The notes below the pieces were generated by a model that saw nothing but the letters and a program-made list of their open reading frames with translations, ran no database searches and was not told the DNA's origin. The position numbers were made by a program, and so were the translations under genes. From Candidatus Melainabacteria bacterium (GTDB taxonomy: Bacteria; Cyanobacteriota; Vampirovibrionia; 2-02-FULL-35-15), in assembly GCA_016193285.1 (NCBI GenBank), contig JACPSL010000018.1, positions 3,589 through 67,588 on the forward strand: a stretch of 64,000 nucleotides of DNA, in the 5' to 3' direction. Positions 1 through 64,000 of this stretch are shown piece by piece. Every line of letters starts with the position of its first letter. Position 1 is the first letter of the stretch.

Positions 1-2
1 CA

Positions 3-1106
3 ATAATTTCATATGCTGAGTGGATTTTTTCAAAAAAGCTTAAATACTTATATTTATTTTTTGTTTTTTTTGGACTTGCGCTATGTATAAAACTATATGC
101 TCTTTTACTTATAGTGATTTTATTTTTGTGGATAAAACTAGGAGGGAAAAGATTCGTTGACAAAAATTGTTCATTAAAAAAAAATCACTTTCATTTTTTA
201 ATTGGGTTCCTAATAATTTTAACTTTACTTGCTCTTTTATATAATCCGACATACTGGGGCTGGGGTATTGAGAATAAAATCCTTTTTATAAAAAGATTTA
301 TTTCTAATATTAGATGGATTACATCAAATTCATCTGCTAATGCAGGATTAACTCTCTATCCATTTGTACAAGTATTTTATAGAACACCATTACTTATGCT
401 TTTGTGTTTTACTTTTGGTTTTTATCAAACTGTAGCTAAACATAAAACTGATTTATCTGTCCTTCTTATAGTCTGGTGTTTAATCCCAGTAGTTATACTT
501 TGTTTTCAACAATTATATCGTTATCATAATGGTAGTAGGCTTTTCCTTGTTTATGTAGTTCCTTTTTCAATTGTTTCTGTTATTGGAATACAGAGTCTAG
601 TAAGTTTGTTAGTAAGAGAGTTTAAACTAGATGAAACTTCTTTAAAGTTGATTATCCCTGTATTAGTTTTTAGTTTAAATCTTAGTAGTATTATTTCTAC
701 ACATCCTTATCAAACTACTTATTTCAATTCTTTAGCTCGTGGTCTGAAAGGTGCTCAGGAAAAACACATACCTAATGCCAATGATTACTGGTTTAATTCA
801 TATCGGAAAGCAGGAAAGTGGCTGGACAAAAATGCAAAAAAGAACTCAAACATTTTTTTTATTAATCGCATTTCTAGTAGAACCTATCTTATAGAAGATT
901 TAATTTCAAGAAAAGACTTACTGATAAGAAATTTTTTCCCTCAAAGGATTAAATACATTTTTCCGCATGATTCTTATATTGTAATAATACCGTTTGATTC
1001 TATACAGCGCGGTCATTACTCATCATTCTGGAAAGAGAATTACAAAATAGTGCATGAAATAAAAAGACAAGGTGGAGAAATTTTAACAATATATTATAAG
1101 CCTTGA
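3..1106 (+). CDS. Membrane glycosyltransferase-like protein (ArnT/PMT GT-C-like), 5'-truncated by the window edge
   Basis: The frame of ORF 114..1106 is open back to base 3. Multiple hydrophobic segments are followed by a soluble tail with YFNSLARG...NDYW; nucleotide-sugar genes are nearby. Confidence 0.5.
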   Translation: MISYAEWIFSKKLKYLYLFFVFFGLALCIKLYALLLIVILFLWIKLGGKRFVDKNCSLKKNHFHFLIGFLIILTLLALLYNPTYWGWGIENKILFIKRFISNIRWITSNSSANAGLTLYPFVQVFYRTPLLMLLCFTFGFYQTVAKHKTDLSVLLIVWCLIPVVILCFQQLYRYHNGSRLFLVYVVPFSIVSVIGIQSLVSLLVREFKLDETSLKLIIPVLVFSLNLSSIISTHPYQTTYFNSLARGLKGAQEKHIPNANDYWFNSYRKAGKWLDKNAKKNSNIFFINRISSRTYLIEDLISRKDLLIRNFFPQRIKYIFPHDSYIVIIPFDSIQRGHYSSFWKENYKIVHEIKRQGGEILTIYYKP

Positions 1107-1558
1107 AGTTTTATTATATTACAATAGAGAAAATGAGAAAAACATTTACTGCTGGTGGTTTAGTTTTAAATAAGAAAGGTCAGGTACTTATTGCAAATCA
1201 AAATGGAAATTCCTGGTCATTGCCAAAGGGGCATATTGACGAAGGAGAAACTAAACTTGAAGCAGCAATTAGAGAGATTTATGAAGAAACAGGCATTAGA
1301 AAATTACAGTTTGTTAAAGAATTAGGTTTCTATGAGAGATATAAAATTGGATTAAATAGTAGTGAAGAAGATAAATCAGAATTAAAAAATATCTCTATGT
1401 TTTTATTTAAAACAGAGGAAGAAAATTTAAAACCAAAAGATCCAACAAATCCAGAAGCTATTTGGGTGGAGAAAAAAAAAGTTGCAGAGTTATTAACTCA
1501 TAAGAAAGATAAAGAATTTTTTCTGGGTGTTATTAAAGAACTTCCCAGTCTTTTATAA
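1103..1558 (+). CDS. NUDIX hydrolase
   Basis: Nudix box GHIDEGETKLEAAIREIYEETGI. Confidence 0.9.
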   Translation: MKFYYITIEKMRKTFTAGGLVLNKKGQVLIANQNGNSWSLPKGHIDEGETKLEAAIREIYEETGIRKLQFVKELGFYERYKIGLNSSEEDKSELKNISMFLFKTEEENLKPKDPTNPEAIWVEKKKVAELLTHKKDKEFFLGVIKELPSLL

Positions 1559-2806
1559 GTAATAAATCTTTTTGTTGTATGGGAATACTGGTTTTCCAGC
1601 ACAATATAAAATAAGATTAGAGTTGTTGTATATCAAATCAATATCTAAACAATCATGGGCTACAGAAAAGACTGTAAGATCTGCACTACTAAGTAATTCT
1701 TTAGTAAGTGCTCTTTCCAATTTGACATTAATATTTTTAGCAAATGGATCATAGATAGTTAGTTTTACACCAGCTTCGGCTAACAGCTCAGCTAATTTTA
1801 GTGAAGCAGAAGTTCTTATATCTGCTACGTTTGGTTTGTATGTTATTCCAATTAATAATATTCTACTTCCTTTTAGCGGCTTAAGTTTTTCATTTAAAAC
1901 TTGAGTTATCCTTTGTAAAACATAGTATGGCATGCCTTGGTTTATACGATGTGATAGTTCAACAAATTGAAGATAGCAATCATTTGTCCTAGCCCATGAG
2001 TCCATATATAAAAGATCTACTGGTATGCAATGTCCTCCAGTTCCAACAGTAGGCCAAAACGGCATGATACCAAAGGGCTTGGTATATGCAGCAGCTAAGA
2101 CATCCAAAATATTCATATTGAGTCTGTTTGCTGTTCTTGCCATTTCATTTACAAATGCTATGTTTACTGCCCTAAAAGTGTTTTCGTATAGTTTTGCAAA
2201 CTCAGCAATTTCAGGTGATTTTGTCCTTATAACTTTTACAATAAATTGGCTGTAGAAGAGTTCTGTTAATGACAAACAATTTTCAGTTATGCCAGATACT
2301 AACTTAGGTATGCTTTTGACACTGGAGTATTGTTTACTTGCAGGGTCGATCCTTTCTGGAGAGTAACCAATAAAAAAATTTGCTCCTGCTACAAGATTTT
2401 TTTTCTTGTGCAATATCTTTGGCATTATTAGTTTTCTTGTAATTCCTGGTTGCAAGGTACTTTCTATTAGTAAAAGTTGCCCTTCTTTAAAAACATTATT
2501 TGTTAAAGCATCTATTGCAATTTCAATAGATGAGAAATCAGGATGAACATATTCTTTTAAAGGGGTTGGCAAACAAATTATATAGATGTCACGGTTTTTT
2601 ATTTCATTTATATCTAGTGTAACTATCTTTTTAAAAGAAGATATTGATTGAAGTTCTTTAATAGTTTTTGTGTCTATATCGTAACAAACGACATCTAAGT
2701 TAGAATCCAGAAGTGCTTCTGTTACTGCAGTACCTACATAACCCATTCCTACAACTACAATCTTGGCAGTTTTACTTGTTATCTTATTTTTTAGTTCATT
2801 AAACAT
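1553..2806 (-). CDS. Nucleotide-sugar dehydrogenase (UDP-GlcNAc/ManNAc dehydrogenase family)
   Basis: GMGYVG Rossmann motif, YSPERIDP, AKLYENTFRAVNIAFVNE, GGHCIPVD catalytic Cys. Confidence 0.9.
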   Translation of the reverse strand: MFNELKNKITSKTAKIVVVGMGYVGTAVTEALLDSNLDVVCYDIDTKTIKELQSISSFKKIVTLDINEIKNRDIYIICLPTPLKEYVHPDFSSIEIAIDALTNNVFKEGQLLLIESTLQPGITRKLIMPKILHKKKNLVAGANFFIGYSPERIDPASKQYSSVKSIPKLVSGITENCLSLTELFYSQFIVKVIRTKSPEIAEFAKLYENTFRAVNIAFVNEMARTANRLNMNILDVLAAAYTKPFGIMPFWPTVGTGGHCIPVDLLYMDSWARTNDCYLQFVELSHRINQGMPYYVLQRITQVLNEKLKPLKGSRILLIGITYKPNVADIRTSASLKLAELLAEAGVKLTIYDPFAKNINVKLERALTKELLSSADLTVFSVAHDCLDIDLIYNNSNLILYCAGKPVFPYNKKIYYL

Positions 2807-2910
2807 TTTTGTTTTACTCTAACATATGTTTCAATAGGATTTAAATATGCCTTTCTTTTAATAACGCTTCTATTTACAATCAAGAAATGTTTCATTTATT
2901 ATAGATATTA

Positions 2911-3891
2911 ATGAAGATTTTAATTACTGGTGGTGCTGGCTTTATAGGATCTCATCTGGCTGAGTCATTAATTAAGCTAAAAGAAGAGAGCTATGTTTTA
3001 GATAATCTTTCTACTGGTAGTTTTGAAAATATCAAACATTTAATTTCTAGTCCGAAATTTCATTTTATTAATGGCTCAATAAGAGACCAGAAATTATTAG
3101 AGGAGTTAGTGGATGAATGTGAATTGATTTATCATTTAGCAGCAGTAGTTGGAGTCAGATTAGTCGTAAATAATCCAATAGACGTGATTGTAACTAATAT
3201 CACTGGTACAGAGTTTCTTCTTGAGCAAGTTAGTAAAAAGAATAAGCAAATTTTAATAGCATCGTCATCAGAAGTTTATGGAAAAGGAGAGTTAGAAGCA
3301 CTTAAAGAAACTGATAATTTAATTATTGGACCTCCGACAATTCCACGATGGAGTTATTCATGTTCTAAGTTAATAGATGAATTCTTAGCTTTAGCTTACT
3401 ATAAGGAAAAAGGAACTCCAGTTGTAATAGCTCGTATATTTAATACTGTTGGACCTCGTCAGACAAGCAAGTATGGAATGGTAATCCCAACTTTTGTTCG
3501 TCAGGCATTAAATAATGAACCATTAACTGTCCATGGAGACGGAAATCAAATCCGGTGTTTTAGCCATGTGTCGGATACAGCTTCATGTTTAATTAATTTA
3601 ATGAACACTACAAAAGCAATAGGGGAGATATTTAATGTTGGAAGTGATAAGAAAATAACCATTCTAGATCTCGCAAAACAAATTAAATTAGTTTCTAATA
3701 GTACCTCTGACATCAAATTCATTCCTTATAACAAGGTATATGGAGAAAATTTTGAAGACGTGCTTTGCCGGATTCCAGATCTTATTAAACTAAAAAAGAC
3801 AATAAATTACCACCCTGTTTACAACTTAGATGATATTTTAAGAGATGTGATTGCGTTTGAAAGTGCAAAACTAGCAAAGAACAGCATTTGA
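2911..3891 (+). CDS. NAD-dependent nucleotide-sugar epimerase/dehydratase
   Basis: TGGAGFIGSHL, ASSSEVYG, YSCSK (YxxxK), RIFNTVGPRQ. Confidence 0.9.
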   Translation: MKILITGGAGFIGSHLAESLIKLKEESYVLDNLSTGSFENIKHLISSPKFHFINGSIRDQKLLEELVDECELIYHLAAVVGVRLVVNNPIDVIVTNITGTEFLLEQVSKKNKQILIASSSEVYGKGELEALKETDNLIIGPPTIPRWSYSCSKLIDEFLALAYYKEKGTPVVIARIFNTVGPRQTSKYGMVIPTFVRQALNNEPLTVHGDGNQIRCFSHVSDTASCLINLMNTTKAIGEIFNVGSDKKITILDLAKQIKLVSNSTSDIKFIPYNKVYGENFEDVLCRIPDLIKLKKTINYHPVYNLDDILRDVIAFESAKLAKNSI

Positions 3892-3901
3892 CTGTTGCCT
3901 C

Positions 3902-4885
3902 TTATTTCGTTATACAGTGCAACCCACCGCCTTCTTGAATTAAGAGTGAGCAATCAATTCCAACAATTTTTCTATCCGGGAATATTTTTTTAAAAATTTC
4001 TAAAGCAAGACTGTCAGATTTACAATTAAAAGTAGGAATTATTACTCCGCCGTTTACAAAAATAAAGTTTGCATAAGAGCTTGGAAGCTCATCATTATTA
4101 CCTGGTAAAGGTATTTCAATTATTTTAAGTTTATATTCTTTCTTAGGATGTTGCCATTTTTGTAAGTATTCAATACTTGGTCTTAGCCTGTCATAGTTTT
4201 TATTTTTTTTGTTGTTTGTGTTGCACACTAACATAGTTTTTTTATTTATAAACCTTGCAACGTTATCTATATGTCCATCAGTATGATCATTTGCAAGCCC
4301 ATGTTTTAACCAAATTATTTCTTCTATGTTAAATGCAGGTTTTATAATTTGCGCAACTTGTTCTTTTGTTAAATTTTTATTTCTATTTTTGTTTAAAACA
4401 CACTCTTCAGTAGTTAATAAAACCCCATCGCCAGAGAATTCTACAGCTCCTCCTTCTAATATGAATGGATAAGATTCAATTTCACACCCAAGATAAGTTG
4501 CAATTTCTTTTGGGACATTATTGTCAAGATCCCATGGAGGGAATTTACCTCCCCAAGAATTAAATTCAAAATCCAAAATTTTCTGTGCCATGAAAAATGG
4601 TCCATAATCTCGAATCCAGACATCGTTATTTGGAATAATTATTTTTTTTAATTTATGTTGGGGCGTATTGCAATACGCCCGTACCTCAAAATCGTTTAAT
4701 AATTCTATGTTCGGAAAAATTAAATTTACATTTTGAAAATCAAGAATAATTTTAATTAGCTCTTTATAAAACTCTTGTATCTTTCCTATTCTTTTTTTTT
4801 TCCACTCTTTTTCATTATGTGGCCATGAAAGCCATGTAGTATGCTGCTTTTCCCATTCAGCTAGATAATGTCCTCTTTTATTCAT
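3902..4885 (-). CDS. aguA: Agmatine deiminase
   Basis: AEWEKQ..TWLSWP, WIRDYGP, LEGGA, DHTDGHIDN, SYANF, GGGLHCIT; paired with aguB. Confidence 0.88.
   Translation of the reverse strand: MNKRGHYLAEWEKQHTTWLSWPHNEKEWKKKRIGKIQEFYKELIKIILDFQNVNLIFPNIELLNDFEVRAYCNTPQHKLKKIIIPNNDVWIRDYGPFFMAQKILDFEFNSWGGKFPPWDLDNNVPKEIATYLGCEIESYPFILEGGAVEFSGDGVLLTTEECVLNKNRNKNLTKEQVAQIIKPAFNIEEIIWLKHGLANDHTDGHIDNVARFINKKTMLVCNTNNKKNKNYDRLRPSIEYLQKWQHPKKEYKLKIIEIPLPGNNDELPSSYANFIFVNGGVIIPTFNCKSDSLALEIFKKIFPDRKIVGIDCSLLIQEGGGLHCITK
4657..4684. repeat. GTAG-type palindromic element inside aguA
   Basis: Perfect 20-bp palindrome GGGCGTATTGCAATACGCCC (4661-4680); the minus strand reads GTAC-core-CAAC. Confidence 0.75.
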
Positions 4886-5766
4886 TAATCAGCATCCGAA
4901 TATTTTAACAAACCTTGGTAACTGTCAATTCTTCTGTCTCTAAAAAAAGGCCATGTTTGTCTACATTTTTTTAATTTATTAAAACTAATTTCTACTTCTG
5001 ATATTGCTTCTGTGGTTTTGTCTTGATGGACAATTGAACCATATGGATTTGAAAGAAAAGAATGTCCCCAAAAATTTAAATGTCCTTCTTTGCCTACTCT
5101 ATTTACTGCCATTACATAAATTCCATTTGCAATTGCATGTGATCGCATAATCGTAGTCCAAGCATCTACCTGAGACTTGTTAAGGGCTTGTCGCGACAAG
5201 CCCTTACAGGATTCATCGTTATCCCAACCAATTGCAGTTGGATAGATTAAAATTTCAGCACCTTTTAATGCTGCAATCCTAGCTGCTTCTGGAAACCATT
5301 GATCCCAACAAATAAGCACACCAATATTTCCAACAGATGTCTTAGTTACAAGAAAACCACGATCTCCAGGAGTAAAATAATATTTTTCATAAAATCCTGG
5401 ATCATCTGGAATATGCATTTTCCTGTAGTGACCAATAATCTCTCCATTGTTTTCAAGTATTAAACAACTATTGTGATAAATTCCTTCTCTTCTTTTTTCA
5501 AATATTGGAAGTATTAAAACTATTTTTAATTCTTTTGCTAATAGCTGAAAGTGTTTAATAATGTCAGACTTAATTTCAAGAGCACTATTAAAGTGTTTTT
5601 TATCTTCTGTAATTGGGAAATAGTCCCATAAAAAAAGCTCTGGCAAAACAATAAGTTTTGTTTTGCTCTTGCACGCATCTTGTATTTTCTCTGAATAATA
5701 TTTTAAATTCTTATTAAGATTGCCTTGTGATTTACCTTGGATCCAAGCTGCTTTGAATGATTTCAT
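4885..5766 (-). CDS. aguB: N-carbamoylputrescine amidase (carbon-nitrogen hydrolase)
   Basis: LPELF, YRKMHIPDDPGFYEKYYF, ICWDQWFPEAAR, YPTAIGW; nitrilase E-K-C triad. Confidence 0.88.
   Translation of the reverse strand: MKSFKAAWIQGKSQGNLNKNLKYYSEKIQDACKSKTKLIVLPELFLWDYFPITEDKKHFNSALEIKSDIIKHFQLLAKELKIVLILPIFEKRREGIYHNSCLILENNGEIIGHYRKMHIPDDPGFYEKYYFTPGDRGFLVTKTSVGNIGVLICWDQWFPEAARIAALKGAEILIYPTAIGWDNDESCKGLSRQALNKSQVDAWTTIMRSHAIANGIYVMAVNRVGKEGHLNFWGHSFLSNPYGSIVHQDKTTEAISEVEISFNKLKKCRQTWPFFRDRRIDSYQGLLKYSDAD
5180..5207. repeat. GTAG-type palindromic element inside aguB
   Basis: Perfect 26-bp palindrome TAAGGGCTTGTCGCGACAAGCCCTTA (5181-5206); the minus strand begins GTAA-GGGC. Confidence 0.75.
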
Positions 5767-5810
5767 AATTGTAATCTTTAATTATCAATTACCAATTATT
5801 AATTGTCAAT

Positions 5811-6236
5811 TTGCGTTATAATTTTCTTATGTCGGTAGAAATCAAAGGACAATACGAAGGTGATTTAAGGGTAAAGCTTGTTCATGGTCCGTCAGAATCT
5901 GTTATTGAAACTGATGCTCCAATTGATAATCAAGGTAAAGGTGCTCGGTTTTCACCAACAGATCTTGTTGTAGCATCTCTTGGGTCCTGCATGTTGACTA
6001 TTATGGGTATTATTGCAAAAAGAGAGGGAATAAACCTTGAAGGCCTTTCTTTTCGAGCCAAAAAACATATGACTGAAAATCCAAGAAGAATTGGAAAAAT
6101 TATTTTAGAAATTTATTTGCCAAAAGGAATTACAAGTGAGCAAAAAGAAAAACTAGAAAGATCTGCTCATACTTGTCCTGTGCATAAGTCATTACATCCA
6201 GATATCCAACAAGATATAAAATTTGTTTATTCGTGA
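5811..6236 (+). CDS. OsmC family protein
   Basis: TDAPIDNQGKG..FSPTDL..SLGSCM and TCPVHKSL two-Cys pattern. Confidence 0.85.
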   Translation: MRYNFLMSVEIKGQYEGDLRVKLVHGPSESVIETDAPIDNQGKGARFSPTDLVVASLGSCMLTIMGIIAKREGINLEGLSFRAKKHMTENPRRIGKIILEIYLPKGITSEQKEKLERSAHTCPVHKSLHPDIQQDIKFVYS

Positions 6237-7342
6237 CTCAAAAGGCAATATTGGTTGATGTTATATCTCCTGAAATAACAAAGGAAGAAGGCTTTGAACG
6301 TCTTGGTGAGCTTGAAAATCTTGTAAAAACTTTTGGTGGTATTGCTGTTGTAAAAATTATTCAAAAAAAATCCATGCCTGATTACAGAACCTATATAGGC
6401 TCTGGAAAGGTTCAAGAAATATTGACTTATAACAAAACACAAGATAAAAATGACAAAGCAAACCTTTTAATAGTAAATAATTTACTTAAGCCATCCCAGG
6501 TTTATAACCTTGGAGAAATATGTAAGAGAGAAAATATTGAAGTATGGGACAGGATTGATTTAGTTTTAAAAATATTTGATAAGCATGCAAGAAGTGTAGA
6601 GGCAAAACTACAAATAGAACTTGCTGCAATAAGACACATGGGTCCAAGGATTTATGGTCTAGGTTTAGAACTTACAAGACAAGCAGGTGGTATTGGTACA
6701 CGAGGTATTGGCGAAACAAATATCCAGATAATGAAACGCCACTTAAAAAAAAGAGAACAAAAAATTAAAGAAAAACTTAAACATCATGATTTAGTTCAGT
6801 TGAATCATAGAAGACAAAGAAGAAGTAAGGATTTAAAAACTATTTCTCTTGTAGGTTATACAAATGCAGGTAAAAGTACACTATTAAATTCTCTTACAAA
6901 AAAAGGTGTTTATGTAGCAGATGAATTATTTGCTACTTTAGAAACAACTGTTGGAAGATTATACTTACAAAATACAGAAAAGATTGTACTACTATCAGAT
7001 ACAATTGGTTTTATCCAAGACCTGCCACCTGATTTAATTGATGCATTTAGATCTACACTCAGTGAAATTATTGACGCAGATCTCTTATTGCATATAATTG
7101 ATACTAGTGATCCGTTGTATGAAAATAAAATTAAAGTAGTAGAAAGTATATTATTTGATTTGAAAGTATCTGATAAACCTAAAATATATGTTTTTAACAA
7201 GGTAGATTTAAATCACAATGTTGATAAAAAAGAGATTATTAGATCTTATAGTGAATATTCACCAGTTTTTATTTCTTGTAAAACAAGACAAGGTTTAAAT
7301 GATTTAATTTTAAAGATTGAAAAGATAAGTCTTTACTCATAA
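6233..7342 (+). CDS. hflX: GTPase HflX
   Basis: EAKLQIELA, GIGTRGIGET, VGYTNAGKSTLLN, LFATL, DTIGFI, NKVD. Confidence 0.93.
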   Translation: MTQKAILVDVISPEITKEEGFERLGELENLVKTFGGIAVVKIIQKKSMPDYRTYIGSGKVQEILTYNKTQDKNDKANLLIVNNLLKPSQVYNLGEICKRENIEVWDRIDLVLKIFDKHARSVEAKLQIELAAIRHMGPRIYGLGLELTRQAGGIGTRGIGETNIQIMKRHLKKREQKIKEKLKHHDLVQLNHRRQRRSKDLKTISLVGYTNAGKSTLLNSLTKKGVYVADELFATLETTVGRLYLQNTEKIVLLSDTIGFIQDLPPDLIDAFRSTLSEIIDADLLLHIIDTSDPLYENKIKVVESILFDLKVSDKPKIYVFNKVDLNHNVDKKEIIRSYSEYSPVFISCKTRQGLNDLILKIEKISLYS

Positions 7343-7411
7343 ACAGCAACCTTTTTTTAAATTAATAGTCATTTAAATAAAATCAAGTAAAATTCAACTT
7401 AAGGAAAAATT

Positions 7412-8161
7412 ATGGAAATAAAAACAGATACAAAAAAGATAATTATTGGTGCATTAATTGCAGTTGTTGTACTAAATGTTTTAGGTAAAGAGCTGCAAAA
7501 AAGTTTTGAAAAGTCAGTTTTAGAAGTTGTAAAGAAAAATCCAGAAGGATTTAAAACTGCCCTTGGTAATTTACCAACTGAAGTTACTCCGCCATCACCT
7601 GCCCAGCCCAGTGAAGAAGAACTTTTTAAGCAACAGTTAGAGGATAAGACAAGTGTAGATATTGGAAATACACCTATTCTTGGTAGAAGGGATGCAAAGA
7701 TTCAGTTAATTGTATTTAGTGATTTTCAATGTCCTTTCTCAAAACGTGGTGCAGATACTACTCATGCTTTAATTCAAAAATATGGAAACAAAATAATGTA
7801 TGTTTATAAAAATCTTCCTTTACCATTTCATCCTGAAGCAATGCCAGCAGCAAAAGCTGCACTAGCAGCCGGGAGACAAGGGAAGTATTATGAGTATCAT
7901 GATAAGCTTTTTGAAAATCAAGACAAATTAGGTGAACCGTTATATCTCCAGCTTGCAAAAGATCTTGGATTAAATATTGATAAGTTTAATACAGATAGAA
8001 AGAGCAAGGAAATTGAAGATCAAATTAATGCAGATACAACCCAAGCAAGTGCTATAGGTTTTAATGGCACTCCTGGTTTTACTTTAAATGGTGTAAAAAT
8101 TCTAGGAGCTTATCCAATTGAACATTTTGAAAAAGTAATTAGTGCTTTAGGAGTTAGTTAG
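7412..8161 (+). CDS. DsbA-family thioredoxin-fold protein with N-terminal membrane anchor
   Basis: FSDFQCPFSKR, NLPLPFHPEAMPAA, GFNGTPGF. Confidence 0.8.
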   Translation: MEIKTDTKKIIIGALIAVVVLNVLGKELQKSFEKSVLEVVKKNPEGFKTALGNLPTEVTPPSPAQPSEEELFKQQLEDKTSVDIGNTPILGRRDAKIQLIVFSDFQCPFSKRGADTTHALIQKYGNKIMYVYKNLPLPFHPEAMPAAKAALAAGRQGKYYEYHDKLFENQDKLGEPLYLQLAKDLGLNIDKFNTDRKSKEIEDQINADTTQASAIGFNGTPGFTLNGVKILGAYPIEHFEKVISALGVS

Positions 8162-10071
8162 TTAACACTTATACCTTGTAACCTATTAACTGTATTCTTT
8201 AAACCATATATGCATTTACCAAGAACTGGTAAAAGCTCGTACTCAAATGAAATCCTAATCTCATCATTGTCATAAGCTGTAGTCATATTGTGATGGCTTG
8301 ATCTGTAATCAATTGCTTTAAATCTTGATCTTAAATCAAAAAGTTTTAACACATATGTAGCAAGGAATTCAGCACCAATAACTTGTAATTCTTCTCTTTC
8401 AACTTCTTTAGCTAATCCGATTTTTTGTTTAATTTTTTTAGTTAGTCTTTCTTTTATGTCATTCTCTTCAATACTAGTAAGTTCATGCTTACCTTGTAAG
8501 GCATCTTTTCCAACAAAAGGTAAACAAATTTCTTGAATAATCTTTTCAATTTGTTCATTAATTTTGTTATTTAATTCAGTTTTTCCAGCTTTAAATTCTT
8601 TAACAAGCTCACATAGTTCTTCATAAATCTTAGTATCTTTTGCTTGCTCAAATGCATAGTTTGTTTGTATTTGTTCATAAGTTAAATAACCATGATCATG
8701 TTCTACCTTATAAAAATCAGATACAAGTTTTTTAATACTATTTTCTGCAAAATCAGATAAACCCTTTACAACTAGTGAGTTACATATTCTTTCTCTAAGG
8801 TTGTTTAAATCTTCTGTTGTAGTTTCTTTGCCAGAAATTTTTCCAATTAGTTTCTTTCCAAAATATGCAATTTGAATAAAAGATTGTGGAGCTCTGCTAA
8901 AGAAAACATATAGCCCATTAAATACAGAAAGGAATATGCTTCCTGTTCTTCCTAAGACCTTATCAATAAGAGCACTAGCTCCACCTTTATTTTGTGCTTC
9001 TTCTTCTAAGTGTGGTTCATCTAATAGTGGTGTAAAAAGTGAAAACATTGAAAGTGGGCTGAGAGTATGAAAAATAATTTCAGCATAATGTCTAATTGAT
9101 TTTAGTCCATTATTCTCATTTGTAATTTTATTTTCAAACCAATTCCCAAAATTATCTAATGGGTTTCTAAGAAAACCTGGAAGCCCTTTTTTTAAATTCT
9201 CTCTTTCTTTTACTACACGCACTACTGAATCAACTCCTTTTGCATAGTATTCAGGTGCTGCTACAAAAAAGCTTACAAGCCTGCTTAATCCAAGAAATGG
9301 TCTTCTAAAGAAATCACCTGGTGATATTTTTCCAGTAAATAACGCACATGTATCTGCTAACTGTCTTAGTCCTTGCATTACAGGATTTGCAATACTACCA
9401 ATAATTGTCATTCGTTTAAAACTTTGATAAAGTTCCTCATAACCTTCAATTTTTTTATTTGATTCCTCAATTAGTGATTCATCAGATTTATTAGAAAGCC
9501 AAATGTTAGTTTGCTCTTTTGTTTTTAATACCCATGCAAGCAATGCTTGTAAATTACCACCTGCCCATGTAACTGTAGTAAAAAACAAAGCAGGAATATT
9601 GAAAATAGTTGCAGCTTTGTGAAAACCTGTAGCTCCAAACTTTTCAGGATTTATAAATGGCTCTATAACAAAAGGAGTAAATCCAGCACTGCAAGCTCTA
9701 TAAAAACCTTCTCTTGCTGTATCAAATATTTTTTTTATTTCTGCTCTTTCACCATTTCCGTTTCTTCTTGAATAGAAATTTATAATTTCATTTCCAACTA
9801 AAAAAAATGGCGAAGCAATTGCTCCTATTGACCCAAAGGCATCACCAACTACTTTCAGTGCTTTTGCTGGAAATGTTGCTCCATATTTTAATGAGCCTAA
9901 AAGTAGCCCAAGAGCACCTACTCCAATAGCAGTACCTGCAATTGGCTTAAAAGTTTTTTCTACTTCTTTGTATTTATCTTTTGCTGAAGAAGAAGGTTCT
10001 CGTGGCCGAGGGGATACTGGTGGTACTTCTTTCTCTGCTATGGGTGATGTTGTCTTTAGGATTACTGGCAT
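8158..10071 (-). CDS. Hypothetical membrane protein (637 aa)
   Basis: Long ORF with several hydrophobic segments and no recognised motif. Confidence 0.7.
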   Translation of the reverse strand: MPVILKTTSPIAEKEVPPVSPRPREPSSSAKDKYKEVEKTFKPIAGTAIGVGALGLLLGSLKYGATFPAKALKVVGDAFGSIGAIASPFFLVGNEIINFYSRRNGNGERAEIKKIFDTAREGFYRACSAGFTPFVIEPFINPEKFGATGFHKAATIFNIPALFFTTVTWAGGNLQALLAWVLKTKEQTNIWLSNKSDESLIEESNKKIEGYEELYQSFKRMTIIGSIANPVMQGLRQLADTCALFTGKISPGDFFRRPFLGLSRLVSFFVAAPEYYAKGVDSVVRVVKERENLKKGLPGFLRNPLDNFGNWFENKITNENNGLKSIRHYAEIIFHTLSPLSMFSLFTPLLDEPHLEEEAQNKGGASALIDKVLGRTGSIFLSVFNGLYVFFSRAPQSFIQIAYFGKKLIGKISGKETTTEDLNNLRERICNSLVVKGLSDFAENSIKKLVSDFYKVEHDHGYLTYEQIQTNYAFEQAKDTKIYEELCELVKEFKAGKTELNNKINEQIEKIIQEICLPFVGKDALQGKHELTSIEENDIKERLTKKIKQKIGLAKEVEREELQVIGAEFLATYVLKLFDLRSRFKAIDYRSSHHNMTTAYDNDEIRISFEYELLPVLGKCIYGLKNTVNRLQGISVN

Positions 10072-10194
10072 TATTCTGACTTATTTCATCGGATATATAC
10101 TAAATATTGGATTATGTTAACTTATCAACGTGGAATTGTCTATGGGTATAACCCTATATTCCCGATATAATTAGTCGACTTAGAATTTGATTTG

Positions 10195-11142
10195 TTATTT
10201 TCTTTTCTTTTGCAGCTTTGCTAATTCTTGATAAAGTTTTCTTTCTTCATCTGCAATTATTATTGGAACATTTATTTTTACTTTTACAAAATGCTCTCCT
10301 CTGCCTTCTCTTTTCTGGTGAGGTAATCCTTTCCCTCGTAATCTTAAAACTTTATCATTTTGTGTCCCTTGTGGAATAACTATTTTTACTGGGCCATCTA
10401 GTGTTGGAATTTCTATTTCTGTTCCAAGTACTGCATCACTTGGTGAAATAAAAATTTCTGAATGAATATCATCTCCATTTATTTTAAAAAACGGATGAGG
10501 TTTTACTTTTACTACTAAATATAAATCCCCTGCCTCTCCTCCATTTTTTCCTAACAGTCCTTGTCCAGCCATTCTAATTTTTGAACCTTCTCTAACATTT
10601 GGTGGTATTTTAACTTCAAGTCTTTTCATGTCTCTGCCAGGAATACTAATATCTATTTTTCTTGAAGTTCCTTTAAATGCTTCTTCAACAGATAGTTCAA
10701 GATTTAAATAATGATCTTCTCCTCTACGTCTTCCTTGAGTTCGTGAATGTCTTTCTGAATAAATGTCTTCAAAAGGTGAAGTTCTGCCTTTTAATGCTTC
10801 GCCAAACAACATTTCAAAAAAGTCGCTAAAAGGAGATTCATATGTTGTTTTAGTAAATTCTTGGTTAAAATCAAAATTAAAGTCAAATCCAGGTGGAGGA
10901 GTAAAATCACTTCCAGCTCTAAAGCTACTTCCTAAAGTATCATATCTTCTTCTTTTATCAGAATCTCCAAGTACTTCATAAGCCTCATTAATTTCTTTAA
11001 ACTTTTCTTCTGCTACTTTATTATTTTTGTTTGCATCTGGATGATATTTACGTGCTAGTCGTCGAAAAGCTGCTTTAATTTCTTTTTCCGTTGCACTTCT
11101 TGTGACTCCTAAAATTTCGTAATAGTCTTTGTATTTGACCAT
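10195..11142 (-). CDS. J-domain co-chaperone without zinc finger (CbpA/DnaJ class II)
   Basis: YYEILGV, HPD motif, KFKEINEAYEVL, G/F region, DnaJ C-terminal repeats; no CxxCxGxG. Confidence 0.9.
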   Translation of the reverse strand: MVKYKDYYEILGVTRSATEKEIKAAFRRLARKYHPDANKNNKVAEEKFKEINEAYEVLGDSDKRRRYDTLGSSFRAGSDFTPPPGFDFNFDFNQEFTKTTYESPFSDFFEMLFGEALKGRTSPFEDIYSERHSRTQGRRRGEDHYLNLELSVEEAFKGTSRKIDISIPGRDMKRLEVKIPPNVREGSKIRMAGQGLLGKNGGEAGDLYLVVKVKPHPFFKINGDDIHSEIFISPSDAVLGTEIEIPTLDGPVKIVIPQGTQNDKVLRLRGKGLPHQKREGRGEHFVKVKINVPIIIADEERKLYQELAKLQKKRK

Positions 11143-11178
11143 GATTTAAATTATTCTACATCTTATACAATAAATATT

Positions 11179-12117
11179 GTGCAAGACAATAATTCTGTAT
11201 ATTACAGTCTAAGCTCATATCTACAAAAGCGTTTTGGTATAAAAGTCCAGCGCATAACTTTAGAAGCTAATTTAAGCTGTCCTAATAGAGATGGTACAAA
11301 AGCTTATGGTGGTTGTACTTTTTGTACACGAGATGGGACAAGTGCAGGTGCATTTAGTATAAATGATCCGATATCAAAGCAATTAGAAGACGGCGTAAAA
11401 CTTTTTTCAGAACGTTTTGGCGCAAAAAAATTTATTTCATATCTTCAGTCATTTACAAATACTTATGCATCAACAGATAAATTAAAAAAAATTTATGATG
11501 AAGCAATCTCACATAAGGATGTTGTAGTTCTTGCAATAGGGACTAGGCCTGATTGTTTATCTGATGAAGTACTGGACTTAATTGAGACATATACATCAAG
11601 AGTTGAAGTCTGGTTAGATATTGGTTTACAAACCATATATGATGAAACACTTGATTTTATAAATAGAGCACATACAAGTGATGATTTTTTTTGTGCTTTA
11701 GAAAGAGCTAAAAAAAGAAAATTAATTGTTTGTGCTCATGCAATGCTTGGACTGCCTGGTGAAACTAAAGAAATGTTTTATAAAACCATGAAAAAACTTG
11801 CAGCATCACAAATTGATGCAATAAAAATTCATCAACTGTTAGTGCTTGAAAAAACAAAAATGGCAATGCAGTACAAGAAAGGTTTGTTTAAAACATTAGA
11901 ACTTGATGAATACATTTCTTTAGTGTGTGATTTTCTTGAAATGCTTTCACCAAATGTAGTTATTCACAGGCTTTTTGCAGAAGCAAGACCAGGTGAATTA
12001 GTTGCACCAAAATGGGCAGAGCAAGATGATGGCAGAAGAAATAAACAACAAATTTTAAGAATGATTGAAAGAGAATTGATAAAAAGAGGTACAAAACAAG
12101 GTTCAAGTTTTAATTAA
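11179..12117 (+). CDS. Radical SAM protein, TIGR01212 (YhcC/YtqA) family
   Basis: CPNRDGTKAYGGCTFC extended Cys motif, IGTRPDCL, GLQT. Confidence 0.88.
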   Translation: MQDNNSVYYSLSSYLQKRFGIKVQRITLEANLSCPNRDGTKAYGGCTFCTRDGTSAGAFSINDPISKQLEDGVKLFSERFGAKKFISYLQSFTNTYASTDKLKKIYDEAISHKDVVVLAIGTRPDCLSDEVLDLIETYTSRVEVWLDIGLQTIYDETLDFINRAHTSDDFFCALERAKKRKLIVCAHAMLGLPGETKEMFYKTMKKLAASQIDAIKIHQLLVLEKTKMAMQYKKGLFKTLELDEYISLVCDFLEMLSPNVVIHRLFAEARPGELVAPKWAEQDDGRRNKQQILRMIERELIKRGTKQGSSFN

Positions 12118-12217
12118 GATAAATATTTATCTTTTCTTTATATTTTTACCTTTGGCTCTTAACTTTATTAGGTTAGATTCAAAGTATAGTTATTTTAGCA
12201 ACCTATTTGTTTTATTT

Positions 12218-13171
12218 ATGCCTTTAACAATTCAAAGAAATATTAATCAACGAAGCCAACAAAGCCAACGAAGCCAAGCCACAAGACAGTTAAAATCAGC
12301 TGCTAAAAAATCAAGCTCAGACGAAAAAATATTAAATGGTGTCAAAATTGCTAGTGGTGTTGCAGCTGCATTAGCTGGAGGCGGGGCTTTTTGGTTCTTA
12401 AAAGATTTTGGAGCAGATTCTGATTCTATATTTGGTTATATTAAAAAATCTTTAAAGTGGATTTTACTTAGTAGCGGGCTTGTTGGAGGAGGTATTATTG
12501 CATTTGGCTTTAAGAAAGATGGTGCGCTTCTTGTTGAAAATAAACAATTAAGACAAACAAGTTCACAACCTTCACTACCTCTAAACGAAGAGGAAAAAGA
12601 AGAATATGCACACAACTTGATTCAAGAATTATATGGAGAAAATAGAGTTAGTGAAGGAGCACAAAGAAATAAGATTTTTCAAGATTTATATGATTTGTTA
12701 ACGAAGACAAGAGATAAAAATATCTCTTTAAATATTTCCAAAATAATTCTTTCGTCATTAGACAGAGTAAGCATTCAAACTGATCAAGACGTTAATGAAT
12801 TTAGAAAATTGTTAGGGTTAATGAAAGATATTAAAAAACATGTCTTTGATTCAGGACTTTCTTTTAAATTAAATAATTCTATTCATATTATAGAAGAGAA
12901 AATAAAAAAGAGACTTGAAAGTGATTATGAGGGTATTGAGACTTCAATAATTTTAATTCAGGATGATTCTAAAGAACCAGAAGCACGTGCAGAAGAAATC
13001 TTACTTCTTAAAACAAAATATCAACAAACAGAAAATCCTTTAATTCATAGTGAATTAATTTCTTGCTTAGGTAAACTACGTGGTACGCCTTGTGGCGTTA
13101 CATTAGCTGATACTTTGATGGATATAGATCCCGGAGCAGTTTATAAAGAATTTATGAGGGACAGGCTTTAA
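12218..13171 (+). CDS. Hypothetical protein with Gln/Ser-rich N-terminus and two closely spaced hydrophobic segments
   Basis: ORF 12152..13171; ATG at 12218 is the likelier start; no recognised family. Confidence 0.65.
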   Translation: MPLTIQRNINQRSQQSQRSQATRQLKSAAKKSSSDEKILNGVKIASGVAAALAGGGAFWFLKDFGADSDSIFGYIKKSLKWILLSSGLVGGGIIAFGFKKDGALLVENKQLRQTSSQPSLPLNEEEKEEYAHNLIQELYGENRVSEGAQRNKIFQDLYDLLTKTRDKNISLNISKIILSSLDRVSIQTDQDVNEFRKLLGLMKDIKKHVFDSGLSFKLNNSIHIIEEKIKKRLESDYEGIETSIILIQDDSKEPEARAEEILLLKTKYQQTENPLIHSELISCLGKLRGTPCGVTLADTLMDIDPGAVYKEFMRDRL

Positions 13172-13246
13172 TATTTTTAAAATATTTGTTACCAATGTAA
13201 CCTTTGGTTACATCAAATTTCATTTCAATTATGCATAATAATTGAA

Positions 13247-13831
13247 ATGGGCAATGATTTATTTCAGAACAAATATAGAATAAAATCTATTCGATTGGAG
13301 CATTGGGATTATTCATCTGATGGGGCATATTTTGTAACCATTTGTGTGAAAGATAGAGAATGTGTTTTGGGTGAAATTGTTAATGGAAAAATAAAATTAT
13401 CAAAAATCGGGGATATTGTGAAACAATGTTGGTGTGAAATTCCAAAACATTTTAAAAATGTTGATTCGGACGAATTTATTGTAATGCCAAACCATGTGCA
13501 TGGAATCATACAAATAACCAATGATGGTTGTGATGATGGTTGTAGAGACGCGATTAATCGCGTCTCTACGGGTACGGGTGGAATTACCCACAAATACAAC
13601 CCAATGTTGTCAAAATCATTATCAACAATAATCCGATGGTATAAAGGACGTTGCAAATATGAAATAAATAAAAATCAAAACAAAATATATTTCCAATGGC
13701 AACCACGATTTTATGAATCAATCATTCGTAATGAAAACCATTTGAATGCAGTACGTGAATATATTGTTAATAATCCTTCAAGATGGGAATTCGATAGAAA
13801 CAATAATCCTTTATACCACAGCCATTTGTAA
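13247..13831 (+). mobile_element. REP-associated tyrosine transposase (RAYT, Y1 HUH transposase)
   Basis: RL..WDYS..GAYFVTIC N-terminus, MPNHVHGII HUH motif, WQPRFYESIIR, YIVNNP catalytic Tyr. Confidence 0.88.
13542..13569. repeat. Perfect 28-bp GTAG-tagged palindrome inside the RAYT gene
   Basis: GTAGAGACGCGATTAATCGCGTCTCTAC is its own reverse complement. Confidence 0.9.
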
Positions 13832-15130
13832 TTGATTTATTAATTTTTCAAAATCTGGAAATGATGTGCTTATCCACTCAGAGCCAGGAATTGTAATTGG
13901 TTCATTTGCTTTTAAGGCTGCTATTGCAATTGACATGGCTACTCTGTGATCTGAATGTTTTGGCCATTCAATATTTTGGTTTACTTGAAAAGGCTCTCCA
14001 TTTAAACCATTAATTTCTAAACCATCCTCAAGCTCGTTTACTTCTACGCCAAGTTTTCTTAAAACTTGTACCATAACACTTATTCTGTCTGATTCTTTGT
14101 AACGTAGTTCTTTTGCATCTTTAATAATTGACTTTCCGCTTGCTTGAGCCATTGCAATGCACAAAATTGGGATTTCGTCTATTAGAGTTATAATTGTACT
14201 CCCTTTGACTTCAACTGCATTAAGATTGTTAGATGTTACAAATAAATCAGCAACTGGTTCACCTGAAGAATCTTTTTTGTTTGTAATTTCAATTTTTGTT
14301 CCCATCTTCTTGAGTACATTTAATATGCCTGTCCTTGTAGGATTTACTAATACTCTTTGTAAAAGCATTTCAGAGCTTTGGATTATGCTACATGCTGTTA
14401 TAAAAAATGCAGCTGAAGATATATCACCTGGAATAGAAAGGTCTTGAGCTTTTAAGTCTTGTTCAGACCCAACTACAATTTCATTTTTTTCATGCTTGAT
14501 TGTTGCACCAAAAACATTTAACATCCTTTCAGTATGATCCCTTGTTTTTTCTTTTTCAATTATTCTTGTTTCACCTTTAGCGTATAGTGCTGCTAGCATA
14601 ATTGCAGATTTTACTTGTGCACTACTAACTAGCATTTCATAAGTAATTCCATGTAACATTCCTGGCAAAATTACAATAGGAGCTTTAGTATTATGTTCTC
14701 TAGCTGCAATTTTTGCACCCATAAGAGTAAGTGGCTCAATGACTCTGCCCATTGGACGACTTAAAAGTGAATCATCACCTGTAAGAATAGATAAGAAATT
14801 TTGTGTACTTAATAATCCACTAAGTAGTCTGATAGTTGTACCTGAGTTTCCACAGTTTAAAATGTTTTTAGGTTCTGAAAATGAGTTTCTTCCCTTACCA
14901 TAAATAGTTATAGATTCATAATTGTTATAAGTGTTAATTTCAATACCAAGCTGCTGCATTATTTTTAAAGTATTTAAACAGTCTCTGCTTGTTAATAAAT
15001 TTTTAATTTCTGTTCTTCCATTTGCAACTCCTCCAATAATAATTGCTCTGTGGGATATTGATTTGTCAGCTGGAACTGAGATGGTTGACTTAATTGGATT
15101 TTTTAAGGGAGTAACTGTAAATTGTTTCAT
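13811..15130 (-). CDS. aroA: 3-phosphoshikimate 1-carboxyvinyltransferase
   Basis: DKSISHRA, NCGNSGTTIRL, SSAQVKSA, RDHTERML, ELRYKESDRI, DHRVAM. Confidence 0.96.
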   Translation of the reverse strand: MKQFTVTPLKNPIKSTISVPADKSISHRAIIIGGVANGRTEIKNLLTSRDCLNTLKIMQQLGIEINTYNNYESITIYGKGRNSFSEPKNILNCGNSGTTIRLLSGLLSTQNFLSILTGDDSLLSRPMGRVIEPLTLMGAKIAAREHNTKAPIVILPGMLHGITYEMLVSSAQVKSAIMLAALYAKGETRIIEKEKTRDHTERMLNVFGATIKHEKNEIVVGSEQDLKAQDLSIPGDISSAAFFITACSIIQSSEMLLQRVLVNPTRTGILNVLKKMGTKIEITNKKDSSGEPVADLFVTSNNLNAVEVKGSTIITLIDEIPILCIAMAQASGKSIIKDAKELRYKESDRISVMVQVLRKLGVEVNELEDGLEINGLNGEPFQVNQNIEWPKHSDHRVAMSIAIAALKANEPITIPGSEWISTSFPDFEKLINQLQMAVV

Positions 15131-15140
15131 TTTACAATTT

Positions 15141-16124
15141 CTATCTGGATGTTATTGGCTGCTTGGATATTTTGGTGGGTTCTAGCTCCACCAGTGAATC
15201 ATTTCCTTGTAATGTTGCAAAAAGTTTATTAGATTCAGTATCGTAAAAAAGGTAATATGGCTTGATAATATTGTCAGCTAAAACTGTTACTTCTTTGTTT
15301 TGAGTAATTTTTAAAATTGAATTACCAGTATAATTAGCAACATAAATATTATCGCTTTGATCTATTGCAATACCTACAGGACCTTTTATTCCAAGTTTTT
15401 CAATAAATATTTCTCTTGTACCATTAGCATTTATTCTTTCAATACGATCTTTTGTAAAGTTAGCAACGTATAAATTATTCTTGCTGTCTTTTGCTATACC
15501 TGTTGGTCCACCATTAAGATTACTAGTAACTGTCTTAACTGGATCTTTAAAATCTTCTTGTGATGGCTTAGTAAGAGTGTTAACTAAAAGCTGAGCTTGG
15601 CTTTCAGCAGTACTACTATTATTTTGTTGTACTAGTGTTTGATTTATTATTCCTAGCTTGTTCATTACTTCTCCATACTTAGGGAAATCTTTAGGCAGCA
15701 GAGAGAAATATTCCTTTGCTTTTATAAAGTTTTTGTTTTCATAGTAACAACTGGCAAGTTCGTAAGTTGCTTCAGCATCTTTTGAATTTAATTCAACTGC
15801 TTTTTGGAAGAAAAAAATTGCAAGAGGTAGATTTTTTTGTTTTTTATAAATTGCTCCGAGATTATAATAAGCATCAACAAACTCAGGATCTAAATCAATT
15901 GCTTTTTTAAAATAAATTACTGCTGATTGAAGATCTCCTTGTTCGTAACTTTTTAAGCCTAAGTTATATAAACTTGCACTTGCTGGTTTAGGATTAAAGT
16001 TCTTAGCACTTTCTTTTGCCTCTTGTATTCCTTGAGAGTAAGCAGGAGTATGTATAAAGCATAAAATTAAGAGAATAAACAATAAAAAAATATTTAAACT
16101 AATTTTTTTTCTACTCATAATCAC
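15141..16124 (-). CDS. Secreted/anchored TPR-repeat protein with C-terminal NHL/beta-propeller repeats
   Basis: N-terminal hydrophobic signal; AYYNLGAIY-type TPRs; GPTGIAKD..NNLYVAN and GPVGIAID..NIYVAN repeats. Confidence 0.75.
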   Translation of the reverse strand: MIMSRKKISLNIFLLFILLILCFIHTPAYSQGIQEAKESAKNFNPKPASASLYNLGLKSYEQGDLQSAVIYFKKAIDLDPEFVDAYYNLGAIYKKQKNLPLAIFFFQKAVELNSKDAEATYELASCYYENKNFIKAKEYFSLLPKDFPKYGEVMNKLGIINQTLVQQNNSSTAESQAQLLVNTLTKPSQEDFKDPVKTVTSNLNGGPTGIAKDSKNNLYVANFTKDRIERINANGTREIFIEKLGIKGPVGIAIDQSDNIYVANYTGNSILKITQNKEVTVLADNIIKPYYLFYDTESNKLFATLQGNDSLVELEPTKISKQPITSR

Positions 16125-16228
16125 GTAGGTATTCTAACACATTTGTTAATTAATAATTAAAAGTAATCTATGTAGTCTTCATTGCATTACAATAATTGTT
16201 GTGAAGAGATATAAGAAAGGATAGGGAA

Positions 16229-17674
16229 ATGGTGGTGGAAGAAAAGACTATGTCAGGTAAACTTTTATTTAATCCACAAGCTTTTTGTATAAGATTAAAT
16301 TCACCAAGTGGATCATTTTCAGGTATTGCAACAATTATAAATGGCTCTGGAGGTCATTTAGGTGATATTAAAGTAGTTGAAAATAATCAAAATTTTGTTA
16401 CTAGAGATATTCATTTTTTTTCTAATACAATCCAAGCAAGAGAAATTATTTCAAAGTTACATGACTTACCAGGAACACAAATTCTTGATGTTCAAAATGA
16501 AGTTTACAATGCCCATGTCAGTGGAAAAATTGAGATCAAATTAAAAAAAGAAGTAAGAGATTATAGAGACTTATCGGTAGTTTATACACCAGGTGTAGCT
16601 GAAGTTTGTAGAACCATTCATCAGGATCAAAAGCTTGCTTATAACCTAACAATTAAAAAAAATTCAGTTGCAGTTGTTACTGATGGCTCTGCTGTTTTAG
16701 GGCTTGGAAATATTGGACCTTATGCTGGAATGCCTGTTATGGAAGGTAAGGCAATGTTATTTAAAATGCTTGCAGATGTTGATGCTTATCCTATTTGCCT
16801 TGATGTAAAAACTCCTGATGAAATTGTTCAAATAGTTAAAGCAATTGCTCCTGGTTTTGGCGGGATAAATCTTGAAGATATTGCAGCACCAAAATGTTTT
16901 GAAATAGAAAGAAGATTACAAAATGAACTTGACATTCCTGTTTTTCATGATGATCAACATGGAACTGCAGTTGTTGTTACTGCTGCTCTTTTTAATGCTG
17001 TAAAAGTAGTTGGTAAAAAGTTAGAAGATTTAGAGATAGCAATCACTGGAGCTGGTGCTGCAGGAGTTTCTTGTGCAAAGATGTTACTTTTTGCAGGTGT
17101 AAGAAATATTATTGTTACTGATAGAAATGGTGCTATTTATATGGGAAGAAAAGAAATGAATCCTGCTAAAGAAGAACTTGCATCACTTACAAATCAAGAA
17201 AGACAAAAAGGAGCAATTTCAGATGTTATAAAAGGTGCTGATGTATTTATAGGTGTGTCAGGACCCAATTTGGTTAGTGTAGATGATATTAAATCAATGG
17301 CAAAAGATCCAATTGTTTTTGCTTTGTCAAATCCTGATCCTGAAATTAAACCTGAACTTGCAAAACCATATGTAAGGATCATGGCAACTGGTCGCTCTGA
17401 TTATCCAAATCAAATAAACAATGTTTTATGTTTTCCTGGGCTCTTCCGCGGACTACTAGATAGTTATGCTACAACTGTTACAGAAAAAATGAAATATGCA
17501 GCAGCAAAAGCAATTGCTTCAATAGTCCAAGATTATGAATTAAGTGAAAGCTATATAATCCCAAACATATTCAATAAACATGTAGCACCTGCAGTTGCAA
17601 GTGCAGTTGCAGATGCTGCTTTTGAAGATAGGGTTACAAAAGTTATTCCAGAAGTTGATTTAAAGTTAATATAG
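16229..17674 (+). CDS. NAD(P)-dependent malic enzyme with N-terminal ACT-like domain
   Basis: YTPGVA, TDGSAVLGLGNIGP, PVMEGKAMLFK, INLEDI, FHDDQHGTA, TGRSDYPNQINN. Confidence 0.92.
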   Translation: MVVEEKTMSGKLLFNPQAFCIRLNSPSGSFSGIATIINGSGGHLGDIKVVENNQNFVTRDIHFFSNTIQAREIISKLHDLPGTQILDVQNEVYNAHVSGKIEIKLKKEVRDYRDLSVVYTPGVAEVCRTIHQDQKLAYNLTIKKNSVAVVTDGSAVLGLGNIGPYAGMPVMEGKAMLFKMLADVDAYPICLDVKTPDEIVQIVKAIAPGFGGINLEDIAAPKCFEIERRLQNELDIPVFHDDQHGTAVVVTAALFNAVKVVGKKLEDLEIAITGAGAAGVSCAKMLLFAGVRNIIVTDRNGAIYMGRKEMNPAKEELASLTNQERQKGAISDVIKGADVFIGVSGPNLVSVDDIKSMAKDPIVFALSNPDPEIKPELAKPYVRIMATGRSDYPNQINNVLCFPGLFRGLLDSYATTVTEKMKYAAAKAIASIVQDYELSESYIIPNIFNKHVAPAVASAVADAAFEDRVTKVIPEVDLKLI

Positions 17675-17678
17675 TTAT

Positions 17679-19061
17679 TTATCTATCTAACCCACCTCTT
17701 AAGTCAGTCCTTTGTGATCTTACGGGTGATTGATTAGTAGTTTCTTCTTCTTCTCTTTCAAAATTTCCACCATGAACAGTTCTTGCATGTTTTATTAAAT
17801 CTAGAAGTTGTTCCCTTTTTCCTCTTAAATCTGTCCTTGTTTGAAGAATTGGTAACCCATTTGTTGCATCATATATGTAGCCAAGAGTTCCAGCTCTCAA
17901 TATAAATCCATACTCAGCTGCTTTTACAGCAATTTGAATTGCAAACTCTTCGGCGCCGTACTTCATTAAATACTGAGAGCATAAAATATCAAATACTTCC
18001 CAATCTAGCTCTCCAATTGTGTTTGGTTTGATATTCCTTGAATCAAATCTTTCAAAAGCAGTTATACATAGTTTATGAATTACTATTGCAAGGTCCCTAT
18101 CTAAATCTCTATAGTCTCTTACAGCAGCTATTGTAGAATGGACAGATTTAATATCTATCTCAAGATTTGGGTTTCTTAATGCTTTTGAAAGTAGTCTTAC
18201 AGCATTTGGAACTTGATCTGGTATCCTTCTTAAATCATGAATTGTTTTATCAATTCTAGCCTTATCTTTTATCTGTAATTTTCTATCAAGGTACTCAACT
18301 GCAATTTTATATGCCAGCTCTCCTCTTATACTTAAATCAGATGGTATGGGTTTTCCTTCCCGGCTTTTGGGATTTGCAAGTCTTGCAATGGTAATTTCTA
18401 TAAATTGTGGATCTTTTAGCTCACCATGTTTAACAGCAGTTAAAACTAGCTGTCCATAAGCAATATTATTGCCTGGCTTTTTACTATCACTTGCTTGAAC
18501 AGCAGTAGTTGTGATCATCGGTTCTTCAAAATGTAACCCATTTTCTATAGCACTTAACATTAGCCCTGCTGTTTCAAATGGACATTCTTTTTGACCAGCT
18601 ACTATTGTTGACTCTGTAGTAATCGGCTTTGGTCTGGTTTCATAATTTATTTTATTTTTAAAACAATAAGTTGCAAGTAAAACAGCAGCTAGAACTTCTC
18701 CATTTTCTCTAAGACCTCTTACAATTGATTCAATGTCTCGCTTTGTATTTTCATCAGTTAAAAAAGTAAGTTTAGCTCGTATTGCTTCTTCGATTAGCTG
18801 AACTCCTTCTGCATAGTCTCCTTCCTTTCTAGCTTGTGATAAGCGACTTTCATATTCGTGTGGTTGGTAACGCAAATTAGATGTAGAAGCTTGAGCACAA
18901 ACAGTTTTACCAACAGTAGCAGCTTGTACATCTCCACCAGGCTTTTCACCACTTTTAACTGCAGATGGAGTAGTAGGGAGAGGCTTGTTTACCAGAGGCT
19001 TTACTGCTAATTTTGCTTGTTGTTGTAGTCGTGCACGTTCAATCCTGCTTTTTTTACTCAT
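17679..19061 (-). CDS. Hypothetical protein (460 aa), low-complexity N-terminus
   Basis: Long ORF with no recognised motif. Confidence 0.65.
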   Translation of the reverse strand: MSKKSRIERARLQQQAKLAVKPLVNKPLPTTPSAVKSGEKPGGDVQAATVGKTVCAQASTSNLRYQPHEYESRLSQARKEGDYAEGVQLIEEAIRAKLTFLTDENTKRDIESIVRGLRENGEVLAAVLLATYCFKNKINYETRPKPITTESTIVAGQKECPFETAGLMLSAIENGLHFEEPMITTTAVQASDSKKPGNNIAYGQLVLTAVKHGELKDPQFIEITIARLANPKSREGKPIPSDLSIRGELAYKIAVEYLDRKLQIKDKARIDKTIHDLRRIPDQVPNAVRLLSKALRNPNLEIDIKSVHSTIAAVRDYRDLDRDLAIVIHKLCITAFERFDSRNIKPNTIGELDWEVFDILCSQYLMKYGAEEFAIQIAVKAAEYGFILRAGTLGYIYDATNGLPILQTRTDLRGKREQLLDLIKHARTVHGGNFEREEEETTNQSPVRSQRTDLRGGLDR

Positions 19062-19147
19062 ATTAAAATTCCCTTTTTAATATTTTATATGATCTGTCTA
19101 CAATTAATCTCATCATGATATATTTAAGAAGTTTTAGGACAGGTTAG

Positions 19148-20371
19148 ATGAGTCAAGCAAAGAAAAACTATTTTCCATTACTTTTTGCAGTAGCCTTTAC
19201 ATATTTTACTTTTGGAGCAATTACAAATGTAGCAGGTGCAATTGTACCTAAGATTAAAGAAACATATCAAGTAAGTGGCTCAGCATCTAGTTTTCTAGCT
19301 TCTGTTTTTTTTATTGCCTACGGCTTAACATCAGTTCCATTTGGTTTTGTAATTAATAAATACGGGACAAAATTTACTTTGCTCTTAGGAGCACTCATTA
19401 CTACAGCTGGTGTTTTTCTCTTTGCTAGTGTGCCTGGTTATTATCCAAATATGATTAGTATGTTTACATGTGGCGTTGGAATTACAGCTCTTCAAGTTAG
19501 CCTTAATCCTCTTGTTAAAGAAATTAGTAACCCTGAAAAGTATTCTAGAAACTTAACTTTGTTTATGGTCTTGTTTGGGGTTGGATCATATGTAGCTCCT
19601 CATGTTGTAACTTGTGTAAAGTCAAGAGGACTAGAGTGGAATTATGCATATTGGTTATTTACAGCTGTTTCAATAGTTATGTTTTTTTCTTTAGCTTTTC
19701 CAAAATATCCTTCCGAACTCAGGGCTGGACATGTCCAGCCCCTACAAAACTCAAAAACTGGATTTGTAGAACTCTTAAAAGATCCATTAATGCTTATGTA
19801 CACATTAGCGATTTTTCTTTATGTAGGAGTTGAAGTAGGAGTTGCATACAATATTGGACTTTTTTTAGAAGATGCTCATAATATTTCAACTATTTTAGGA
19901 AATAATGCTGAGAGTATTAAAAATTCAACAATTGCAAATTACTGGCTTGGTTTACTTCTTGGCAGATTATTAGGAAGTTTTGTTTTGGATAAAATTCCAA
20001 CTAAAAAAGCAATTCAAATTTATATTTCTTGTGCAGCTCTTGCTTTAGGAGTTGCAGTCTTTTCAAAAAGCTTAACTATTGTGTTGTGGGCATTTCCAAT
20101 TGTAGGATTTTTTATATCAATTATGTTTCCTTCAATTTATGGCCTTGCTATTGACTCTTATAAAAAAGAATATTCTGGCATAGTTTCAGGAATACTTTGT
20201 ACTGCAATAATTGGTGGTGCTGTAATTGCACCAGTAATTACAAAAGTTTCAGAAATAACAGGTTCATTACAAGAACCAAACTGGCATATTGCTATGTTAA
20301 TTGCTTTTGCTTGTTATGCATATATTTTTACAGTAGGGATTTGGGCAAAAGGAAAAAGAATAGAAGGATGA
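19148..20371 (+). CDS. MFS transporter (FucP/GluP-like sugar permease)
   Basis: About 12 hydrophobic segments; LQVSLNPLV, FLYVGVEVG, SIMFPSIYGLA, AIIGGAV. Confidence 0.85.
   Translation: MSQAKKNYFPLLFAVAFTYFTFGAITNVAGAIVPKIKETYQVSGSASSFLASVFFIAYGLTSVPFGFVINKYGTKFTLLLGALITTAGVFLFASVPGYYPNMISMFTCGVGITALQVSLNPLVKEISNPEKYSRNLTLFMVLFGVGSYVAPHVVTCVKSRGLEWNYAYWLFTAVSIVMFFSLAFPKYPSELRAGHVQPLQNSKTGFVELLKDPLMLMYTLAIFLYVGVEVGVAYNIGLFLEDAHNISTILGNNAESIKNSTIANYWLGLLLGRLLGSFVLDKIPTKKAIQIYISCAALALGVAVFSKSLTIVLWAFPIVGFFISIMFPSIYGLAIDSYKKEYSGIVSGILCTAIIGGAVIAPVITKVSEITGSLQEPNWHIAMLIAFACYAYIFTVGIWAKGKRIEG
19718..19745. repeat. GTAG-type palindromic element inside the MFS gene
   Basis: Perfect 20-bp palindrome GGGCTGGACATGTCCAGCCC (19722-19741) followed by CTAC. 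Confidence 0.8.
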
Positions 20372-20877
20372 AACATATAGTCTTTGCTTCTTTGCTTCTT
20401 TGTCTCTTTGCTTCTTCTGTATCAGCAAAACTTGGAAATAAGGTTCACGAAAATCAAAAACAATTTAGCAAAGAACTTTTTACAAGACAATTTTCTGAAG
20501 AAGGGAAAAATTTTTCTGGAAGAAAAGTTTACCAAGCTCCTTTTTACGGGTGGCAAATAGACACTATATATAAAGATGGGAGATCTTTCTCAGAAACAGC
20601 AAGACCTAAAGGAAATAAAGTTAGTAAAAAAATGATTACTGAAAGAGAAGCAAATATTATTGCAGATCTTTTATATCCTAAAAAAGAACGTGGTCAGTAC
20701 AGAAAGCAAATTAAAAATGCACATTTTATAAGTCATTTTTTTGAGCATGGTCTTGTAAGTTATGAAATGGCATTAGATAAAAGAAAAAAATATCATGTAG
20801 GAATTGTTGGGGTTAGAACTGTGTTATATAGTGATGGTGATATATTTAAAGACATTATGGTAAATGCATATCATTAG
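20368..20877 (+). CDS. Hypothetical exported protein
   Basis: ATG at 20368 overlaps the MFS stop (ATGA) and gives a signal-peptide-like MKHIVFASLLLCLFASSVSA. Confidence 0.65.
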   Translation: MKHIVFASLLLCLFASSVSAKLGNKVHENQKQFSKELFTRQFSEEGKNFSGRKVYQAPFYGWQIDTIYKDGRSFSETARPKGNKVSKKMITEREANIIADLLYPKKERGQYRKQIKNAHFISHFFEHGLVSYEMALDKRKKYHVGIVGVRTVLYSDGDIFKDIMVNAYH

Positions 20878-20886
20878 AAAAACATC

Positions 20887-21906
20887 CTAACTATTGTCAG
20901 GTAAATAATCTCTTAGCTTTGTACTTCTAACGGGATGTCTTAGTTTTCTTAAAGCTTTAAATTCAATTTGCTTAACTCTCTCGCGTGGAAGCTGAAATAA
21001 TTTGCTTACTTCATCTAAAGATCTTTGTTGACCATCTTCTAGTCCAAAACGTAAACAAATTAAATGTCTTTCTCTTTCATTTAATTCTTCTAAAACTTTG
21101 TTTAAGTCTTGCCTTAGGAATTCATTTGAAACCTGAGTGTCTGGCTGAACAATTGAATTATCTTCAATAAAATCAGATAGCTTTGTATCTTCTTCTTTTC
21201 CAAAAGGTGTTTCTAGTGAAACAGGTTCTTTAATTGCTTTTAGAATTTCATCTAGTTTTTCTTTTGAGATTTTCATTACTTTTGCAATCTCATCTTCTGA
21301 AGGTTTTCTGTTTAGTTGGTTTGCTAAGTAGTCAGTGATTCTACGAACCTTGTAAAGATTTTCTACCATATGTACTGGAACTCTTATAGCATTTCCTTTA
21401 TCAGCAATTGCTCTTGTAATTGCTTGTTTTATCCACCACGTTGCATAAGTAGAAAATTTAAAGCCACGGCTGCCATCAAATTTTTCAACAGATTTCATTA
21501 GACCTATGTTTCCTTCTTGAATTAAATCTAAAAAATTTAATCCTCTTCCTAAATATCTTTTAGCAATTGAAACTACCAACCTTAAATTGGCTTGAATTAA
21601 TTTTCTTTTAGCAACTTCAGCTTCTTCTCCGCCCTGTGAGATTGTTTTTGAAATTTCTAACTCTTCTATTGGTTTTAAGAGAGGAACCTTTCCAATTTCT
21701 TTTAAGTAAAGTTTAACTGAATCATCAATTGGTACATTTATATCTAAGAAAAAGTCATCAAAAGTATCTTCATCAGTAAAGGTCGTGATTTTATCCTGGT
21801 TATTTTTTGTAGTATTGTCTTTCAAATTTTTAACTGGTGAATCGTGATAAACGTCACATGTAACAAGATCACTTAAGTGATTTTCTGTTACTTTTAATGT
21901 ATTCAT
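20887..21906 (-). CDS. RpoD/SigA-family RNA polymerase sigma-70 factor (short, no region 1.1)
   Basis: [53 protein letters not shown], region 4 HTH. Confidence 0.92.
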
Positions 21907-22035
21907 TTTTTACCCCTTATTGTAGAAAAAATAACTCTGAGGTACTAAGCCCACATGAACTAATAAAACTCATGAAGTTTAGCGTTTTGTTAACAACTTT
22001 ACGTTCTTGCTGTTTGTTAAAAATACGTTAAGTAG

Positions 22036-22881
22036 TTGAGTTTAAAATCTAATCCCGCAAGTCCTGATAGAGTAGTAAATATGTACTATTTTGAATTTGA
22101 TTCAAAAAAAGTTCTTCTACATTGTGGAGATTGCTTAGATATCTTAAAAAATTATAATGAAAATATATTTGATTGTATTTTTGTAGATCCACCTTATCTT
22201 TTATCTAACAATGGTTTTACATGTCATTCGGGCCAAAGAACATCAGTAAACAAAGGCAATTGGGATATAAGTAAAGGTCCTGAATATGATTTTGAATTTC
22301 ATAAAAAGTGGCTGTCTGAATGTAAACGAGTATTAAAACCATCCGGAACAATTTGGATAAGTGGTACATATCATTCTATTTATTTATGTGGTTTTCTTTT
22401 ACAATTACTTGGATTTCACTTGTTAAATGATATTTGTTGGTTTAAGCCAAATGCTCCACCAAATTTAAGTTGTCGTTATTTTACATGTAGTCATGAAACT
22501 TTAATATGGGCAAAGAAAGATAAAAAATCAAAGCACTATTTTAATTACAAAACAATGAAAGAAAATAGCTGGCATGATGATCTTTTGAAAAAAACAAATG
22601 CCCAGATGCGTACAGTCTGGTCAATAACTTCGCCAAAAAAAGAAGAAAAAAAGTTTGGTAAACATCCCACGCAAAAACCAATTGCATTATTAAAAAGAAT
22701 TATTCTTGCAAGTACTAAAGAAGGAGATTTAATTTTAGATCCTTTTTGTGGGAGTTCTACAACTGGCATTGCTGCACATATATTAAATAGGAGATTTGTT
22801 GGAATAGATATAGAAAAAAAATATCTTGATATTGGAATTAAAAGATTTGAAGAATCAAAATGTCAACTCCCGCTATTTTAA
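22036..22881 (+). CDS. Site-specific DNA methyltransferase, beta class (N6-A/N4-C), DpnIIB-like
   Basis: DPPY motif IV before DPFCGS motif I; KHPTQKP; LSN.G....G...SVNKG.WD segment. Confidence 0.88.
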   Translation: MSLKSNPASPDRVVNMYYFEFDSKKVLLHCGDCLDILKNYNENIFDCIFVDPPYLLSNNGFTCHSGQRTSVNKGNWDISKGPEYDFEFHKKWLSECKRVLKPSGTIWISGTYHSIYLCGFLLQLLGFHLLNDICWFKPNAPPNLSCRYFTCSHETLIWAKKDKKSKHYFNYKTMKENSWHDDLLKKTNAQMRTVWSITSPKKEEKKFGKHPTQKPIALLKRIILASTKEGDLILDPFCGSSTTGIAAHILNRRFVGIDIEKKYLDIGIKRFEESKCQLPLF

Positions 22882-22918
22882 GGTTGGATCTCTAAACTTG
22901 TAGTAAAATATTATAGTT

Positions 22919-23275
22919 ATGCGTAAGTCAATTTTTTCAAATAGAAAATATATTTTAAGCTCAGGTCGTGAGATTGATCTAAGTGCAGAACATATAGGTA
23001 ATAGAGTTATTGTTTCAGGTATGTTTAATTTTTTAGATCCAGTTCAAGAAATTGGACATTCAGCATTAATCAGGATAGAAAATAATCAAACAGTTTCGTT
23101 TGAATCAATTGGTGCAAAAAATATTGATGATGAAAATTTAAAAGAAATTTTAAAACCAATTGAAGGACTAAATGGTTCAGACAATAATTTAAAAATATTT
23201 GAACTAAATGAATTAATTAGTGTAATGCAACAGTTTTTACAAAAGATTGATAAAGAACTAGCTACAAAGAAATAA
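22919..23275 (+). CDS. Hypothetical protein
   Basis: 118-aa ORF directly after the methyltransferase; no motif. Confidence 0.55.
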   Translation: MRKSIFSNRKYILSSGREIDLSAEHIGNRVIVSGMFNFLDPVQEIGHSALIRIENNQTVSFESIGAKNIDDENLKEILKPIEGLNGSDNNLKIFELNELISVMQQFLQKIDKELATKK

Positions 23276-24026
23276 TGTCTGACCTCATTACTGGTCCATC
23301 AATGCAGGTTCTTAAATGTTTTTCACCTGTTTTTATTACACATGACATACAAACACCAAAGCCACAAGCCATATATTCTTCAAATGAAACTTGGGCAATA
23401 ACATTAAAATCATTACAAACTTTAATAACACTCTTTAACATTGGTGTTGGTCCACACACAAATATTTCCTGATTTTTATTTTTCTTTAATTCATTAATAA
23501 GTAGTTCCGTAACAAAACCTTTTTTATCTGAACTACCATCATCTGTTATAGATTCAACATCACCATATTTTTTTAATTCTTCAGTACAAATAAGATCATC
23601 TTTTGTTCTTGCTCCAAAAAGTGTTTTAACTTTGTAGCCTTTTTCATGGGCAATTCTTGCAACAAGTGGAAAAGTTGCAATTCCAATACCACCAGCAACT
23701 ATTAAGATAGACTTTTGTTTATTTTCAGGGTAAGTAAATCCTTTTCCTAAAGGCCCATTAATAAGTATTTGATCTCCAATTTTTAATTTGCTTAAAAAGC
23801 TAGTGCCTTCTCCAATTACTTTATAAAGAAAACCAATTTTATCCTCGTTTATTTCATAAATGCTAAATGGCCTAAGGAGATACTGTCCTGATTCCATCAT
23901 TACAAACTGTCCTGGAGTTATATTTGAAACAATTCCAGGAGCATAAAACCAACTTACATAATAGTCTTTTCCAACTGATATATTTTTTATTAGTTTTGCT
24001 TTAGTTAAAACTTGCTTAGAAAGCAT
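23262..24026 (-). CDS. pyrK: Dihydroorotate dehydrogenase electron transfer subunit
   Basis: PGQFVM, LRPFSI, GGIGIA, CGPTPML, MACGFGVCMSC and CIDGPV 2Fe-2S motif. Confidence 0.88.
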   Translation of the reverse strand: MLSKQVLTKAKLIKNISVGKDYYVSWFYAPGIVSNITPGQFVMMESGQYLLRPFSIYEINEDKIGFLYKVIGEGTSFLSKLKIGDQILINGPLGKGFTYPENKQKSILIVAGGIGIATFPLVARIAHEKGYKVKTLFGARTKDDLICTEELKKYGDVESITDDGSSDKKGFVTELLINELKKNKNQEIFVCGPTPMLKSVIKVCNDFNVIAQVSFEEYMACGFGVCMSCVIKTGEKHLRTCIDGPVMRSDIISL

Positions 24027-24033
24027 TCTAGAG

Positions 24034-24261
24034 TTAAAACCTAATTATTCCCCAACCAACTAATGCAGAAGAGAGCATAAATACTCCTGCTGTTATCCAT
24101 GTTAATTTATTTAATCCTGCTTCTGCTTGAGAAGGACCACTAAATAAACTTGCTTGACCACCAATACCACCAAGTCCTTCACCTTTTGCAACATGCAAAA
24201 GAACTAAAGCTAATAATGCAATTCCGCTTAAGACTTGAACAGCTACTATAAAATATGCCAT
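24034..24261 (-). CDS. secG: Preprotein translocase subunit SecG
   Basis: 75 aa, two TM segments around VLLHVAKGEGLGGIGG; L.KLTW. Confidence 0.88.
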   Translation of the reverse strand: MAYFIVAVQVLSGIALLALVLLHVAKGEGLGGIGGQASLFSGPSQAEAGLNKLTWITAGVFMLSSALVGWGIIRF

Positions 24262-24276
24262 AACAAAGTTATTTTA

Positions 24277-25059
24277 TCACAACAAACCCCTGGTTGGATT
24301 TGTAAATAAAGAGACAAATATTTTAAACAATGCAGGAAGAAGGATTAAAAGAAGTATAAGAGCAATTGCAGGTTTTATTGAAAAGCTAATTTGAAAAGCA
24401 TTTATTTGTGGTGCAGCTCTTGACATTATTCCTAAAATTAAATCAACTGCAAGTAAAAAAATAACTATGGGTGATATGATTAAAAATCCAATAATAATTA
24501 CATCAGCACTTATTCTAAGTAGTTTGTCAAAGCTAAAATTTATTTGATGAATGACTACAGGAAATGTCTCATAGCTTTTGTAAAATCCTTCGATTACTTT
24601 TTCAAGACCTCCCATTGAGATAAATATTATTAAAGCAATCATCTCAAAAAATCTTCCAATGATTGTACTTTGAACTTGATTTCCTGGATCAAATACAGTT
24701 GCTGCATTTAAAGCCATTTGCATGTCTAGCATTTCACCTGCAATTCTTCCAATTTCTAGTATTAATTGAGCAACCCAACCAATTAACATACCAACTAAAA
24801 CATTCATTACAATTAAATAAACAAACTCAAATTCTTTTGGATATTCTTGAGGTACTTCTAAAAGTGGCATTAAAATTAAACTTAAAATAATTGAAAAAGT
24901 AATTCTAATAGGAGCTGCGATGGTTCTGTGAGATAAAAGTGGTGCAGTACTTGCGAATGCAACTGAACGAGTAAAAACTAAAAACCAAACATTTATAATG
25001 CCTCCTAATTCTTGCAGTAGTTTTGCTTGGTTTACAATAATATTTGAAATCTCAAACAT
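24277..25059 (-). CDS. fliR: Flagellar export apparatus protein FliR
   Basis: AGEMLDMQMAL, LGIMSRAAPQINAFQISFSIK; in a fliPQR cluster. Confidence 0.88.
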   Translation of the reverse strand: MFEISNIIVNQAKLLQELGGIINVWFLVFTRSVAFASTAPLLSHRTIAAPIRITFSIILSLILMPLLEVPQEYPKEFEFVYLIVMNVLVGMLIGWVAQLILEIGRIAGEMLDMQMALNAATVFDPGNQVQSTIIGRFFEMIALIIFISMGGLEKVIEGFYKSYETFPVVIHQINFSFDKLLRISADVIIIGFLIISPIVIFLLAVDLILGIMSRAAPQINAFQISFSIKPAIALILLLILLPALFKIFVSLFTNPTRGLL

Positions 25060-25075
25060 GGAATTTCTTACTTTT

Positions 25076-25846
25076 TTACTCCAGCCAATTAGCTCTTTCA
25101 GTTTGCTCGTTTTTTGTTTCCTGGCTTTCTATATTTTCTTCTTCCACTTGTTGTGGTTCAGTATTTGTTACAGTAGAATCCTGAAGAGGTATTTCAGTTT
25201 GTGGAGGCCTGGCTTCAACAGGCGGAGGCAGAGGCGGAGGTAATGTCTCTACTTGTGTTTGAGGCTCTTGAACTTGCAATTGAGATTCAATTTGTGTCTG
25301 AGGTTGAGGTTGAATAATTGGTGCTTCAATTGGCAAGGCTCCCTTTAAAGGGGCTATTGGAACTGTTAGTACTTTTGGTATTTGAGGCACTGTTTGTACA
25401 GAAGGAAGAGAAGGTTTACTTATTGGTGGAGGCTTCACTATTTCAGGAGAACCTAAATATGGAATTCCTTGAGGTATTTCTAATACCTCGTTTTCAATTT
25501 TTTCAACGTTAGGTACCTTTTCAAAACCTTCTTTAAATTCACCCTTTGTAGAAACACCTGTTGGAATAACTTTTTGAGACTGACGAGGAATAAAAGTAAA
25601 TGCAGATGATAATGTCTTGGTAGTGTATTGATTTAAATATTGAAACATCCAAAAACCAAGAGAAATAATGAGAACAAAAACACCAATTATTTTTAAGGCT
25701 GACCCAATTGTTTGTTCCTGAACCTGTGTTGCTGCTTGAAGAACACCAATAACAAGACCAATAAAAGCAGCAGCTAAGACAAGCGGTCCTGAAATTACTA
25801 AGACTACAATTATCCCGTCCCTAATTGCTTGCGGCATCCAGTTCAT
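25076..25846 (-). CDS. fliQ: FliQ with ~170-aa Pro/Gln/Glu-rich C-terminal extension
   Basis: The first ~85 aa carry GLVIGVLQAATQVQEQT; the gene lies between fliP and fliR. Confidence 0.8.
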   Translation of the reverse strand: MNWMPQAIRDGIIVVLVISGPLVLAAAFIGLVIGVLQAATQVQEQTIGSALKIIGVFVLIISLGFWMFQYLNQYTTKTLSSAFTFIPRQSQKVIPTGVSTKGEFKEGFEKVPNVEKIENEVLEIPQGIPYLGSPEIVKPPPISKPSLPSVQTVPQIPKVLTVPIAPLKGALPIEAPIIQPQPQTQIESQLQVQEPQTQVETLPPPLPPPVEARPPQTEIPLQDSTVTNTEPQQVEEENIESQETKNEQTERANWLE

Positions 25847-25865
25847 AAAAACAATTGCTCCTTAG

Positions 25866-26528
25866 TTAGTTAAAGCTTTGTACTAGGCCTTTAATTATAA
25901 GCGACCAACCATCAATTGCTACAAATATTAAAAGCTTAAAAGGTAAAGAAACTATCGTTGGTGACAACATGATCATACCTAAAGCTAATAAAATGTTTGC
26001 AACTATTAAATCAACTACTAAAAACGGAATGAAAATTAAAAATCCAATTTGAAATGATGTTCTTAATTCACTTAATAAAAATGCTGCTATCAAATGCCTG
26101 AATTCTACATCTTCAGGAGTGTCTGGATTTGGAGTATTGCTAATGCGGTAAAAAAAAGCTAGGTCTTTCATCTCAGTTTGTTTTAGCATAAATTTTCTTA
26201 AGGGCTTATATGCTTCAGTAACTGCTTGTGGGACACTGATTCGTTGATTGCTTAAAGGAATTAAAGCTCTTTCATTTATCTCATTTAGTGAAGGTCCCAT
26301 TATGTAACCAGTAATAATTATTGCCATTCCAATTAAAACTAAATTTGGTGGTACTTGTTGTGTACCAATTGAAGTTCTTAAGAGCGACAAAACAATTACT
26401 ATCCTTAAAAAAGGTGTCATTGTCATTATTATTAATGGAAGCATTGATAAAATCACAAGCAATACAGTGATTTGTAGTGATGGTTCTAAATTTGGAAGAA
26501 TGTTTTGCCAGTTCATTTTTGTAACCAT
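25866..26528 (-). CDS. fliP: Flagellar export apparatus protein FliP
   Basis: TPFLRIVIVLSLLR..GTQQVPPN, SELRTSFQIGFLIFIPFLVVDL, SLPFKLLIFVAIDGW. Confidence 0.93.
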   Translation of the reverse strand: MVTKMNWQNILPNLEPSLQITVLLVILSMLPLIIMTMTPFLRIVIVLSLLRTSIGTQQVPPNLVLIGMAIIITGYIMGPSLNEINERALIPLSNQRISVPQAVTEAYKPLRKFMLKQTEMKDLAFFYRISNTPNPDTPEDVEFRHLIAAFLLSELRTSFQIGFLIFIPFLVVDLIVANILLALGMIMLSPTIVSLPFKLLIFVAIDGWSLIIKGLVQSFN

Positions 26529-26794
26529 TAATTTATTATTTTCATTTCTTTGTGAGATGAAAATAATTTTATTTTTTCTTGTAGTGATATTTCATATAAA
26601 CCTGACTGTGAGCTAAGCTTGGTTGATTTAATTAAATTTCTTTCCTTTAAACAATTTAAGACAAGTATAGGTAATGCTTTTGCTTCCTTTGCTATATAAA
26701 ATGCTACAAGACTTGCTAATCCAGATCCAAGAAAAATTGTTGTTAGTTTAATAAGAAAAGAAAAAACATCTTTCATTTTCTTAGCTTTCTTCAA
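26528..26794 (-). CDS. Small single-TM protein in the FliO position
   Basis: 88 aa with one TM segment, between fliM/N-like and fliP; synteny only. Confidence 0.4.
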   Translation of the reverse strand: MKKAKKMKDVFSFLIKLTTIFLGSGLASLVAFYIAKEAKALPILVLNCLKERNLIKSTKLSSQSGLYEISLQEKIKLFSSHKEMKIIN

Positions 26795-27965
26795 GATTTT
26801 CTAATTCATCAGCAAAAGTTGCTTTTTTTTCACTCTTGCTTTCTTGTTTATCAATCAAATCATTTATTTCTACTCCACCAGGTGAACCTTTTAATCCTCT
26901 TTTTGCTCCAATTAAAAGATCAGTTACTCTCAGACCAAACTGATTTCCAACAATTACTAATTCTCCTTTTGCTACTGGCTTACCCTGGGCAGTTAAAACA
27001 AGTTCAGAATCTAAAACAGAACCTAATGGCAATACTCCACCTGACTTAAGTTCTAAAACTTGTTTTAAGGGGATCATAATTTTCTGAAACTCTGCAGTTA
27101 ATTCCAGAGGGAGACTTGAAAGTGGATCTTCTTCAATATTTTTTGGCCTTATCATTTCACTTGCTAGCTCGTTAATATTTCCTATTTCTTTTAAATAAAC
27201 CGGGTGATCTTCTTCAGGTAAGACGAGACTAATTTCACCTAAGTGCCAGTTAAATTTGCTTGTGTCGCTATCTTCAAATATTATGAGATCTTCTAGCTCA
27301 ATTGACTTAATTTCATTAAACGATAACTTAGTGCCCCCTACTAAAAAACCTACAGGCACTTTTATACCGGTATTAGCAAGTTTGTTTAAATCAACAATAT
27401 CTCCTGCACTTGTCTTTGTAATTTCCTTTGGCCTGAAACTTGCAGGTATACCATAAGCAATTCTTCCAATCTCACCTTCATTAGACTGAACTACCCAAAC
27501 TAAATAAATTAAATCCATTAAAAAAGGATGTTTAGCATCAACTTCCCAGTATCCTTTCATTTTTGTTTCAACGCCCCCTAAAAATGATTGAAGAATATTT
27601 AATTCTAGTTCATTAACTTTTTTTATATTAAATGGACGATTTACAGGAGATTCACCAAAAGTCTGATTTAACAAAAACTCAGTAAGCTTAGAATCAATTC
27701 TTATTTGTCCGTTATAGCTATTGTGTTGCCATGAAGCACCTATGCCAATCCAATTATTTGGATCTAAATCAAGTAATATTGCAATTAGTTTTGTTCTAAC
27801 TTTAATTCCAAAAAAATTTTGGATGACATCATTTATTTCTATTTTTTCATTTGACCAAAGATGTAAATTATCCATAAGAGGCTCATTAATAATTTGAAAT
27901 GAGTCTGGTTTAAATGGATTTATGCCTAATTGTCTAATTAGCTCCTTATTTTTGTTTTTTATCAC
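26781..27965 (-). CDS. FliM/FliN-family flagellar switch protein (SpoA domains)
   Basis: C-terminal LPLELTAEF...LELKSGGVLPL...VAKGELVIVGNQFGLRVTDL SpoA domain plus a second degenerate SpoA repeat. Confidence 0.8.
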   Translation of the reverse strand: MIKNKNKELIRQLGINPFKPDSFQIINEPLMDNLHLWSNEKIEINDVIQNFFGIKVRTKLIAILLDLDPNNWIGIGASWQHNSYNGQIRIDSKLTEFLLNQTFGESPVNRPFNIKKVNELELNILQSFLGGVETKMKGYWEVDAKHPFLMDLIYLVWVVQSNEGEIGRIAYGIPASFRPKEITKTSAGDIVDLNKLANTGIKVPVGFLVGGTKLSFNEIKSIELEDLIIFEDSDTSKFNWHLGEISLVLPEEDHPVYLKEIGNINELASEMIRPKNIEEDPLSSLPLELTAEFQKIMIPLKQVLELKSGGVLPLGSVLDSELVLTAQGKPVAKGELVIVGNQFGLRVTDLLIGAKRGLKGSPGGVEINDLIDKQESKSEKKATFADELENLEES

Positions 27966-28076
27966 AGTAACATTATTCCCTTAATTAGGGGAAAACCTAC
28001 AATGTGCTATAAATATTATCTGAAACTTAATTTTTAATACATTTATTTTAGTGACTGCTGTATTATAAAAACAAAA

Positions 28077-28952
28077 ATGCCTGAAATTGAAGTCCCAGAT
28101 TTTTTTGTACCAAACCCAAAACAAGATCCAAGACTAAATGATTTAGTTAATTGGTTTAAAAAGTTTTGGGGTTACTTAATCTTTGTATTAATAATGCTTT
28201 TATTTCTTTCTGGTTCAATTGTAAAAGTAGATGCTGGAGAAAGAGCAGTTGTATTTAATATCTTTGGTGGCATAGAAAAAAGAGTTCTTGGAGAAGGGAT
28301 ACACATTGTTTTGCCACCAGTCCAATTAGCAACAATTTATGATGTTAAACAAGCAACCTATAATTTTACTTCAGATGAACAAGGCGGGCAAGGACAAGTA
28401 GTTGGAAGAGAAATACATTCACTAACATCTGATGGACAAAAAGTTGATGTGGAACTTTCTGTAAGAGCTAAACCACAACCAACTGAGCTTTGGAAATTAC
28501 ATAAAACTATTGGGCCTGACTATGCTTCAAAAGTAATATTTCCTAAAGCAAGATCAGTATTAAGGGAAGTACTTTCAACTTATCCTGTTGAAGATGTTTA
28601 CAGTGTAAAGAGGCAAGAAATACAAAACGAAATTCAAGAACAGCTTACAAATGATCTTGCAAGAAAATATTTTATTGATGTAGAAGAAATCTTAATTAGA
28701 AATGTAAGATTTTCAAAAGAATTTCAAGATGCAATAGATCGCAAACAACAAGCATTTCAGGAATTTTTAAAAATGGAATATGTTCTTGCTAGTGAAAGAG
28801 CCAAAAAAGATGCAAAAATCTTTCAAGCAGAAGGAGAAGCTAAAGCAATAAATCTAAGAGTTAATGCCTTAAGAGCAAATCCAGATTTTATAAAATACAG
28901 GAGAGCACAAATTTTTGGGAGGAAGGCAAAACTAATACTTAGCAATGAGTAA
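28077..28952 (+). CDS. SPFH/prohibitin family protein
   Basis: V.AGERAVVFN, LGEGIH, LTSDGQKV, LIRNVRFSKEFQDAIDRKQ. Confidence 0.88.
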   Translation: MPEIEVPDFFVPNPKQDPRLNDLVNWFKKFWGYLIFVLIMLLFLSGSIVKVDAGERAVVFNIFGGIEKRVLGEGIHIVLPPVQLATIYDVKQATYNFTSDEQGGQGQVVGREIHSLTSDGQKVDVELSVRAKPQPTELWKLHKTIGPDYASKVIFPKARSVLREVLSTYPVEDVYSVKRQEIQNEIQEQLTNDLARKYFIDVEEILIRNVRFSKEFQDAIDRKQQAFQEFLKMEYVLASERAKKDAKIFQAEGEAKAINLRVNALRANPDFIKYRRAQIFGRKAKLILSNE

Positions 28953-28968
28953 TGAGGAACAATAAATA

Positions 28969-29844
28969 ATGAATAAAGAGAGCTTAACAGCATTAGGAAT
29001 GGCAATATTAATTTCTCTTGTATTAATTTTTAGTGGTTCACTAATTAAAATTATTCCAGCAGGACATGCAGGTGTAGTGTTTAACTTATTTGGTGGAGTA
29101 GAAAAAAGAGTATTAAATGAAGGAGTTAATTTTGTTATTCCATTTGTTGAAGCAGTAACAACTTATGATGCAAGAAAGATCTCTTATACATTTTCTGACA
29201 ATCTCGAAAGAAGTTCAGTAGGACAAAGTATTAAATGCCAAACCAATGATGGACAACAAATTGACATTGACCTGACAGTAATTGCACACTTAGATAAAAA
29301 TAAAACATGGAAAATCCATCAGGATTTAGGAAGAGACTATGCTCAAAAACTTATAGTCCCTCAATCAAGAAGCATAATTAGAAATATAGTTGCTAAGTAT
29401 CCAATTGACACTGTTTATACATCTTCAAGAGCAGGCCTAGCTAAGGATGTAGAACATGCACTTAGAAAATCTTTTTTAAAAAGCGGACTTTACTTAGATG
29501 AATTATTAATCAGGGGGATTACTTTTTCACCTGCATTTGCAGAAGCAGTTGAAAGAAAACAAATTGCACTTCAGGAATCTCAAAGGCAAAATTGGATTAA
29601 AAAAACTGCTGAACGAGAGAAAGAAAGAAAAATTATTGAAGGCGAAGGTGATGCAAGAGCTTTATCAGTAAAAGGACAAGCACTTAGCTTGGATCCACGT
29701 ATTGCAGAACTTGAATTCTTAGAGCAAATTGAACAAAGAGAAACTGAGATTCCAATAATCACTGGAGCAATGAATGTAATATTATCTATTGGTGAACTAT
29801 TAAACGAACCTCTAAGAACATTGCCAAATAATACAAAAGAATAA
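28969..29844 (+). CDS. SPFH/prohibitin family protein (second paralog)
   Basis: IPAGHAGVVFN, LNEGVNF, LIRGITFSPAFAEAVERKQIA. Confidence 0.88.
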   Translation: MNKESLTALGMAILISLVLIFSGSLIKIIPAGHAGVVFNLFGGVEKRVLNEGVNFVIPFVEAVTTYDARKISYTFSDNLERSSVGQSIKCQTNDGQQIDIDLTVIAHLDKNKTWKIHQDLGRDYAQKLIVPQSRSIIRNIVAKYPIDTVYTSSRAGLAKDVEHALRKSFLKSGLYLDELLIRGITFSPAFAEAVERKQIALQESQRQNWIKKTAEREKERKIIEGEGDARALSVKGQALSLDPRIAELEFLEQIEQRETEIPIITGAMNVILSIGELLNEPLRTLPNNTKE

Positions 29845-30930
29845 ATGAAGAAAACTTTTTTACGAAATCCAAAAGGTTCAAGAGATTGGCTTCCAAATGA
29901 AGTAATTAAACAAGAGTTTGTAAGAAGATCTCTTGTTAAAGTATTTGAACTTTGGGGATACAGACCTATTCAAACTCCAATACTTATTAGCTGGGATACT
30001 TTAAGTCAAGGCAGTAGTAAACTTGCCGATGTTGCTTTTAAATTAATGGGTGAGCATGGAGAACTTTTAGCGTTAAGGGCTGATTTAACTACACCTATTG
30101 CTAGAGTTACTGCAGAAAGGATGCAGAAAGAAAAGTTACCATTTAGATTTTATTATGTTGGAAAAGTATTTAGATATCATGCAAGAAAAACAACAAACGA
30201 ACGCGAGCTTTATCAAGTTGGGATTGAGCTTATTGGCTCAAAAGAAGGAATTTCAGATTTAGAATGCTTACAAGTACTTTTAGATAGTTTAAGTAAACTT
30301 AAACTTAAAAAATATCTTGTCTTGTTTAATCACTCAACATTATGGGTTGAACTATTTAAATGTTTTGGAAATATTGCTCAAGAACTTTATAAAGCTTTGT
30401 CTAAAAAAGATTTAATCTTGTTTAATTTAATCCTTTCTAAATCCAAACTTTCAAACAAAGAAAAAGAATTTTGGAGTAGATTAATTCAAGTTAGAGGAAA
30501 TAAAGATGCAATTAAAGAAATCAAGCAATTAGCAAAGCTTGTCAAAAGATTAAAGATAAAAAAAATAATTTCTTATTTTGAAAAAATTTTAAACTTATTT
30601 GAAAATAATATTGAAATAGATTTAAGTTTAACTAGTGATGTTGATTATTATACGGGGATTTATTTTGAGGTTATTACTCCTTTTTTAGGAAGAAATATCG
30701 GTTCGGGTGGTAGATACGATGAGCTAATCAGCAAGTTTGGATTTAATACTCCTGCTATTGGTTTTTCTTTTTGTTTAGAAGATTTACTTTTAACTTTAGA
30801 AAATCAATCACATAAATTCCTAGACTTTAAGCCTCCTGAACTTATTGCAAAAGGAAGAAACATAAAAAATACTTTTAAAGCAATTAAAAAACTACACTCG
30901 AGAAACAAGAACGCAACAATAAAAATATGA
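29845..30930 (+). CDS. hisZ: ATP phosphoribosyltransferase regulatory subunit
   Basis: P.GSRDWLP, LALRADLTTPIAR, RELYQVGIELIG, YYTGIYFE, GGRYDEL; next to short hisG. Confidence 0.9.
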   Translation: MKKTFLRNPKGSRDWLPNEVIKQEFVRRSLVKVFELWGYRPIQTPILISWDTLSQGSSKLADVAFKLMGEHGELLALRADLTTPIARVTAERMQKEKLPFRFYYVGKVFRYHARKTTNERELYQVGIELIGSKEGISDLECLQVLLDSLSKLKLKKYLVLFNHSTLWVELFKCFGNIAQELYKALSKKDLILFNLILSKSKLSNKEKEFWSRLIQVRGNKDAIKEIKQLAKLVKRLKIKKIISYFEKILNLFENNIEIDLSLTSDVDYYTGIYFEVITPFLGRNIGSGGRYDELISKFGFNTPAIGFSFCLEDLLLTLENQSHKFLDFKPPELIAKGRNIKNTFKAIKKLHSRNKNATIKI

Positions 30931-31562
30931 AGAAAGACTCTAAAGAACTAACCATTGCAATTCCAAAAGGGTTTCTCCATGATGGAAGTTATAAATATCT
31001 TTCAAAACTCGGAATAAATTTTACAGATAAAAATTTTAAGGACACAAATAGAGAATTAGTATTTTTTGATAAACAAAATAATATTAAAGGACTTTTAGTA
31101 AGGCCTAATGATGTAAGTGTATATGTAGAACATGGAAGTGCAGATTTAGGAATAGTAGGTTTAGATTTGTTACAAGAACAAGTTCCTGATGTTATCAAGT
31201 TAAGAGACTTAAAATTTGGCAGGTGCAAACTTGTTCTTGCTGTCAAAAGAGACTCTCAAGTTAAAAGTGTAAAAGATTTGCCACCAAATTCTAAAATTGC
31301 TACTAAGTTTACAAAATTAGCAAATGATTTTATTAACAAATATGGTTTAAGTGCTGAAGTTATTAAGTTATATGGATCTGTAGAACTTGCACCAATAGTT
31401 GGTCTTAGCAATGCAATTATTGATTTAGTTGCTACTGGAAAAACACTTAAAGCAAATAATTTAATTTCAATAGAAACAATTTTAGAAAGCACTGCAACAT
31501 TAATTGCAAATCCTGTATCTTTTAAGATTAAGAAGTCAGAAATATTAAAGTTTGAAGCATAG
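30927..31562 (+). CDS. hisG: ATP phosphoribosyltransferase (short form)
   Basis: LTIAIPKG, VEHGSADLGIVGLD, ATKF, LYGSVELAPIVGL..AIIDLVATGKTL. Confidence 0.93.
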   Translation: MKKDSKELTIAIPKGFLHDGSYKYLSKLGINFTDKNFKDTNRELVFFDKQNNIKGLLVRPNDVSVYVEHGSADLGIVGLDLLQEQVPDVIKLRDLKFGRCKLVLAVKRDSQVKSVKDLPPNSKIATKFTKLANDFINKYGLSAEVIKLYGSVELAPIVGLSNAIIDLVATGKTLKANNLISIETILESTATLIANPVSFKIKKSEILKFEA

Positions 31563-31625
31563 CTAGACAATATGGATAGATTGTACTAGAATCATAGTAA
31601 GGATTAAAAAAAAGATAACACACTC

Positions 31626-32168
31626 ATGAATCAATGGATGATTCACATATGTGGTTTTCTTGAAAAAAAGCTCAAGCAGAGTATTTCTAAATCTGCGTAC
31701 ATTGATTCAAAAGCAGAAATACTTGGCAAAGTTTGTGTTGGAGAAAATACAAACATCGGGCAAAGCAAAATTATTGCTGAGGATTGTTGTTTAATTAACA
31801 TAGCAAAACACTCAGCAATAAGAAGTCAGGTATTAATAAGAGCAAGGCATCATATAATCCAGGCCAAGCGAGAAATCACTGACATATTTATTGGAAGTAA
31901 GGTTTACATCTCAAGTGAAGTAATGATTGAAGGGCCAGTAATTATATCTGATGGAACATTTATAGGAGGAAAATCAAAAATTATTAATTCAATAGTTGGA
32001 ACAAATTGTTTAATTGAAGATAACGTAACACTTCAAAATGTATATGTACCGCCAAATTCTGTAATTTATTCTAAATCCTTTATAGATTCAAAAGAAAAAT
32101 TAGATCAAGTTATTCAAGAAAGCAAAATTGAAAGTTGTTGTGAGTTTAGTTGTTTAGGAAATAAATAA
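31626..32168 (+). CDS. Left-handed beta-helix protein resembling gamma-carbonic anhydrase / CcmM N-terminal domain, Zn ligands apparently absent
   Basis: Hexapeptide repeats ISKSAYIDSKAEILGKVCVGEN...IEGPVIISDGTFIGGKS..INSIVG.NCLI. Confidence 0.65.
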   Translation: MNQWMIHICGFLEKKLKQSISKSAYIDSKAEILGKVCVGENTNIGQSKIIAEDCCLINIAKHSAIRSQVLIRARHHIIQAKREITDIFIGSKVYISSEVMIEGPVIISDGTFIGGKSKIINSIVGTNCLIEDNVTLQNVYVPPNSVIYSKSFIDSKEKLDQVIQESKIESCCEFSCLGNK

Positions 32169-33035
32169 ACTATTTCTCCATTCTTGAATAGATTTTAGAT
32201 TTTTTAAGGTTGCTAACTTAAGTGCTTTTTTTAATTCTTTAAAGTACCGAGGTAAAAGTTGTACAAGTTCATTAGAGTTTGAAGTAAGTAAACCTAAACT
32301 CATTTCAGGATTCCCCCCTGCAATTCTTGTTGTATCTCTAAAACCACTTGATGCAATAGTCATGGCTAACTTTTTTAATTTTTTATCATTTGTATTTTTA
32401 ACTAACTGGCAAAGTCCTATTGAAACAAGTAAAGGAAAATGGCTAATCAGTGCTACAGCCTTGTCATGTTTTTCTGGAGTAGTTATTATTGGCTTAGCAT
32501 GAATTCTTGTAATAATTTTTTTAATTCCTTTAATTAATTTCTTATTTTTATCAGTAGGAGTTAAAATCCATGTACAATTTTTAAAAAGATCTTTTTTAGA
32601 TGCACTAAATCCAGCGTGCTCGGTACCTGCCATTGGATGACCACCTATGAAGAAACGAGCTGGCGAAACGGCGAAACGACGAGACGGCAAAAAGTATTGT
32701 TTTGCAATCTTACATATTTTAACTTTTGTACTTCCTACATCAGTAACTATAACTTCTTTTTTTAATTTTAGAGCTGCGATTTTTTTTATATAATCAGGTA
32801 TAAATCTTAAAGGAGTTGCAATAAAAATTACATCTGCTTTTTTGAGTACCTTAGAATCTGGTTTTGTAGAGCCTATGTCAATTGCTTTTTCTTTTTTAGC
32901 AAGTTTTATTGTCTTAGGATTTCTTGTTATTCCAATTACTGTGTAACCTTTTCCTTTTAATGCTTTTGCAAGTGACCCACCAATTAAGCCAAGTCCAATT
33001 ATTGCTATGCATTTAGTTTTATTTTCTTTTAGCAT
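32154..33035 (-). CDS. tyrA: Prephenate/arogenate dehydrogenase
   Basis: IIGLGLIGGSLA, TDVGSTK, IGGHPMAGTE, HDKAVALISH, SSGFRDTTRIA. Confidence 0.92.
   Translation of the reverse strand: MLKENKTKCIAIIGLGLIGGSLAKALKGKGYTVIGITRNPKTIKLAKKEKAIDIGSTKPDSKVLKKADVIFIATPLRFIPDYIKKIAALKLKKEVIVTDVGSTKVKICKIAKQYFLPSRRFAVSPARFFIGGHPMAGTEHAGFSASKKDLFKNCTWILTPTDKNKKLIKGIKKIITRIHAKPIITTPEKHDKAVALISHFPLLVSIGLCQLVKNTNDKKLKKLAMTIASSGFRDTTRIAGGNPEMSLGLLTSNSNELVQLLPRYFKELKKALKLATLKNLKSIQEWRNSLFIS
32662..32693. repeat. Short 8-nt tandem repeat inside tyrA
   Basis: GGCGAAAC GGCGAAAC GACGAGAC GGCAAAAA, encoding LPSRRFAVSPA just before the GGHP motif. Confidence 0.6.
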
Positions 33036-33073
33036 AACTATTTATTATATCCAAATACGGTATACTTTTTTAT

Positions 33074-33838
33074 ATGCCAAAGCTTTGCATAAATATTGAT
33101 CATATAGCAACTGTTCGTGAAGCAAGAAAAACAATTGAACCTGATCCTGTTTTAAGTGCAAAGCTTGCAATTGAAGGTGGTGCAGATGGAATAACTATTC
33201 ATCTAAGAGAAGATAGAAGACATATAAAAGATCGGGATGTAATTCTACTAAGTCAATTTATTAATAGTCATCAGGGCAGGATAAATCCTGCCCCTACTGT
33301 ACTCTTTACGCTGGAGATGGCGGCCGCCGATGAAATGCTTGAAATATCTTCAAAGATAAAGCCTAATTTAGTAACTCTGGTTCCTGAGAAAAGACAAGAA
33401 CTTACAACTGAAGGTGGATTAAATGTTATTTCACAAAAAAAATATTTAAGTGATTACTTAGAAAAACTTCATAAGAATAACTTAGTAGTAAGCATTTTTA
33501 TAAATGCTGATAAAGAACAAATTAAATTAGCAAAAGACATAAGTGCTGATTTTGTAGAAATTCATACAGGCCCATATGCAGAAAACCCAAATGAAAAAGA
33601 ATTAAACCTTATAAAGGAAGCAATTTTGTTTGCTCAAAGCATTGGTCTTAAAACAAATGCAGGCCATGGTTTAAATTATGAAAACATAAAGCCTATTGCA
33701 AGGATAAATGGTATTGAACAACTTCATATTGGGCATTCAATTATAAGCAAAGCTGTAATGATTGGAATAAAAGAAGCTGTAAGAGAAATGAAAATTTTAA
33801 CTCAATTAGGCTTACCCCACGTTATAAATGCTACTTAA
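33074..33838 (+). CDS. pdxJ: Pyridoxine 5'-phosphate synthase
   Basis: NIDHIATVR, ITIHLREDRRHI, LEMAA, LVPEKRQELTTEGG, EIHTG, NAGHGL, HIGHSII. Confidence 0.95.
   Translation: MPKLCINIDHIATVREARKTIEPDPVLSAKLAIEGGADGITIHLREDRRHIKDRDVILLSQFINSHQGRINPAPTVLFTLEMAAADEMLEISSKIKPNLVTLVPEKRQELTTEGGLNVISQKKYLSDYLEKLHKNNLVVSIFINADKEQIKLAKDISADFVEIHTGPYAENPNEKELNLIKEAILFAQSIGLKTNAGHGLNYENIKPIARINGIEQLHIGHSIISKAVMIGIKEAVREMKILTQLGLPHVINAT
33270..33297. repeat. GTAG-type palindromic element inside pdxJ
   Basis: GGGCAGGAT-AA-ATCCTGCCC (33274-33293, 9-bp arms) followed by CTAC. Confidence 0.75.
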
Positions 33839-33876
33839 GCGGGTATAATACTTTTACGTTAAAAATTAAACAACTT

Positions 33877-33903
33877 AAAAAGAGCTTTATAGCTCTTTTT
33901 TTA
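33877..33903. terminator. Intrinsic terminator downstream of pdxJ
   Basis: AAAAAGAGCT-TTAT-AGCTCTTTTT hairpin followed by a T run. Confidence 0.7.
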
Positions 33904-34020
33904 TTTTGATTTAAGATTAAATTTTTTTAATGAAGAGGTTTTGTTAACCTTTACTTTATACAAGTTCTTTAGAGTCAATTTATAGGAAAAGGTTCTTAGA
34001 AAAACAAGAAGGGTGAAACA

Positions 34021-34344
34021 ATGAGTGACTTTACATTAGGACTTAGATTTATAAAAGAATATATTACAAATGGGTTTTCTTATGCTGATGCTGTAGTTAA
34101 TGCTAAGAAAAATCAAGATATGGTTGATGGTACAAAATTGCCAGATGCAAAATATGAAGCTGTACGTGCACAAATGAAAAAGGGTACCTTTGCAAGCAAA
34201 ACAGCTGAAACTGTTATTAAACCAGTTTATAAAGGTGCAGGTTCTAGTGATGAAGAAGTTAAGCAACACTCAGACAACTTTGGGAGAATTATTGATGGAC
34301 GTGCCTTCAAAGGGGATATAAACGAAGGTAGTAAGAAAAAGTAA
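34021..34344 (+). CDS. Hypothetical protein
   Basis: 107-aa ORF with upstream GAAGGG; no motif. Confidence 0.55.
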   Translation: MSDFTLGLRFIKEYITNGFSYADAVVNAKKNQDMVDGTKLPDAKYEAVRAQMKKGTFASKTAETVIKPVYKGAGSSDEEVKQHSDNFGRIIDGRAFKGDINEGSKKK

Positions 34345-34362
34345 TTTGCTATTATTTTCTTT

Positions 34363-35358
34363 GTGGCTGAAGATATTGAGATTAAACTAGGTCAACTTTT
34401 CTTTGTTGGTTTTTGTGGATATTCTTTATCAAAAGAAATAAAAGATTTTTTTAAAACAGTTCAACCAGGTGGAATAGTTTTTTTTGAACATAATGTTAAA
34501 AGCAAGAAGCAAGTTAGAAAGCTAATTAAGGATATAAATAAATTTTTTAAAATAAAACCATTTATTGCTGTTGACCAGGAAGGTGGTCGTATTGAAAGAC
34601 TTAAAAAGATTTGTACTTCAGTACCAAGCCTTTGGGAACTTAGCAAGCTTGGAGCAGATAAAGTTTTAGAAGCACAAAAAATAATTATTAATGAACTGCT
34701 TGAACTTGGTTTTAATATGAATTTTGCACCTGTTTTAGATATAAACTCAAATCCTAAAAATCTTGTTATAGGAAGAAGAGCAATAAGCAATGATCCTGAA
34801 ATTGTTACAAAAATTGGCTGTAAAATAATTGATTTGTATTTAAAGAGAAATATTATTCCTGTTATAAAACATTTTCCAGGGCATGGGGATACGGATGTTG
34901 ATTCACATTTAGCCCTTCCAATTTTAAATAAAAGTAAAAATCAATTAAACAATTTTGAACTTTTACCTTTTAAAAAAGCAATTAAAAACAATGCCCCAGT
35001 CATAATGGTTGGACATATTCAATTACCAAAAATTGAAAAGGATAAAAAAAGGCCAGCATCCTTGTCAAAAAATATTTTGCTGGATTTGCTTAGAGATGAA
35101 CTAAAATTTAAAGGATTAATTATTACTGATGAGTTAGGTATGAAAGCAGTTAGTAAGAACTACTCTTTAGAGGCTGCTGTTTATGAAGCAATTAATGTTG
35201 GTGCTAATATGCTTTTATTTAACCAGAAAGAAAATCGCATTACTCGATCATACAAGCACGTTAAAGAAAAATTAACAAGGGAGCTTTTAAACAAAGTTGA
35301 AGAATCATATAAAAGAATAATCACAATAAAAAACAAATTCCTCTTAACTTCCTCTTAA
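34363..35358 (+). CDS. nagZ: Beta-N-acetylhexosaminidase (GH3)
   Basis: AVDQEGGRIERL, NFAPVLD, KHFPGHGDTDVDSH, ITDELGM. Confidence 0.9.
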   Translation: MAEDIEIKLGQLFFVGFCGYSLSKEIKDFFKTVQPGGIVFFEHNVKSKKQVRKLIKDINKFFKIKPFIAVDQEGGRIERLKKICTSVPSLWELSKLGADKVLEAQKIIINELLELGFNMNFAPVLDINSNPKNLVIGRRAISNDPEIVTKIGCKIIDLYLKRNIIPVIKHFPGHGDTDVDSHLALPILNKSKNQLNNFELLPFKKAIKNNAPVIMVGHIQLPKIEKDKKRPASLSKNILLDLLRDELKFKGLIITDELGMKAVSKNYSLEAAVYEAINVGANMLLFNQKENRITRSYKHVKEKLTRELLNKVEESYKRIITIKNKFLLTSS

Positions 35359-35399
35359 TAGATCTCATGTAACTTACTCACTTAGCATAAAGGAGCATT

Positions 35400-35846
35400 A
35401 TGCCATTTAGATATCGTTTAGAAAAAGTACTAAAGATCAGAGAAGAAGAACTCGATGATGCAATCATTGCAATGAGAGAAGCAGAAGATCATCTAAGAGA
35501 AGTCTCTTATGAACTAAGTATAACTATTGAAAAACGAAATGAGATGCATGCTGAATTAATTAAAGAAGGATTAGCACATGCAAATCTTTATGTAATGAGG
35601 ATTAAGCAATTAAATGAAAAAATTGCTTCCTTAGAAAAAGAACTACAAGCTGCCCAGGATGCACTCTTCAAAGCAAGAGAAGAAGTAAAAGAAGCAAAAA
35701 TAAGGCTTGAAGCTTTAAAAAGACACAAAGAAAGAAAATATAAAGAATATACAAATGAAGAAAACAGAAAAGAAAGAATTATGCTTGATGAAATTGGGAT
35801 CTTAAAACATACCAGGGAACTTTTAGAAAGTAAAGAAGGAGAATAA
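35400..35846 (+). CDS. fliJ: FliJ-like flagellar export chaperone
   Basis: F.YRLEKVL.IRE start, coiled coil, E...LDEI ending; 148 aa; upstream of hook genes. Confidence 0.7.
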   Translation: MPFRYRLEKVLKIREEELDDAIIAMREAEDHLREVSYELSITIEKRNEMHAELIKEGLAHANLYVMRIKQLNEKIASLEKELQAAQDALFKAREEVKEAKIRLEALKRHKERKYKEYTNEENRKERIMLDEIGILKHTRELLESKEGE

Positions 35847-35852
35847 GATAAA

Positions 35853-36641
35853 GTGATACCTCAAGTAAACATTGATAATAATCTTGATACCTTTAAAATG
35901 GCTAACAACCTTTTAAAAAATCCTTCTAATGTAAGTTTTAGTAAGTTGCTAGAAGAAGCAAATGAAAAAAGGATACAAGAAGTATCTCCAAAATTAGAAG
36001 AAAAAGAAACAACTGCGGAAGAAGCTTTAGAAACAAAAAAGAAAAAATCAAAACAAAATTCAAATGAAGAATTACCCAACGTAAGTACAATTATTCAAAA
36101 CACAGACAACAAAACTTCAAGAGGGGTCCACTCAACATATGCACTTTTAAATAAATTTAAAGAAAACAAGCAACATTTTGAAGAAGAAATGTTTCAAAGC
36201 CCAAGACAACAAATACTAAACAATGCTCATAATGTTGCTGGTCAAGCACTTATCCAGCCAGTTTATGATCAAGGGCAAAGAAGACAATACTCTAAATCAG
36301 AATTACTTGCTCTGTGGGAAAAATTTATACCAATAGTTACTGAAGACATAACTAAAAAATCAATAAGAGTAGATATACCACTTTTAAATGATGTTCAAGC
36401 ACTTGTGCTTAGAATGCATCCAGACAGAAGTGTTACAGCATCCTTGCTTGGCTCAAAAGAAATGGGTGAACTAATTAAAAATAACAAGGATAAACTAAAC
36501 AACAATTTAAAACATCATCGTTTATCACTACGTGATTTTAATTTTTATGAGTCAGAAGTTTTGTTTAATAATGAGTCAGGTTCAAGGAAGAAAAAGAGAA
36601 AAGAAAAGCAGCTTAAAACACCTAATTTCAATTTAATTTAA
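35853..36641 (+). CDS. Putative hook-length control (FliK-like) protein
   Basis: Low-complexity N-terminus and compact C-terminal domain; position between fliJ-like and hook gene. Confidence 0.45.
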   Translation: MIPQVNIDNNLDTFKMANNLLKNPSNVSFSKLLEEANEKRIQEVSPKLEEKETTAEEALETKKKKSKQNSNEELPNVSTIIQNTDNKTSRGVHSTYALLNKFKENKQHFEEEMFQSPRQQILNNAHNVAGQALIQPVYDQGQRRQYSKSELLALWEKFIPIVTEDITKKSIRVDIPLLNDVQALVLRMHPDRSVTASLLGSKEMGELIKNNKDKLNNNLKHHRLSLRDFNFYESEVLFNNESGSRKKKRKEKQLKTPNFNLI

Positions 36642-36662
36642 GATAAAAAAAGTAAAGGAGAA

Positions 36663-37550
36663 ATGACCATGTACAACATATCAACACTAGCAGCAAATGC
36701 AGCACAATCAGCGTTAGAACAAATTGACTTTTTAACTTCTAACGTAATTAATGGTGAAACACCAGGCTATAACGGTAAGAGATTTACCTTTAGAGACTAT
36801 TTATTTGGTGGCACAATTGAAGATGCTGGTTATTCCTGGAGACAAGGCAAAGAAATGGTAAGAGTAGGTGAACCTACAAAGATGATGCTTAGAGGCAAGG
36901 GCTTTTTCACTATGTTAAATCCAGGAAATAATGAGATTGTGTACACAAGACTTGGTGATTTTCATTTTGATAGAAACGGTTACTTAGCTTCCAACGAAGG
37001 TTTTACATTACTTGGAACTCCTCTCCAATCAAATGTTCAGCCACATGGAAATTCTGGATATGCAAAGTTAGGACCAAGAGCTGAATTTGATATATTTGCA
37101 GATCCATTTAATAGTCCTGCAAAAAGAGAATATGCACAAGTTAGTTCAGGTGGAGCAATTGGAAAACCACAACCAATTAATCTAGCTGTTGATCCTACTA
37201 ATGGTTTATATCTTGGAAAATATGAAAAAATTAGAATTGATAAAAGTGGTGTAATTTGGGGGAAGTATGGTGACAGTGAAGTATCACTGTATAAAGTAAC
37301 ACTACGAAATTTCCAAAATTTAAATGGATTAAAAAACTTCCGTGATGTTTACTGGAAACAAACTTCTGAAAGTGGTCCTGCATTACCATCTAATGCACTT
37401 GTTTTTAATGAAGCATTAGAAAAATCCAATGTCTGGACTAAAGTAGAAATTGACTCCATTATTGAAGCACAAAGACAATACACTGCAGCAATTAATGCAC
37501 ATAAAGTTGCTGACAAATTGCTTCAACAAGCTGTTGAACTTGTTGGTTAA
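36663..37550 (+). CDS. Flagellar hook/basal-body rod protein (FlgE/FlgG family)
   Basis: SNVING.TPGY, G.GFF, YTRLGDFHFD.NGYL, LEKSNV...E....IEAQR.Y. Confidence 0.85.
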   Translation: MTMYNISTLAANAAQSALEQIDFLTSNVINGETPGYNGKRFTFRDYLFGGTIEDAGYSWRQGKEMVRVGEPTKMMLRGKGFFTMLNPGNNEIVYTRLGDFHFDRNGYLASNEGFTLLGTPLQSNVQPHGNSGYAKLGPRAEFDIFADPFNSPAKREYAQVSSGGAIGKPQPINLAVDPTNGLYLGKYEKIRIDKSGVIWGKYGDSEVSLYKVTLRNFQNLNGLKNFRDVYWKQTSESGPALPSNALVFNEALEKSNVWTKVEIDSIIEAQRQYTAAINAHKVADKLLQQAVELVG

Positions 37551-37587
37551 TCCCACCCATTACCCCTGTCAACCGACGAGTTCATAT

Positions 37588-37621
37588 AAAGGCCCCTCCA
37601 AAAAAGTGAGGGGCTTTTTTT
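37588..37621. terminator. Intrinsic terminator between the convergent hook gene and carA
   Basis: AGGCCCCTC-9 nt-GAGGGGCTT hairpin followed by a T run, with A run on the other side. Confidence 0.7.
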
Positions 37622-38748
37622 CAATTATCAAGATTAGTACCATAATTACTTCTTTTAATAAGTTCTACAAATTCCTTAAACAAATAATCACTATCATGTG
37701 GTCCAGGAGATGCTTCAGGATGGTATTGAACTGAAAAGATTGGTAACTCTTTATATCTCAAACCTTCATTAGTATTATCGTTTAAATTGTAGTGGGTAAC
37801 TTCTAATTCTTTTGGAAGTGTTTCTGTTTCAACTGCAAAACCATGATTTTGTGCAGTGATTTCAACTTTTCCTGTAAGTAAATTTTTTACAGGCTGATTT
37901 GCACCACGATGTCCAAATTTTAGTTTATAAGTTTTTGCACCAAATGCTTGAGCTAATAATTGATGTCCAAGACAAATACCAAATATTGGAATATTTAATT
38001 TATCAATTACTTTTCTAATTGTTTCTATTGCATATTTAACAGGCTCAGGGTCCCCTGGTCCATTTGATAAAAAAACTCCCGTTGGATTTATTGCTTTTAT
38101 TTCATCAAATGTTGTCCAGGCAGGAACTACAAGTGGTGCTAATCCAAAATAACTTAGCCTGTTTAAAATATTTCTTTTAATTCCAAAATCCAATGCTACT
38201 ATAGGCCAGGCTGGCTGGGTTTTTGGCATAGGTCCTCTGTAGTTTTCTTTTGTAGAAACTTCTTTAGCTAGATCTCTTCCTAGCATTTGTGGGGATTCTA
38301 AAACTTTTTTATGTAGTTCTCTTGGATTTAAAATTTCAGTAGAAATTCCTGCTCTCATTGCACCTACATTTCTAATCCTTCTTGTAACTGCTCTTGTATC
38401 AACATAAGAAATTCCAACTAGCTCTTGAGATTTTAAAAAGTTGTCAAGTGTAGAATCAGCACGCCAATTACTTTCTTTAGGACTTAAGTTTCTAATAACT
38501 ACACCTTTTGCAAAACTTTTTTTTGCTTCTAAGTCAATATTGTTTGTACCGTAGTTTCCAATCTCAGGATAAGTAAAAGTAATAATTTGGCCTGCATAAC
38601 TTGGATCAGTAATTATTTCTTCGTAGCCAGTCATGCTTGTATTAAAAACAATTTCGCCAAGTGTAGTTCCGGAGCATCCAAAGTTCTTACCTTCGTAAGT
38701 TGTTCCATCTTCCAGTGTTAAGATTGCTTTTATTGTCATCCTTAACAT
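37621..38748 (-). CDS. carA: Carbamoyl-phosphate synthase small subunit
   Basis: GEIVFNTSMTGYEE..TDPSY, SNGPGDP, GICLGHQL, HRGANQPV, QYHPEASPGPHD. Confidence 0.96.
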   Translation of the reverse strand: MLRMTIKAILTLEDGTTYEGKNFGCSGTTLGEIVFNTSMTGYEEIITDPSYAGQIITFTYPEIGNYGTNNIDLEAKKSFAKGVVIRNLSPKESNWRADSTLDNFLKSQELVGISYVDTRAVTRRIRNVGAMRAGISTEILNPRELHKKVLESPQMLGRDLAKEVSTKENYRGPMPKTQPAWPIVALDFGIKRNILNRLSYFGLAPLVVPAWTTFDEIKAINPTGVFLSNGPGDPEPVKYAIETIRKVIDKLNIPIFGICLGHQLLAQAFGAKTYKLKFGHRGANQPVKNLLTGKVEITAQNHGFAVETETLPKELEVTHYNLNDNTNEGLRYKELPIFSVQYHPEASPGPHDSDYLFKEFVELIKRSNYGTNLDN

Positions 38749-38800
38749 TTATATCAAATATCGTTAAAATATGAAGATTTAATGGCTTTATGCTTAGGGG

Positions 38801-38828
38801 TTGACATAATTCCTAAAATGTTTAGAAT
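38801..38828 (+). promoter_or_regulatory. Sigma70-type promoter for the 38887 ORF
   Basis: TTGACA (38801-38806), 16-nt spacer, TAGAAT (38823-38828). Confidence 0.55.
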
Positions 38829-38886
38829 CAAAAGTAAGAGTTCTTAAACAGTTCTTAACCTAGAACCTAAAAGGAAAAAATAAAAA

Positions 38887-39369
38887 ATGCCGCCAAGAAC
38901 ACTAAACAGAAGACCACAAGCAAGATCAAAAGGAAGTGATCCTACAATAAGTGTTGCTGCTGCATCTACAGCAAAAGTAACTTTAGCAACAAATAATCCA
39001 GAAATAGAAAATAAACAAGCTAATCAAAACCAAGGACAAAACGATGATTTAAAAAAGCTTATTGAAACTTTAAAAAATAAACTTGGAAGTACTCAAGGAA
39101 CACCAATACAAAAACAAACTCCTCCTCCTCCAAAAGCAAGAACAGTTTGGAACCGCAGCATAACTACTGAAAAAACCTGGGTACCAAAACCTGCTTATAC
39201 AATACTTACAAGGGTTTCAAATCATGAAAAGGTACCTGTTAAGTCATCCAAGATATCTGACTTGTCTATAAATTCACTTCCACACTCATTTTTATATAGA
39301 CCAGGTGCAGCTGGAATTAAAGTTGACAAGTTAACAGTTAAATCCGGCAAACAAATCGGCTGGGGTTAA
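38887..39369 (+). CDS. Hypothetical protein, low complexity
   Basis: 160-aa ORF with upstream AGGA and a promoter. Confidence 0.6.
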   Translation: MPPRTLNRRPQARSKGSDPTISVAAASTAKVTLATNNPEIENKQANQNQGQNDDLKKLIETLKNKLGSTQGTPIQKQTPPPPKARTVWNRSITTEKTWVPKPAYTILTRVSNHEKVPVKSSKISDLSINSLPHSFLYRPGAAGIKVDKLTVKSGKQIGWG

Positions 39370-39374
39370 TTTTT

Positions 39375-40046
39375 TTAAAAAGAAAAAACAAATTTATTTT
39401 CTTGTCTAGTCCTTGCAATTGCAAGTGCATTCTTTGGAACATTCTTTGTAATAACTGAACCTGCTGCAATCATTGCACCTTCACCAACTACAACTGGAGC
39501 AACTAAAACAGAATTTGAACCTGTTGAAGCCCTATCTTTAATTATTGTTTTACTTTTTTTACCAGTACGTGAATTGTAATTTGCAGTTATTGTTCCAGCA
39601 CCAATATTTACATTCTTACCAACTGATGCATCTCCAATGTAGCTCAGGTGGGCAATTTGAGTATTGTTTCCAATTTTACTTTTTTTAATTTCAACAAAAT
39701 TTCCTACTTTAATATTGTTTGCTAAAACCACATTATCTCTTAGTCTTGAATAAGGTCCTATATGATTGTTATTTCCAATTTTTGAATTTGTTACGTGTGA
39801 AAAAGTAATATTATTTCCAAAACCAATTGTTACAGTGCCTTCTATATACAGATTTGGACCAAGAATGTTTTTAGAACCAATTTTAATTTTTCCTTTTAAA
39901 AAAGTATTTGGATAAATTATATTCCCTCGTGAAATCCTAACACCTGAGCCAATATAAGTATTCCGTGGATCCAAAATTGTAATTCCCTTATCCTGGAATT
40001 TTTTTATAACTTTATGATTCATACTGTAAAATAATAACAAAAACAA
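39375..40046 (-). CDS. Standalone GlmU C-terminal (glucosamine-1-phosphate N-acetyltransferase) domain
   Basis: GITILDP.NTYI, IGPYSRLR, GNFVEIKKS, AHLSYIGDA, NIGAGTITANY; no nucleotidyltransferase domain. Confidence 0.8.
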   Translation of the reverse strand: MFLLLFYSMNHKVIKKFQDKGITILDPRNTYIGSGVRISRGNIIYPNTFLKGKIKIGSKNILGPNLYIEGTVTIGFGNNITFSHVTNSKIGNNNHIGPYSRLRDNVVLANNIKVGNFVEIKKSKIGNNTQIAHLSYIGDASVGKNVNIGAGTITANYNSRTGKKSKTIIKDRASTGSNSVLVAPVVVGEGAMIAAGSVITKNVPKNALAIARTRQENKFVFSF

Positions 40047-40053
40047 TTATAAA

Positions 40054-41217
40054 ATGCTAAAAACTTATACAGATCAAAAATCTTCCTTGTTCATTACAAA
40101 ATGGAAAGATTGTCAAACCTTTGTAAGTAAAGTTAAATCACAAAGACCTCTTTTTATACTTGTAATTGCTTCTACTGAAACAGCATTAATTCCTGGAATA
40201 TCCAGTGCTGGACAAAATGTAGAGCTTTTAAAATTAACTCCAGCACTAGATGCTGACTTTTTACTTTCTAAAAAAGAAGAATTTAAAAATCAATTACCAG
40301 TATCACCAAGTGGTATTCCTTCCCCAGTAATTATTTCAAAAGCAATGATTGATTTACTAGATTTGGATATTTCAGTAATTGATGTTGGTGCCTTTGTAAA
40401 ACCTAAAGGTGAGCACATTAGTTTAAATATGGGTACTTCAAAATGCATAACTACTGGTAATGCTTTAGGACCTATAAAAACATCTTTCTTATTTCAAAAA
40501 GGTGAAAAACTTATTTCAAATTTTAATGCTTATCCTTATGTAGTAATTGGTGAATGTGTTCCAGGAGGGACAACCACTGCTTTAAGTGTATTGTGTGCAT
40601 TAGGAATCAATGCTTTTGATTTAGTTAACAGTAGCTCACCTGAAGGAAATAATCTTTGGAAAAATCAAACAGTAAAAGATGCTCTACTTACAAATGCTAA
40701 TTTATTTTCACGAGTAAATAAAAACCCACTTAAAGCAGTTGATTATTTTGGTGATCCAATGCAGGCTTTCGTTTGTGGTCTTATAAAAGGTGCACAAAAA
40801 GTAAATAAACCTATACTTCTTGCTGGAGGTTCTCAGATGCTTGCAGTATACTACTTAGCAAAGAAAGTTTTAGGTTATTCACCATATGATGTAGCAGTAG
40901 CAACAACTTCTTGGATTACAAATGATAAAAATGCTAAGACTAAAAAACTTGCTGAACTTGTTGATGCACCACTTACTTCATCAAATGTTCATTTTAAAGA
41001 CTCAAAATGCCAAGGGCTTTATGCATATGAAAATGGTCATATTAAAGAAGGTGTTGGTGCAGGTGGATTAATGGTGGTTGCTGATTGGTATAAGAATTTA
41101 ACACAAGAAGAAATTGTATCTAAAATAGAAAATGTTTATTGTAATTACTCAGCTGGCTCTGCGGAACTCTCGCTCCTTGAGCCAGCTTTCCATAGACCGC
41201 TCGGCTTGCCCAAGTAA
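40054..41217 (+). CDS. cobT: Nicotinate-mononucleotide-dependent phosphoribosyltransferase CobT (cyanobacterial/archaeal type)
   Basis: TETALIPGISSAG, PSPVIIS, GECVPGGTTTAL, LLAGGSQM, KEGVGAGG. Confidence 0.85.
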   Translation: MLKTYTDQKSSLFITKWKDCQTFVSKVKSQRPLFILVIASTETALIPGISSAGQNVELLKLTPALDADFLLSKKEEFKNQLPVSPSGIPSPVIISKAMIDLLDLDISVIDVGAFVKPKGEHISLNMGTSKCITTGNALGPIKTSFLFQKGEKLISNFNAYPYVVIGECVPGGTTTALSVLCALGINAFDLVNSSSPEGNNLWKNQTVKDALLTNANLFSRVNKNPLKAVDYFGDPMQAFVCGLIKGAQKVNKPILLAGGSQMLAVYYLAKKVLGYSPYDVAVATTSWITNDKNAKTKKLAELVDAPLTSSNVHFKDSKCQGLYAYENGHIKEGVGAGGLMVVADWYKNLTQEEIVSKIENVYCNYSAGSAELSLLEPAFHRPLGLPK

Positions 41218-41297
41218 ATTGGATCAAGCCTCACTTTATTAAATAGTATAATTCCGTGAAGGATAACCTAAGATAAATTAACGTGCTGAGTAATTAT
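41141..41297. mobile_element. MITE-like element, copy 1
   Basis: 12-bp terminal inverted repeat TAATTACTCAGC/GCTGAGTAATTA, ATT on both flanks, and a near-identical inverted copy at 60951-61119. Confidence 0.75.
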
Positions 41298-41303
41298 ATT
41301 CGG

Positions 41304-42086
41304 TCACAATAACAAAAATTGTTTAAAGATAACTACAAGACATAAAATAGTTACTTCACTTAATTCAATTAATGCTCCATAAGTATCACCTGTATGACCT
41401 TTAAAATGGTTATCAAGCCAGTGTGACCAGAGCAGACAAAAGACCATAGACAATAGACCATAGACTAGATAAATAAACTTTAGATGAAAACAAAATATAC
41501 ACATTAAGAAAACTATAACAAAACAAAAAAGATTTGCGAAAAAATCTCCCGGCTTTTTTACTCCAGATAAAAGTAAAGATGAACTTATTCCAGAGTCCTT
41601 ACTTTTATTTAAAAAAGTAAAAGAATATACAGCAGCTAATCTTGCAAGAGCACAAGAAATTATAATTACAAAAAATATCTTATTTAAAATAATAGTGCAA
41701 AGAGAAATTAATTTAAACAAAACAACAAAAATACCTGCCATTGCCCCAAAAGCACCTATTCTGCTATCTTTCATGGCTTCTATTTTTCTTGTTTTATCTT
41801 GACAATTAATGCCATCAAATGTATCCATTAATCCATCAAGATGCAAACCACCAGTAATTAAAACCCATAGAAATACAAGCAAAAGAGCTGAAAATAAAAC
41901 TGGTAATTTAAAATACAAAAAAATCTTAGCAAATAAAAAAAGAATTAAGCCTATTAAAAAACCTATTAAAGTAAAGTATGGTGCTATCCTTCCCCAGTCT
42001 TCTTTTGTTGCTTTTGGTAAAGGAGGCGCAGGCAATTTAGTTAAAAAAAGCCAGGCATAAAAAAAACGATGAAGTAACTTTATCAT
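41304..42086 (-). CDS. cobS: Adenosylcobinamide-GDP ribazoletransferase
   Basis: FLTKLP, TGGLHLDGLMDTFDG, MKDSRIGAFG, GHTGDTYGA. Confidence 0.92.
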   Translation of the reverse strand: MIKLLHRFFYAWLFLTKLPAPPLPKATKEDWGRIAPYFTLIGFLIGLILFLFAKIFLYFKLPVLFSALLLVFLWVLITGGLHLDGLMDTFDGINCQDKTRKIEAMKDSRIGAFGAMAGIFVVLFKLISLCTIILNKIFFVIIISCALARLAAVYSFTFLNKSKDSGISSSLLLSGVKKPGDFFANLFCFVIVFLMCIFCFHLKFIYLVYGLLSMVFCLLWSHWLDNHFKGHTGDTYGALIELSEVTILCLVVIFKQFLLL

Positions 42087-43378
42087 CCAATTCTTTTTCT
42101 CATCGACTCCTCATGTGCTTTTAATCCTTCAGCATCTGCTAAGTTAATTACATCTTTTGCAATTTTATTAAATGATTGTTTATCAAATGAAATAACTGAA
42201 ATCTTTTTCATAAAATCCATTACTGTAAGTCCACTAGAAAATCTTGCACTCCCACCTGTTGGTAAACAGTGGCTAGGTCCTGCAATATAGTCACCGACCG
42301 ACTCACAAGAGTACTCACCTAAAAATATAGCTCCTGCATTGTAAATTTTATTTAATAAGCTGACTGGATTTTTTGTGATTATTTCTAAATGTTCTGGTGC
42401 AAACTTATTTATTAAATCAGTTGCTTTTTGTAAACTTTTTACTATAATAATTGCACTATTTTTTTTCCAGGAGTTAAGTACTATATTTTTATTTGGTAAT
42501 TTTTTTGCTAGCTTTAAAAGTGTTTTTTGTGTTTCTTTAGCAATCTGTTTACTGTTGGTAACTAATAGTGCAGATTCAAGTCCTGAGCCATGTTCAAGCT
42601 GGCTTAAAAGATCAATAGCTAAGTAGTTAGGATTTGCAAACTTATCAGCTATGATTGCAACTTCACTTGGTCCATATAAACCATCAATCCCTACATCTCC
42701 AAAGACAACTTTTTTAGCTAGTGTTACATAAATGTTTCCAGGTCCAATAATTTTACTAACTGGTTTTACTGTCTCTGTACCATATGCTGAGGCTGCAATT
42801 GCTTGAGCACCACCTATTTGATAGATCTCATTTACGTTAAGCAAATTACAAACAGCTAAAATATTTTTATGTACAGGTGGTGGAGTAAATACTGCTATTC
42901 TTTTTACACCGCTAACCTTAGCTAATATCACTGTCATTAAAATTGTTGAAATTAATGGACTTTTTCCACCAGGTATATAGATACCAACTGAATCTAAAGG
43001 AACATACTTGTAACCAAGTTTTTCACTTTTTCCAAAAGATTTAATCCAGCTTTTAGGCATATTTGTTTTTTGAAATTTTTGTATTCTAGAAATTGCTTTT
43101 TTTGCTGATGCTAAAAGATCTCGTGCAATTTGTTTCCTTGCTTTTTTAATTTCAGATTTTGAAACTAAAATATTTTTTAACTCACGCTTGTCAAACTTTC
43201 TTGTATAGTAAATTAAAGCTTTATCACCTTTTTCTCTTACATTCTCTACAATATTTTCTACTACTTTTAATTCTTTTTTTTTCTTGCTTAGATTAAATCT
43301 TGAAGAAATTTTCAGAATTCTTTCCTTTGCTTTATCTAAATTTTTAATTGTTGGCATAAGAGTATTATAAGCTCTCAA
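42083..43378 (-). CDS. hisD: Histidinol dehydrogenase
   Basis: VGIYIPGG, GGAQAIAA, GPGNIYV, GPSEV, SQLEHG, APEHLE, GDYIAGPSHCLPT. Confidence 0.96.
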   Translation of the reverse strand: MRAYNTLMPTIKNLDKAKERILKISSRFNLSKKKKELKVVENIVENVREKGDKALIYYTRKFDKRELKNILVSKSEIKKARKQIARDLLASAKKAISRIQKFQKTNMPKSWIKSFGKSEKLGYKYVPLDSVGIYIPGGKSPLISTILMTVILAKVSGVKRIAVFTPPPVHKNILAVCNLLNVNEIYQIGGAQAIAASAYGTETVKPVSKIIGPGNIYVTLAKKVVFGDVGIDGLYGPSEVAIIADKFANPNYLAIDLLSQLEHGSGLESALLVTNSKQIAKETQKTLLKLAKKLPNKNIVLNSWKKNSAIIIVKSLQKATDLINKFAPEHLEIITKNPVSLLNKIYNAGAIFLGEYSCESVGDYIAGPSHCLPTGGSARFSSGLTVMDFMKKISVISFDKQSFNKIAKDVINLADAEGLKAHEESMRKRIG

Positions 43379-44864
43379 ACGACTTAATTGCTTTTGGCAA
43401 ATAAGTAATTAAATCCTGTGGAAGAAGTGAATATTTTGTTTTTTCACCTGCAATTATTTCAGCAACTTTTCCATGAAGGTAAACACCAACACAAGCTGCA
43501 ATCGGTGGTTCAAGACCTTGTGCAATTAATCCTCCAATGTAGCCAGCTAATACATCTCCAGTTCCACCTTTTGCTAGTGCTGAATTTGCAAATGGAGAAA
43601 TGTATGTTTTTCCATCTTTTGCTGCAATAATTGTTCCTGGACCTTTTAAAACTACTGTACATCCAAGTTCTAAAGATGCATCTTGTGCAAGTTTTAATTT
43701 ATTCGATAAGACTTCGTTTAAATCTTTTCCTAGTAATCTTGCAAACTCTTTTAAATGTGGGGTTATAATCATATGGTTTCTAGCGCTTCTTAAGATTTCT
43801 TTTTTAGATGCCAAAACACTTATGCCATCAGCATCTAAAACAATAGGGACTTCTGCATTAGTAATTAGTTCACAAACTAAAGTTTTAATCTCTTCTCTAA
43901 GAGTTAAACCTGGTCCTAAAACTACAACATTGGATTTTTTACATTCGCTCAGAATCTCATCTAATTTAAATTCCACATGAATTACTTCAGGAATGCTAGA
44001 AGTAATTTGAACAAATACTTCTTTTGATGTAGCTAAACAAGTTAATCCTGAACCAATTGAACTAGCAGCTTTGCTTGCTAAAATTGCTGCACCTGGATAC
44101 TTCATGCTACCAGCAACTACTAGTGTTCTTCCAAAACTACCCTTGCTTTTATCATTAGCCCTTTGAGGTAAATTGTCATTGGCAAATTCATCATCTAATA
44201 AAAATAAATTTATATCCTTGTCAGGTAAACCAATATCAACAACATTAATCTTGCCTGAATATTCTCTGCCAGGATAAATATATAATCCTATTTTTGGATA
44301 ACCAAAAGTTACTGTTTCCTTAGCCTTTATTGCACAAGAAGATATATTACCACTACTTGGATCGACACCGGTTGAAATATCACATGCAATAATATTTTTA
44401 CCTGAGTTATTTACTGAATTAATTATCCATTCATAAAAAGTTGAAAGCTTACTTTTACTACTAGTACCTGTTCCTAGTAAACAGTCTACAACTGTATTTG
44501 TATCTTTTAAGAAGCTTAAAAAGGCTTTATCACTTTCATTTTGAATTTGAAAATATTGAATCTTAGTTTTTTTTACTAGATCAAAATTAATTTTTGCATC
44601 ATAAGATAATTCTTGCTCACTAGAAGTTAAACAAATAACCACTTTGCGTTTTAACTTGTGGAGGTATTTACTTGCAGTAATTCCATCTCCGCCATTATTT
44701 CCTTTACCACAAATAAACATATATGGCTCATCATAATTTTTTACTATACGAGCTAAACCTTTTCCTGCTTTTTCCATGAGCTCTAAAGAGCTTCCTAAAC
44801 CCATTTTTTTTATGTATTCAGATTCATGTTCACGTATTTGACTAGAGGTTACTAACTTTTGCAT
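43365..44864 (-). CDS. nnr: Bifunctional NAD(P)H-hydrate epimerase/dehydratase
   Basis: LMEKAG, CGKGNNGGDG, GPGL, VLDADG, ITPH..EFARL, LAKGGTGDVLAG. Confidence 0.92.
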   Translation of the reverse strand: MQKLVTSSQIREHESEYIKKMGLGSSLELMEKAGKGLARIVKNYDEPYMFICGKGNNGGDGITASKYLHKLKRKVVICLTSSEQELSYDAKINFDLVKKTKIQYFQIQNESDKAFLSFLKDTNTVVDCLLGTGTSSKSKLSTFYEWIINSVNNSGKNIIACDISTGVDPSSGNISSCAIKAKETVTFGYPKIGLYIYPGREYSGKINVVDIGLPDKDINLFLLDDEFANDNLPQRANDKSKGSFGRTLVVAGSMKYPGAAILASKAASSIGSGLTCLATSKEVFVQITSSIPEVIHVEFKLDEILSECKKSNVVVLGPGLTLREEIKTLVCELITNAEVPIVLDADGISVLASKKEILRSARNHMIITPHLKEFARLLGKDLNEVLSNKLKLAQDASLELGCTVVLKGPGTIIAAKDGKTYISPFANSALAKGGTGDVLAGYIGGLIAQGLEPPIAACVGVYLHGKVAEIIAGEKTKYSLLPQDLITYLPKAIKSFESL

Positions 44865-44873
44865 TTTTGTATT

Positions 44874-45362
44874 TTATTTAGCTACAATCATTAATTTGGA
44901 TTTCCCAGAATAATCAATTTGAGCTATATTTTCAAATGAAACCTTGCTACCAACACTAATCATATTCTTGTCTGTAAATCCACCATTTACTTCAATTACT
45001 TCAGTTACATTAAAATCTGACGAGTAAAGAGTATGAGTTTGATTCGGCTCTGCCGCTTTTACAATTTTAACAATTTTCCCCTGGTTTATAAAAATTATGT
45101 CAAGTGAAATGAGTGTATCCTTCATCCAAAAAGTAACTTCCTTTGCTGGTCTAAAAACAAAAACCATGCCTCTATCTTGTGGTAAGTCTGGTCTACTCAT
45201 TAAACCTTTTGATTTTTTTTCGTCAGTATCTGCAATTTCAAGAAACACTACTAGATTTCCCTTGCCTGAAAACTTAACCAAACCTTGAAGAGCTTTAGCT
45301 GAGCTTTCAGAAAAGAAAAACATAATTAAAATTAAAATTATAGAAATTATTTTTCTAAACAT
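44874..45362 (-). CDS. DUF192 family protein
   Basis: EIADT..K.KGLM.R, GMVFVF, FWMKDT...LDIIFI, VIEVNGG. Confidence 0.88.
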   Translation of the reverse strand: MFRKIISIILILIMFFFSESSAKALQGLVKFSGKGNLVVFLEIADTDEKKSKGLMSRPDLPQDRGMVFVFRPAKEVTFWMKDTLISLDIIFINQGKIVKIVKAAEPNQTHTLYSSDFNVTEVIEVNGGFTDKNMISVGSKVSFENIAQIDYSGKSKLMIVAK

Positions 45363-45370
45363 TTCATTAC

Positions 45371-45401
45371 CTTACCACTTACTACTTACCTCTTACCACT
45401 T
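45371..45401. repeat. Heptamer tandem repeat (CTTACCA-type)
   Basis: CTTACCA CTTACTA CTTACCT CTTACCA CTT in the lnt-DUF192 spacer. Confidence 0.7.
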
Positions 45402-45406
45402 GTTCT

Positions 45407-47008
45407 TTACCATCCATACTTTGCATAAAGAGTAACTTTATAATTTGGATTAATCCAATCAATTAATACCCCTCTTGTATTTTGCAAAGACTGACTTTTA
45501 ATTTTACCGCTTGGATCTATAAAGGCAGAAATACCATTGTTAGCACAAATTACAAATGGCTTTCTGTTTTCTATTGCTCTAAATGCAGCAAAAGCTAAAA
45601 ATTGCTCCTTAATTCTAGAGTTAGAAAACCAGCTTAAATCAGAAAGATTAACTAATAGTCCTGCTTTTTGAAGAGAATATTTTCTTATAAGAGAAGGAAA
45701 AATTAATTCAAAACAAATATTCATACCTAGTTTTCCAATAGAACTGTTTATTGCGGAGATTTTTTTACCTTCAACAAAACCTTCCCCAATAGTAAATGAT
45801 GCCAACTTTTTTAATATGTTAGGTAAGATATAAGAAAAAGGTACAAATTCTCCAAAAGGCACTAGTCTTTCTTTTTCATAAAATGAAAACCTGCTTTCAC
45901 CAGGAAGAATACTTGCTATGCAATTTGTAAATTCAGAGTTCTGTTTATTACAATACGTACCAAAAATAACACTTGCTTTCTTTTTATTTACTATAGATTT
46001 TAACCAACTTTGTACAGAGGGGTTTTTATTGAAAACTGTTGGTAAAGATCCTTCAGGACTAATAAAAAGTGCTGCTTCATTGTTAACTAAAAGTTCTTCA
46101 TAAGTTTGTTTTGCAAGATTTAAATCAACTTTTGCTCCACGTGTAGTCTTAATTGGTAAGTTACCTTGAAGCAAGCAAATAGCTTGTGATTCATTAGAAA
46201 ATTGTTGTTGATTTCTTTCATATAAAAAAAATCCTGTTATTAAACTTATAAAAATCAAAGTTAAAACAAAAATAAAACCATTGATAATTACTTCAAGCCC
46301 TCCAGGTGTCTTTGGTATATGTCTATCTCCTATTTTTTCAGAACTAAATATCCAAATCAAGAACTCTGCTAAAACTAAATTAAAAATAACAATTAAAAAA
46401 CTAATTGAAACACTTCCAAAATATTCTGCAATTTGAATTAAAAATAAATTCTTATACTGGCTATATTCAACTAAGGTCCACGGAAAACCTGGTAAATATT
46501 TACAAGAAAGTAACTTATTAAAAACAATTAGCCAAATAAAAGTTGTTAATATTAACTTTAAAATACTGTTATTAAAAGGTTTTACTGAAACTTGTTTTAG
46601 TAAAAACACACAAATTGTAAATAAAACAAAATAAAGTGAACAATAAACTGATGTTATAAAAAGAGCTAAATAAGACAAAATTAAACTCTCAGTATTACTT
46701 AATCCTAACCAATCTAAGGGGTGCATTGAAAATAACCAATGCAAATACCAGAAGTTATAACCAAAGCCAAATAAGAATGAATAAAAAATTCCTTCTTTAA
46801 TCTTCTTAGCAGTGTTTATAATAATAAAAAGTGGTGTAAGTCCAATCCATGCAACAAGCCAAAGATTATATTCTGGTGCACTAAATGATAAAAGAAATCC
46901 ACAAAATGTTATTAACAATATTTTTATTACTGGGTTTGACAACATAACAAATATTTTATTAGTTTTATAAAAAACAAAGGAGAAATGTGAGACTAAATAA
47001 CAAAGCAA
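45407..47008 (-). CDS. lnt: Apolipoprotein N-acyltransferase
   Basis: PGFPW...YSQ, PEG, KERLVPFGEFVP, ICFELIF, NLSDLSWF, RAIEN, ANNGISA. Confidence 0.9.
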   Translation of the reverse strand: MLCYLVSHFSFVFYKTNKIFVMLSNPVIKILLITFCGFLLSFSAPEYNLWLVAWIGLTPLFIIINTAKKIKEGIFYSFLFGFGYNFWYLHWLFSMHPLDWLGLSNTESLILSYLALFITSVYCSLYFVLFTICVFLLKQVSVKPFNNSILKLILTTFIWLIVFNKLLSCKYLPGFPWTLVEYSQYKNLFLIQIAEYFGSVSISFLIVIFNLVLAEFLIWIFSSEKIGDRHIPKTPGGLEVIINGFIFVLTLIFISLITGFFLYERNQQQFSNESQAICLLQGNLPIKTTRGAKVDLNLAKQTYEELLVNNEAALFISPEGSLPTVFNKNPSVQSWLKSIVNKKKASVIFGTYCNKQNSEFTNCIASILPGESRFSFYEKERLVPFGEFVPFSYILPNILKKLASFTIGEGFVEGKKISAINSSIGKLGMNICFELIFPSLIRKYSLQKAGLLVNLSDLSWFSNSRIKEQFLAFAAFRAIENRKPFVICANNGISAFIDPSGKIKSQSLQNTRGVLIDWINPNYKVTLYAKYGW

Positions 47009-47508
47009 AAACTATTTTAGGTATTGATCCTGGCAGTACAACAGTTGGCTATGGAGTCTTGTGTTATGGTAATGGAGAAACAAAACCAAAAGCAATAGGT
47101 TATGGATATATTGACTTAAAAGGTAATTCTGACAAAGGTGACAAACTTTTACAACTTTACAATGATTTAAAGGCACTATTTAAAAAATACAAGCCTGATA
47201 GTATTGCAATTGAAAGTCTCTATTTTTTTAAGAATGTAAAAACTTTTGTGCCTGTTATGCAATCAAAAGGCGTCATTTTGTTTTCTGCAGCAGAATCAAA
47301 AATAAAAACATATGAGTATACACCACTACAAGTAAAACAAACTATTTCAGGGTATGGTAAAGCTAGTAAATCTCTAATTCAAAAATTAATACAAAAATAC
47401 CTGGACATTAATTCTACGATAAAGCCAGATGATGCTTCTGATGCACTTGCAATAGCACTTTGTCATGCTAATCACCTGGTTCAAAAAGATGAAAAAAAAT
47501 TAAATTAA
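46987..47508 (+). CDS. ruvC: Holliday junction resolvase
   Basis: ILGIDPG...GYG, IAIES.YF.KN, EYTPLQVK, PDDASDALAIALCH. Confidence 0.93.
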   Translation: MRLNNKAKTILGIDPGSTTVGYGVLCYGNGETKPKAIGYGYIDLKGNSDKGDKLLQLYNDLKALFKKYKPDSIAIESLYFFKNVKTFVPVMQSKGVILFSAAESKIKTYEYTPLQVKQTISGYGKASKSLIQKLIQKYLDINSTIKPDDASDALAIALCHANHLVQKDEKKLN

Positions 47509-47816
47509 AAATCTTACAAAGAGAACACAATTTAGAAATAAAAATTTACAGAAAAATATTTTTATTTATTTTCTAGACCTACAAGCTAAATCCTTATTTT
47601 AGGGATATCCAGGATTTATTACCTACGCCAATTGGACGAATTTTCTACATTAAACCTTAACCTAAATATGTTTGTTTTATGATAAAGGGATAGCTAGGTT
47701 TCTAATGTAATTGTATGAGGCATTATGTGATAGAGAGCACTTACTATAAGGATTTAATAAGGTATAGTGTCTGAAGTTTTATTTCATTAAAGTAAAGTTA
47801 GAAAGGTTAATTAAAA

Positions 47817-48746
47817 TTGAAAGATAAGAAAAAAAGTCCTGAAATTAAATATTCTGTGTTTGAGACATGCTCACAGAAAAGTTATGAAATTGATCCACCT
47901 TTGAAAGAATTAACACACTCTTTAAATGAAATTGCAGGAGAGTTAAGAACTGAAGAAGCTACTGAAGATGTATCGAGAAAAGATAAAAAACCAACTAGTA
48001 AAGAGATTTCTTTTTTTGCAAAAGAAATTAAAAATTTGCCAGAGTTAAAATTAGATTTTAAAGAACCTTTACACAGAATTGCAACAACATTTAGTAAAGC
48101 TTTTGCAAGTCTGAGAGACTATGAAGAAGCTAATGAACAAATTCAAGAATTGCTTATAGAAAACTTCTTTCATACTGCAAGCACATTAGCAATGGCAGTA
48201 GAAACAAGAGACCCATACACTGGAGGTCATTCTGAGAGAGTTTTTCAAATTGCTGCAGAATTAGGAAGAAGATGTAACTTAAGCACGATTGAACAGCTTT
48301 ACCTGCAAGGTGGTGCTTTATTACATGATGTAGGTAAAATTGGTATTCGAGATGGTGTTCTTTTAAAACCTGGGCCACTTACAGATTCTGAATACAAAGA
48401 AATGCAGCTGCATACAATAATTGGAGCTCAGTTAGTTAAAAAGCTAAACTGCTTGTATGGATGTATTGATGTAGTTATTCTTCATCATGAGAGAATTGAT
48501 GGCTTTGGATACCCATATGGGATAAAAGGAAAAGAAATACCACTTATAGCTAGAATAACTTCTATAGCTGATGCATATGATGCTATGACAACAAATAGAA
48601 TTTACAGAAGAGCACTGAGTCATGAACAAGGAGTTGAAGAAATAATTAGAAACAGCGGCACACAGTTTGATCCAGAAATAGTTAAAGTTTTTGTCCCTTG
48701 GTGGGAAGAAAACTTTCAACACAAGTCATACAAAAATGCTGTTTAA
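47817..48746 (+). CDS. HD-GYP domain phosphodiesterase
   Basis: RDPYTGGHSERV, LHDVGKIGI, HHERIDGFGYPYG, ADAYDAMTTNR.YR. Confidence 0.92.
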   Translation: MKDKKKSPEIKYSVFETCSQKSYEIDPPLKELTHSLNEIAGELRTEEATEDVSRKDKKPTSKEISFFAKEIKNLPELKLDFKEPLHRIATTFSKAFASLRDYEEANEQIQELLIENFFHTASTLAMAVETRDPYTGGHSERVFQIAAELGRRCNLSTIEQLYLQGGALLHDVGKIGIRDGVLLKPGPLTDSEYKEMQLHTIIGAQLVKKLNCLYGCIDVVILHHERIDGFGYPYGIKGKEIPLIARITSIADAYDAMTTNRIYRRALSHEQGVEEIIRNSGTQFDPEIVKVFVPWWEENFQHKSYKNAV

Positions 48747-48753
48747 AATTTTT

Positions 48754-49113
48754 TTACCGAATTCTATCTAAGTCTAATTCCTGAGCAATTATTATAAGAG
48801 AAAATCTGTCAATCCTTTCATATAAAACATCTTCTAAATATTTCATGAGTCTATATAACAAGAGCTTAACTGTACACTTTTTCATTATAAGTTCTTTAGA
48901 GATCTTTTCGTTAGAAAATCCACCTGCAACTAATTTTAAAACCTTGATTTGCTTATGAGTAAGAGCAATTTTTATACCTTTATGGTTTAAAATAGTTTTT
49001 TGATTTAATAGAATTCCTTTTTGTTTCAAATAGTTTTGATGATCTATTATTTGCTCATAAGCAGAAAAGGTGGATCTAGTTTTAAGGTTTAATTTTCTAG
49101 CTTCTTCTCTCAC
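48754..49113 (-). CDS. Small LuxR-type HTH protein
   Basis: LTHKQIKVLKLVAGGFSNEKIS..L.MKKCTVK. Confidence 0.7.
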   Translation of the reverse strand: MREEARKLNLKTRSTFSAYEQIIDHQNYLKQKGILLNQKTILNHKGIKIALTHKQIKVLKLVAGGFSNEKISKELIMKKCTVKLLLYRLMKYLEDVLYERIDRFSLIIIAQELDLDRIR

Positions 49114-49326
49114 AACAACAATATTATGAGAGAGAGGTACAGAAAAGTTAATCAGGTTAATTCTGGTATTTCATTAATTAAGACTTTAAGGAAATTTGTA
49201 AAAATTACAAAAAATCTAACAAATATTTTGTTCTTCATTAGCTTGTTGTAATTTTCTAATTAAAAACCCTAAGGATAAATATTATTACTTTACAATATTT
49301 ATAATTAATTAATATTTTGAATAGGT

Positions 49327-50067
49327 CTATCTAAGTTTATGTCCAAAGCCTAATTTAGAAGCCAGTCGTATCAATGTTCTTGGTTTAACTGGATACATGT
49401 AAAATGCTTTTGCAAGTTTGTCTTTAATTTCGTTTACATATGACTGGACTGTCTTAGTTTCAACATCTAGTAGTTCAGCTATTTCATCATTTTCTTTTCC
49501 ATCAACCATGTAATGTAATGTTTCTCTTTGCCTTGGAGAAAATTGAACCTCAGGAAGATGTTCAGCAGTAAAAATAACAAGCTCATCACTTTCATAAACA
49601 TGTCTAATTAAATTTGCAAGTTTCCCAATTGAAATTGCTTTCTCAATATAAGCTGAGGCCCCTATTTCTAAACATCTGTGTATTCTTGCCCATCCTGTTT
49701 CATTAGAAAATATAATTACCTTACATTTAGCAAGCGCTCTTAGCTTATGAATATATGGCTTCAAGTCATATTCCTCACAATCTGGCATTTTAAGATCCAA
49801 TAAAACCATGTCAGGTTGTAACCCTGCAACTTTGTCCATCAGCTCGCCATAAGAATGAGCAGTTCCAATAATTTTAATTCTTCTATCTTTGTTTAAATCA
49901 ACTTCAACACCTTGAATTAAGTAAGGATGATCATCAGCAATTAAAATCAATATCATTTCTTTTTTGGGATTATAGGTATTTAATTTAGAAGTTCTTGGTG
50001 GATGATATCTAAAACTACTTTTTGAAAATGTGTACAAGTATCCTTGATGTTGTAATGCTGTTTCCAT
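49327..50067 (-). CDS. NarL/FixJ-family response regulator (REC-LuxR HTH)
   Basis: ILIADDHP, PDMVLLDLKMP, GASAYIEK, FSPRQRETL..MVDGKENDEIA..L. Confidence 0.88.
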   Translation of the reverse strand: METALQHQGYLYTFSKSSFRYHPPRTSKLNTYNPKKEMILILIADDHPYLIQGVEVDLNKDRRIKIIGTAHSYGELMDKVAGLQPDMVLLDLKMPDCEEYDLKPYIHKLRALAKCKVIIFSNETGWARIHRCLEIGASAYIEKAISIGKLANLIRHVYESDELVIFTAEHLPEVQFSPRQRETLHYMVDGKENDEIAELLDVETKTVQSYVNEIKDKLAKAFYMYPVKPRTLIRLASKLGFGHKLR

Positions 50068-50307
50068 AGTGTTTTAAGTTAGGAGTTATTTTACATCAAA
50101 GATAAAATTTAAATTATTAAATTTTCAACCTCTAATACTTTTACCAATCCAAAAATTAATCAAATTCAATGATTTGAAAATCATCCTTGTCTAAATAAAA
50201 AATATTTAATCTTCGTTGAGGTGAGTAAGATTTTACCTTACCTTTGGTTAAGCCCTTAAAGTAAGTCATAAGCCACATTTTGTATTAGAATATCAATCAA
50301 TATCAAT

Positions 50308-51561
50308 ATGCAAAATACACTTACTAAAGGCAACATTGAAATTTTAATTAAAGGACTTACAGAACAACCTCGCTTACAAGAGAGCTCAAACATAATATCT
50401 CTAACTAGTAATGAACTTACAGATATCTTATTAAAGATAAGCAAGGATATAAGAGAAGAAATTTCAATTGATCAGCTCTTAGAAAACACAACTAAAATTC
50501 TAGGTGAATCTGGTATAGCTGAAAGAGTCTTGTTATTTCAAATAGACAATGATTATTCAAAAACATTATTAACACATCATTGGGAAAGTGCTTATTTACC
50601 TAAAATAAATCCACTTGGTTTTCAGTTAGATTTGAGTGACATGACTTTACTAAAACTTCTACGTTTAAACAAAAGGCATACTTTGCAAATAGAAGATCTG
50701 TCTCATTTTTTACCTCTGCCAAATTACATTTTTAAAAACAAAATAAAAGCACTTTTCCTTAAATTAAAAACAAAGTCTCTTCTTGTAACTACTGGAAGCA
50801 CTTACAAAATTAAAGTTGCAGTTAACTTACAATTTTGTACAAAGAACGTTATATGGAGTAATGAAATTGAAAAACTTATCCAGTCAATTGCTGACCAATT
50901 AGCTATTGCAATTGAACAAAATATAGAAAAAAGAAAAAAGGAAAATCTACAAAAAAACATAATAGAGCTCCAAGAATCTGCAAACCAAGAACAAGAGAGG
51001 CTTTTAAAGCACTTTGCTAGTGAATTACATGATCTTCCATGCAGCATAATTCCAGCTTTAAAAAAGGCAATTCAAGAAAGAGATTTTAAAGAATGTGAAA
51101 AACTTGTTGATGAATTACACTACAATTTAAGACATCTTATAAATGAATATATGATTCCAGACATAAACTTGTTAGGTTTTGTTAGTACGCTGTATCAATT
51201 TCTAAATGGTTTTAAAAAATCTTTTAAGGGGAAAGTTATTGTGGATCTTTATGATGAAGAAATTAATATCTCGCACAAAATGGCTGTTGAATTATTTAAG
51301 GTAATTAAAGAGTGGTTGTGTAATATAGAAAAACACTCTAAAGCAAATGAAGTATATTTTAATTTAAAGAAATTAAATGAAAATTATTTTTTAATTACAA
51401 TTTCTGACAATGGAATTGGTTTTGATCTAAATGGCACAAGAAATCTTGGTTATGGCATATTAAACATAAAGCAAAGACTTAAAGAAATAAAATCAAAGCT
51501 TGAAATTAAAAGTGAAATAAACAAAGGTACAACACTAAAAATACAATTTTGCTTGATATAA
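50308..51561 (+). CDS. Cytoplasmic GAF-domain histidine kinase (HisKA_3/HATPase)
   Basis: GAF-like N-terminus, ELHD H-box, NIEKHSKA, ISDNGIGFD, GYGILNI.QR, GTTL. Confidence 0.85.
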   Translation: MQNTLTKGNIEILIKGLTEQPRLQESSNIISLTSNELTDILLKISKDIREEISIDQLLENTTKILGESGIAERVLLFQIDNDYSKTLLTHHWESAYLPKINPLGFQLDLSDMTLLKLLRLNKRHTLQIEDLSHFLPLPNYIFKNKIKALFLKLKTKSLLVTTGSTYKIKVAVNLQFCTKNVIWSNEIEKLIQSIADQLAIAIEQNIEKRKKENLQKNIIELQESANQEQERLLKHFASELHDLPCSIIPALKKAIQERDFKECEKLVDELHYNLRHLINEYMIPDINLLGFVSTLYQFLNGFKKSFKGKVIVDLYDEEINISHKMAVELFKVIKEWLCNIEKHSKANEVYFNLKKLNENYFLITISDNGIGFDLNGTRNLGYGILNIKQRLKEIKSKLEIKSEINKGTTLKIQFCLI

Positions 51562-51568
51562 TCTTTCT

Positions 51569-52000
51569 ATGAAGCTTACTACTAAAGGCCAATATGCAAT
51601 TCAAGCAATGATTGATATTGCATCACATTGTATTAAATCAAAAGTACCAATATCTCTTAGAGAAGTAGCTTGTAATCAAAACATACCACTTCCTTTTTTA
51701 GAACAAATTGCAATAAAGCTTAGGAGAGCTGGTTTAATAAAAAGTACAAGAGGTCCTCAGGGTGGATATCTTCTTTTAAAGGATAAAGCAAGTATTTCAC
51801 TGGCTGATATTCTTCAAGCCGTAGAAGGTCCTATTAATTTAGCTCCAACTGGTAGTAATGAAGCAGTGGTTACTTACGAGTTATGGCAAAAACTTAATGG
51901 AAGTATTTTTAAAATTTTAAAATCAATAACACTAGAAGATCTTTATTATGATTCTATTAGTTTTAAGGCATCAAAAGAAAATCAAGCATATGTACAATAA
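51569..52000 (+). CDS. Rrf2 family transcriptional regulator
   Basis: MKLTTKGQYAI, FLEQI..KLRRAGLIKSTRGPQGGY, ILQAVEG; upstream of a cysteine desulfurase. Confidence 0.9.
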   Translation: MKLTTKGQYAIQAMIDIASHCIKSKVPISLREVACNQNIPLPFLEQIAIKLRRAGLIKSTRGPQGGYLLLKDKASISLADILQAVEGPINLAPTGSNEAVVTYELWQKLNGSIFKILKSITLEDLYYDSISFKASKENQAYVQ

Positions 52001-53162
52001 AAAAATGATTTATGCAGATCATAGTGCTACTACACAAGCAAGGCCTGAAGTAATTCAAGCTGTGGTAAAGGTTCTAGAAGAAGACTTTGGCAATCCTTCA
52101 AGTATTCACTTTTACGGGAGAAAAGCAAAGGAACATTTAACTGGTGCTAGAACTGAAGTTGCATCAGTAATAAATGCAAAAGAAGAAGAAATAATTTTTA
52201 CAAGTGGTGGGACTGAAGCAGATAACATTGTTATTTTTGGTATTGCAAGGTCTTTTGAAGCACTTAAAATTAAAAATAAAGATAAACATATAATATCTAC
52301 TAAGATTGAACATCCAGCAATTAAAGAACCACTTGAGTACCTGGAGAAAAAAGGCTGGAGAATTACCTGGCTAAATGTAGATAAGGAAGGATTTATTGAT
52401 CTGAATGAACTTAGAAAAAATATTACAAAAAAAACATTACTAGTTTCAATCATTCATGCAAACAATGAAATTGGAACTATACAGGATTTAAAAGAAATTT
52501 CTAAAATATGTAAGGAAAATAATGTTTCATTTCACGCAGATGCAGTTCAATCTTTTGGGAAAATCCCTATAAATGTAAAAGAATTAAATATAGATTTTAT
52601 GTCAATGTCAGGACATAAGATCTATGGCCCAAAAGGAGTTGGAGCACTTTATCTGAAGTCTAAAGATTTTTTAGAGCCTTTAATAATGGGCGGTGGCCAG
52701 GAGAGTAATTTAAGACCAGGTACTGAAAATTTAGCTGGTATTGTTGGTTTTGGAGTTGCATCAAAGTTATTAAAAAAAGAAATAAATGAAAATGCAACAA
52801 GACTTCGAAAACTTCAAACCATGCTTATTGAAAGCTTGTCAAAAATAAAAGGTATTATTTTAACTGGTTCAGGTATTGAAAATAGAATTCCTGGCCATGT
52901 AAGTATTTGTTGTAAAGATGTAGAGGGTGAGAGTCTTGTTTTACAAATGGACTTGAAAGGCATTGCATGTAGTTCAGGATCAGCATGTAAATCTCATAAT
53001 GAGTTTGAACCATCTCATGTTTTACTTGCATGTGGAATTTCAAAAGAGTATGTAAAAGGCTCTCTAAGATTAACTCTAGGAAGAGAAAATACTAAAGAAG
53101 ACATAAATTACATTGTTGAATCAATTAAAGATATTGTAAACGTAAAGCTTCTAGTACCATAG
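51990..53162 (+). CDS. iscS: Cysteine desulfurase (IscS/NifS type)
   Basis: YADHSATT, GNPSSIH, FTSGGTEADN, SGHKIYGPKGVG, SSGSAC; ORF track starts at 51948, but 51990 or 52005 is likelier. Confidence 0.92.
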   Translation: MYNKKMIYADHSATTQARPEVIQAVVKVLEEDFGNPSSIHFYGRKAKEHLTGARTEVASVINAKEEEIIFTSGGTEADNIVIFGIARSFEALKIKNKDKHIISTKIEHPAIKEPLEYLEKKGWRITWLNVDKEGFIDLNELRKNITKKTLLVSIIHANNEIGTIQDLKEISKICKENNVSFHADAVQSFGKIPINVKELNIDFMSMSGHKIYGPKGVGALYLKSKDFLEPLIMGGGQESNLRPGTENLAGIVGFGVASKLLKKEINENATRLRKLQTMLIESLSKIKGIILTGSGIENRIPGHVSICCKDVEGESLVLQMDLKGIACSSGSACKSHNEFEPSHVLLACGISKEYVKGSLRLTLGRENTKEDINYIVESIKDIVNVKLLVP

Positions 53163-53179
53163 TTTAATCTCGAGAAATT

Positions 53180-53270
53180 CGGAGAGTGAGGGATTCGAAC
53201 CCTCGATAGAGCTTTTGGCCCTATAACTTCTTAGCAGGAAGTCGCTTTCGACCAACTCAGCCAACTCTCC
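53180..53270 (-). tRNA. tRNA-Ser(GCT)
   Basis: Minus strand GGAGAGTTGGCTGAGTTGGTCGAAAGCG..ACTTC-CTGCTAA-GAAGT, long variable arm, GGTTCGAATCC T-arm; CCA not encoded. Confidence 0.95.
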
Positions 53271-53278
53271 ATTTTTAT

Positions 53279-53354
53279 GCTCACGATAAGCGTGAGCTTC
53301 CGTTGGTAGATCCCTTTCACCTGATCGGATTCACCGAGTAAATCGGATGAATCC
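53279..53354. repeat. 76-nt double-hairpin element, copy A (immediately 5' of tRNA-Ser)
   Basis: Same stem, bulge, loop and 29-nt spacer geometry as 58518-58593, with compensatory changes. Confidence 0.7.
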
Positions 53355-53607
53355 TTTATTGATAACGCCTCGGAACTGCTACGCAAATTCCTCGGCTATT
53401 AGATGTGTCACATCACTCGCTCGGACTTCTGCCTTGGGAAAATCCTTGCTTAGAATTTTTATTTTTCAGTATACTCTTTGTTAGTATTTTTTCCCTAAGG
53501 GATTTATCCATTTTAACAGTAAATATTCCTAAATATTATACTGGTAGAATATCCCTTGCACAATTTGTCTATTATAAGATAAAGTCTTAATAGTTCTCTC
53601 GTGACAA

Positions 53608-54975
53608 ATGAAAAAGACAAATATAATTACAATTATTTTATTTACATTGATTGTTGCTCTTGCTGCTTTTATTTTAGAACAAGATAAAGTTACTGGAGAA
53701 ACTAGCTGCCCACAAATACAAACTGATTGTGCAGGTGAACCACCTGGATGTGATTCTCCATTTGGAATTTATGATCCAACAATATGTATGTGTACTTGTC
53801 CTACTTCAAAACCAAATGACTTAAGCAGTAATAAATGTCTATGTCCCCAAGGGCAATATGCACTGGGCAATATGTGTTCAAAAGTTATTCATGGGGACTG
53901 TTTCCCAAAATACAAACCTGTCTGTGGTTGTGATGGGGTAACTTATGGAAATAGTTGCGTAGCATCATTTTTAGGAGTAAAAAAGAAAACAAAAGGTATT
54001 TGTAATTCCTTAAACCAAGAATTCGTAGTTTGTTTATCTGACGGGGATTGTCCTTTTGGCAGTTGCCAAGACGGAAGAACTTACCAAAAATATTCTTGTC
54101 TTGAAAGTATATGTGAAGAGTTAAATTTCTTTGCTGATCCATGCTTAGTAACATCTTCAGATAGCTTAGGAGATATCACACTAAATAAAAACTTTGCAGG
54201 TTTATGGAAAGCAAGAGTTTCTTCAAGTTCAGTAGAGTGTATTATTTGTACTCAAGTTGTTCCTCAATGTTTAGCTAACCAGACTTTAGTACCTCAAAGT
54301 TGTACTGAATGTGCACATTGTGTTAATGCTGTTACATCTTCAAGCTCAAGTTCATCTTCTTCAGGTAGTTCTAGCTCTCTTTCTAGTAGCTCCTCTTCTG
54401 GTTATTGTTGTACTTGCAACAATAGTATGCTTAATTGTACTGGTACTCCAACTTGTTCTGTAGGTGGAGGCAACACAGTTGTCTGCTCTGGTAACGATGC
54501 TTTTTGCTGTCCTTCTACCAATCTTAACTGTAATAATGCTATCTCATTTAATCAGCTCTCTTGTGTCTCTTCTTCAAGAAGTTTGTCTCCTTCTAATAAT
54601 AGTAGTTCTTCATTGTCATCTTCAAGCTCAAGTAGTGAATCAGTTATAAAAACCAACTTGCTTCATATAAATGAAGGACTTAGTGGCTCAAGAATTATTA
54701 CATTTAAACTTTGTGTTAGAGATGGAAAACTAGAAGGAACAGTCCATCAAGGTGATGTATTTATAAATGGAGTAATAAAATCACAAAACATACTTTCAGA
54801 AAATGAGGTCATCATAGACATAGTAGATAAAAACAATAACTCAACAAACTTAAGACTAAATCTTATTAGCAAGCGAGAAATGCAAGTAACATTTTCTGAT
54901 GAGCATACAACAAATGCTAGAAAACTTAATCTTTTTAAAAGTTGTTTATTAAAAAATCAAAACTCAAGAAAGTAA
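53608..54975 (+). CDS. Secreted Cys-rich protein with Kazal-type domain and poly-Ser tracts
   Basis: N-terminal signal/TM; PVCGCDGVTYGNSCVA Kazal motif; multiple Cys modules and S-runs. Confidence 0.8.
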   Translation: MKKTNIITIILFTLIVALAAFILEQDKVTGETSCPQIQTDCAGEPPGCDSPFGIYDPTICMCTCPTSKPNDLSSNKCLCPQGQYALGNMCSKVIHGDCFPKYKPVCGCDGVTYGNSCVASFLGVKKKTKGICNSLNQEFVVCLSDGDCPFGSCQDGRTYQKYSCLESICEELNFFADPCLVTSSDSLGDITLNKNFAGLWKARVSSSSVECIICTQVVPQCLANQTLVPQSCTECAHCVNAVTSSSSSSSSSGSSSSLSSSSSSGYCCTCNNSMLNCTGTPTCSVGGGNTVVCSGNDAFCCPSTNLNCNNAISFNQLSCVSSSRSLSPSNNSSSSLSSSSSSSESVIKTNLLHINEGLSGSRIITFKLCVRDGKLEGTVHQGDVFINGVIKSQNILSENEVIIDIVDKNNNSTNLRLNLISKREMQVTFSDEHTTNARKLNLFKSCLLKNQNSRK

Positions 54976-57069
54976 CTACTCAAACTTAAAAGCCTTACTG
55001 TATACGCTTTTAGAAACAATTTGCTTATTACATTGAATCCCGCCTGAAGAAGAATTAAAAGATACATTAGTCTTTGGTTCAGCAATAAGGATTAGATCAG
55101 CAAATGTCATTGAAACAAATTTTGGAGTAATTCCTGTAATTGTTTTCCCATCATCTGAGATAGAAACAGAGCTAGAACAAAATTTATTACTTCTAAAACA
55201 TACTTTTATATTTTTTGTAAAAATTGAAGGGTCAATAAAACCATCAATAGTAAACTCTGTACCACCTGAAAGAGGTCCTTTAATTGGAGCAATGCTTTTA
55301 AGTATTGGGCCTGGCTGAAGTTCAGTTATTGAAGTAATTGTGCTATCTTGAAAGTCAGGAACTATCAAGTATCTGCCATATGGATCACTAATTAAAGAGC
55401 TATTTTCAGAACCTTCTCCAATTGAATATTCACATACTAATGATAAGTCTATTAAATTCAAAACTTTGATTTTTCTCTGAGAATCTTTTTGAGCTAAAAC
55501 TAAAACATTGTTATTGTCAGGAGTAATATCAACACCTAAAACATTACTGACATCATTAAATTCTACAGACTTAAGAATTCTTGCTAGTTTAAGATCAAAT
55601 GTGTCTAATTTATAAACAATAATTCCACTTTCATCAACAACATTAGCTACAGAAACAGCTATTTTGCCATCTTGACTTAAAGTTGAAATAGTTTTTCCCT
55701 CAACCTCAGTACCTAAAAAACGAATTATCAATTTATTATTAAGCAGATCTAATATGTGCAAAACATGTCTTCCCCCAAAAGAAGAAGCTACTGCCTTAGT
55801 AGATCCTAAATCAAATTTAATTCTGCTTAAAATCTCATCAACCTTAGAAGATATTTTTGCTGGTATATCAAACTTAATTAGTTTTCTTGTTCTATTTATA
55901 AAAATACCAATAGACTCAGCAAAAGCTTCACTAAAAGTTATTACTGCTTCTTTAAAATCTGGAGCAAACTCAATTGACTTAGCATTATCTGGTATGGAAA
56001 TTTCTTTCTCAATTTTTTCAGTAGAAGTGCTGGCAATTACAAACTGTGGAGATTTTTCATCATCATCACTGACAATTAATTTTTTCCCCTCGTTATCATT
56101 AAAGCTTGCTGCAGTGATGCCTTTCTTAGCAAAGTAAAGAGTTCGTACTCCGGAACTGTCTGAAGAGAATGGATTTACAGCGCTAACTGAATTGTTAGTT
56201 AAATCTATAATTTGAATAATTGGAAAACTTCCACTTGAGCTGGATGAAGTAGCACCTGAACTACTTGAAGAGGAACAAGGGTCACTAGAAAATGTAATTA
56301 AAATACACATTGCACCACTACTACTGCTTGAAGCTGTACAGGTGAATTGCTTATATTTTCTTCCATCGTTGCAAGAACTTAAAGGACATTGATCATCGCT
56401 TATACAAGCAAGGTTGCTTTGAAATCCACAATTTGCTTTTGTATATTTTTTAATTCCATTTGCTCTTGCAATACAACTATTTAAATAATTTTGATTATCA
56501 CATCCGCAAACTGCATCTTGTGTACTTGGACAGGTTAATGTACCAACTACACAAGAGGCCTCGTCAAAGTAATTTCCAGAAGAACATTTACAACTTGTTC
56601 CTTGATTAACTTGTTGAAGAAGAGTACTGCTTTCACTTGAAATTGCTGAAACAAGTGCTTTATTTTTATCTTTGCTGATGCCAATTTTTAAAACGTTAAG
56701 ATCTAAATTTTCCCCGCGTAGAGGAATAAGAACTTCATGATTAATCATGTTAGAAGAGAAATTAAATTTTCTAACATAAGGTTTTTTTGATGAATCAACA
56801 ATTAAAAAGAAAGAACCATCACTTGAAACTGATAAATCTGTAATATTATTTAAACACCTATCCTCTATGCATCTTGGAATACTACTAACTACTTCTGCTT
56901 TAACCGAGGCTATTAACAAAAGAAAAAAACTAAAAAAGACAACACAAGTATAAAATTTTTGTATGGATTTTACTAATAAATTGTTTTTAATGCATGACTT
57001 ATTCATTATTTTTAAATTATAGTTGTAGTTGCTAATTGGTCGTAGGGAAAGCTTTATAAATAATAACAA
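54976..57069 (-). CDS. Secreted beta-propeller-like protein with inserted Kazal-type/Cys-rich module, poly-Ser linkers and C-terminal IPT/TIG-like domain
   Basis: AVCGCDNQNYLNSCIA; propeller-like repeats (LSVSSDG, IEFAPDF, VDITPDN, ISDPYGR); PILKSIAPIKGPLSGGTEFTIDG. Confidence 0.75.
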   Translation of the reverse strand: MLLFIKLSLRPISNYNYNLKIMNKSCIKNNLLVKSIQKFYTCVVFFSFFLLLIASVKAEVVSSIPRCIEDRCLNNITDLSVSSDGSFFLIVDSSKKPYVRKFNFSSNMINHEVLIPLRGENLDLNVLKIGISKDKNKALVSAISSESSTLLQQVNQGTSCKCSSGNYFDEASCVVGTLTCPSTQDAVCGCDNQNYLNSCIARANGIKKYTKANCGFQSNLACISDDQCPLSSCNDGRKYKQFTCTASSSSSGAMCILITFSSDPCSSSSSSGATSSSSSGSFPIIQIIDLTNNSVSAVNPFSSDSSGVRTLYFAKKGITAASFNDNEGKKLIVSDDDEKSPQFVIASTSTEKIEKEISIPDNAKSIEFAPDFKEAVITFSEAFAESIGIFINRTRKLIKFDIPAKISSKVDEILSRIKFDLGSTKAVASSFGGRHVLHILDLLNNKLIIRFLGTEVEGKTISTLSQDGKIAVSVANVVDESGIIVYKLDTFDLKLARILKSVEFNDVSNVLGVDITPDNNNVLVLAQKDSQRKIKVLNLIDLSLVCEYSIGEGSENSSLISDPYGRYLIVPDFQDSTITSITELQPGPILKSIAPIKGPLSGGTEFTIDGFIDPSIFTKNIKVCFRSNKFCSSSVSISDDGKTITGITPKFVSMTFADLILIAEPKTNVSFNSSSGGIQCNKQIVSKSVYSKAFKFE

Positions 57070-57105
57070 TACTATTACATTGAAATATTTGCTATCATTA
57101 TTCAG

Positions 57106-58509
57106 ATGGCAAAGAAGGTTTTAATCGTCGGATGGGACTGTGCTTCACCTGACTGGGTATTTGATAAGTGGATTAATAATTTACCCACCTTAAAATTACT
57201 TTTTAAAAAGAGTGTTTATGGAAATCTTACAAGTACCATTCCACCAATTACTGTACCAGCATGGCAGTGTATGTTAACAAGCAAAGATCCTGGACAGCTT
57301 GGTGTTTATGGTTTTAGAAACAGGAAAGATTATAGCTACGATGGTCAGTACTTTTCAAATGGAGCTGATATTTTAGAGCCTGCTGTTTGGGACATACTTG
57401 GTAAAATAAATAAAAAATCAATCTTAGTTGGTGTACCACAAACATATCCTCCAAGACCAATTAATGGTCATATGGTAACTTGTTTTTTAACCCCAAGTAT
57501 TAAGTCACAATATACTTATCCAAATGAACTAAGATATGAAATAGAAGAAAATATTGGGGAATATATTCCTGATGTAAAACAATTTAGGACTGAAGACAGG
57601 GATTTTATTTTAAAGCAAATTTACGAAGCAACTAAAACAAGATTTAAAACTTTTAGACATCTTTTAAAAACAAAAGAGTGGGATTTTGCAATGATTGTTG
57701 AAATGGGCACAGATCGTATCCATCATAGCTTTTGGAAATTTTTAGATCCCTTGCATCCTAAATATGAAATTGGAAATAAATATGAAAATGTAATTCCAGA
57801 ATATTATAAATATCTCGACAATGAATTGGCAGAAACATTAAAATTGGTTGATTTAAATGAAACAGCAATAATGGTTGTATCTGACCATGGCGCAAAAGCA
57901 ATGATTGGAGGGATTTGCATAAATGAATGGCTTATAAAAGAAGGGCTTTTAACTTTAAAAGAATACCCAAAAACATTTACTCCAATTGAAAAATTAGAAA
58001 TTGACTGGTCTAAAACAAAAGTTTGGGGATCAGGTGGTTACTATGCACGAATATTTATAAATGTTCAAGGTCGAGAGCCAAACGGACAAATACCACAAAG
58101 TGAATATAAAGAACTCAGAGCCAAACTAAAAGAAAAAATTGAAAATATAAAAGATGAACGAGGAAGAAAGCTAGCTACAGTTGCATATATTCCAGAAGAA
58201 ATTTATAAGACAACAAATCGTATACCTCCAGATTTAATTGTAATTTTTGATGATTTAAGATGGAGATCGGTCGGTAGCGTAGGAATAAATTCTATTTATA
58301 CTTATGAAAATGATACAGGTCCTGATGAAGCCAATCATGCACAAGAAGGCTTGTATCTATTATTTGATCCAAAAAATATTTCAAGTGGTAGGAGAGATGA
58401 CAAGCATCATTTAATGGATATCGCACCAACAGTATTGGACCTTTTAGGTGTTAAAATACCTAGTGATATGCTAGGAAAATCAATTTGTGGGTTAGGGGTA
58501 CACGTTTGA
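57106..58509 (+). CDS. Alkaline-phosphatase-superfamily nucleotide pyrophosphatase/phosphodiesterase
   Basis: IVGWDCA, STIPPITVPAW...TSKDPG, DRIHHSFW, VSDHGA, NHAQEG, DIAPTVL. Confidence 0.88.
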   Translation: MAKKVLIVGWDCASPDWVFDKWINNLPTLKLLFKKSVYGNLTSTIPPITVPAWQCMLTSKDPGQLGVYGFRNRKDYSYDGQYFSNGADILEPAVWDILGKINKKSILVGVPQTYPPRPINGHMVTCFLTPSIKSQYTYPNELRYEIEENIGEYIPDVKQFRTEDRDFILKQIYEATKTRFKTFRHLLKTKEWDFAMIVEMGTDRIHHSFWKFLDPLHPKYEIGNKYENVIPEYYKYLDNELAETLKLVDLNETAIMVVSDHGAKAMIGGICINEWLIKEGLLTLKEYPKTFTPIEKLEIDWSKTKVWGSGGYYARIFINVQGREPNGQIPQSEYKELRAKLKEKIENIKDERGRKLATVAYIPEEIYKTTNRIPPDLIVIFDDLRWRSVGSVGINSIYTYENDTGPDEANHAQEGLYLLFDPKNISSGRRDDKHHLMDIAPTVLDLLGVKIPSDMLGKSICGLGVHV

Positions 58510-58517
58510 CGAATATA

Positions 58518-58593
58518 GGTTTTGTCCGATTTATTCGGCAAAACCGATCAAACTAGAAGGATTGGCAAAAGGAAGGTTCAGCTTGTCTGAACC
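58518..58593. repeat. 76-nt double-hairpin element, copy B
   Basis: GGTTTTG-T-CCGA-TTTAT-TCGG-CAAAACC, 29-nt spacer, GGTTCAG-CTTGT-CTGAACC; ends 9 nt before the ATG at 58603. Confidence 0.7.
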
Positions 58594-58602
58594 TATAAAA
58601 AA

Positions 58603-59097
58603 ATGAAAACAATCTGGTTTTGTGGTAACGATGAAAATAAATTAATTTCCTTAGCAGAAATGCTTGGTGAAGAATTAATTCTAAGAGATCAATTTGTAGA
58701 AGTAATTGTCCAAAGTGAAGTAAAAGAAATTCTTGGAAAAGGATTAAAAGATACGAATGAAGATAAATCTGTTTTTATTGACAGGCTTGGTTTTTTAGGA
58801 AATCTTCTTCATAGAAATAATATTTACGCACTGATTGTGTCAAGTGAAGCCACATTGAACGATAGAAAACCTGTTAAAGAGAATTATAAAAATTATGTAG
58901 GGGTTTGTCATGGCAAACCCAATGATCCATTGACAGATGTAGCATTAGATGAAAAAGATGATATCAAACAAAATGCAAAAAAAATAATAGATTACCTTGT
59001 AAAATTAAATTTAATTCCTGGAAAAAATACAAGTGCTTATTCAAAGGAAGAAGAAGAAGAGATTAGACGAAGATTAGAGAATTTAGGTTATGTGTAA
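58603..59097 (+). CDS. Adenylyl-sulfate kinase (CysC)-like protein lacking the P-loop
   Basis: TIWFCG, EEL..R...VEV, LGKGL....ED....I.RLGF...LL.RN follow CysC; no GxxGxGK(S/T); C-terminal YS.EEEEEI..RL..LGY. Confidence 0.65.
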   Translation: MKTIWFCGNDENKLISLAEMLGEELILRDQFVEVIVQSEVKEILGKGLKDTNEDKSVFIDRLGFLGNLLHRNNIYALIVSSEATLNDRKPVKENYKNYVGVCHGKPNDPLTDVALDEKDDIKQNAKKIIDYLVKLNLIPGKNTSAYSKEEEEEIRRRLENLGYV

Positions 59098-60169
59098 ACA
59101 ATCTATCTAGCACTTGGCTAATGTAATCTTTATCTGGTCTTATCTTATTTAAGATTGTAAATCTGTCAGGTCTTGTCTGTGGTGCATGAATTATTACTTC
59201 AATTAATTGTTCTTTAGTTAAACCTATCATTGGTAATGTAGTAGGTAAACCCATAAATCTTAAAACTACTTTTAGCTCTTCAAAATTATTTTTTTGAATA
59301 TAATCCAATTCTGCTCGCAGGAAAGTAGCAATGTATGTTCCAAAAGCTACTTGAGCTCCATGTTGCTTTAGGTCTCCAAAAAGTTCGTCAATAGCATGGC
59401 TTATTAAGTGTTCTGCCCCACTTGCTGGCCTACTTGTTCCAGCTATTTCCATAGCTATTCCAGATAAAGCTAATGATTCAATTACTAAATTTAAATTTTC
59501 TTTTAAAAATTGTTCTCTTGTTTTTCTTTGTAAGATGTAATTTTCAATCTCACAAAACACGTTTTGAGCTGCATGTTTAGAAACCATTACTGCATAATCA
59601 TCTATATATTCATTTGCCTCTATATTTGCAAGTTTACAATCTTCAACAGCCGACAGATTAGACAAAAGATCCCCAACACCACTAATTATGCTTTCTTCAT
59701 CAGATTTTTCTATTAAGTGAAGAGGGACAAATAAAGCAATTGGAATAGTTGCACCAAGACTTTTATATTTATTTTGTTTTTCTTTTAAAACTGCAACAGG
59801 AGAACAAATGCCATCGTTTGAAATTGAAGTTGGAATACTAATACAAGGAATGTTATTTATATGTGCAGCATACTTTGCTGTATCTATTACTTTCCCACCA
59901 CCTACACCAACTACAATATCAAAATCAACTAGTGAGAGCTGATTTACATAAGCAATTGAAGCATTTATTACTTGAAACGTTTTCAATTTTTCTACCTTAC
60001 CTAAAAGAGCAACCTCTAACTCATTTGTAATCAAGTAATTAGGAGTCTTAGTAGTAATTAAAGCTACTTTAGAAAATCCTTCTTCATTTATAAAATTAAT
60101 AAGCTTATCTGCTACTTCTTTATTTGAATTTAAAATACATAAATTATGAGGGACATTAATTGTATTCAT
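59063..60169 (-). CDS. Glycerol-1-phosphate dehydrogenase-like iron-containing alcohol dehydrogenase (EgsA/AraM family)
   Basis: GVGGGKVIDTAKY, PTSISNDGICSP, SRPASGAEHLISHAID, HGAQV. Confidence 0.82.
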   Translation of the reverse strand: MNTINVPHNLCILNSNKEVADKLINFINEEGFSKVALITTKTPNYLITNELEVALLGKVEKLKTFQVINASIAYVNQLSLVDFDIVVGVGGGKVIDTAKYAAHINNIPCISIPTSISNDGICSPVAVLKEKQNKYKSLGATIPIALFVPLHLIEKSDEESIISGVGDLLSNLSAVEDCKLANIEANEYIDDYAVMVSKHAAQNVFCEIENYILQRKTREQFLKENLNLVIESLALSGIAMEIAGTSRPASGAEHLISHAIDELFGDLKQHGAQVAFGTYIATFLRAELDYIQKNNFEELKVVLRFMGLPTTLPMIGLTKEQLIEVIIHAPQTRPDRFTILNKIRPDKDYISQVLDRLFTHNLNSLIFV

Positions 60170-60924
60170 AGTAATGCTAATTTTTTGATTTGGCTTGAAA
60201 TATTTTTAGCCATCTCAAAATCCTCAAGTGTATCTACTTCTGTCCAAATGTTACCTTCTGTAGAGCATGGAGAAATAGATACTTCATTTAACACTTGTGC
60301 TAATGCATCTTCATAGTATAAATCAAAGTTGTTATTTTTAATATTAAGTTCAACTGATTCTAAGAATTTAACTCTTTCTATTCCTCTTAAGTAGGTAATT
60401 CCAATGTATTCACCATATGAAGTAGCAATGTCTAGATTCTTATTAATTTCAATGATTTTACTGCTTGAATCTATTTTAACTTTCATATCTTCAGAGATAA
60501 GTTCTTTTTTGTTGTCAATAATAAGAAAAGAGCTGAGCGCTGAAAGCTGAGAGCTGAGAGCTAAATTTTTTAAAATATCCTGATGAAAAATAATATCTGA
60601 ATTCAATAATATTGTTTCATCATCCCAAATATTTCTTGCAAGGTAAGCAGAATAAATATTATTGTATTCTTTAAATTTTTCGTTAAAAATAAATCGAAAA
60701 ATAAATTGATCTGACCACTTTTTATTTATATGCTCTTTTAATCTTTCTTCTTTGTGTCCTGTTACAAAAATAATCTCTTTTATGTTTATTTCTTTTAAAG
60801 ATTCAAGGGAAAAATCAATTAAACAGTTCTTAGAATCTGCTTTTAAAAGGCATTTCGGGATATCACTAGTAAGCTCACCAAGTCTTTGTCCTGCACCAGC
60901 TGCTAATATAATTGCTTTTTTCAT
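60166..60924 (-). CDS. Phosphocholine/sugar-phosphate cytidylyltransferase (LicC-like NTP transferase)
   Basis: IILAAG.GQRL..LT..PKCLL, YNNIYS, LLNSDI, GEYIGI, WTEVDTLED. Confidence 0.85.
   Translation of the reverse strand: MKKAIILAAGAGQRLGELTSDIPKCLLKADSKNCLIDFSLESLKEINIKEIIFVTGHKEERLKEHINKKWSDQFIFRFIFNEKFKEYNNIYSAYLARNIWDDETILLNSDIIFHQDILKNLALSSQLSALSSFLIIDNKKELISEDMKVKIDSSSKIIEINKNLDIATSYGEYIGITYLRGIERVKFLESVELNIKNNNFDLYYEDALAQVLNEVSISPCSTEGNIWTEVDTLEDFEMAKNISSQIKKLALL
60532..60562. repeat. Heptamer tandem repeat inside the NTP-transferase gene
   Basis: GCTGAGC GCTGAAA GCTGAGA GCTGAGA GCT, encoding ALSSQLSALS. Confidence 0.7.
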
Positions 60925-60950
60925 GAGATTTATGCTAACACAGAAAAGAG

Positions 60951-61119
60951 GTAACTTCTAAGCATGTTAATTTATCTTAGGTTATCCTTCACGAAATTAT
61001 GCTATTTAATAAAGCGAGGCTTGATCCCCAAAAATATACAAAAGACTTGGGCGAGCCGAGCGGTCTATGGAAAGGTGGCTCAAGGAGCCATGTCACCGCA
61101 GAGCCATCTGAGTAATTAC
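60951..61119. mobile_element. MITE-like element, copy 2 (inverted relative to copy 1)
   Basis: 60961-61119 aligns to the reverse complement of 41141-41287 with few substitutions and one variable insert; right end CTGAGTAATTAC, left end GTAACTTCTAAGC (degenerate TIR). Confidence 0.75.
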
Positions 61120-61189
61120 GAAAATAGCATTTAAGGCAATAATCTTAGTCAAAATCGCATATTAACTATACTTGGGTATAATCTTATGC

Positions 61190-61569
61190 GGGGGCGTAAC
61201 AGTCTCGACAAGATTGAAGGATTCTGAATTGCAAGCAGTGGAAGCTTGGTTACCACTTAAAATATTCAAAGCAAAAAGAAACGATAATGTCGTTTACGTA
61301 AATTTCGGAGCTCCTGCATATGCAGTAGCTGCCTAATTTTATAGGCATCGAAACAGAGTGAAAGTGTGACTACCAACTCAAGCTCTGAACAAACCAGGTA
61401 GTTGCAGCTAATTAGTTTCTTGGTTTAGTAGTTAGCTTAAGATCAAAACCAAAACACCGGCGGGTGCCTGACCCACTCTTCAGCGGTTCTGAAGAAATTT
61501 CAAGACAAGCTTGTAGATATTTAAAACTTTTCATTTTTGGACAGGAGGGGCAGTTCCTCCTCGCCTCCA
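61190..61569 (+). ncRNA. ssrA: tmRNA (one-piece)
   Basis: GGGGGCG/CGCCTCC-A acceptor stem with G3:U70; CTCGAC near the 5' end; tag ORF 61271-61336 ending YAVAA-TAA; upstream TATAAT at 61177-61182. Confidence 0.9.
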
Positions 61570-61685
61570 AAAATTTAGAAATTAGAGAATTAGAATTTAT
61601 AGAACAAGAAAATATTCTAGATGCAAACCGGGTTTTGGATTTGAAGGAATAACCATCTATACTTCCAAACTTTAAAATTGTTCTA

Positions 61686-62237
61686 TTAGCTGAGGTAAAG
61701 TTTATTGTCCTCGACTTTATATATCATTGGTACAAACAATATATTTGGGTATTTTTCTTTTAGTCTTTTACTTTCACTAACTACAAAGTCGATCTCATTT
61801 TCAATTTCAAAAAATGGTGCAAAAGAGTTAAAGTGGTTTTCAGCTTGCTCCTTAGTCCAGCCAGCGTTTTTGACCAAACCTTGAACTATTTTATCTTTCT
61901 TACTTGTAAGGTTTACCATTCCACAATTGCTGTGTCCTATTAATACAACGTGTTTTATATCACCAAAACCAATTGCAAATGAAAGTTTAAATTCATTGCC
62001 AGTAATCCTTGCACCAGCAGTTCTTAGTATGTAAGCAAACCTGTTGGGTACATTTAATTGCTTTCTGTTATCCATACACATAACAATTGCTATTTGAGCT
62101 TTTTCATATTCTTTAAAACTTGTAGAAAGATTATGATACTTTAATAGTTCAGCAATAGGTGTATTTAGCAGATATTCTGGTATATCTTTTTCAGTTAATA
62201 TACTTTTTAACTCATGTGTGTGGATTTCATTTGTCAT
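61686..62237 (-). CDS. Beta-class carbonic anhydrase-like protein
   Basis: MCMDNR (CxDxR), RTAG, IGHSNCGM (HxxC) Zn ligands. Confidence 0.85.
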   Translation of the reverse strand: MTNEIHTHELKSILTEKDIPEYLLNTPIAELLKYHNLSTSFKEYEKAQIAIVMCMDNRKQLNVPNRFAYILRTAGARITGNEFKLSFAIGFGDIKHVVLIGHSNCGMVNLTSKKDKIVQGLVKNAGWTKEQAENHFNSFAPFFEIENEIDFVVSESKRLKEKYPNILFVPMIYKVEDNKLYLS

Positions 62238-62252
62238 TTATAATTTGTATTT

Positions 62253-62630
62253 TTAACCTAAGAAAGACAATAGTTCGTTGTAGGTTGATAGAAGCTCACT
62301 ATTTGATGTTAGTTGATAAGCAATAAGACTAACTGCACTGGCAAGTACTTTTGATATCTTTTTTGAAGCTACTAAACTATAGAAAACCTCTTTACCTTTT
62401 CTTTCTTCAGTTACTAATTTATGTGTTCTTAAAAGTGCTAAATGCTGAGATACATTTGACTGACTTATATTTAGTTCTTTTTGTAATTCATGAACACTTA
62501 CCTGTTTTTTCTTTTTTAAAAGCCATAATATTTTTATTCTTACTGGATGAGATAATACAGAAAATAAATTGGAAACAGAATTAATTTGTTCTTCAGGAAT
62601 TACTTTTGTCTTTTCTTTTTCTTCTTGCAT
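62253..62630 (-). CDS. ArsR/SmtB family transcriptional regulator
   Basis: FSVLSHPVRIKIL, ISQSNVSQHLALLR...LV..ERKGKEVFYSL. Confidence 0.9.
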   Translation of the reverse strand: MQEEKEKTKVIPEEQINSVSNLFSVLSHPVRIKILWLLKKKKQVSVHELQKELNISQSNVSQHLALLRTHKLVTEERKGKEVFYSLVASKKISKVLASAVSLIAYQLTSNSELLSTYNELLSFLG

Positions 62631-62678
62631 AACTTTTCAAGATATTATAATATCCTAATATGTTAAAATGTTCAAGTT

Positions 62679-64000
62679 ATGAAATTTAGTGTTTTAAAAG
62701 AACGATATTTTGAGAATTTTTTTACAAACTTTATGAGTGGTTTAACTACTGGCGTTGTAGCTTTACCAATGGCTATGGCATTTGGTGTAGCTTCTGGACT
62801 GGGTGCTCATGCAGGTATTTATGGAGCAATGGCTACTGGGATTTTTGCTGCATTATTTGGAGGTACGCCAGGACAAGTTACAGGGCCAACTGGTCCATTG
62901 ACAGTAGTTACTGCCACTCTTGTTGCAAGTCATTTAAAGCACTCAGAGCATATCTTTGCAGCTATTGTATTAGCTGGACTTTTACAAATATTATTTGGGT
63001 TAATTAAAACAGGACAATTTATTCGTTATATACCTTACCCAGTAATATCTGGCTTCATGAGTGGTATAGGAATAATAATTACTATAATTCAAATTAATCC
63101 GCTTTTTGGATTAAAAGGATACGGTGATGTAGAAGACGCCTTATTGCATTTTATTGATATTCCAAAAAGCTTTAATATCCAGGCAATGTTAATTAGTTTG
63201 TTTGCAATTTTAATAATATATTTGCTTCCTCTTATTACAAAGAAAATACCTGCGCCACTTGTTGCTCTTTTAGTTTGTACTTTTACTTCAGTTTATTTTA
63301 ATTTCAACCTACCAAGAATCGGTGAAATACCACACGGTATTCCACTTCCAAGAATTCCTGGGATTTCTATAGAAGATATGCATTTAATTTTTTATGCAGC
63401 ATTTACTCTTGCAGTTCTAAGCTCAATAGATTCATTATTAACATCATTAATTTGCGAGCGAATTACAGGCAAAAGACATGACAGTGAGCAGGAACAAATA
63501 GGACAAGGAATAGGAAATATAGCAGCAGGTTTAATTGGTGGTATTCCTGGAGCTGGAGCTACTATGCGAAGTCTTGTAAACATTAGGTCAGGTGGTACAA
63601 ATTATCTTGGTGGAATAGTACATGGCTTATTTTTACTTGCAGTCTTAGTAAGTATTGGTCCTCTTGCTTCTATTGTCCCGCTTTCATGTTTAGCAGGTAT
63701 TTTAGTTACTGTGGGAATTGGAATACTTGACTATAGAGGTTTACTAAGTATTGGAAAAGCACCAAAAGAAGATGTAATCGTCATGCTTATAACTCTCTCT
63801 CTGACAGTTTTTGTAGATCTAATTATGGCTGTTGTCGTTGGGGTTGCACTCTCAAGTATATTTTTTGCTAAAAAACTTAGTGATATTGGTTCTTCATCAC
63901 ATTCAAGTTATGACAGCCTTGAACATCTTTACGAGGTTGAAAGTCAAATACCGCTAGATCTAAGAAAGAAAATTTACATTTATACCTTCAACGGTCCATT
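62679..64000 (+). CDS. SulP/SLC26 family anion (bicarbonate/sulfate) transporter, 3'-truncated; missing from the ORF track
   Basis: ATG at 62679 opens MKFSVLK...SGLTTGVVALPMAMAFGVASG, GGTPGQVTGPTGP, PYPVISGFM, GGIPGAGATMRS; no stop before the window end. Confidence 0.9.
   Translation, partial: MKFSVLKERYFENFFTNFMSGLTTGVVALPMAMAFGVASGLGAHAGIYGAMATGIFAALFGGTPGQVTGPTGPLTVVTATLVASHLKHSEHIFAAIVLAGLLQILFGLIKTGQFIRYIPYPVISGFMSGIGIIITIIQINPLFGLKGYGDVEDALLHFIDIPKSFNIQAMLISLFAILIIYLLPLITKKIPAPLVALLVCTFTSVYFNFNLPRIGEIPHGIPLPRIPGISIEDMHLIFYAAFTLAVLSSIDSLLTSLICERITGKRHDSEQEQIGQGIGNIAAGLIGGIPGAGATMRSLVNIRSGGTNYLGGIVHGLFLLAVLVSIGPLASIVPLSCLAGILVTVGIGILDYRGLLSIGKAPKEDVIVMLITLSLTVFVDLIMAVVVGVALSSIFFAKKLSDIGSSSHSSYDSLEHLYEVESQIPLDLRKKIYIYTFNGP

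Follow-up and report, generated by a model that had tools for sequence, protein, structure and literature searches.

A RAYT gene of subclass 2.4 with an in-frame REP palindrome of its own, and a set of probable intragenic REPs, in a Melainabacteria-like genome

Introduction

Among the REP-associated transposases (TnpA-REP, or RAYT), a subclass 2.4 has been described by Quentin et al. (2018; PMC6006769), who equated it with the RAYT group 4 of Bertels. Its members show the motifs NH[IFV]H, WQ and YIxNNP, a median length of 194 aa, an insertion of variable size between β3 and αC and an 8-aa insertion at the end of helix αB, and are devoid of the C-terminal tail domain (PMC6006769). Two types of REP belong to the subclass, a canonical long type with three basal G-C pairs and a “double-foot” type, GT[AG]G...C[TC]AC, which is located in frame within the transposase gene itself, between the HuH and the Tyr motifs (PMC6006769). 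[quoted passage not shown] The abundance of 16-mers around the group 4 genes was only modest (Bertels et al. 2017).

GTAG-tagged REPs that lie in frame inside genes, with degenerate tags and with heterogeneity of stem and loop within families, have been reported by Di Nocera et al. (2013; PMC3733652), in whose survey the REPs are chiefly intergenic and are multi-copy in most species. The E. coli TnpA-REP (4ER8; Messing et al. 2012; Ton-Hoang et al. 2012) and IS608 TnpA share the HUH/Y1 fold, with a GTAG guide positioned at the foot of a GC-rich hairpin; in E. coli the REPs, which are imperfect and bulged, are extragenic and flank the transposase gene, whereas the element described here is a perfect palindrome inside it.

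The present analysis concerns a 64-kb window, a term used here for the whole stretch of 64,000 nt that was analysed (Table 1). In all probability it holds an intact subclass 2.4 RAYT with its own in-frame double-foot REP, together with five elements in other genes which are intragenic REPs with a GGGC foot and which are probably not the products of this RAYT, whose REP has an AGAC foot.

Table 1. Features of the window, with positions counted from its first letter
Feature	Position	Strand	Remarks
Probable REP in aguA, GTAC-GGGCGTATTGCAATACGCCC-CAAC	4657..4684	-	degenerate double-foot 28-mer; peptide VRAYCNTP
Probable REP in aguB, GTAA-GGGCTTGTCGCGACAAGCCC-TTAA	5180..5207	-	degenerate double-foot 28-mer; peptide CKGLSRQAL
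AT-rich 14-bp hairpin, RAYT start codon (13247-13249) in its 3' arm	13219..13251	+	RNA fold -17.2 kcal/mol, z -3.67
RAYT / TnpA-REP gene, intact, 194 aa, subclass 2.4	13247..13831	+	Pfam PF01797, NCBIfam NF047646, homologs, AF2 model, Foldseek
HuH motif codons, N82 H83 V84 H85	13490..13501	+	H83 and H85 invariant in alignment; fits NH[IFV]H
Tandem duplication of 12-nt period, GATGGTTGT x2, in variable linker	13523..13543	+	copies at 13523 and 13535
In-frame double-foot REP, perfect 28-nt palindrome GTAG-AGACGCGATT/AATCGCGTCT-CTAC	13542..13569		ssDNA hairpin -14.1 kcal/mol, z -9.0
Catalytic-Tyr motif YIVNNP (Y172)	13760..13777	+	Y172 invariant in alignment; fits YIxNNP
Probable REP in MFS transporter gene, GTAG-GGGCTGGACATGTCCAGCCC	19722..19745	-	single-foot 24-mer; central cytoplasmic loop; peptide RAGHVQPLQ
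Probable REP in pdxJ, GTAG-GGGCAGGATTTATCCTGCCC	33274..33297	-	single-foot 24-mer; one central mismatch; peptide QGRINPAPT
Sixth element, GTAG-GGGTTTGTCATGGCAAACCC, 9/10 pairs	58897..58920	+	single-foot 24-mer; P-loop/APS-kinase-like ORF 58603..59097; peptide VGVCHGKP

Results

The RAYT gene and its relation to subclass 2.4

The RAYT ORF matches the Pfam family Y1_Tnp (PF01797) with 27.5 bits at a cut-off of 23. Its match to the NCBIfam model NF047646 (REP_Tyr_transpos) reaches 59 bits, which is below the equivalog cut-off of 80, and falls into two stretches split by the linker; this model appears to be based on other RAYT subclasses. In an alignment of 28 homologs the residues H83, H85 and Y172 are invariant, the W motif being W151-Q152 and the Y motif Y172-I-V-N-N-P177. 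The protein search returned 2632 homologs at E<=1e-5, from Patescibacteria, Cyanobacteria, Bacteroidota, Omnitrophota, Marinimicrobia and others, with a word-based procedure that is therefore enriched for the peptide encoded by the palindrome. The AlphaFold (AF2) model of the protein has a mean pLDDT of 80.7, and its Foldseek matches include IS608 TnpA (E 3e-7), ISDra2 TnpA and 4er8_A (E 2.4e-6, TMq 0.53), although the sequence identity with the E. coli TnpA-REP is 19%. A gap of 75 nt separates the gene from the upstream ORF and there is an overlap of 21 nt with aroA. The hairpin which covers the start codon of the RAYT may have a role in the control of translation.

By its sequence, the gene is an ordinary member of subclass 2.4, in which every sequence trait that was tested was found: NHVH, WQ and YIVNNP, a length of 194 aa, a variable β3-αC insertion and an in-frame REP. 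Both REP forms of the subclass, the double-foot one and the canonical long one with its GGG-based stem, are present in the window, and the scattered distribution of the homologs, which includes the cyanobacterial lineage, is likewise that of the subclass. The locus differs from the published description in that the gene has no flanking REP within 1 kb, no GTAG hairpin besides the internal one being found in 12247-14831 (±1 kb of the RAYT), and in that the dispersed elements of the window bear a foot type other than that of the RAYT. It also differs in its host, an uncultured, non-photosynthetic Melainabacteria-like organism from groundwater, with a G+C content of 31% in the window. Among named relatives, the MFS and PdxJ proteins are closest to those of ‘Candidatus Melainabacteria’ MAGs, with more distant MFS relatives being labelled Vampirovibrionia or Caenarcaniphilales, and thus the host is a non-photosynthetic sister of the Cyanobacteria, which fits the known range of subclass 2.4.

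Conservation of the palindrome within the RAYT gene

An earlier, sequence-only reading of the window had recognised this gene as a RAYT with a perfect GTAG...CTAC palindrome and a duplication next to it, and it was correct on both counts. The palindrome (GTAGAGACGCGATTAATCGCGTCTCTAC, i.e. GTAG-AGACGCGATTAATCGCGTCT-CTAC) is the longest of the window, it is of the AGAC/GCGATTAATCGC type, with AGAC as its basal stem, or foot, and the 12-nt tandem duplication abuts it on the 5' side. It is translated in frame into CRDAINRVST, residues 99-108, between H85 and Y172. According to the AlphaFold model, residues 91-114 form a loop that leads from the HuH strand (83-90) to the next helix, with the pLDDT dropping below 50 precisely over residues 100-108.

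In the 28 closest homologs D101 and V106 are invariant and A102-R105 and S107 nearly so, and it is this peptide that is written by the palindrome, which could be taken to mean that the palindrome results from RDAINRVST being a conserved functional protein motif. Such an explanation is hardly credible, given that the segment is a low-confidence loop in the structural model, that the palindrome cores vary freely while remaining palindromic, and that the word-based search for homologs enriches for the RDAINRVST peptide in the first place. The linker which holds D101-S107 is of very variable length across the aligned homologs. Moreover, one identical 28-mer is translated as CRDAINRVST or, in a second frame in related genes, as VETRLIASL, depending on the homolog, and therefore the conserved entity is the DNA and not the peptide. 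A text search of the literature with the peptides DAINRVS and VETRLIASL and the DNA word GTAGAGACGC gave only chance matches to primers.

The conservation of the palindrome was surveyed in 80 genomic loci from as many species, which together with the window give 81 genes. A perfect palindrome with arms of at least 10 nt is present in 64 of these genes, as compared with 6 of 405 shuffles, and in 39 of the 81 the arms reach at least 14 nt; in nearly all homologs the best palindrome is situated in the linker just after the HuH motif. The design is constant and consists of GTAG, a basal RGRC, a free 6+6 core, GYCY and CTAC, with the core varying widely in sequence while keeping its self-complementarity. 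Among 38 distinct 28-mers, 12 of the 14 pairs vary on both sides, and 95.7% of the cells are paired, as opposed to 73% in shuffles and 35-49% when the sequences are slid, the 95.7% being inflated because the 28-mers were chosen as the best palindromes, which does not inflate the diversity of pair types. The central pairs 13:16 and 14:15 are standard in 38 and 35, respectively, of the 38 sequences. A model that requires only a hairpin, with a loop of 4 nt, would need less than this complementarity to the very centre.

These observations bear on the possibility that the internal palindrome is a selected cis element, i.e. either a binding site through which the gene or its mRNA is autoregulated, or a protected ‘master copy’ that serves as the source of new REPs. 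This possibility, which we regard as doubtful though worth retaining, is favoured by the occupation of the same linker across many phyla in proteins that have diverged to ~40% identity, by the symmetry reaching the centre, by the co-variation of the palindrome with the RAYT clade (see below), by its persistence in the RAYT of the window, where no REP flanks the gene, and by the second hairpin in which the start codon is buried. However, repeated re-insertion into a tolerant loop through the RAYT's own activity would look alike, and the tandem or partial copies that are seen in some linkers (P0015, P0057, L047, L077) resemble ongoing insertion or slippage and not one fixed site. The palindrome may thus be a passenger that is re-inserted by the enzyme or a functional cis element or master copy, and the data fit both.

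Pairing of palindrome type and RAYT clade

The RAYTs of the 80 homologous loci were clustered on gap-poor alignment columns, so that the variable linker was largely excluded. In this clustering the nearest-neighbour RAYT has the same type of foot (AGAC or GGGC) in 53 of 56 cases, with a permutation mean of 29.8 and a maximum of 43, and cores are also common to related RAYTs. In other genomes, the REPs that flank the RAYT or lie near it, some of them within ORFs, mostly share the core with the internal copy or have one that is a close variant. Since the type of foot tracks the clade and the neighbouring REPs share the core, the sequence comparison points to a sequence-specific cognate pairing of the RAYT, as the enzyme, with its REP, as the substrate.

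Dispersed elements in other genes of the window

Four further host genes (aguA, aguB, MFS and pdxJ) had been named by the sequence-only reading; all four do carry such an element, to which a sixth, missed at the time, is added by the P-loop ORF. A single-stranded DNA hairpin with the tag at its foot is the predicted fold for all six elements, and the five dispersed ones share the GGGC foot. The criterion adopted for a GTAG REP, namely GT[AG]G located 0-2 nt 5' of a fully paired stem of at least 7 bp with at least 3 G/C in the basal four pairs, selects four of the six (RAYT, MFS, pdxJ and P-loop), the tags in aguA (GTAC) and aguB (GTAA) being degenerate. A fixed length of 28 nt, as had been supposed, does not describe the set, in which some elements have 24 nt, with a single foot, and others 28 nt, with a double foot.

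A chance origin of the REP-type palindromes was considered and is ruled out by shuffling. The window has 5 matches, as compared with a mean of 0.035 in 200 dinucleotide shuffles, and the null model of shuffled synonymous codons that the earlier reading had put forward gives 0.03 (100 shuffles of 62 CDS).

It was also correctly noted before that the cores all differ within the window, that the elements all lie in ORFs, and that neither an intergenic copy in the 64-kb window nor a REP beside the RAYT is to be found. With all six elements inside ORFs, the extragenic location typical of REPs does not apply here. The significance that had been attached to the all-intragenic pattern is lost, however, when the coding density is taken into account: ORFs of at least 100 aa cover 90.8% of the window, and five of five elements would fall into coding sequence under random placement with p ~0.62. 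The pattern is therefore uninformative and does not show a preference for genes. A filter that leaves in-frame survivors located in loops is implied. The orientations of the elements could not be related to a leading or a lagging strand, the GC skew of the window being too noisy.

The dispersed elements are similar to the intragenic GTAG REPs (PMC3733652) and to the Rickettsia RPEs in being short, GTAG-tagged, in-frame palindromes that add ~6-11 residues to functional genes. As in the former (PMC3733652), some tags are degenerate and the families are heterogeneous in stem and loop. They differ from the chiefly intergenic and multi-copy REPs of the Di Nocera survey in being all genic and mostly singletons, and from both the intragenic REPs and the RPEs in that two of the hosts have no net gain in length.

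The host lineage invites a comparison of another kind. Cyanobacteria reportedly carry small dispersed repeats (SDRs) of ~21-27 nt, which are said to lie inside genes; the elements of the window are alike in size, in genic location and in belonging to the cyanobacterial lineage, and no membership in the SDRs is claimed for them.

Orthologs of the host genes and age of the elements

Comparison with orthologs gives a mixed picture of what the elements have done to their hosts. PdxJ is longer by 8 aa than E. coli PdxJ and by 11 aa than the nearest orthologs without the insert, and AguB is longer by 6 aa than 15 of 16 orthologs and by 6-9 aa than its PDB homologs, the AguB relatives from the metagenome scan having at most 54% identity. 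Judged from these sequences, the elements in aguB and pdxJ are insertions which have added residues to the enzymes. The MFS element is absent from orthologs (up to 79-80% identity) with a net difference of only 1-2 aa, and aguA shows no difference in length to its closest representative (59% identity) or to other orthologs, its element being located in a variable stretch. The proposal that short peptides are added to enzymes stands, accordingly, for pdxJ (8-11 aa) and aguB (6 aa) and is not borne out for aguA and MFS, which have no net gain of that kind. The ortholog check put forward with it gives a true indel in the first two genes, none in aguA and one of 1-2 aa in MFS, and therefore a uniform insertion of fixed length is not what the orthologs show.

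For aguA and MFS it is conceivable, though unlikely, that the palindromes were made in place by a template-switch event (‘quasi-palindrome correction’) or by replacement of a patch, and not by insertion, as the net change of zero and of 1-2 aa would suggest. Against such an origin, a transposed element is favoured by the GTAG/GGGC signature and by the many copies in which the aguA core occurs elsewhere. In addition, each site is part of a variable loop, in which a deletion could readily compensate for an insertion, and the orthologs that were compared are distant (59% and 79%).

The pdxJ element is found at the same site in two other lineages with 80-83% protein identity (P0242 and P0243, at loci L084 and L085), in which every base of the stem is kept. 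The sole difference lies at the centre, which reads AA in the window and in L085 and TT, its reverse complement, in L084. At residues which have at least four codons and are shared by all three sequences, the same codon is used at 5 of 6 sites inside the element, as compared with 30 of 87 elsewhere in the gene (p ~0.02). On this sequence evidence, the pdxJ copy is old and predates the split from the two related lineages.

Copy number in the source metagenomes

The source genome stems from groundwater metagenomes, in two runs of which its word depth is ~18 and ~31. The 28-mer of the RAYT reaches 179 and 557 in the two runs. Two further long contigs, which have the depth of this genome in both runs, carry the exact 28-mer in different AT-rich contexts, so that at least three copies exist at this genome's depth among the metagenome contigs. 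On account of this equal depth, the RAYT palindrome is dispersed, probably within the same genome. The aguA core has a depth of 630 and 1595 in the two runs as against 17.6 and 29.7, and is also present on a contig with a depth ratio unlike that of this genome and between flanks richer in GC. The core thus belongs to a family with multiple copies in the source community, and these other copies may belong to a different host. The elements in aguB, MFS, pdxJ and the P-loop ORF are single copy in the metagenomes.

Neither the window nor the 8.6 kb that follow it (from L081, which is identical to the window end) contain a second RAYT, and those 8.6 kb are also free of REP-type elements. No site free of its element was found in four metagenomes, in a search of contigs, from which assembly drops rare variants. 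Apparent ‘joints’ at 13542 and 13570 were considered as a possible rearrangement and rejected, as they are explained by assembly breaks and by short unitigs that share the palindrome.

It had been proposed that mobilisation is based on length and structure, in that one RAYT would mobilise any GTAN tag with a 20-nt palindrome by its length or shape, thereby generating a diverse and preferentially intragenic family. It speaks for such a mechanism that the five differing cores of the window all keep a GC-based stem of 8-10 bp with the tag at its foot, and that several core variants lie near one RAYT in some genomes (e.g. L059, L049 and L074). The results at hand nevertheless make it quite improbable. 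The foot and core types follow the RAYT clade; the elements of the window have a GGGC foot as opposed to the AGAC of the RAYT; the extra exact copies, probably in the same genome, are of the RAYT's own core; the aguA core is multi-copy; the pdxJ copy is ancient; three of the elements occur only once and give no hint of having spread recently; and the intragenic placement matches the chance expectation.

Discussion

The reading that is preferred here, and considered very probable as a whole, is that of an intact subclass 2.4 RAYT with its own double-foot REP and of separate intragenic REPs with a GGGC foot. According to this model, the gene encodes an intact HUH/Y1 transposase of the REP-associated class, which would act on single-stranded DNA, and its in-gene REP (GTAG, a 10-nt arm, the complement and CTAC) occupies the loop, variable and disordered, that links the HuH strand to helix αC. 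By analogy with the E. coli TnpA-REP (4ER8) and IS608 TnpA, the element, when single-stranded, would form a GC-based hairpin that has GTAG at the foot, the hairpin and the guide tetranucleotide would be bound by the RAYT, and cleavage and rejoining nearby would allow copies to spread. Most copies would be expected to land in genes, given that 91% of the genome is coding, and only those in frame and within tolerant loops would survive, to be seen as short peptide inserts. The elements in aguA, aguB, MFS, pdxJ and the P-loop ORF would be REPs of the second, ‘canonical long’ type of the subclass and differ in age and origin, one being multi-copy in the community (aguA), one predating a lineage split (pdxJ) and three being singletons. 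The sequence data show what the gene is and how it is built, its conservation and covariation, the copy numbers and the indels relative to orthologs, whereas the catalysis, the mobility and the matching of each element with the enzyme that moved it are steps of this model that we infer.

Several observations count against the preferred reading, namely the lack of a REP flanking the gene, the mismatch between the feet, the aguA and MFS elements that come without a net insertion, and the missed NCBIfam cut-off. A further one is the palindromy to the very centre, which goes beyond the requirement of a hairpin alone.

It has to be noted that the class, the in-gene REP, the double-foot design and the in-frame REPs in housekeeping genes have already been published and carry little weight as a discovery. 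The locus is a clean example of subclass 2.4 in a streamlined, AT-rich, Melainabacteria-like genome, and the analysis adds numbers to the published description, in that the palindrome is conserved at the DNA level in ~80% of 81 homologs from many phyla. It further adds that the palindrome is read in either open frame, co-varies with the clade and is symmetrical to its centre. What remains mildly interesting is this strict DNA-level conservation of the internal palindrome in step with the phylogeny of the enzyme.

As a tentative extension, to which we attach a low probability, the palindrome of the subclass 2.4 RAYTs might be a cis partner that is obligatory and co-evolves with the enzyme, as a protected master copy or an autoregulatory site, with its symmetry being kept by selection or by templated self-repair, and intragenic copies such as that of pdxJ might likewise be under long-lasting constraint at the DNA level. 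If this were true, a RAYT and its internal REP would form a single heritable unit that is able to persist without flanking REPs, as it does in the window. A functional cis element of this kind would bear on what the RAYTs do and on why they are kept as single-copy genes.

The RAYT gene and its immediate surroundings

Only 75 nt separate the upstream ORF from the RAYT, the HUH/Y1 REP-associated transposase gene, and its 3' end runs into the aroA gene (Table), there being no space for REPs flanking the transposase gene. Its start codon is embedded in an AT-rich hairpin with a predicted RNA folding energy of -17.2 kcal/mol (z -3.67), an arrangement reminiscent of the translational occlusion known from IS200.

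Table. Features of the window, related loci and homologous proteins
Feature	Location	Remarks
AT-rich hairpin, 14 bp, loop 5	window 13219-13251	RAYT start codon within 3' arm
RAYT/aroA 3'-end overlap	window 13811-13831	21 nt shared, genes convergent
aroA (EPSP synthase)	window 13811..15130	minus strand
GC-rich hairpin GCTCACGATAAGCGTGAGC	window 53279-53297	within intergenic gap 53163-53607
Sixth element, GTAG + GC-rich 20-nt near-palindrome GTAGGGGTTTGTCATGGCAAACCC	window 58897-58920	inside P-loop/APS-kinase-like ORF
Multiple palindrome copies in homolog linker	L047 149-420	
Multiple palindrome copies in homolog linker	L077 331-480	
REP-containing array, six copies of GTAGAGACGCGATGCATCGCGTCTCTAC	L070 12121-13026	~1.5 kb downstream of Bacteroidales RAYT
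PdxJ orthologs with unrelated insertions in loop	P0246, P0265, P0303, P0319, P0329	alignment A3

Elements elsewhere in the window

The sixth element, which is single-copy in the source metagenomes, was missing from the list of the sequence-only reading. No GTAG tag accompanies the intergenic GC-rich hairpin, which is probably a terminator rather than a member of the tagged family.

At the centre of the pdxJ element, the window (33283-33284) and the related locus L085 carry AA, whereas L084 carries TT (1764-1765), so that reverse-complementing the window's 20-nt core yields precisely the L084 core; this could reflect a "flip" of the loop or two adjacent transversions. The corresponding protein loop (approximately window residues 63-77 in the PdxJ alignment, A3) bears unrelated insertions of varied lengths in other Melainabacteria-like orthologs; in P0246 the stretch reads TRDAIRVTQ and recalls an AGAC-type element that has decayed. 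This position has the look of an insertion hotspot.

Copies of the RAYT palindrome

Public assemblies of the source samples (X1-X4, groundwater metagenome runs) end exactly at the 28-nt palindrome of the RAYT, at window positions 13543 and 13571, and its word depth is ~10-17 times the depth of the genome itself. The palindrome is common to several genomes of the sample, which is why MAGs are fragmented at RAYT genes.

Downstream of the Bacteroidales RAYT, the GTAGAGACGCGATGCATCGCGTCTCTAC copies are spaced ~160-181 nt apart with conserved flanks, and the series is a regular tandem array that includes the REP. Within the transposase genes themselves, the linker of some homologs (P0015, P0057 and P0026 in the RAYT alignment, A1; loci L047 and L077) holds two to five full or partial palindrome copies, and one homolog, P0044, has a partial copy elsewhere in the protein, read as AMNRVST (A1). 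These copies suggest that insertion or slippage has occurred repeatedly inside the RAYT gene.

Follow-up and report, generated by a model that had tools for sequence, protein, structure and literature searches.

Two 76-nt segments lying about 5 kb apart in a 64,000-nt stretch of a Candidatus Melainabacteria bacterium genome (hereafter the window) can each be drawn as two successive hairpins, which raises the question of whether they belong to a conserved element and, if so, of what kind. An earlier note, made from the sequence alone, had taken them for copies of an unnamed element under selection for structure, and had offered two hypotheses: a non-autonomous element moved by an HUH Y1 enzyme, possibly a RAYT, or a cis-acting leader RNA. 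The organism belongs to the Melainabacteria, the non-photosynthetic sisters of cyanobacteria. The two copies (A and B), each with a first hairpin (P1) and a second hairpin (P2), and the genes next to them are laid out as follows.

53272–53376, minus strand: copy A, full unit, assigned by sequence, fold and covariance model (93.5 bits, E 4.6e-21)
53355–53376, minus strand: 5' flank of copy A, GCGTTATCAATAAA, immediately 5' of P1
53327–53354, minus strand: P1 of copy A
53298–53326, minus strand: linker of copy A, GATCA...ACGGAA
53279–53297, minus strand: P2 of copy A, loop CTTAT
53271/2–53278, minus strand: tail of copy A, ATAAAAA(T)
53179–53271, minus strand: tRNA-Ser(GCU), from ARAGORN and the Rfam tRNA model (59.3 bits)
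58496–58602, plus strand: copy B, full unit, assigned by sequence, fold and covariance model (105.8 bits)
58496–58517, plus strand: 5' flank of copy B
58518–58545, plus strand: P1 of copy B
58546–58574, plus strand: linker of copy B
58575–58593, plus strand: P2 of copy B, loop CTTGT
58594–58602, plus strand: tail of copy B, TATAAAAAA
58603–59097, plus strand: gene for a 164-aa P-loop protein with a weak APS-kinase-like match, its ATG 9 nt past copy B

At 53279–53354 (minus strand) and 58518–58593 (plus strand), sequence and double-hairpin fold are exactly as the earlier note had claimed: P1 consists of 7 bp, a bulged T, 4 bp and a 5-nt loop, and is followed after a 29-nt spacer by P2, with 7 bp and a 5-nt loop. 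Folding gave minimum free energies of -27.2 kcal/mol for copy A and -23.7 kcal/mol for copy B (z -3.3 and -3.1 versus dinucleotide shuffles), and the window contains two matches to the core pattern, where 0.00 would be expected from 100 shuffles. The stems differ between the copies at 3 + 4 pairs, and direct reading confirmed that 7/7 of these differences are compensatory Watson-Crick swaps. The conserved unit is longer than the 76 nt originally proposed, as conservation extends over about 22 nt on the 5' side (flank) and over 7 nt on the 3' side (tail). The tRNA-Ser(GCU) gene starts 7–8 nt past P2 of copy A, which would form its 5' leader. On the other side of copy B, the last codons and the TGA stop (58507–58509) of an upstream phosphodiesterase gene lie within the 5' flank, and the 164-aa protein downstream has an N-terminus (MKTIWF) that is kept in more than 100 orthologue clusters, with the element upstream or not.

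Pattern scans returned 16 loci in genomes, 15 of them from Melainabacteria/Caenarcanales metagenome-assembled genomes (MAGs) with several copies per genome, and 56 loci in metagenomes. Applied to homologous sequence in the form of 8-kb loci, the covariance model retrieved 85 strong copies (71 non-redundant), nearly all of which come from MAGs of Melainabacteria/Caenarcanales and from groundwater metagenomes, with several copies sharing one contig or genome. Compensatory double changes were found at 18 of the 19 base pairs, and none of 500 shuffles attained the observed values; 96% of the cells in the family alignment are paired, as against at most 46% in slid controls, and all P2 pairs covary although P2 had been left out of the search pattern. 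This covariation across the 71 non-redundant copies upholds the view that the stems are under selection for structure and not for sequence, and the 85 homologues elsewhere, with their compensatory changes, rule out that copies A and B are a chance or decayed pair. Absence from Rfam was confirmed both at gathering score, where Rfam 15 returned only tRNA and tmRNA in the window, and at E<=10, where no match between 52900 and 59000 overlapped copy A or B; on twenty further loci, Rfam returned tRNAs only. Glutamine-II/Downstream-peptide, preQ1-I, Yfr2 and C/D box RNAs, considered as possible identities, were unsupported by the Rfam search. No relevant literature was found on the core sequences or on repeats of Melainabacteria, and viral contigs gave no match to the element. 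Copies A and B are members of a previously undescribed non-coding repeat family in groundwater Melainabacteria (Caenarcanales type); the family is new, and its general sort, that of bacterial interspersed hairpin repeats, is familiar.

The full unit comprises about 105 nt and begins with a conserved 5' flank of about 20–22 nt (..AAAC[G/T]TACTTGCAAnTATA). P1 then follows, with 7 bp, a bulged T/U, 4 bp (typical inner stem CCGA/TCGG) and the loop TTTAY (UUUAY in RNA), its foot being bordered by TAWA on the 5' side and GATCA on the 3' side. A purine-rich linker of about 29 nt, variable in sequence and ending in GGAAG, leads to P2, which has 7–8 bp, the loop CTTGT (CUUGU in RNA) and no bulge, and which is followed by the tail ATATAAA (AUAUAAA in RNA). 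P1 and P2 have no sequence in common. The loops of both hairpins are nearly invariant, and a T occupies the P1 bulge in 69 of 70 copies; because of this invariance of the loops and the bulged U, the element is probably recognised sequence-specifically, and a trans-acting protein, either a mobilising enzyme or an RNA-binding protein, might be what reads them. Tandem G.A/A.G pairs are present in P2 (CGAG..CGAG) of 17 copies and likewise in a further hairpin, X, described below; since these would become pyrimidine-pyrimidine clashes on the opposite strand, the sense strand is likely to be the structured one. Three additional pairings were considered and rejected: i) a pseudoknot between GACAA of the 5' flank and UUGUC of the P2 loop, as the loop variants CCUGU, CUUGC, UUUGU and CUUAU occur without matching flank changes, ii) a closing helix of UAUA in the 5' flank with UAUAA in the tail, which is lost in UUAAA variants, and iii) a third helix within the linker (GAUCAA/UUGAUC), which some copies have and many lack, so that it is not a family feature.

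The scarcity of G-U pairs in copies A and B holds for the whole family, with 10 wobble cells among 1318, and it is near-symmetric (10 G.T versus 7 A.C). Such scarcity and symmetry are unusual for a structure that acts purely at the RNA level, and would fit a role in DNA or on both strands. The element could be a DNA-level transcription signal, that is, a promoter (sigma-70, antisense or phage-type 'TATA|GG') and/or an opposite-strand terminator, and symmetric Watson-Crick pairing would suit a hairpin needed on both strands. Promoter-like motifs are present as TTGCAA/TTGACA..TATA|GG in the 5' flank, as TATAAA in the tail and, on the reverse complement of the flank, as a TATAAT-like box with TTGCCG 18 nt upstream within P1; a T-rich stretch follows P1 on the opposite strand, and a terminator would make sense for the several copies that stand tail-to-tail behind tRNA genes. 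However, consensus promoter and terminator matches in the region are as frequent as in shuffles (27 versus 27.8 and 3 versus 2.9, respectively), strong -10 boxes show no clustering at any set distance upstream of P1, neither hairpin has a T-run behind it on the sense strand, and a promoter cannot account for covarying stems. The terminator scan flagged the antisense form of copy B P2 alone, and the antisense tracts are only partly U-rich. The individual promoter candidates were also rejected: with TTGACA as the -35 box, a sense sigma-70 promoter would have the poorly matching P1 loop ATTTAY as its -10; the key A of the antisense -10 in the flank (TATAAT) is found in 34/71 copies only, and this box fares no better with a divergent gene (8/32 with a divergent gene upstream versus 13/34); and TATAAA of the tail, taken as the -10 of a leaderless mRNA, lacks the final T and lies 0–4 nt from the ATG, which is too near. 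We therefore regard a transcription signal as very unlikely. TATA|GG also resembles phage-type RNA polymerase promoters, a likeness that found no support.

The element has a strict polarity with respect to genes. The next feature is a sense start codon in 46 of the 71 copies, which extends to the family the position directly 5' of a gene seen for copies A and B; P2 ends no more than 12 nt 5' of a same-strand ATG in 20/71 copies, the typical placement where the two are adjacent being 6–12 nt before the start codon, whereas a divergent ATG is never less than 56 nt from P1 in the 71 copies. About a quarter of the copies have no sense gene downstream; these separate convergent genes or stand tail-to-tail with tRNA genes, and some are antisense to tRNAs. 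The tRNA genes found downstream of copies are those for Ser, Thr and Gly. The protein-coding genes include some that, from N-termini inspected by eye, we take to encode MurJ, PurA, CarB, Pgk, NadB and MurI, and others that presumably encode ATP synthase c, Rrf2, rhodanese and band-7 proteins. Together with the tRNAs, the 41 downstream ORFs, again assigned by eye, represent cell wall, purine, pyrimidine, glycolysis, NAD, ATP synthase and regulatory functions. Because these are diverse housekeeping and tRNA genes with no common function, the element is not a gene-specific regulator; the leader-RNA hypothesis thus keeps its footing in the position 5' of genes and loses its gene-specific form. Lys is the second codon in 13 of 25 adjacent genes, compared to a background of 20% (p 3.6e-4), and the genes of the window mostly lack a Shine-Dalgarno sequence and have an A-rich stretch before the ATG. 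Element sequence has been annotated as protein in one locus (L075), in the window phosphodiesterase gene and in several extended kinase-like gene calls, and the reading of element sequence as protein explains these mis-called N- and C-termini.

A leader might still act on unrelated genes if a single trans-acting factor, such as an RNA-binding protein, a small RNA or a ligand, bound the loops of P1 and P2 and co-regulated all carriers. Such a regulon would be consistent with the invariance of the loops, the bulge and GAUCA alongside covarying stems across paralogues and species, with the fixed spot 6–12 nt before the start codon, and with the retention of the element at orthologous genes in several genomes, namely at those for Rrf2 (L008/L045) and rhodanese (L016/L029) and at L049a/L065a. 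We nevertheless consider it fairly unlikely, given that the downstream functions are unrelated, that close relatives differ in the presence of the element at the same gene, that tandem arrays, single modules, convergent-gene copies and tRNA-antisense copies exist, and that the variable linker offers neither a conserved unpaired core nor a switch-like alternative pairing. Alternatively, the leader could be translated, an upstream ORF running from a duplicated ATG through the element (..RICPIYSANPI..SLSRAI) to a stop in the tail and serving termination-reinitiation. At least 8 copies do have an in-frame ATG 25–46 nt upstream of P1, with a TAA/TGA that overlaps or abuts the main ATG, but this frame is open in 33/71 copies, about the same as a second frame (31/71), the upstream ATG is missing in most copies, covariation of the stems alters the encoded residues, and copies upstream of tRNAs could not use the mechanism. 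A translated leader is therefore extremely doubtful.

Three further regions of the window, all on the minus strand, are related to the element, two of them as diverged copies (C and D) and one as a possible fifth copy.

41139–41244, minus strand: copy C, diverged (covariance model 34 bits, E 4e-06; fold -39.8 kcal/mol, z -4.1)
41203–41230, minus strand: P1 of copy C, GGCTTG-AT-CCAA-TTTAC-TTGG-G-CAAGCC
53360–53451 (about), minus strand: copy D, diverged, assigned by fold and by eye
47564–47655, minus strand: possible fifth copy, very weak and degenerate (covariance model 15.8 bits, E 0.15; not relied on)

Copy C, with an inner P1 stem altered by compensation, a short linker and then a long P2 at 41150–41187, sits between convergent cobS-like (41304–42086, minus strand) and cobT-like (40054–41217, plus strand) genes. 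Copy D, which escapes detection by the covariance model, is directly upstream of copy A and in tandem with it, its tail GTTATCAATAAA being at the same time the 5' flank of copy A. Copy D contains a P1-like hairpin at 53423–53445 (GGATTTT..GAAGTCC, with two G.T pairs) and, where P2 is expected, the X hairpin at 53367–53396 (GCC-GA-GGAA..TTCC-GA-GGC). The X motif, whose stem covaries (GGAA/TTCC versus GGCG/CGCC), was found at 4 loci, and it stands in for P2 after a canonical P1 at two loci (L055 and L025). Extrapolation from four copies in the 64-kb window suggests that there are perhaps about 100 copies per genome.

The dispersed, non-autonomous behaviour supposed by the earlier note is seen in variability at syntenic sites, in single modules and in tandem arrays, and the empty-site orthologues it had called for exist. 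Across ten syntenic phosphodiesterase/kinase-like loci, the copy B junction is empty in 3, contains P2 alone in 1 and contains other hairpins in 5; the purA leader has the element in L012 and is empty in L009 and L024. In another locus (L049), the element precedes each of three consecutive genes, whereas the gaps in the syntenic operon of the window (28077–30927) are 16 and 0 nt. P2 occurs without P1 in L075, L009, L007 and L066, tandem arrays are present in L021 and L070, a triple in tandem precedes tRNA-Gly, and there is only one back-to-back pair of whole elements (L022/L054). Since L073 keeps remnants, part of the presence/absence pattern may be due to deletion. Flanking direct repeats of 5–14 nt were detected at about 13 of 63 copies versus 8.7 expected (permutation p ~0.013), with varying lengths and element boundaries; some include the start codon, and one is gene-specific (AATGAC in L074). 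The evidence for target-site duplication is thus modest, and the element boundaries are fuzzy. Copies at orthologous positions can also change in place: those of L074 and L076 have flank, linker and P2 in common and a remodelled P1 inner stem with the hairpin kept, and those of L016 and L029 differ solely in the linker. A search for sequencing runs containing the window or L066 returned DNA runs and no RNA runs. Four DNA runs showed no population polymorphism or excision joints, 571 kb contained no autonomous form of the type P1..ORF..P2, no mobilising gene, tnpA or tnpB was found near the elements, and the left end (..AAACKTACTTGCAA) and the right end (..GGGCTATATAAA), compared by eye for terminal inverted repeats, are not reverse complements.

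These data bear on the proposal that the element is single-stranded DNA moved by an HUH Y1 enzyme, as an IS200/IS605-derived PATE or a REP/RAYT substrate, in which case the covariation would reflect selection for transposability. In its favour, the stems are almost purely Watson-Crick, the extrahelical T is near-universal, a conserved TAWA lies just 5' of the P1 foot, which is where the guide tetranucleotide is placed (PMC6006769), the flanks of about 20 nt on the left and 7–10 nt on the right are reminiscent of IS608 geometry, syntenic sites occur with and without the element, and one protein encoded in the window (13247–13831) is RAYT-like, carrying both HUH and Tyr motifs. The left and right hairpins of IS200/IS605 elements such as IS608 and ISDra2 resemble each other, and single-strand 'peel and paste' transposition leaves no flanking direct repeats. 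P1 and P2 are instead unlike in sequence and shape, P2 being bulge-free, and some copies do have flanking direct repeats. No conserved target tetranucleotide was seen past about -22 of the flank. Both the GTAG or CGTC tag and the head-to-head inverted pairs that are features of REPs (PMC3733652) are absent. Tandem G.A pairs and the in-place remodelling of orthologous copies point to selection at each locus. The hairpin TGTAACC-TTT-GGTTACA, which is neither P1 nor P2, precedes both the RAYT-like gene of the window and a homologue (50% identical) in L076; the covariance model gave no match near 13247–13831, and no RAYT homologue was found in the 526 kb around the 85 copies. As the RAYT-like gene of the window has its own, different hairpin, its link to the element is unsupported and the specific HUH/RAYT mechanism is not borne out; mobilisation by an HUH enzyme of some kind is, in our view, unlikely.

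We tentatively favour, with somewhat less than even confidence, the explanation that the element is a BIME/BOX-like mosaic repeat that is co-transcribed as leader or intercistronic RNA. The family is large, both of its hairpins are kept by compensatory substitutions, its units and modules vary at syntenic sites, and its members are placed in one orientation just before start codons or tRNA genes of unrelated function. Such a repeat would arrive by insertion at A-rich sites around start codons, leaving 5–14 bp direct repeats with an ATG at some copies, and before genes only sense-oriented insertions would survive. It would be transcribed together with the downstream gene, and its two stable hairpins, by analogy with REP and BOX elements, could act as generic 'bumpers' in the RNA, protecting or setting the ends of transcripts and shielding adjacent cistrons from each other. 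The AU-rich tail, which is unpaired, may keep the start codon accessible in a host whose genes mostly lack a Shine-Dalgarno sequence.

The loose characteristics of BIME/BOX-like repeats are all found here, as the element is multi-copy, intergenic, modular and variably present between relatives. REP/BIME sequences are intergenic imperfect palindromes of 20–40 nt, present in many copies and arranged as mosaic units with linkers; they are co-transcribed, have been reported to stabilise mRNA and to affect termination and translation, and differ in abundance among relatives (PMC3733652, PMC6006769). REPs are mainly located downstream of coding regions (PMC3733652), and in the definition of the REPtron a RAYT gene is flanked by its cognate REPs (PMC6006769). 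The element resembles the REP/BIME sequences and RAYT-mobilised REPINs of enterobacteria and pseudomonads in being a short, multi-copy, mosaic palindrome that is variable between relatives. It differs from them in that i) it has no unpaired GTAG/CGTC at the palindrome end, P1 being flanked by TAWA/GATCA and P2 by GGAAG/ATATAAA, ii) it consists of two dissimilar hairpins in one orientation and not of inverted pairs, iii) it is situated mainly upstream of genes with strict polarity, and iv) it is absent from the flanks of the RAYT-like gene.

BOX elements of Streptococcus pneumoniae (boxA-boxB-boxC) are modules in varied combinations that are intergenic, often near gene starts, and form stable RNA structures; they are not known to have a transposase. 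The Melainabacteria element shares with BOX the modular composition and the varied combination of modules, but is unrelated in sequence, belongs to another phylum, keeps a constant spacing from the start codon and is also associated with tRNA genes. In IS200/IS605 PATEs and IS608 ends, the subterminal hairpins carry an extrahelical T, and terminal inverted repeats are lacking. The element is like these in its extrahelical T, its tetranucleotide 5' of the hairpin foot and its lack of terminal inverted repeats, and unlike them in its dissimilar end hairpins, the absence of a conserved target tetranucleotide, the direct repeats at some copies and the absence of tnpA/tnpB nearby. MITEs such as Correia/NEMIS, ERIC and RUP are non-autonomous elements of about 100–150 bp that produce target-site duplications, are gene-adjacent and co-transcribed, and can alter expression. 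In contrast to MITEs, the element has no terminal inverted repeats that we could find, its direct repeats seem to vary in length (5–14 bp) and its two ends are unrelated.

A bolder explanation is that the element is a mobile 'portable leader'. Its insertion at or over a start codon or a transcript start would duplicate the ATG and thereby replace the entire translation-initiation region of housekeeping genes, or the leader of a tRNA; it would move by a mechanism as yet undescribed in bacteria, and a dedicated protein would read its loops. An RNA-mediated (target-primed) route or the targeting of single-stranded DNA in promoter bubbles would fit the variable direct repeats, the ragged 5' ends and the A-rich 3' tail. 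We think this explanation improbable, and continue to prefer that of a BIME/BOX-like mosaic repeat.

To our knowledge there is no genetics in Melainabacteria and almost nothing is known of their gene expression. A covarying module that recurs before start codons and tRNAs provides a handle on leader architecture, mRNA processing and genome dynamics in these bacteria, and its covariance model is a marker for the Melainabacteria clade in metagenomes. If a host protein binds the element, the copies would make up a large post-transcriptional network. Were the element instead mobile and directed at start codons, it would illustrate how selfish DNA can replace the whole initiation region of a gene without killing that gene.

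The two window copies fold as the double hairpins read from the sequence in the earlier note, with free energies of -27.2 (copy A) and -23.7 kcal/mol (copy B) and z-scores near -3.2. Two matches to the core pattern were found in the window where 0.00 would be expected by chance, and the stem differences between the copies are compensatory, 7/7 being Watson-Crick swaps. Each copy consists of a first hairpin (P1), a linker and a second hairpin (P2):

53354-53279, minus strand: copy A, P1 GGATTCA-T-CCGA-TTTAC-TCGG-TGAATCC, 29 nt, P2 GCTCACG-CTTAT-CGTGAGC
58518-58593, plus strand: copy B, P1 GGTTTTG-T-CCGA-TTTAT-TCGG-CAAAACC, 29 nt, P2 GGTTCAG-CTTGT-CTGAACC

On the minus strand, P2 of copy A is followed by ATAAAAAT and tRNA-Ser(GCU); on the plus strand, P2 of copy B is followed by TATAAAAAA and then by the start codon (ATG) of a 164-aa ORF for a kinase-like protein. 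Rfam 15 reported only tRNA and tmRNA at gathering score over the window (the tmRNA gene, 61190-61572 on the plus strand, scores 77.9 bits and lies 2 kb from copy B) and no family matching either copy even at E<=10, and a literature search for the core sequences returned nothing relevant. Neither Rfam nor the searchable literature describes this family.

This pair is the tip of a larger family. When one genome per species was scanned for the exact pattern, 16 loci were found, 15 of them from Melainabacteria/Caenarcanales MAGs, with as many as six matches in a single genome; the sixteenth, in Roseibium, is a chance match without the hairpin. A similar pattern found 56 loci in metagenomes, and a pattern scan of viral contigs found no match. 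The covariance model, built from 17 copies, yielded 85 strong matches (71 non-redundant), including altered P1 inner stems (CCAG/CTGG, CCAA/TTGG, GTGA/TCAC and CTGG/CCAG). In the 85-sequence alignment 96.0% of the cells are paired and 18/19 pairs have changed on both sides; 0/500 shuffles equalled the observed pairing values, and sliding the partner column left 22-46% paired. All P2 pairs covary, though P2 was absent from the search pattern. The proposed selection on stem structure thus holds across many homologues.

The bulge is T in 69/70 copies, the P1 loop TTTAT or TTTAC in 64/70, and the P2 loop CTTGT in 57/70. The unit extends past 76 nt: aligned on the P1 foot, a conserved 5' flank reaches back to about -22 (consensus ..AAAC[G/T]TACTTGCAAnTATA|GG, with A at -1 in 70/71 copies), and aligned on the P2 foot there is a 3' tail aTATAAA, with A at +5 and +6 in 63/66. 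The linker is variable and purine-rich, except that it begins with GATCA and ends in (G)GAAG. At 5450-5525 on the minus strand of L004 (L numbers denote loci fetched from other genomes or metagenomes, and a suffix a, b or d a copy there), the P2 loop is inverted to AGACAAGCA, the reverse complement of GCTTGTCT, in an otherwise similar stem, as if by a hairpin 'loop flip' mutation.

What matters most for the interpretation is syntenic presence and absence. Three genes in a row in L049 (band-7, band-7 and hisZ-like) each have an element in front, and their window counterparts (28077-30927, 70-74% protein identity) are separated by gaps of 16 and 0 nt, and purA has an element in L012 and none in L009/L024 (83% identity). 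On the minus strand of L012 (~1700-2300), a conserved non-coding sequence CAAAG[G/T]AGGGTTAAGAAAAGAATTGA.. follows element L012a and recurs 5' of purA in a genome with no element at that site (L024 ~1190-1330). The copy-B locus (phosphodiesterase, kinase-like, Fe-ADH and NTP-transferase genes) was fetched from nine other genomes. Empty sites, which the earlier note had proposed to look for, were found here: the junction holds only an ATGA stop/start overlap in 3/9 genomes (L073, L077 and L079). It carries P2 by itself (here forming the translated C-terminus of the upstream protein) in L075, unrelated small GC hairpins in L076 and L078, and a different double hairpin (Y) in three genomes:

L074 2890-3000: Y unit, exactly at the copy-B junction
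L080 1420-1500: Y unit, exactly at the copy-B junction
L071 1-24: Y unit, exactly at the copy-B junction

The Y layout is TTCCCAA..ATTGGGA, ~33 nt, ATTCCCGC-TTTC-GCGGGAAT, an A-rich tail and ATG, and the copy-B site seems to attract hairpin modules from several families. The element is translated as the phosphodiesterase C-terminal tail at L075 2960-3004 (ending ..GKPELVEGYKK and stop) and at 58496-58509 of the window (..GVHV and stop), and three database calls of the kinase-like gene (P0035, P0036 and P0006) have spurious N-terminal extensions, apparently reading sequence 5' of the true ATG. At the junction 5' of the phosphodiesterase gene, L074 and L076 have orthologous full elements, the window and L075 have none, and L073 retains a remnant (P2 3' arm and tail), so deletion too adds to the patchy distribution. 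The phosphodiesterase gene looks leaderless, and the extended -10 box TGcTATCAT precedes its ATG by 7 nt (window 57085-57108); the box is kept in L073, L074 and L076, where the element or remnant now lies between box and ATG. TATAAT-like boxes also occur 6-8 nt before the ATG of several other window genes, e.g. 43357 (minus strand) and 33074 (plus strand).

The modules also recombine. P2 stands by itself in L075, L009, L007 and L066, tandem arrays occur in L021 (three copies) and L070 (two), and P2 is replaced after P1 by another hairpin, X, in L055 and L025. A diverged X-type copy lies immediately 5' of copy A in the window, and hairpin X is found at four loci:

53367-53396, minus strand of the window: hairpin X
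L021 ~7790-7830: hairpin X
L025 ~1330-1365: hairpin X
L055 ~4160-4195: hairpin X

Hairpin X reads TAATAGCYGAGGnn-TYTGCGTRGCAG-nnCCGARGCGTTA, with a tandem G.A internal loop; its stem covaries (GGAA/TTCC vs GGCG/CGCC), and it can stand for P2 after a canonical P1. Syntenic presence/absence, lone modules and tandem arrays bear out the suspected likeness to a non-autonomous dispersed element, and the family is, with good support, very probably a dispersed element with gain and loss. No variant or excision joint was found in four metagenome DNA runs holding the window, and over that span of time the copies are stable.

Several copies have a repeat of the start-codon region just beyond the 5' flank: AA[C/T]AAATGAAAATA (14 nt, one mismatch) in L017, AAAAATGAA in L067, ATGAAAA in L048, ATGAAA in L049b and L049d, and AATGAC, matching the second codon of its own gene, in L074. 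The L049a element seems to interrupt AAGGAG-N10-ATG, ATAAACGAA being present on either side; this repeat is ambiguous because the left ATAAACGAA also fits the 5'-flank consensus of the element itself. When same-copy and cross-copy repeats were compared in a position-restricted test, the permutation p was ~0.013, with a repeat score >=7 in 13 copies vs 8.7 expected, and the second codon is Lys in 13/25 genes lying <=12 nt from P2, compared with 20% in the background (p 3.6e-4). The element has no terminal inverted repeats, and its left boundary seems to shift between -12 and -29. These traces lend moderate support to insertion at A-rich start regions with target-site duplication. The orthologous copies of L074 and L076 have flank, linker and P2 in common and diverged P1 inner stems (TCAA/TTGG with loop TTTAT; CCGCC/GGCGG with loop TAG). 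Since the hairpin is kept in both, and since L016 and L029 (rhodanese, 87% protein identity) differ in the linker only, the comparison argues that structure is important where the element resides, and not for a master copy alone.

Among the 71 non-redundant copies, the next downstream feature is a same-strand start codon in 46 (<=12 nt away in 20, <=44 nt in 33) and the end of a convergent gene in 18, and a divergent start codon on the P1 side is never nearer than 56 nt. Shine-Dalgarno sequences are rare in the genome, an A-rich stretch before the ATG being the rule. tRNA genes are over-represented among the neighbours: sense-orientation elements lie 8-14 nt 5' of tRNA-Ser (window), tRNA-Thr (L015), tRNA-Gly (L021, three tandem elements) and a tRNA-like sequence identified by eye (L052), and elements are tail-to-tail with tRNAs in L010, L053, L065 and L004. 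Two elements (L011 ~4960-4990; L026 ~1175-1200) are followed by TTGCGGAGGACGGCA, which looks like a reverse-complemented tRNA 3' end and has no ARAGORN or Rfam call. What distinguishes the family is its strict polarity and how closely it adjoins start codons and tRNA 5' ends. The position 5' of a gene is consistent with the cis-acting leader proposed earlier. The downstream ORFs, judged by eye from their N-termini (probable MurJ, PurA, CarB, Pgk, NadB, MurI, ATP synthase c, Rrf2, rhodanese, band-7, a radical-SAM enzyme and others), are functionally unrelated, and a one-metabolite riboswitch is therefore excluded.

The scarcity of G-U pairs remarked on for the first two copies is valid for the whole family, because wobbles are rare and nearly symmetric (10 G.T/T.G vs 7 A.C/C.A among 1318 cells). 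Such near absence is unusual for a structure acting as RNA only. Tandem G.A/A.G pairs occur within P2 in 17 copies (AGCCC-GA-G CTTGT C-GA-GGGCT), as they do in hairpin X; on the sense strand they form stable purine-purine pairs, where the opposite strand would have pyrimidine clashes. As it is also the sense strand that always faces a gene, we take it to be the functional strand, whether as RNA or as DNA.

The earlier note had also suggested a RAYT substrate. The ORF at 13247-13831 (plus strand) has the HUH motif PNHVHGII and the Tyr motif RFYESIIR, and scores 27.5 bits with Pfam Y1_Tnp and 59 bits with NCBIfam REP_Tyr_transpos, below the cutoff of 80. The hairpin TGTAACC-TTT-GGTTACA lies before it (13196-13212) and also upstream (~3725) of a 50%-identical homologue in L076 (3759-4316), located between the kinase-like and Fe-ADH genes and non-syntenic with the window gene; two more copies occur in L012 and L013. 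The same hairpin 5' of both genes indicates a cognate hairpin of their own, neither P1 nor P2, and no RAYT homologue was found in the 526 kb surrounding the elements, so that the suggestion is not upheld; gene and hairpin probably form a separate small REP-like or IS200-like system. The end hairpins of IS200/IS605 elements match each other. REP sequences are characterized by a GTAG/CGTC tag, inverted pairs and a location mostly 3' of genes (PMC3733652), and IS200/IS605 elements by a target tetranucleotide and no duplication (PMC6006769). In contrast, the present family has neither the tag, inverted pairs and mostly downstream position of the former, nor the target tetranucleotide, duplication-free ends and matching end hairpins of the latter.

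Several other readings were also tested: i) promoter/terminator scans matched at shuffle level; ii) strong -10 boxes show no clustering 5' of P1; iii) for an antisense promoter, the reverse-complemented flank, though TATAAT-like, has the key A in only 34/71 copies and is no better where a divergent gene is upstream; iv) a leaderless transcript with the tail as its -10 box would leave too little room before the ATG; v) a read-through uORF is present in ~8 copies, the frame being open in only 33/71; and vi) proposed pseudoknots show no covariation.

On the defining features examined, the family does not fit REP, PATE or MITE, and it is best placed, more broadly, among the bacterial interspersed mosaic hairpin repeats (REP/BIME, BOX). 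Tentatively, and at slightly less than an even chance for the explanation as a whole, we infer an element that would insert at start codons, with duplication, and the hairpins of which, once transcribed, would serve in a generic way to protect ends or to insulate.

Follow-up and report, generated by a model that had tools for sequence, protein, structure and literature searches.

Two exported proteins of a Melainabacteria locus share a disulfide-rich Kazal-type cassette inserted into unrelated scaffolds

Two convergent genes of a Candidatus Melainabacteria bacterium encode exported proteins, termed ORF A and ORF B, which carry the same cassette of small disulfide-rich modules: an N-terminal CxC hairpin, then a non-classical Kazal domain and, last, a 38-residue, six-Cys module (module 2). 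The cassette is a real case of lineage-restricted domain shuffling into loops of two unrelated scaffolds, a lipocalin-like barrel in ORF A and a predicted YVTN-type β-propeller in ORF B. Most likely, both proteins would display a head that serves in the inhibition of serine proteases or in binding, and with a probability of roughly 45% we favour the possibility that ORF A and ORF B belong to a family of exported disulfide-rich proteins whose Kazal heads inhibit serine proteases.

Kazal inhibitors are known from textbooks as proteins of animals, and to our knowledge no bacterial member has been studied at the biochemical level. The family described here provides a bacterial counterpart that is compact and well conserved and has another disulfide layout; it opens a way into the envelope biology of uncultured relatives of cyanobacteria that do not photosynthesise.

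Genomic organization of the locus

The analysed window comprises 64,000 nucleotides, and the features under study are compiled in Table 1. ORF A and ORF B are arranged tail-to-tail with zero gap, as stated in the first-pass annotation, such that their stop codons abut (TAA 54973-54975, CTA 54976-54978). The two genes occupy the interval from tRNA-Ser(GCU) to a type I phosphodiesterase gene, a slot conserved in relatives of a Caenarcaniphilales-type family. Examination of synteny revealed the same flanks in nine relatives, with one to three family genes inside. The tRNA gene forms the boundary of the homologous slot in eight of the nine, and the phosphodiesterase gene (81-89% identity) adjoins Cys-rich genes in all nine. 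The tRNA-Ser beside the pair had also been noticed before; its link to Ser-rich proteins is only positional, in that it marks one edge of a variable slot whose place is conserved. The Ser tracts are encoded by a mixture of TCN and AGY codons.

Table 1. Features of the slot and of the two encoded proteins (positions in the window)
Feature	Position	Strand	Basis or remark
tRNA-Ser(GCU)	53179..53271	-	left slot boundary; ARAGORN and Rfam
ORF A	53608..54975	+	455 aa, exported, modular, Cys-rich (38 Cys, 73 Ser)
ORF A signal peptide (MKK, hydrophobic core, ...VTG↓E)	53608..53697	+	sequence; predicted cleavage
ORF A N-terminal 6-Cys module (CPQIQTDC...CMCTC), unnamed	53707..53799	+	conserved in P0002-P0007
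ORF A cassette part 1, CxC hairpin and non-classical Kazal domain (aa 77-132)	53836..54003	+	
ORF A cassette part 2, module 2 (aa 142-179)	54031..54144	+	
ORF A first strand of lipocalin-like barrel (LNKNFAGLWKARV, GxW motif)	54181..54219	+	AF2
ORF A CxxC...CxxCxxC module in first barrel loop	54238..54321	+	pLDDT 87-94
ORF A extra Cys-dense module between poly-Ser tracts (CCTCNN...LSC)	54406..54564	+	window protein only
ORF A remaining seven strands of lipocalin-like β-barrel	54688..54945	+	AF2 strands 172-250, pLDDT 92-98
ORF B	54976..57006	-	676 aa, exported propeller-IPT protein with one cassette
ORF B IPT/TIG-like Ig domain (aa 565-643)	55078..55314	-	TIG E 0.014
ORF B YVTN-type β-propeller, main body (aa 262-564)	55315..56223	-	alignment and profile
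ORF B cassette part 2, module 2 (aa 201-244)	56275..56406	-	49.8 bits against module-2 HMM
ORF B cassette part 1, CxC hairpin and Kazal-like domain (aa 139-193)	56428..56592	-	
ORF B β-propeller, first part ahead of cassette	56644..56895	-	orthologue alignment, family profile
ORF B signal peptide (...LLLIASVKA↓EVV)	56896..57006	-	sequence; predicted cleavage
Type I phosphodiesterase gene	57106..58509	+	right slot boundary; PF01663 at 2.3e-42

The shared cassette and its Kazal domain

The two proteins share 48% identity over 63 residues by BLASTP (A105-167/B187-247, E 3e-14). The previously proposed common unit of Kazal motif and Cys-rich module is genuine but longer than noted, spanning 103 residues in ORF A (aa 77-179) and 106 in ORF B (aa 139-244). 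Across 39 copies from relatives 14 Cys residues are invariant, and many non-Cys positions (in VCGCD, NSC.A, G.K.FTKG and DPC) are conserved as well. The cassette of ORF A is modelled by AF2 with a pLDDT of 90.9 (94-95 within module 2).

The Kazal domain of ORF A passes the Pfam threshold (Kazal_1, PF00050; 26.4 bits for the whole protein and 31.8 for the excised module at a cut-off of 21), whereas ORF B alone stays below it (Kazal_2, PF07648; 17.4-20.8 bits at a cut-off of 22.8). Family profiles recover known inhibitors for both: the joint cassette profile matches leech-derived tryptase inhibitor (LDTI) at 2.7e-7, as well as ovomucoid and PSTI, and a profile of B-type proteins alone matches LDTI at 3.1e-5. 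The Kazal motifs of the first-pass annotation thus match profiles in both proteins, though in ORF B only by way of its family. Foldseek searches with the cassette model returned infestin, LDTI, OMTKY3 and FSTL3 at non-significant E-values.

The closest known proteins are the non-classical Kazal inhibitors of MEROPS I1, i.e., LDTI (1AN1, 1LDT, 2KMO) and infestin-4 (2ERW), along with the ovomucoid third domain. The cassette shares with them the core PVCG.D..TY.N.C...G.....G.C, a Cys2-x7-Cys3 loop that is hypervariable, a short helix and a small sheet (target-normalised TM-scores of 0.56-0.81). It differs by the absence of the Cys1-Cys5 disulfide, by the CGCD Cys and three Cys of the N-terminal hairpin, and by its position within large scaffolds, whereas those inhibitors are free or form simple tandem arrays. 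In alignments to LDTI and OMTKY3, the equivalents of Cys2, 3, 4 and 6 are present, those of Cys1 and Cys5 are missing, and Cys3 is followed by an additional Cys; accordingly, the domain is a non-classical Kazal variant, in which the classical 1-5, 2-4, 3-6 disulfide pattern is not found. The extra Cys (CGCD) ties the Kazal domain to the N-terminal hairpin. Kazal domains with two disulfides are known (PMC1236909).

The putative reactive loop has canonical spacing in both window copies (C-FPKYKPV-C in ORF A, C-PSTQDAV-C in ORF B), and 23 of the 39 cassettes, many of them B-type, contain eight instead of seven loop residues. With P1 taken two residues after Cys2, ORF A has Pro and ORF B has Ser at this position. 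Pro is reportedly among the weakest P1 residues in the OMTKY3 variant series, and both residues of the window copies, for which an inhibitor role is a prediction, are poor for canonical inhibition. Cassettes of relatives keep canonical reactive sites such as C-T-L-E, and the most variable columns of the alignment are P2-P2' (2.9-3.2 bits), as in canonical Kazal families.

The follistatin-type FS domains (EGF-like FOLN followed by Kazal) found in follistatin, FSTL1/3, SPARC/Hevin and agrin also resemble the cassette in layout, since an N-terminal disulfide hairpin precedes the Kazal domain and the units are repeated as beads in extracellular mosaic proteins. By Foldseek the likeness spans 68-79 columns at E-values of 0.19-1.6 (FSTL3 0.19 and Fstl1 0.5, over 68-71 columns). 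Yet, hairpin and Kazal domain of the bacterial cassette contain eight Cys compared to ten in FS domains, a third six-Cys module is present that FS proteins lack, and FOLN has no Pfam match in the cassette at E<=10.

Module 2

Module 2 follows the consensus CxxDxxCPxGxC...[YF]xC...C...F..DPC with six invariant Cys in 44 copies. The earlier statement that both proteins contain the same second module and then poly-Ser is borne out by alignment and by the HMM score of ORF B, where a poly-Ser stretch is also inserted in the fourth loop of the module. Module 2 has no Pfam match even at E<=10 and no relative among PDB sequences, and it is a rare module: of 1.84e9 protein clusters, 87 contain it at E<=1e-3; neither a known Pfam domain nor a widespread architecture was found. 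Along with the remainder of the cassette, it is a source of small, stable, disulfide-knotted scaffolds.

The late nodulin/NCR family (PF07127; cut-off 30.4 bits) was considered for module 2 and rejected: the window modules give no match, and only the distant holders P0088 (21.2 bits) and P0098 (17 bits) score, partly via their signal peptides. Likewise considered, Heavy_Cys_CGP (PF27854) is on record for P0088, and is absent from the records of the three-cassette protein P0009 and of the ORF A database entry. One distant holder also contains Pacifastin inhibitor domains.

Two unrelated scaffolds

Secretion of both proteins had been proposed, and signal sequences are indeed present at both N-termini and conserved in orthologues. 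ORF A relatives keep the pattern MKK..(hydrophobic)..KVxGQ, while an xKA↓E site is common to ORF B orthologues. For ORF A the start at 53608 is favoured over the database start Met61, since the N-terminus is conserved in the orthologues P0002-P0004; for ORF B the likelier start is the ATG at 57006, which is also the database start, rather than the TTG at 57069.

The C-terminal domain of ORF A is modelled as eight antiparallel strands plus a C-terminal helix (pLDDT 92-98). The first strand (residues 7-12 of the modelled fragment, pLDDT 96) contains F, G and W residues invariant in 21 relatives. The top Foldseek matches are the lipocalin fold of Tp0751, to which the barrel is closest (probability 0.99), U-Omp19, FABPs and designed barrels, and further matches include lipocalin-like proteins; all E-values are >=0.03, and no Pfam lipocalin family matches. 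The domain may thus be called lipocalin-like on the level of the fold only. As modelled, it shares the eight-stranded antiparallel barrel, the N-terminal GxW strand and the C-terminal helix with bacterial lipocalin-fold proteins, including Treponema Tp0751 (5JK2), the Brucella protease inhibitor Omp19 (7MHW) and Bacteroides lipocalin-like proteins; unlike these, its first loop is loaded with Cys modules and poly-Ser.

This first (A-B) loop holds up to ~155 residues. A β-rich domain split by Cys modules and Ser tracts had been recognised at the outset, and it is uninterrupted in the relatives P0027, P0056 and P0008; AlphaFold rejoins the strand of aa 198-203 to the C-terminal sheet (pLDDT 92-98). 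The CxxC...CxxCxxC module of the loop is present in some relatives and missing from others, and the same type occurs N-terminally in P0005, P0007 and P0013 and near the C-terminus of the B-type protein P0052. The extra Cys-dense module is absent from 20 of 20 aligned relatives, has no Pfam match and is modelled with low confidence. The N-terminal six-Cys module has no Pfam match at E<=10.

ORF A belongs to the same family as the secreted Kazal-Hint proteins of related Melainabacteria (P0004, P0005, P0008, P0011, P0013; Hint_2, PF13403), with which it shares signal peptide, cassette, barrel and genomic slot. Hint_2 is found in P0013 and, in a wider count, in 5 of 77 members, and a Pfam search detected no Hint domain (PF13403) in ORF A or ORF B. 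ORF A terminates 9 residues past the barrel and, like its closest orthologues (P0002, P0003), lacks the C-terminal Cys module and Hint domain; it differs from the Kazal-Hint proteins also by the extra Cys module in the barrel loop.

ORF B has 12 orthologues with 44-52% identity. The B-family profile matches propellers in the PDB (1L0Q, YVTN, at 1e-5; 5C2V at 0.028; 3VGZ at 0.037), which include hydrazine synthase β and YncE, and by this profile criterion ORF B is predicted to form a YVTN-type β-propeller. The match to NCBIfam hydrazine_beta (6e-5) lies far below the equivalog cut-off and therefore indicates the fold only. The IPT/TIG-like tail described earlier is a near-threshold match (PF01833; 15.8 bits at a cut-off of 20.9), and seven of ten orthologues give sub-threshold scores of 14.9-19.6 bits at the same position, covering model positions 1-73 of 84. 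The archaeal surface-layer protein of 1L0Q (tandem YVTN propeller plus PKD) likewise combines an exported YVTN-type propeller with a following Ig-like domain; ORF B is bacterial, its IPT-like domain stands where the archaeal protein has PKD, and one blade hairpin harbours the Cys-rich cassette array.

That the cassette interrupts the propeller, as proposed before, is evident from the orthologue P0043, which lacks the cassette and whose propeller sequence runs straight through. Other orthologues carry one, two or three copies, all at this one site.

Distribution and module shuffling

The cassette is found in 11 of 12 genomes of a Caenarcaniphilales-type family and in none of the 239 genomes in the rest of the class. 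Within the family it is carried by eight genera in the syntenic slot, and therefore is old and vertically kept. The sporadic occurrence of Kazal domains in bacteria, as held by the first-pass annotation, agrees with the counts obtained here: Kazal_1 occurs in 20 of 301 phylum genomes, among them another cyanobacterial family, and in none of 14 control genomes.

Module 2 is seen without Kazal domain and vice versa. In the tree, cassettes on lipocalin scaffolds (P0009, P0044-46) nest within the clade of propeller cassettes (support 99/93 and 95/89). The family in the slot diversifies as small Cys-rich modules are gained, lost, duplicated and exchanged, and the variants with zero to three copies amount to a clean experiment of nature on how bacterial proteins acquire inserted domains and shuffle modules.

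A more far-reaching interpretation, which we consider unlikely, regards the slot as a lineage-wide diversification hotspot, where at least five mini disulfide domains (the Kazal unit, module 2, the CxxC module, the CPQIQTDC module and a pre-Hint module) would be recombined into the loops of a few scaffold genes in the manner of exon shuffling. The resulting repertoire would be displayed in an arms race, as fast-evolving inhibitor or receptor heads against proteases of grazers, competitors or phages, and module 2 would constitute a new fold family shared with other groundwater microbes.

Putative function of the displayed cassettes

If the Kazal heads act as inhibitors, ORF A and ORF B would be exported by the Sec pathway and fold oxidatively, and the scaffolds would display the head outside the cytoplasm. 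The exposed hypervariable loop (P3 Cys, P2, P1, P1') would then bind the active site of a serine protease like a substrate, according to the “standard mechanism”, while module 2 may serve as a rigid spacer or a second contact surface. As a result, the cell envelope would be protected, or foreign or own proteases neutralised. The first-pass annotation suggested a host- or prey-facing surface system, in which such protease inhibition might take place. Should the heads inhibit proteases, the hypervariability of their loops would suggest that groundwater communities are the scene of an extracellular conflict.

Animal follistatin-type Kazal units mostly bind rather than inhibit. Along these lines, the cassette might be a binding or adhesion head, and ORF A and ORF B adhesins or surface-layer-associated receptors, a possible though doubtful reading. 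Like the Kazal-type units of follistatin, agrin or SPARC, the head would offer particles, polysaccharides or other cells a rigid recognition surface knotted by disulfides, and the number of cassettes would tune reach and avidity. The poor P1 residues of the window copies agree with this idea, as do the propeller and Ig-like domain of ORF B with their archaeal S-layer counterpart, the proximity of the ORF A barrel to the adhesin Tp0751, the Ser-rich linkers, the varying cassette number and the Foldseek matches to FS domains of FSTL3, Fstl1 and Hevin. Yet, these fold matches are non-significant, the sequence profile fits true inhibitors far better than FS domains, relatives retain the textbook reactive sites and no ligand is indicated.

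It appears quite unlikely that the modules are inert, protease-resistant, disulfide-stapled spacers on Ser strings, which merely extend or stiffen envelope proteins, the function residing wholly in barrel and propeller. While scaffolds are retained when the cassette is missing (P0043) or multiplied, and several unrelated Cys mini-modules, including the extra module of ORF A without conserved relatives, occupy equivalent loops, such spacers would not account for the many conserved non-Cys positions among the 39 copies, nor for variability that clusters at the canonical contact loop instead of being spread evenly. A recent transfer of a follistatin/agrin-type unit from a eukaryote, reflecting a host-associated life style, is very improbable: the FS-like layout of EGF-like hairpin plus Kazal and the lack of Kazal domains in the other 239 genomes of the class are outweighed by the distribution over eight genera in a syntenic slot, a GC content equal to that of the genome, best matches to non-classical invertebrate inhibitors of only ~48% over 40 residues, a disulfide pattern unlike FS domains, the Kazal domains of another cyanobacterial family and sources that are all groundwater MAGs.

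The source organism of the window is itself a free-living-type groundwater MAG that indicates neither host nor prey. Its genome encodes two DsbA-like oxidoreductases, and a search for DsbB or VKOR, which would recycle DsbA, found neither. An S8 subtilase encoded in the same genome is a possible own protease target.

The convergent gene pair

ORF A, a putatively exported protein with a lipocalin-like barrel, and ORF B, a putatively exported protein with a YVTN-type propeller and an IPT-like tail, are real and conserved genes that carry export signals and converge with touching stop codons (TAA|CTA at 54973-54978). No terminator was found between the abutting stops, and promoter and terminator counts do not exceed those in shuffled sequence. 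The N-terminus of ORF A reads MKKTNIITIILFTLIVALAAFILEQDKVTG|E and that of ORF B, from its ATG start, ...FFSFFLLLIASVKA|EVV; judged by their sequences, these are apparently ordinary Sec-type signal sequences, kept in relatives, which would direct cleavage and export. In the database, ORF A is annotated from Met61 onwards (P0001, 395 aa). Since the sequence upstream of Met61, including the 6-Cys module CPQIQTDC..., is conserved in the orthologues P0002-P0004, 53608 is the better start, and the Met61 start, which loses the signal peptide and this module (window 53608-53790), is probably mis-called.

Coordinates of the gene pair and the adjacent tRNA gene (window positions)
Feature	Position	Strand	Length and start
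ORF A	53608-54975	+	455 aa
ORF B	54976-57069	-	from TTG; 676 aa from ATG at 57006
tRNA-Ser(GCU)	53179-53271

The segment between the tRNA and ORF A (53272-53460) has a GC content of 44%, compared to 27% over the next 150 bases, and includes pieces of 44-47 nt that recur at 83-86% identity in two relatives within the gene space that holds the family (loci L007 and L012). A structured RNA at this site was rejected, as Rfam returned nothing at E<=1.

A three-part cassette with a non-classical Kazal core

ORF A and ORF B share a cassette of 101-107 aa with 14 invariant cysteines (39 aligned copies, including those of relatives), which combines a Kazal-type unit with a rare module and occupies loops of two different scaffolds. 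The cassette covers residues 77-179 of ORF A and 139-244 of ORF B, where poly-Ser is inserted within the last module, and the two proteins are 48% identical over 63 aa (BLASTP, E 3e-14). It consists of a short CxC...G..F....C hairpin, a Kazal-like core, C-x7/8-VC[GS]C[DN]..[YF].N.C.A...G.K.[FY]TKG.C, and a 6-Cys mini-domain termed module 2, C-x2-D-x2-CP-x-G-x-C-x2-G-x-[TK][YF]-x2-[YF]-x-C-x3-5-C-x4-[FY]-x2-[DE]PC.

ORF A scores 26.4 bits with Pfam Kazal_1 as a whole protein and 31.8 bits as an excised module (cut-off 21), and ORF B alone stays under the Pfam threshold (Kazal_2, 17.4-20.8 vs 22.8). Among solved structures, a profile of the 39 cassettes matched Kazal inhibitors, over positions 11-60 only, with leech-derived tryptase inhibitor (LDTI) best at 2.7e-7, followed by ovomucoid, PSTI/SPINK1, silk inhibitor 2, rhodniin and infestin; LDTI was still matched at 3.1e-5 by a profile built from the propeller-type (B-type) proteins alone. 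An AlphaFold2 model of the ORF A cassette, computed on the cassette alignment (pLDDT 90.9), was aligned by Foldseek with infestin-4, LDTI and OMTKY3, and over 68-79 columns with follistatin-type domains from FSTL3, Fstl1 and Hevin; every E-value was >=0.1, as is to be expected of domains this small. Compared to OMTKY3 and LDTI, the cassette Kazal retains Cys2, 3, 4 and 6, lacks Cys1 and Cys5, and has an additional cysteine after Cys3 (CGCD), which presumably pairs into the N-terminal hairpin. It is therefore a non-classical Kazal domain with a follistatin-like extension.

Module 2

The identification of module 2 with a known domain was rejected, since the module alone matched nothing in Pfam at E<=10 and a 44-copy profile matched no PDB sequence (best E 1.6). 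Within the ORF A cassette model it forms short beta-hairpins (pLDDT 94-95). Among 1.84 billion cluster representatives, the profile found only 87 proteins at E<=1e-3, about half of which belong to the two Melainabacteria scaffolds; most of the others are small and carry a signal peptide or a lipobox, and a few are large mosaics. Pfam domains found beside module 2 are Kazal, Hint_2, TIG, Kelch, FG-GAP, PKD and, once, Pacifastin inhibitor domains. Kazal and module 2 are separable, because module 2 occurs without Kazal in P0004, P0006, P0007 and P0012, and the second Kazal of P0013 occurs without module 2.

Two distant holders of module 2 give Late-nodulin scores below the threshold (Nodulin_late; 21 and 17 bits vs 30.4), partly via their signal peptides. 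One of them, P0088, has a precomputed match to the newer Pfam family PF27854 Heavy_Cys_CGP, and no PF27854 match is on record for the three-cassette protein P0009. If the match in P0088 covers module 2, the module would already have a name.

Module-2-like or cassette-like matches are also found in giant open frames of related genomes (7102, 5127, 2795 and 2247 aa; G006:C11:109567-109707, G011:C74:116027-116551, G011:C26 and G004:C1), which suggests that the mini-modules may also serve in very large surface proteins.

Two scaffolds with insertion sites

For ORF B, the hits of the family profile are a YVTN propeller from an archaeal S-layer protein (1L0Q, 1e-5), along with hydrazine synthase beta and YncE. 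The C-terminal segment of ORF B falls just below the IPT/TIG threshold, as does the same position in 7 of 10 orthologues. Alignment of the orthologues places the cassette array between ...KKAFV and IIDLTNNSV. This site holds one copy in ORF B, P0038 and P0041, three in P0032 and P0040 and two in most others; P0043 is without cassette, and its sequence is continuous across the insertion point.

The scaffold domain of ORF A was delineated from relatives as LNKNFxGxWKGR ... IITLKLCVKDGKLEG ... FEA[KR]K. It is uninterrupted in P0027, P0056 and P0008, and in most other relatives a CxxC...CxxCxxC module, in some cases accompanied by poly-Ser, breaks it after the first strand; in ORF A itself the domain is also split by an additional Cys-dense module, which is unique to this protein and flanked by long Ser tracts. 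The first-pass annotation had described a split beta-rich domain in ORF A, and this description holds: besides the uninterrupted relatives, in an AlphaFold2 model of residues 192-455 the first strand (fragment positions 7-12) is joined to a C-terminal set of seven strands (172-250) and a closing helix; pLDDT is 92-98 there and lower in the inserts. Foldseek matches were confined to small barrels with eight to ten strands (E>=0.03 throughout), namely the lipocalin fold of Treponema Tp0751 (prob 0.99), the inhibitor barrel of Brucella Omp19, fatty-acid-binding and lipocalin-like proteins, and designed barrels. The ORF A scaffold is thus modelled as a lipocalin-like barrel, the first loop of which serves as insertion site.

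Further modules are present in relatives. The C-terminal part of the ORF B orthologue P0052 includes a CxxC...CxxCxxC module (CKTCESTPLVCLQGQVLTPVSCCECPKC) of the type inserted in the ORF A barrel loop, a second module that the two scaffolds have in common. Most barrel-type (A-type) relatives extend past the barrel, first with a Cys module (CRG.NG..L.CP.GT.CSGLPAYGCYPPGCP) and then with a Hint_2 domain at the C-terminus, the last residues of which read ...YYANGVLIGSTLK (P0004, P0005, P0007, P0008, P0011, P0013, P0014 and P0016; loci L009-L012); ORF A and its nearest orthologues are without both.

One conserved slot in one lineage

In relatives, the gene space holding ORF A and ORF B (the slot) was located via the neighbouring phosphodiesterase gene. 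In all nine relatives the family genes are bounded by tRNA-Ser(GCU), detected in eight of them (the contig of the ninth is short), and by a four-gene block encoding the phosphodiesterase (81-89% identical to that of the window), an APS-kinase-like protein, Fe-ADH_2 and an NTP-transferase. Between one and three family genes fill the slot, and a B-type member may or may not be among them; the convergent A/B arrangement recurs in three genomes, in one of them again with abutting stops. A link between this tRNA and the Ser tracts was rejected, as the tract codons are mixed TCT/TCA/AGT/AGC like those of the remaining genome, and the tRNA is a slot boundary and nothing more.

The cassette is present in 11 of 12 genomes of the source's family, compared to none of the 239 others in the class (251 genomes), and when every six-frame ORF of the source genome was searched by HMM, no module-2 genes besides ORF A and ORF B were retrieved. 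Named records are groundwater MAGs from New Zealand, Rifle and California labelled Candidatus Melainabacteria, and one 'Candidatus Caenarcanales'. Of 301 genomes in the phylum, 20 have Pfam Kazal_1, mostly in proteins of about 85 aa from a single further family; 14 control genomes have none. The cassette family is hence restricted to one lineage and a single slot, and its modules and copy number vary.

In a maximum-likelihood tree of 60 cassettes, the ORF A copy groups with P0002 and P0003 (100/100), and the ORF B copy belongs to a 40-member clade (99/93) containing every propeller cassette. This clade also includes the lipocalin-scaffold cassettes P0009 and P0044-46 (95/89, 98/87), and therefore the cassette moved between the two scaffold types. 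Recent copying between the neighbours ORF A and ORF B was rejected, given that their cassettes are only 39% identical and fall into different well-supported clades.

Secreted Kazal-bearing mosaic proteins are an already known kind in bacteria. New are module 2 (unless PF27854 covers it) and the fixed three-part cassette, the insertion of zero to three cassettes in a propeller hairpin and a lipocalin-barrel loop that serves as insertion site, all of which sit in one conserved slot. Among the papers searched, none names Kazal and Melainabacteria together.

The 669-kb contig L023 (CAZRTB010000001.1), entitled 'uncultured Gammaproteobacteria bacterium', is syntenic with the Melainabacteria slot, has the neighbouring genes in common with it and encodes a phosphodiesterase that is 82% identical; its label is probably wrong. 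The phosphodiesterase (57106-58509) still shares 54-58% identity with proteins of MAGs assigned to Scalindua and Nitrospirae (L024, L025, L029, L030), which come from comparable habitats; this identity is unusually high across phyla.

Putative role of the cassette

With a probability of roughly 0.45, exported ORF A and ORF B would fold oxidatively outside the cytoplasm and display the Kazal loop as a substrate-like serine-protease inhibitor. The reactive loop of both copies, Cys2-x7-Cys3, has the canonical Kazal spacing (many B-type copies have an 8-residue loop), and the loops of relatives include the textbook C-T-L-E and C-I-L-L. Caution is warranted mainly because of the poor P1 residues in the window copies (Pro in C-F-P-K of ORF A, Ser in C-P-S-T of ORF B) and the altered disulfide layout. 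That the two proteins act as an adhesin or binding head instead is conceivable, if rather less probable than inhibition. It is unlikely that the modules are inert spacers; variability within the cassette peaks at P2-P2' (2.9-3.2 bits). A recent import of the cassette from eukaryotes is very improbable, and GC is about 31% across the whole window, with no compositional break at ORF A/ORF B.

For the proposed inhibitor, oxidative folding would involve DsbA-like (Thioredoxin_4) proteins, two of which are encoded in the source assembly (1.81 Mb, 39 contigs), at window 7667-8143 (G000:C15:11255-11731) and G000:C36:40967-41440. Neither DsbB nor VKOR was detected as a reoxidation partner in this 96%-complete genome. 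The source genome encodes at least one S8 subtilase. The two matches, G000:C23:18768-19325 and G000:C29:56-349, both lie at contig ends, the second with in-frame stops, and could represent one gene split in the assembly, or a pseudogene.
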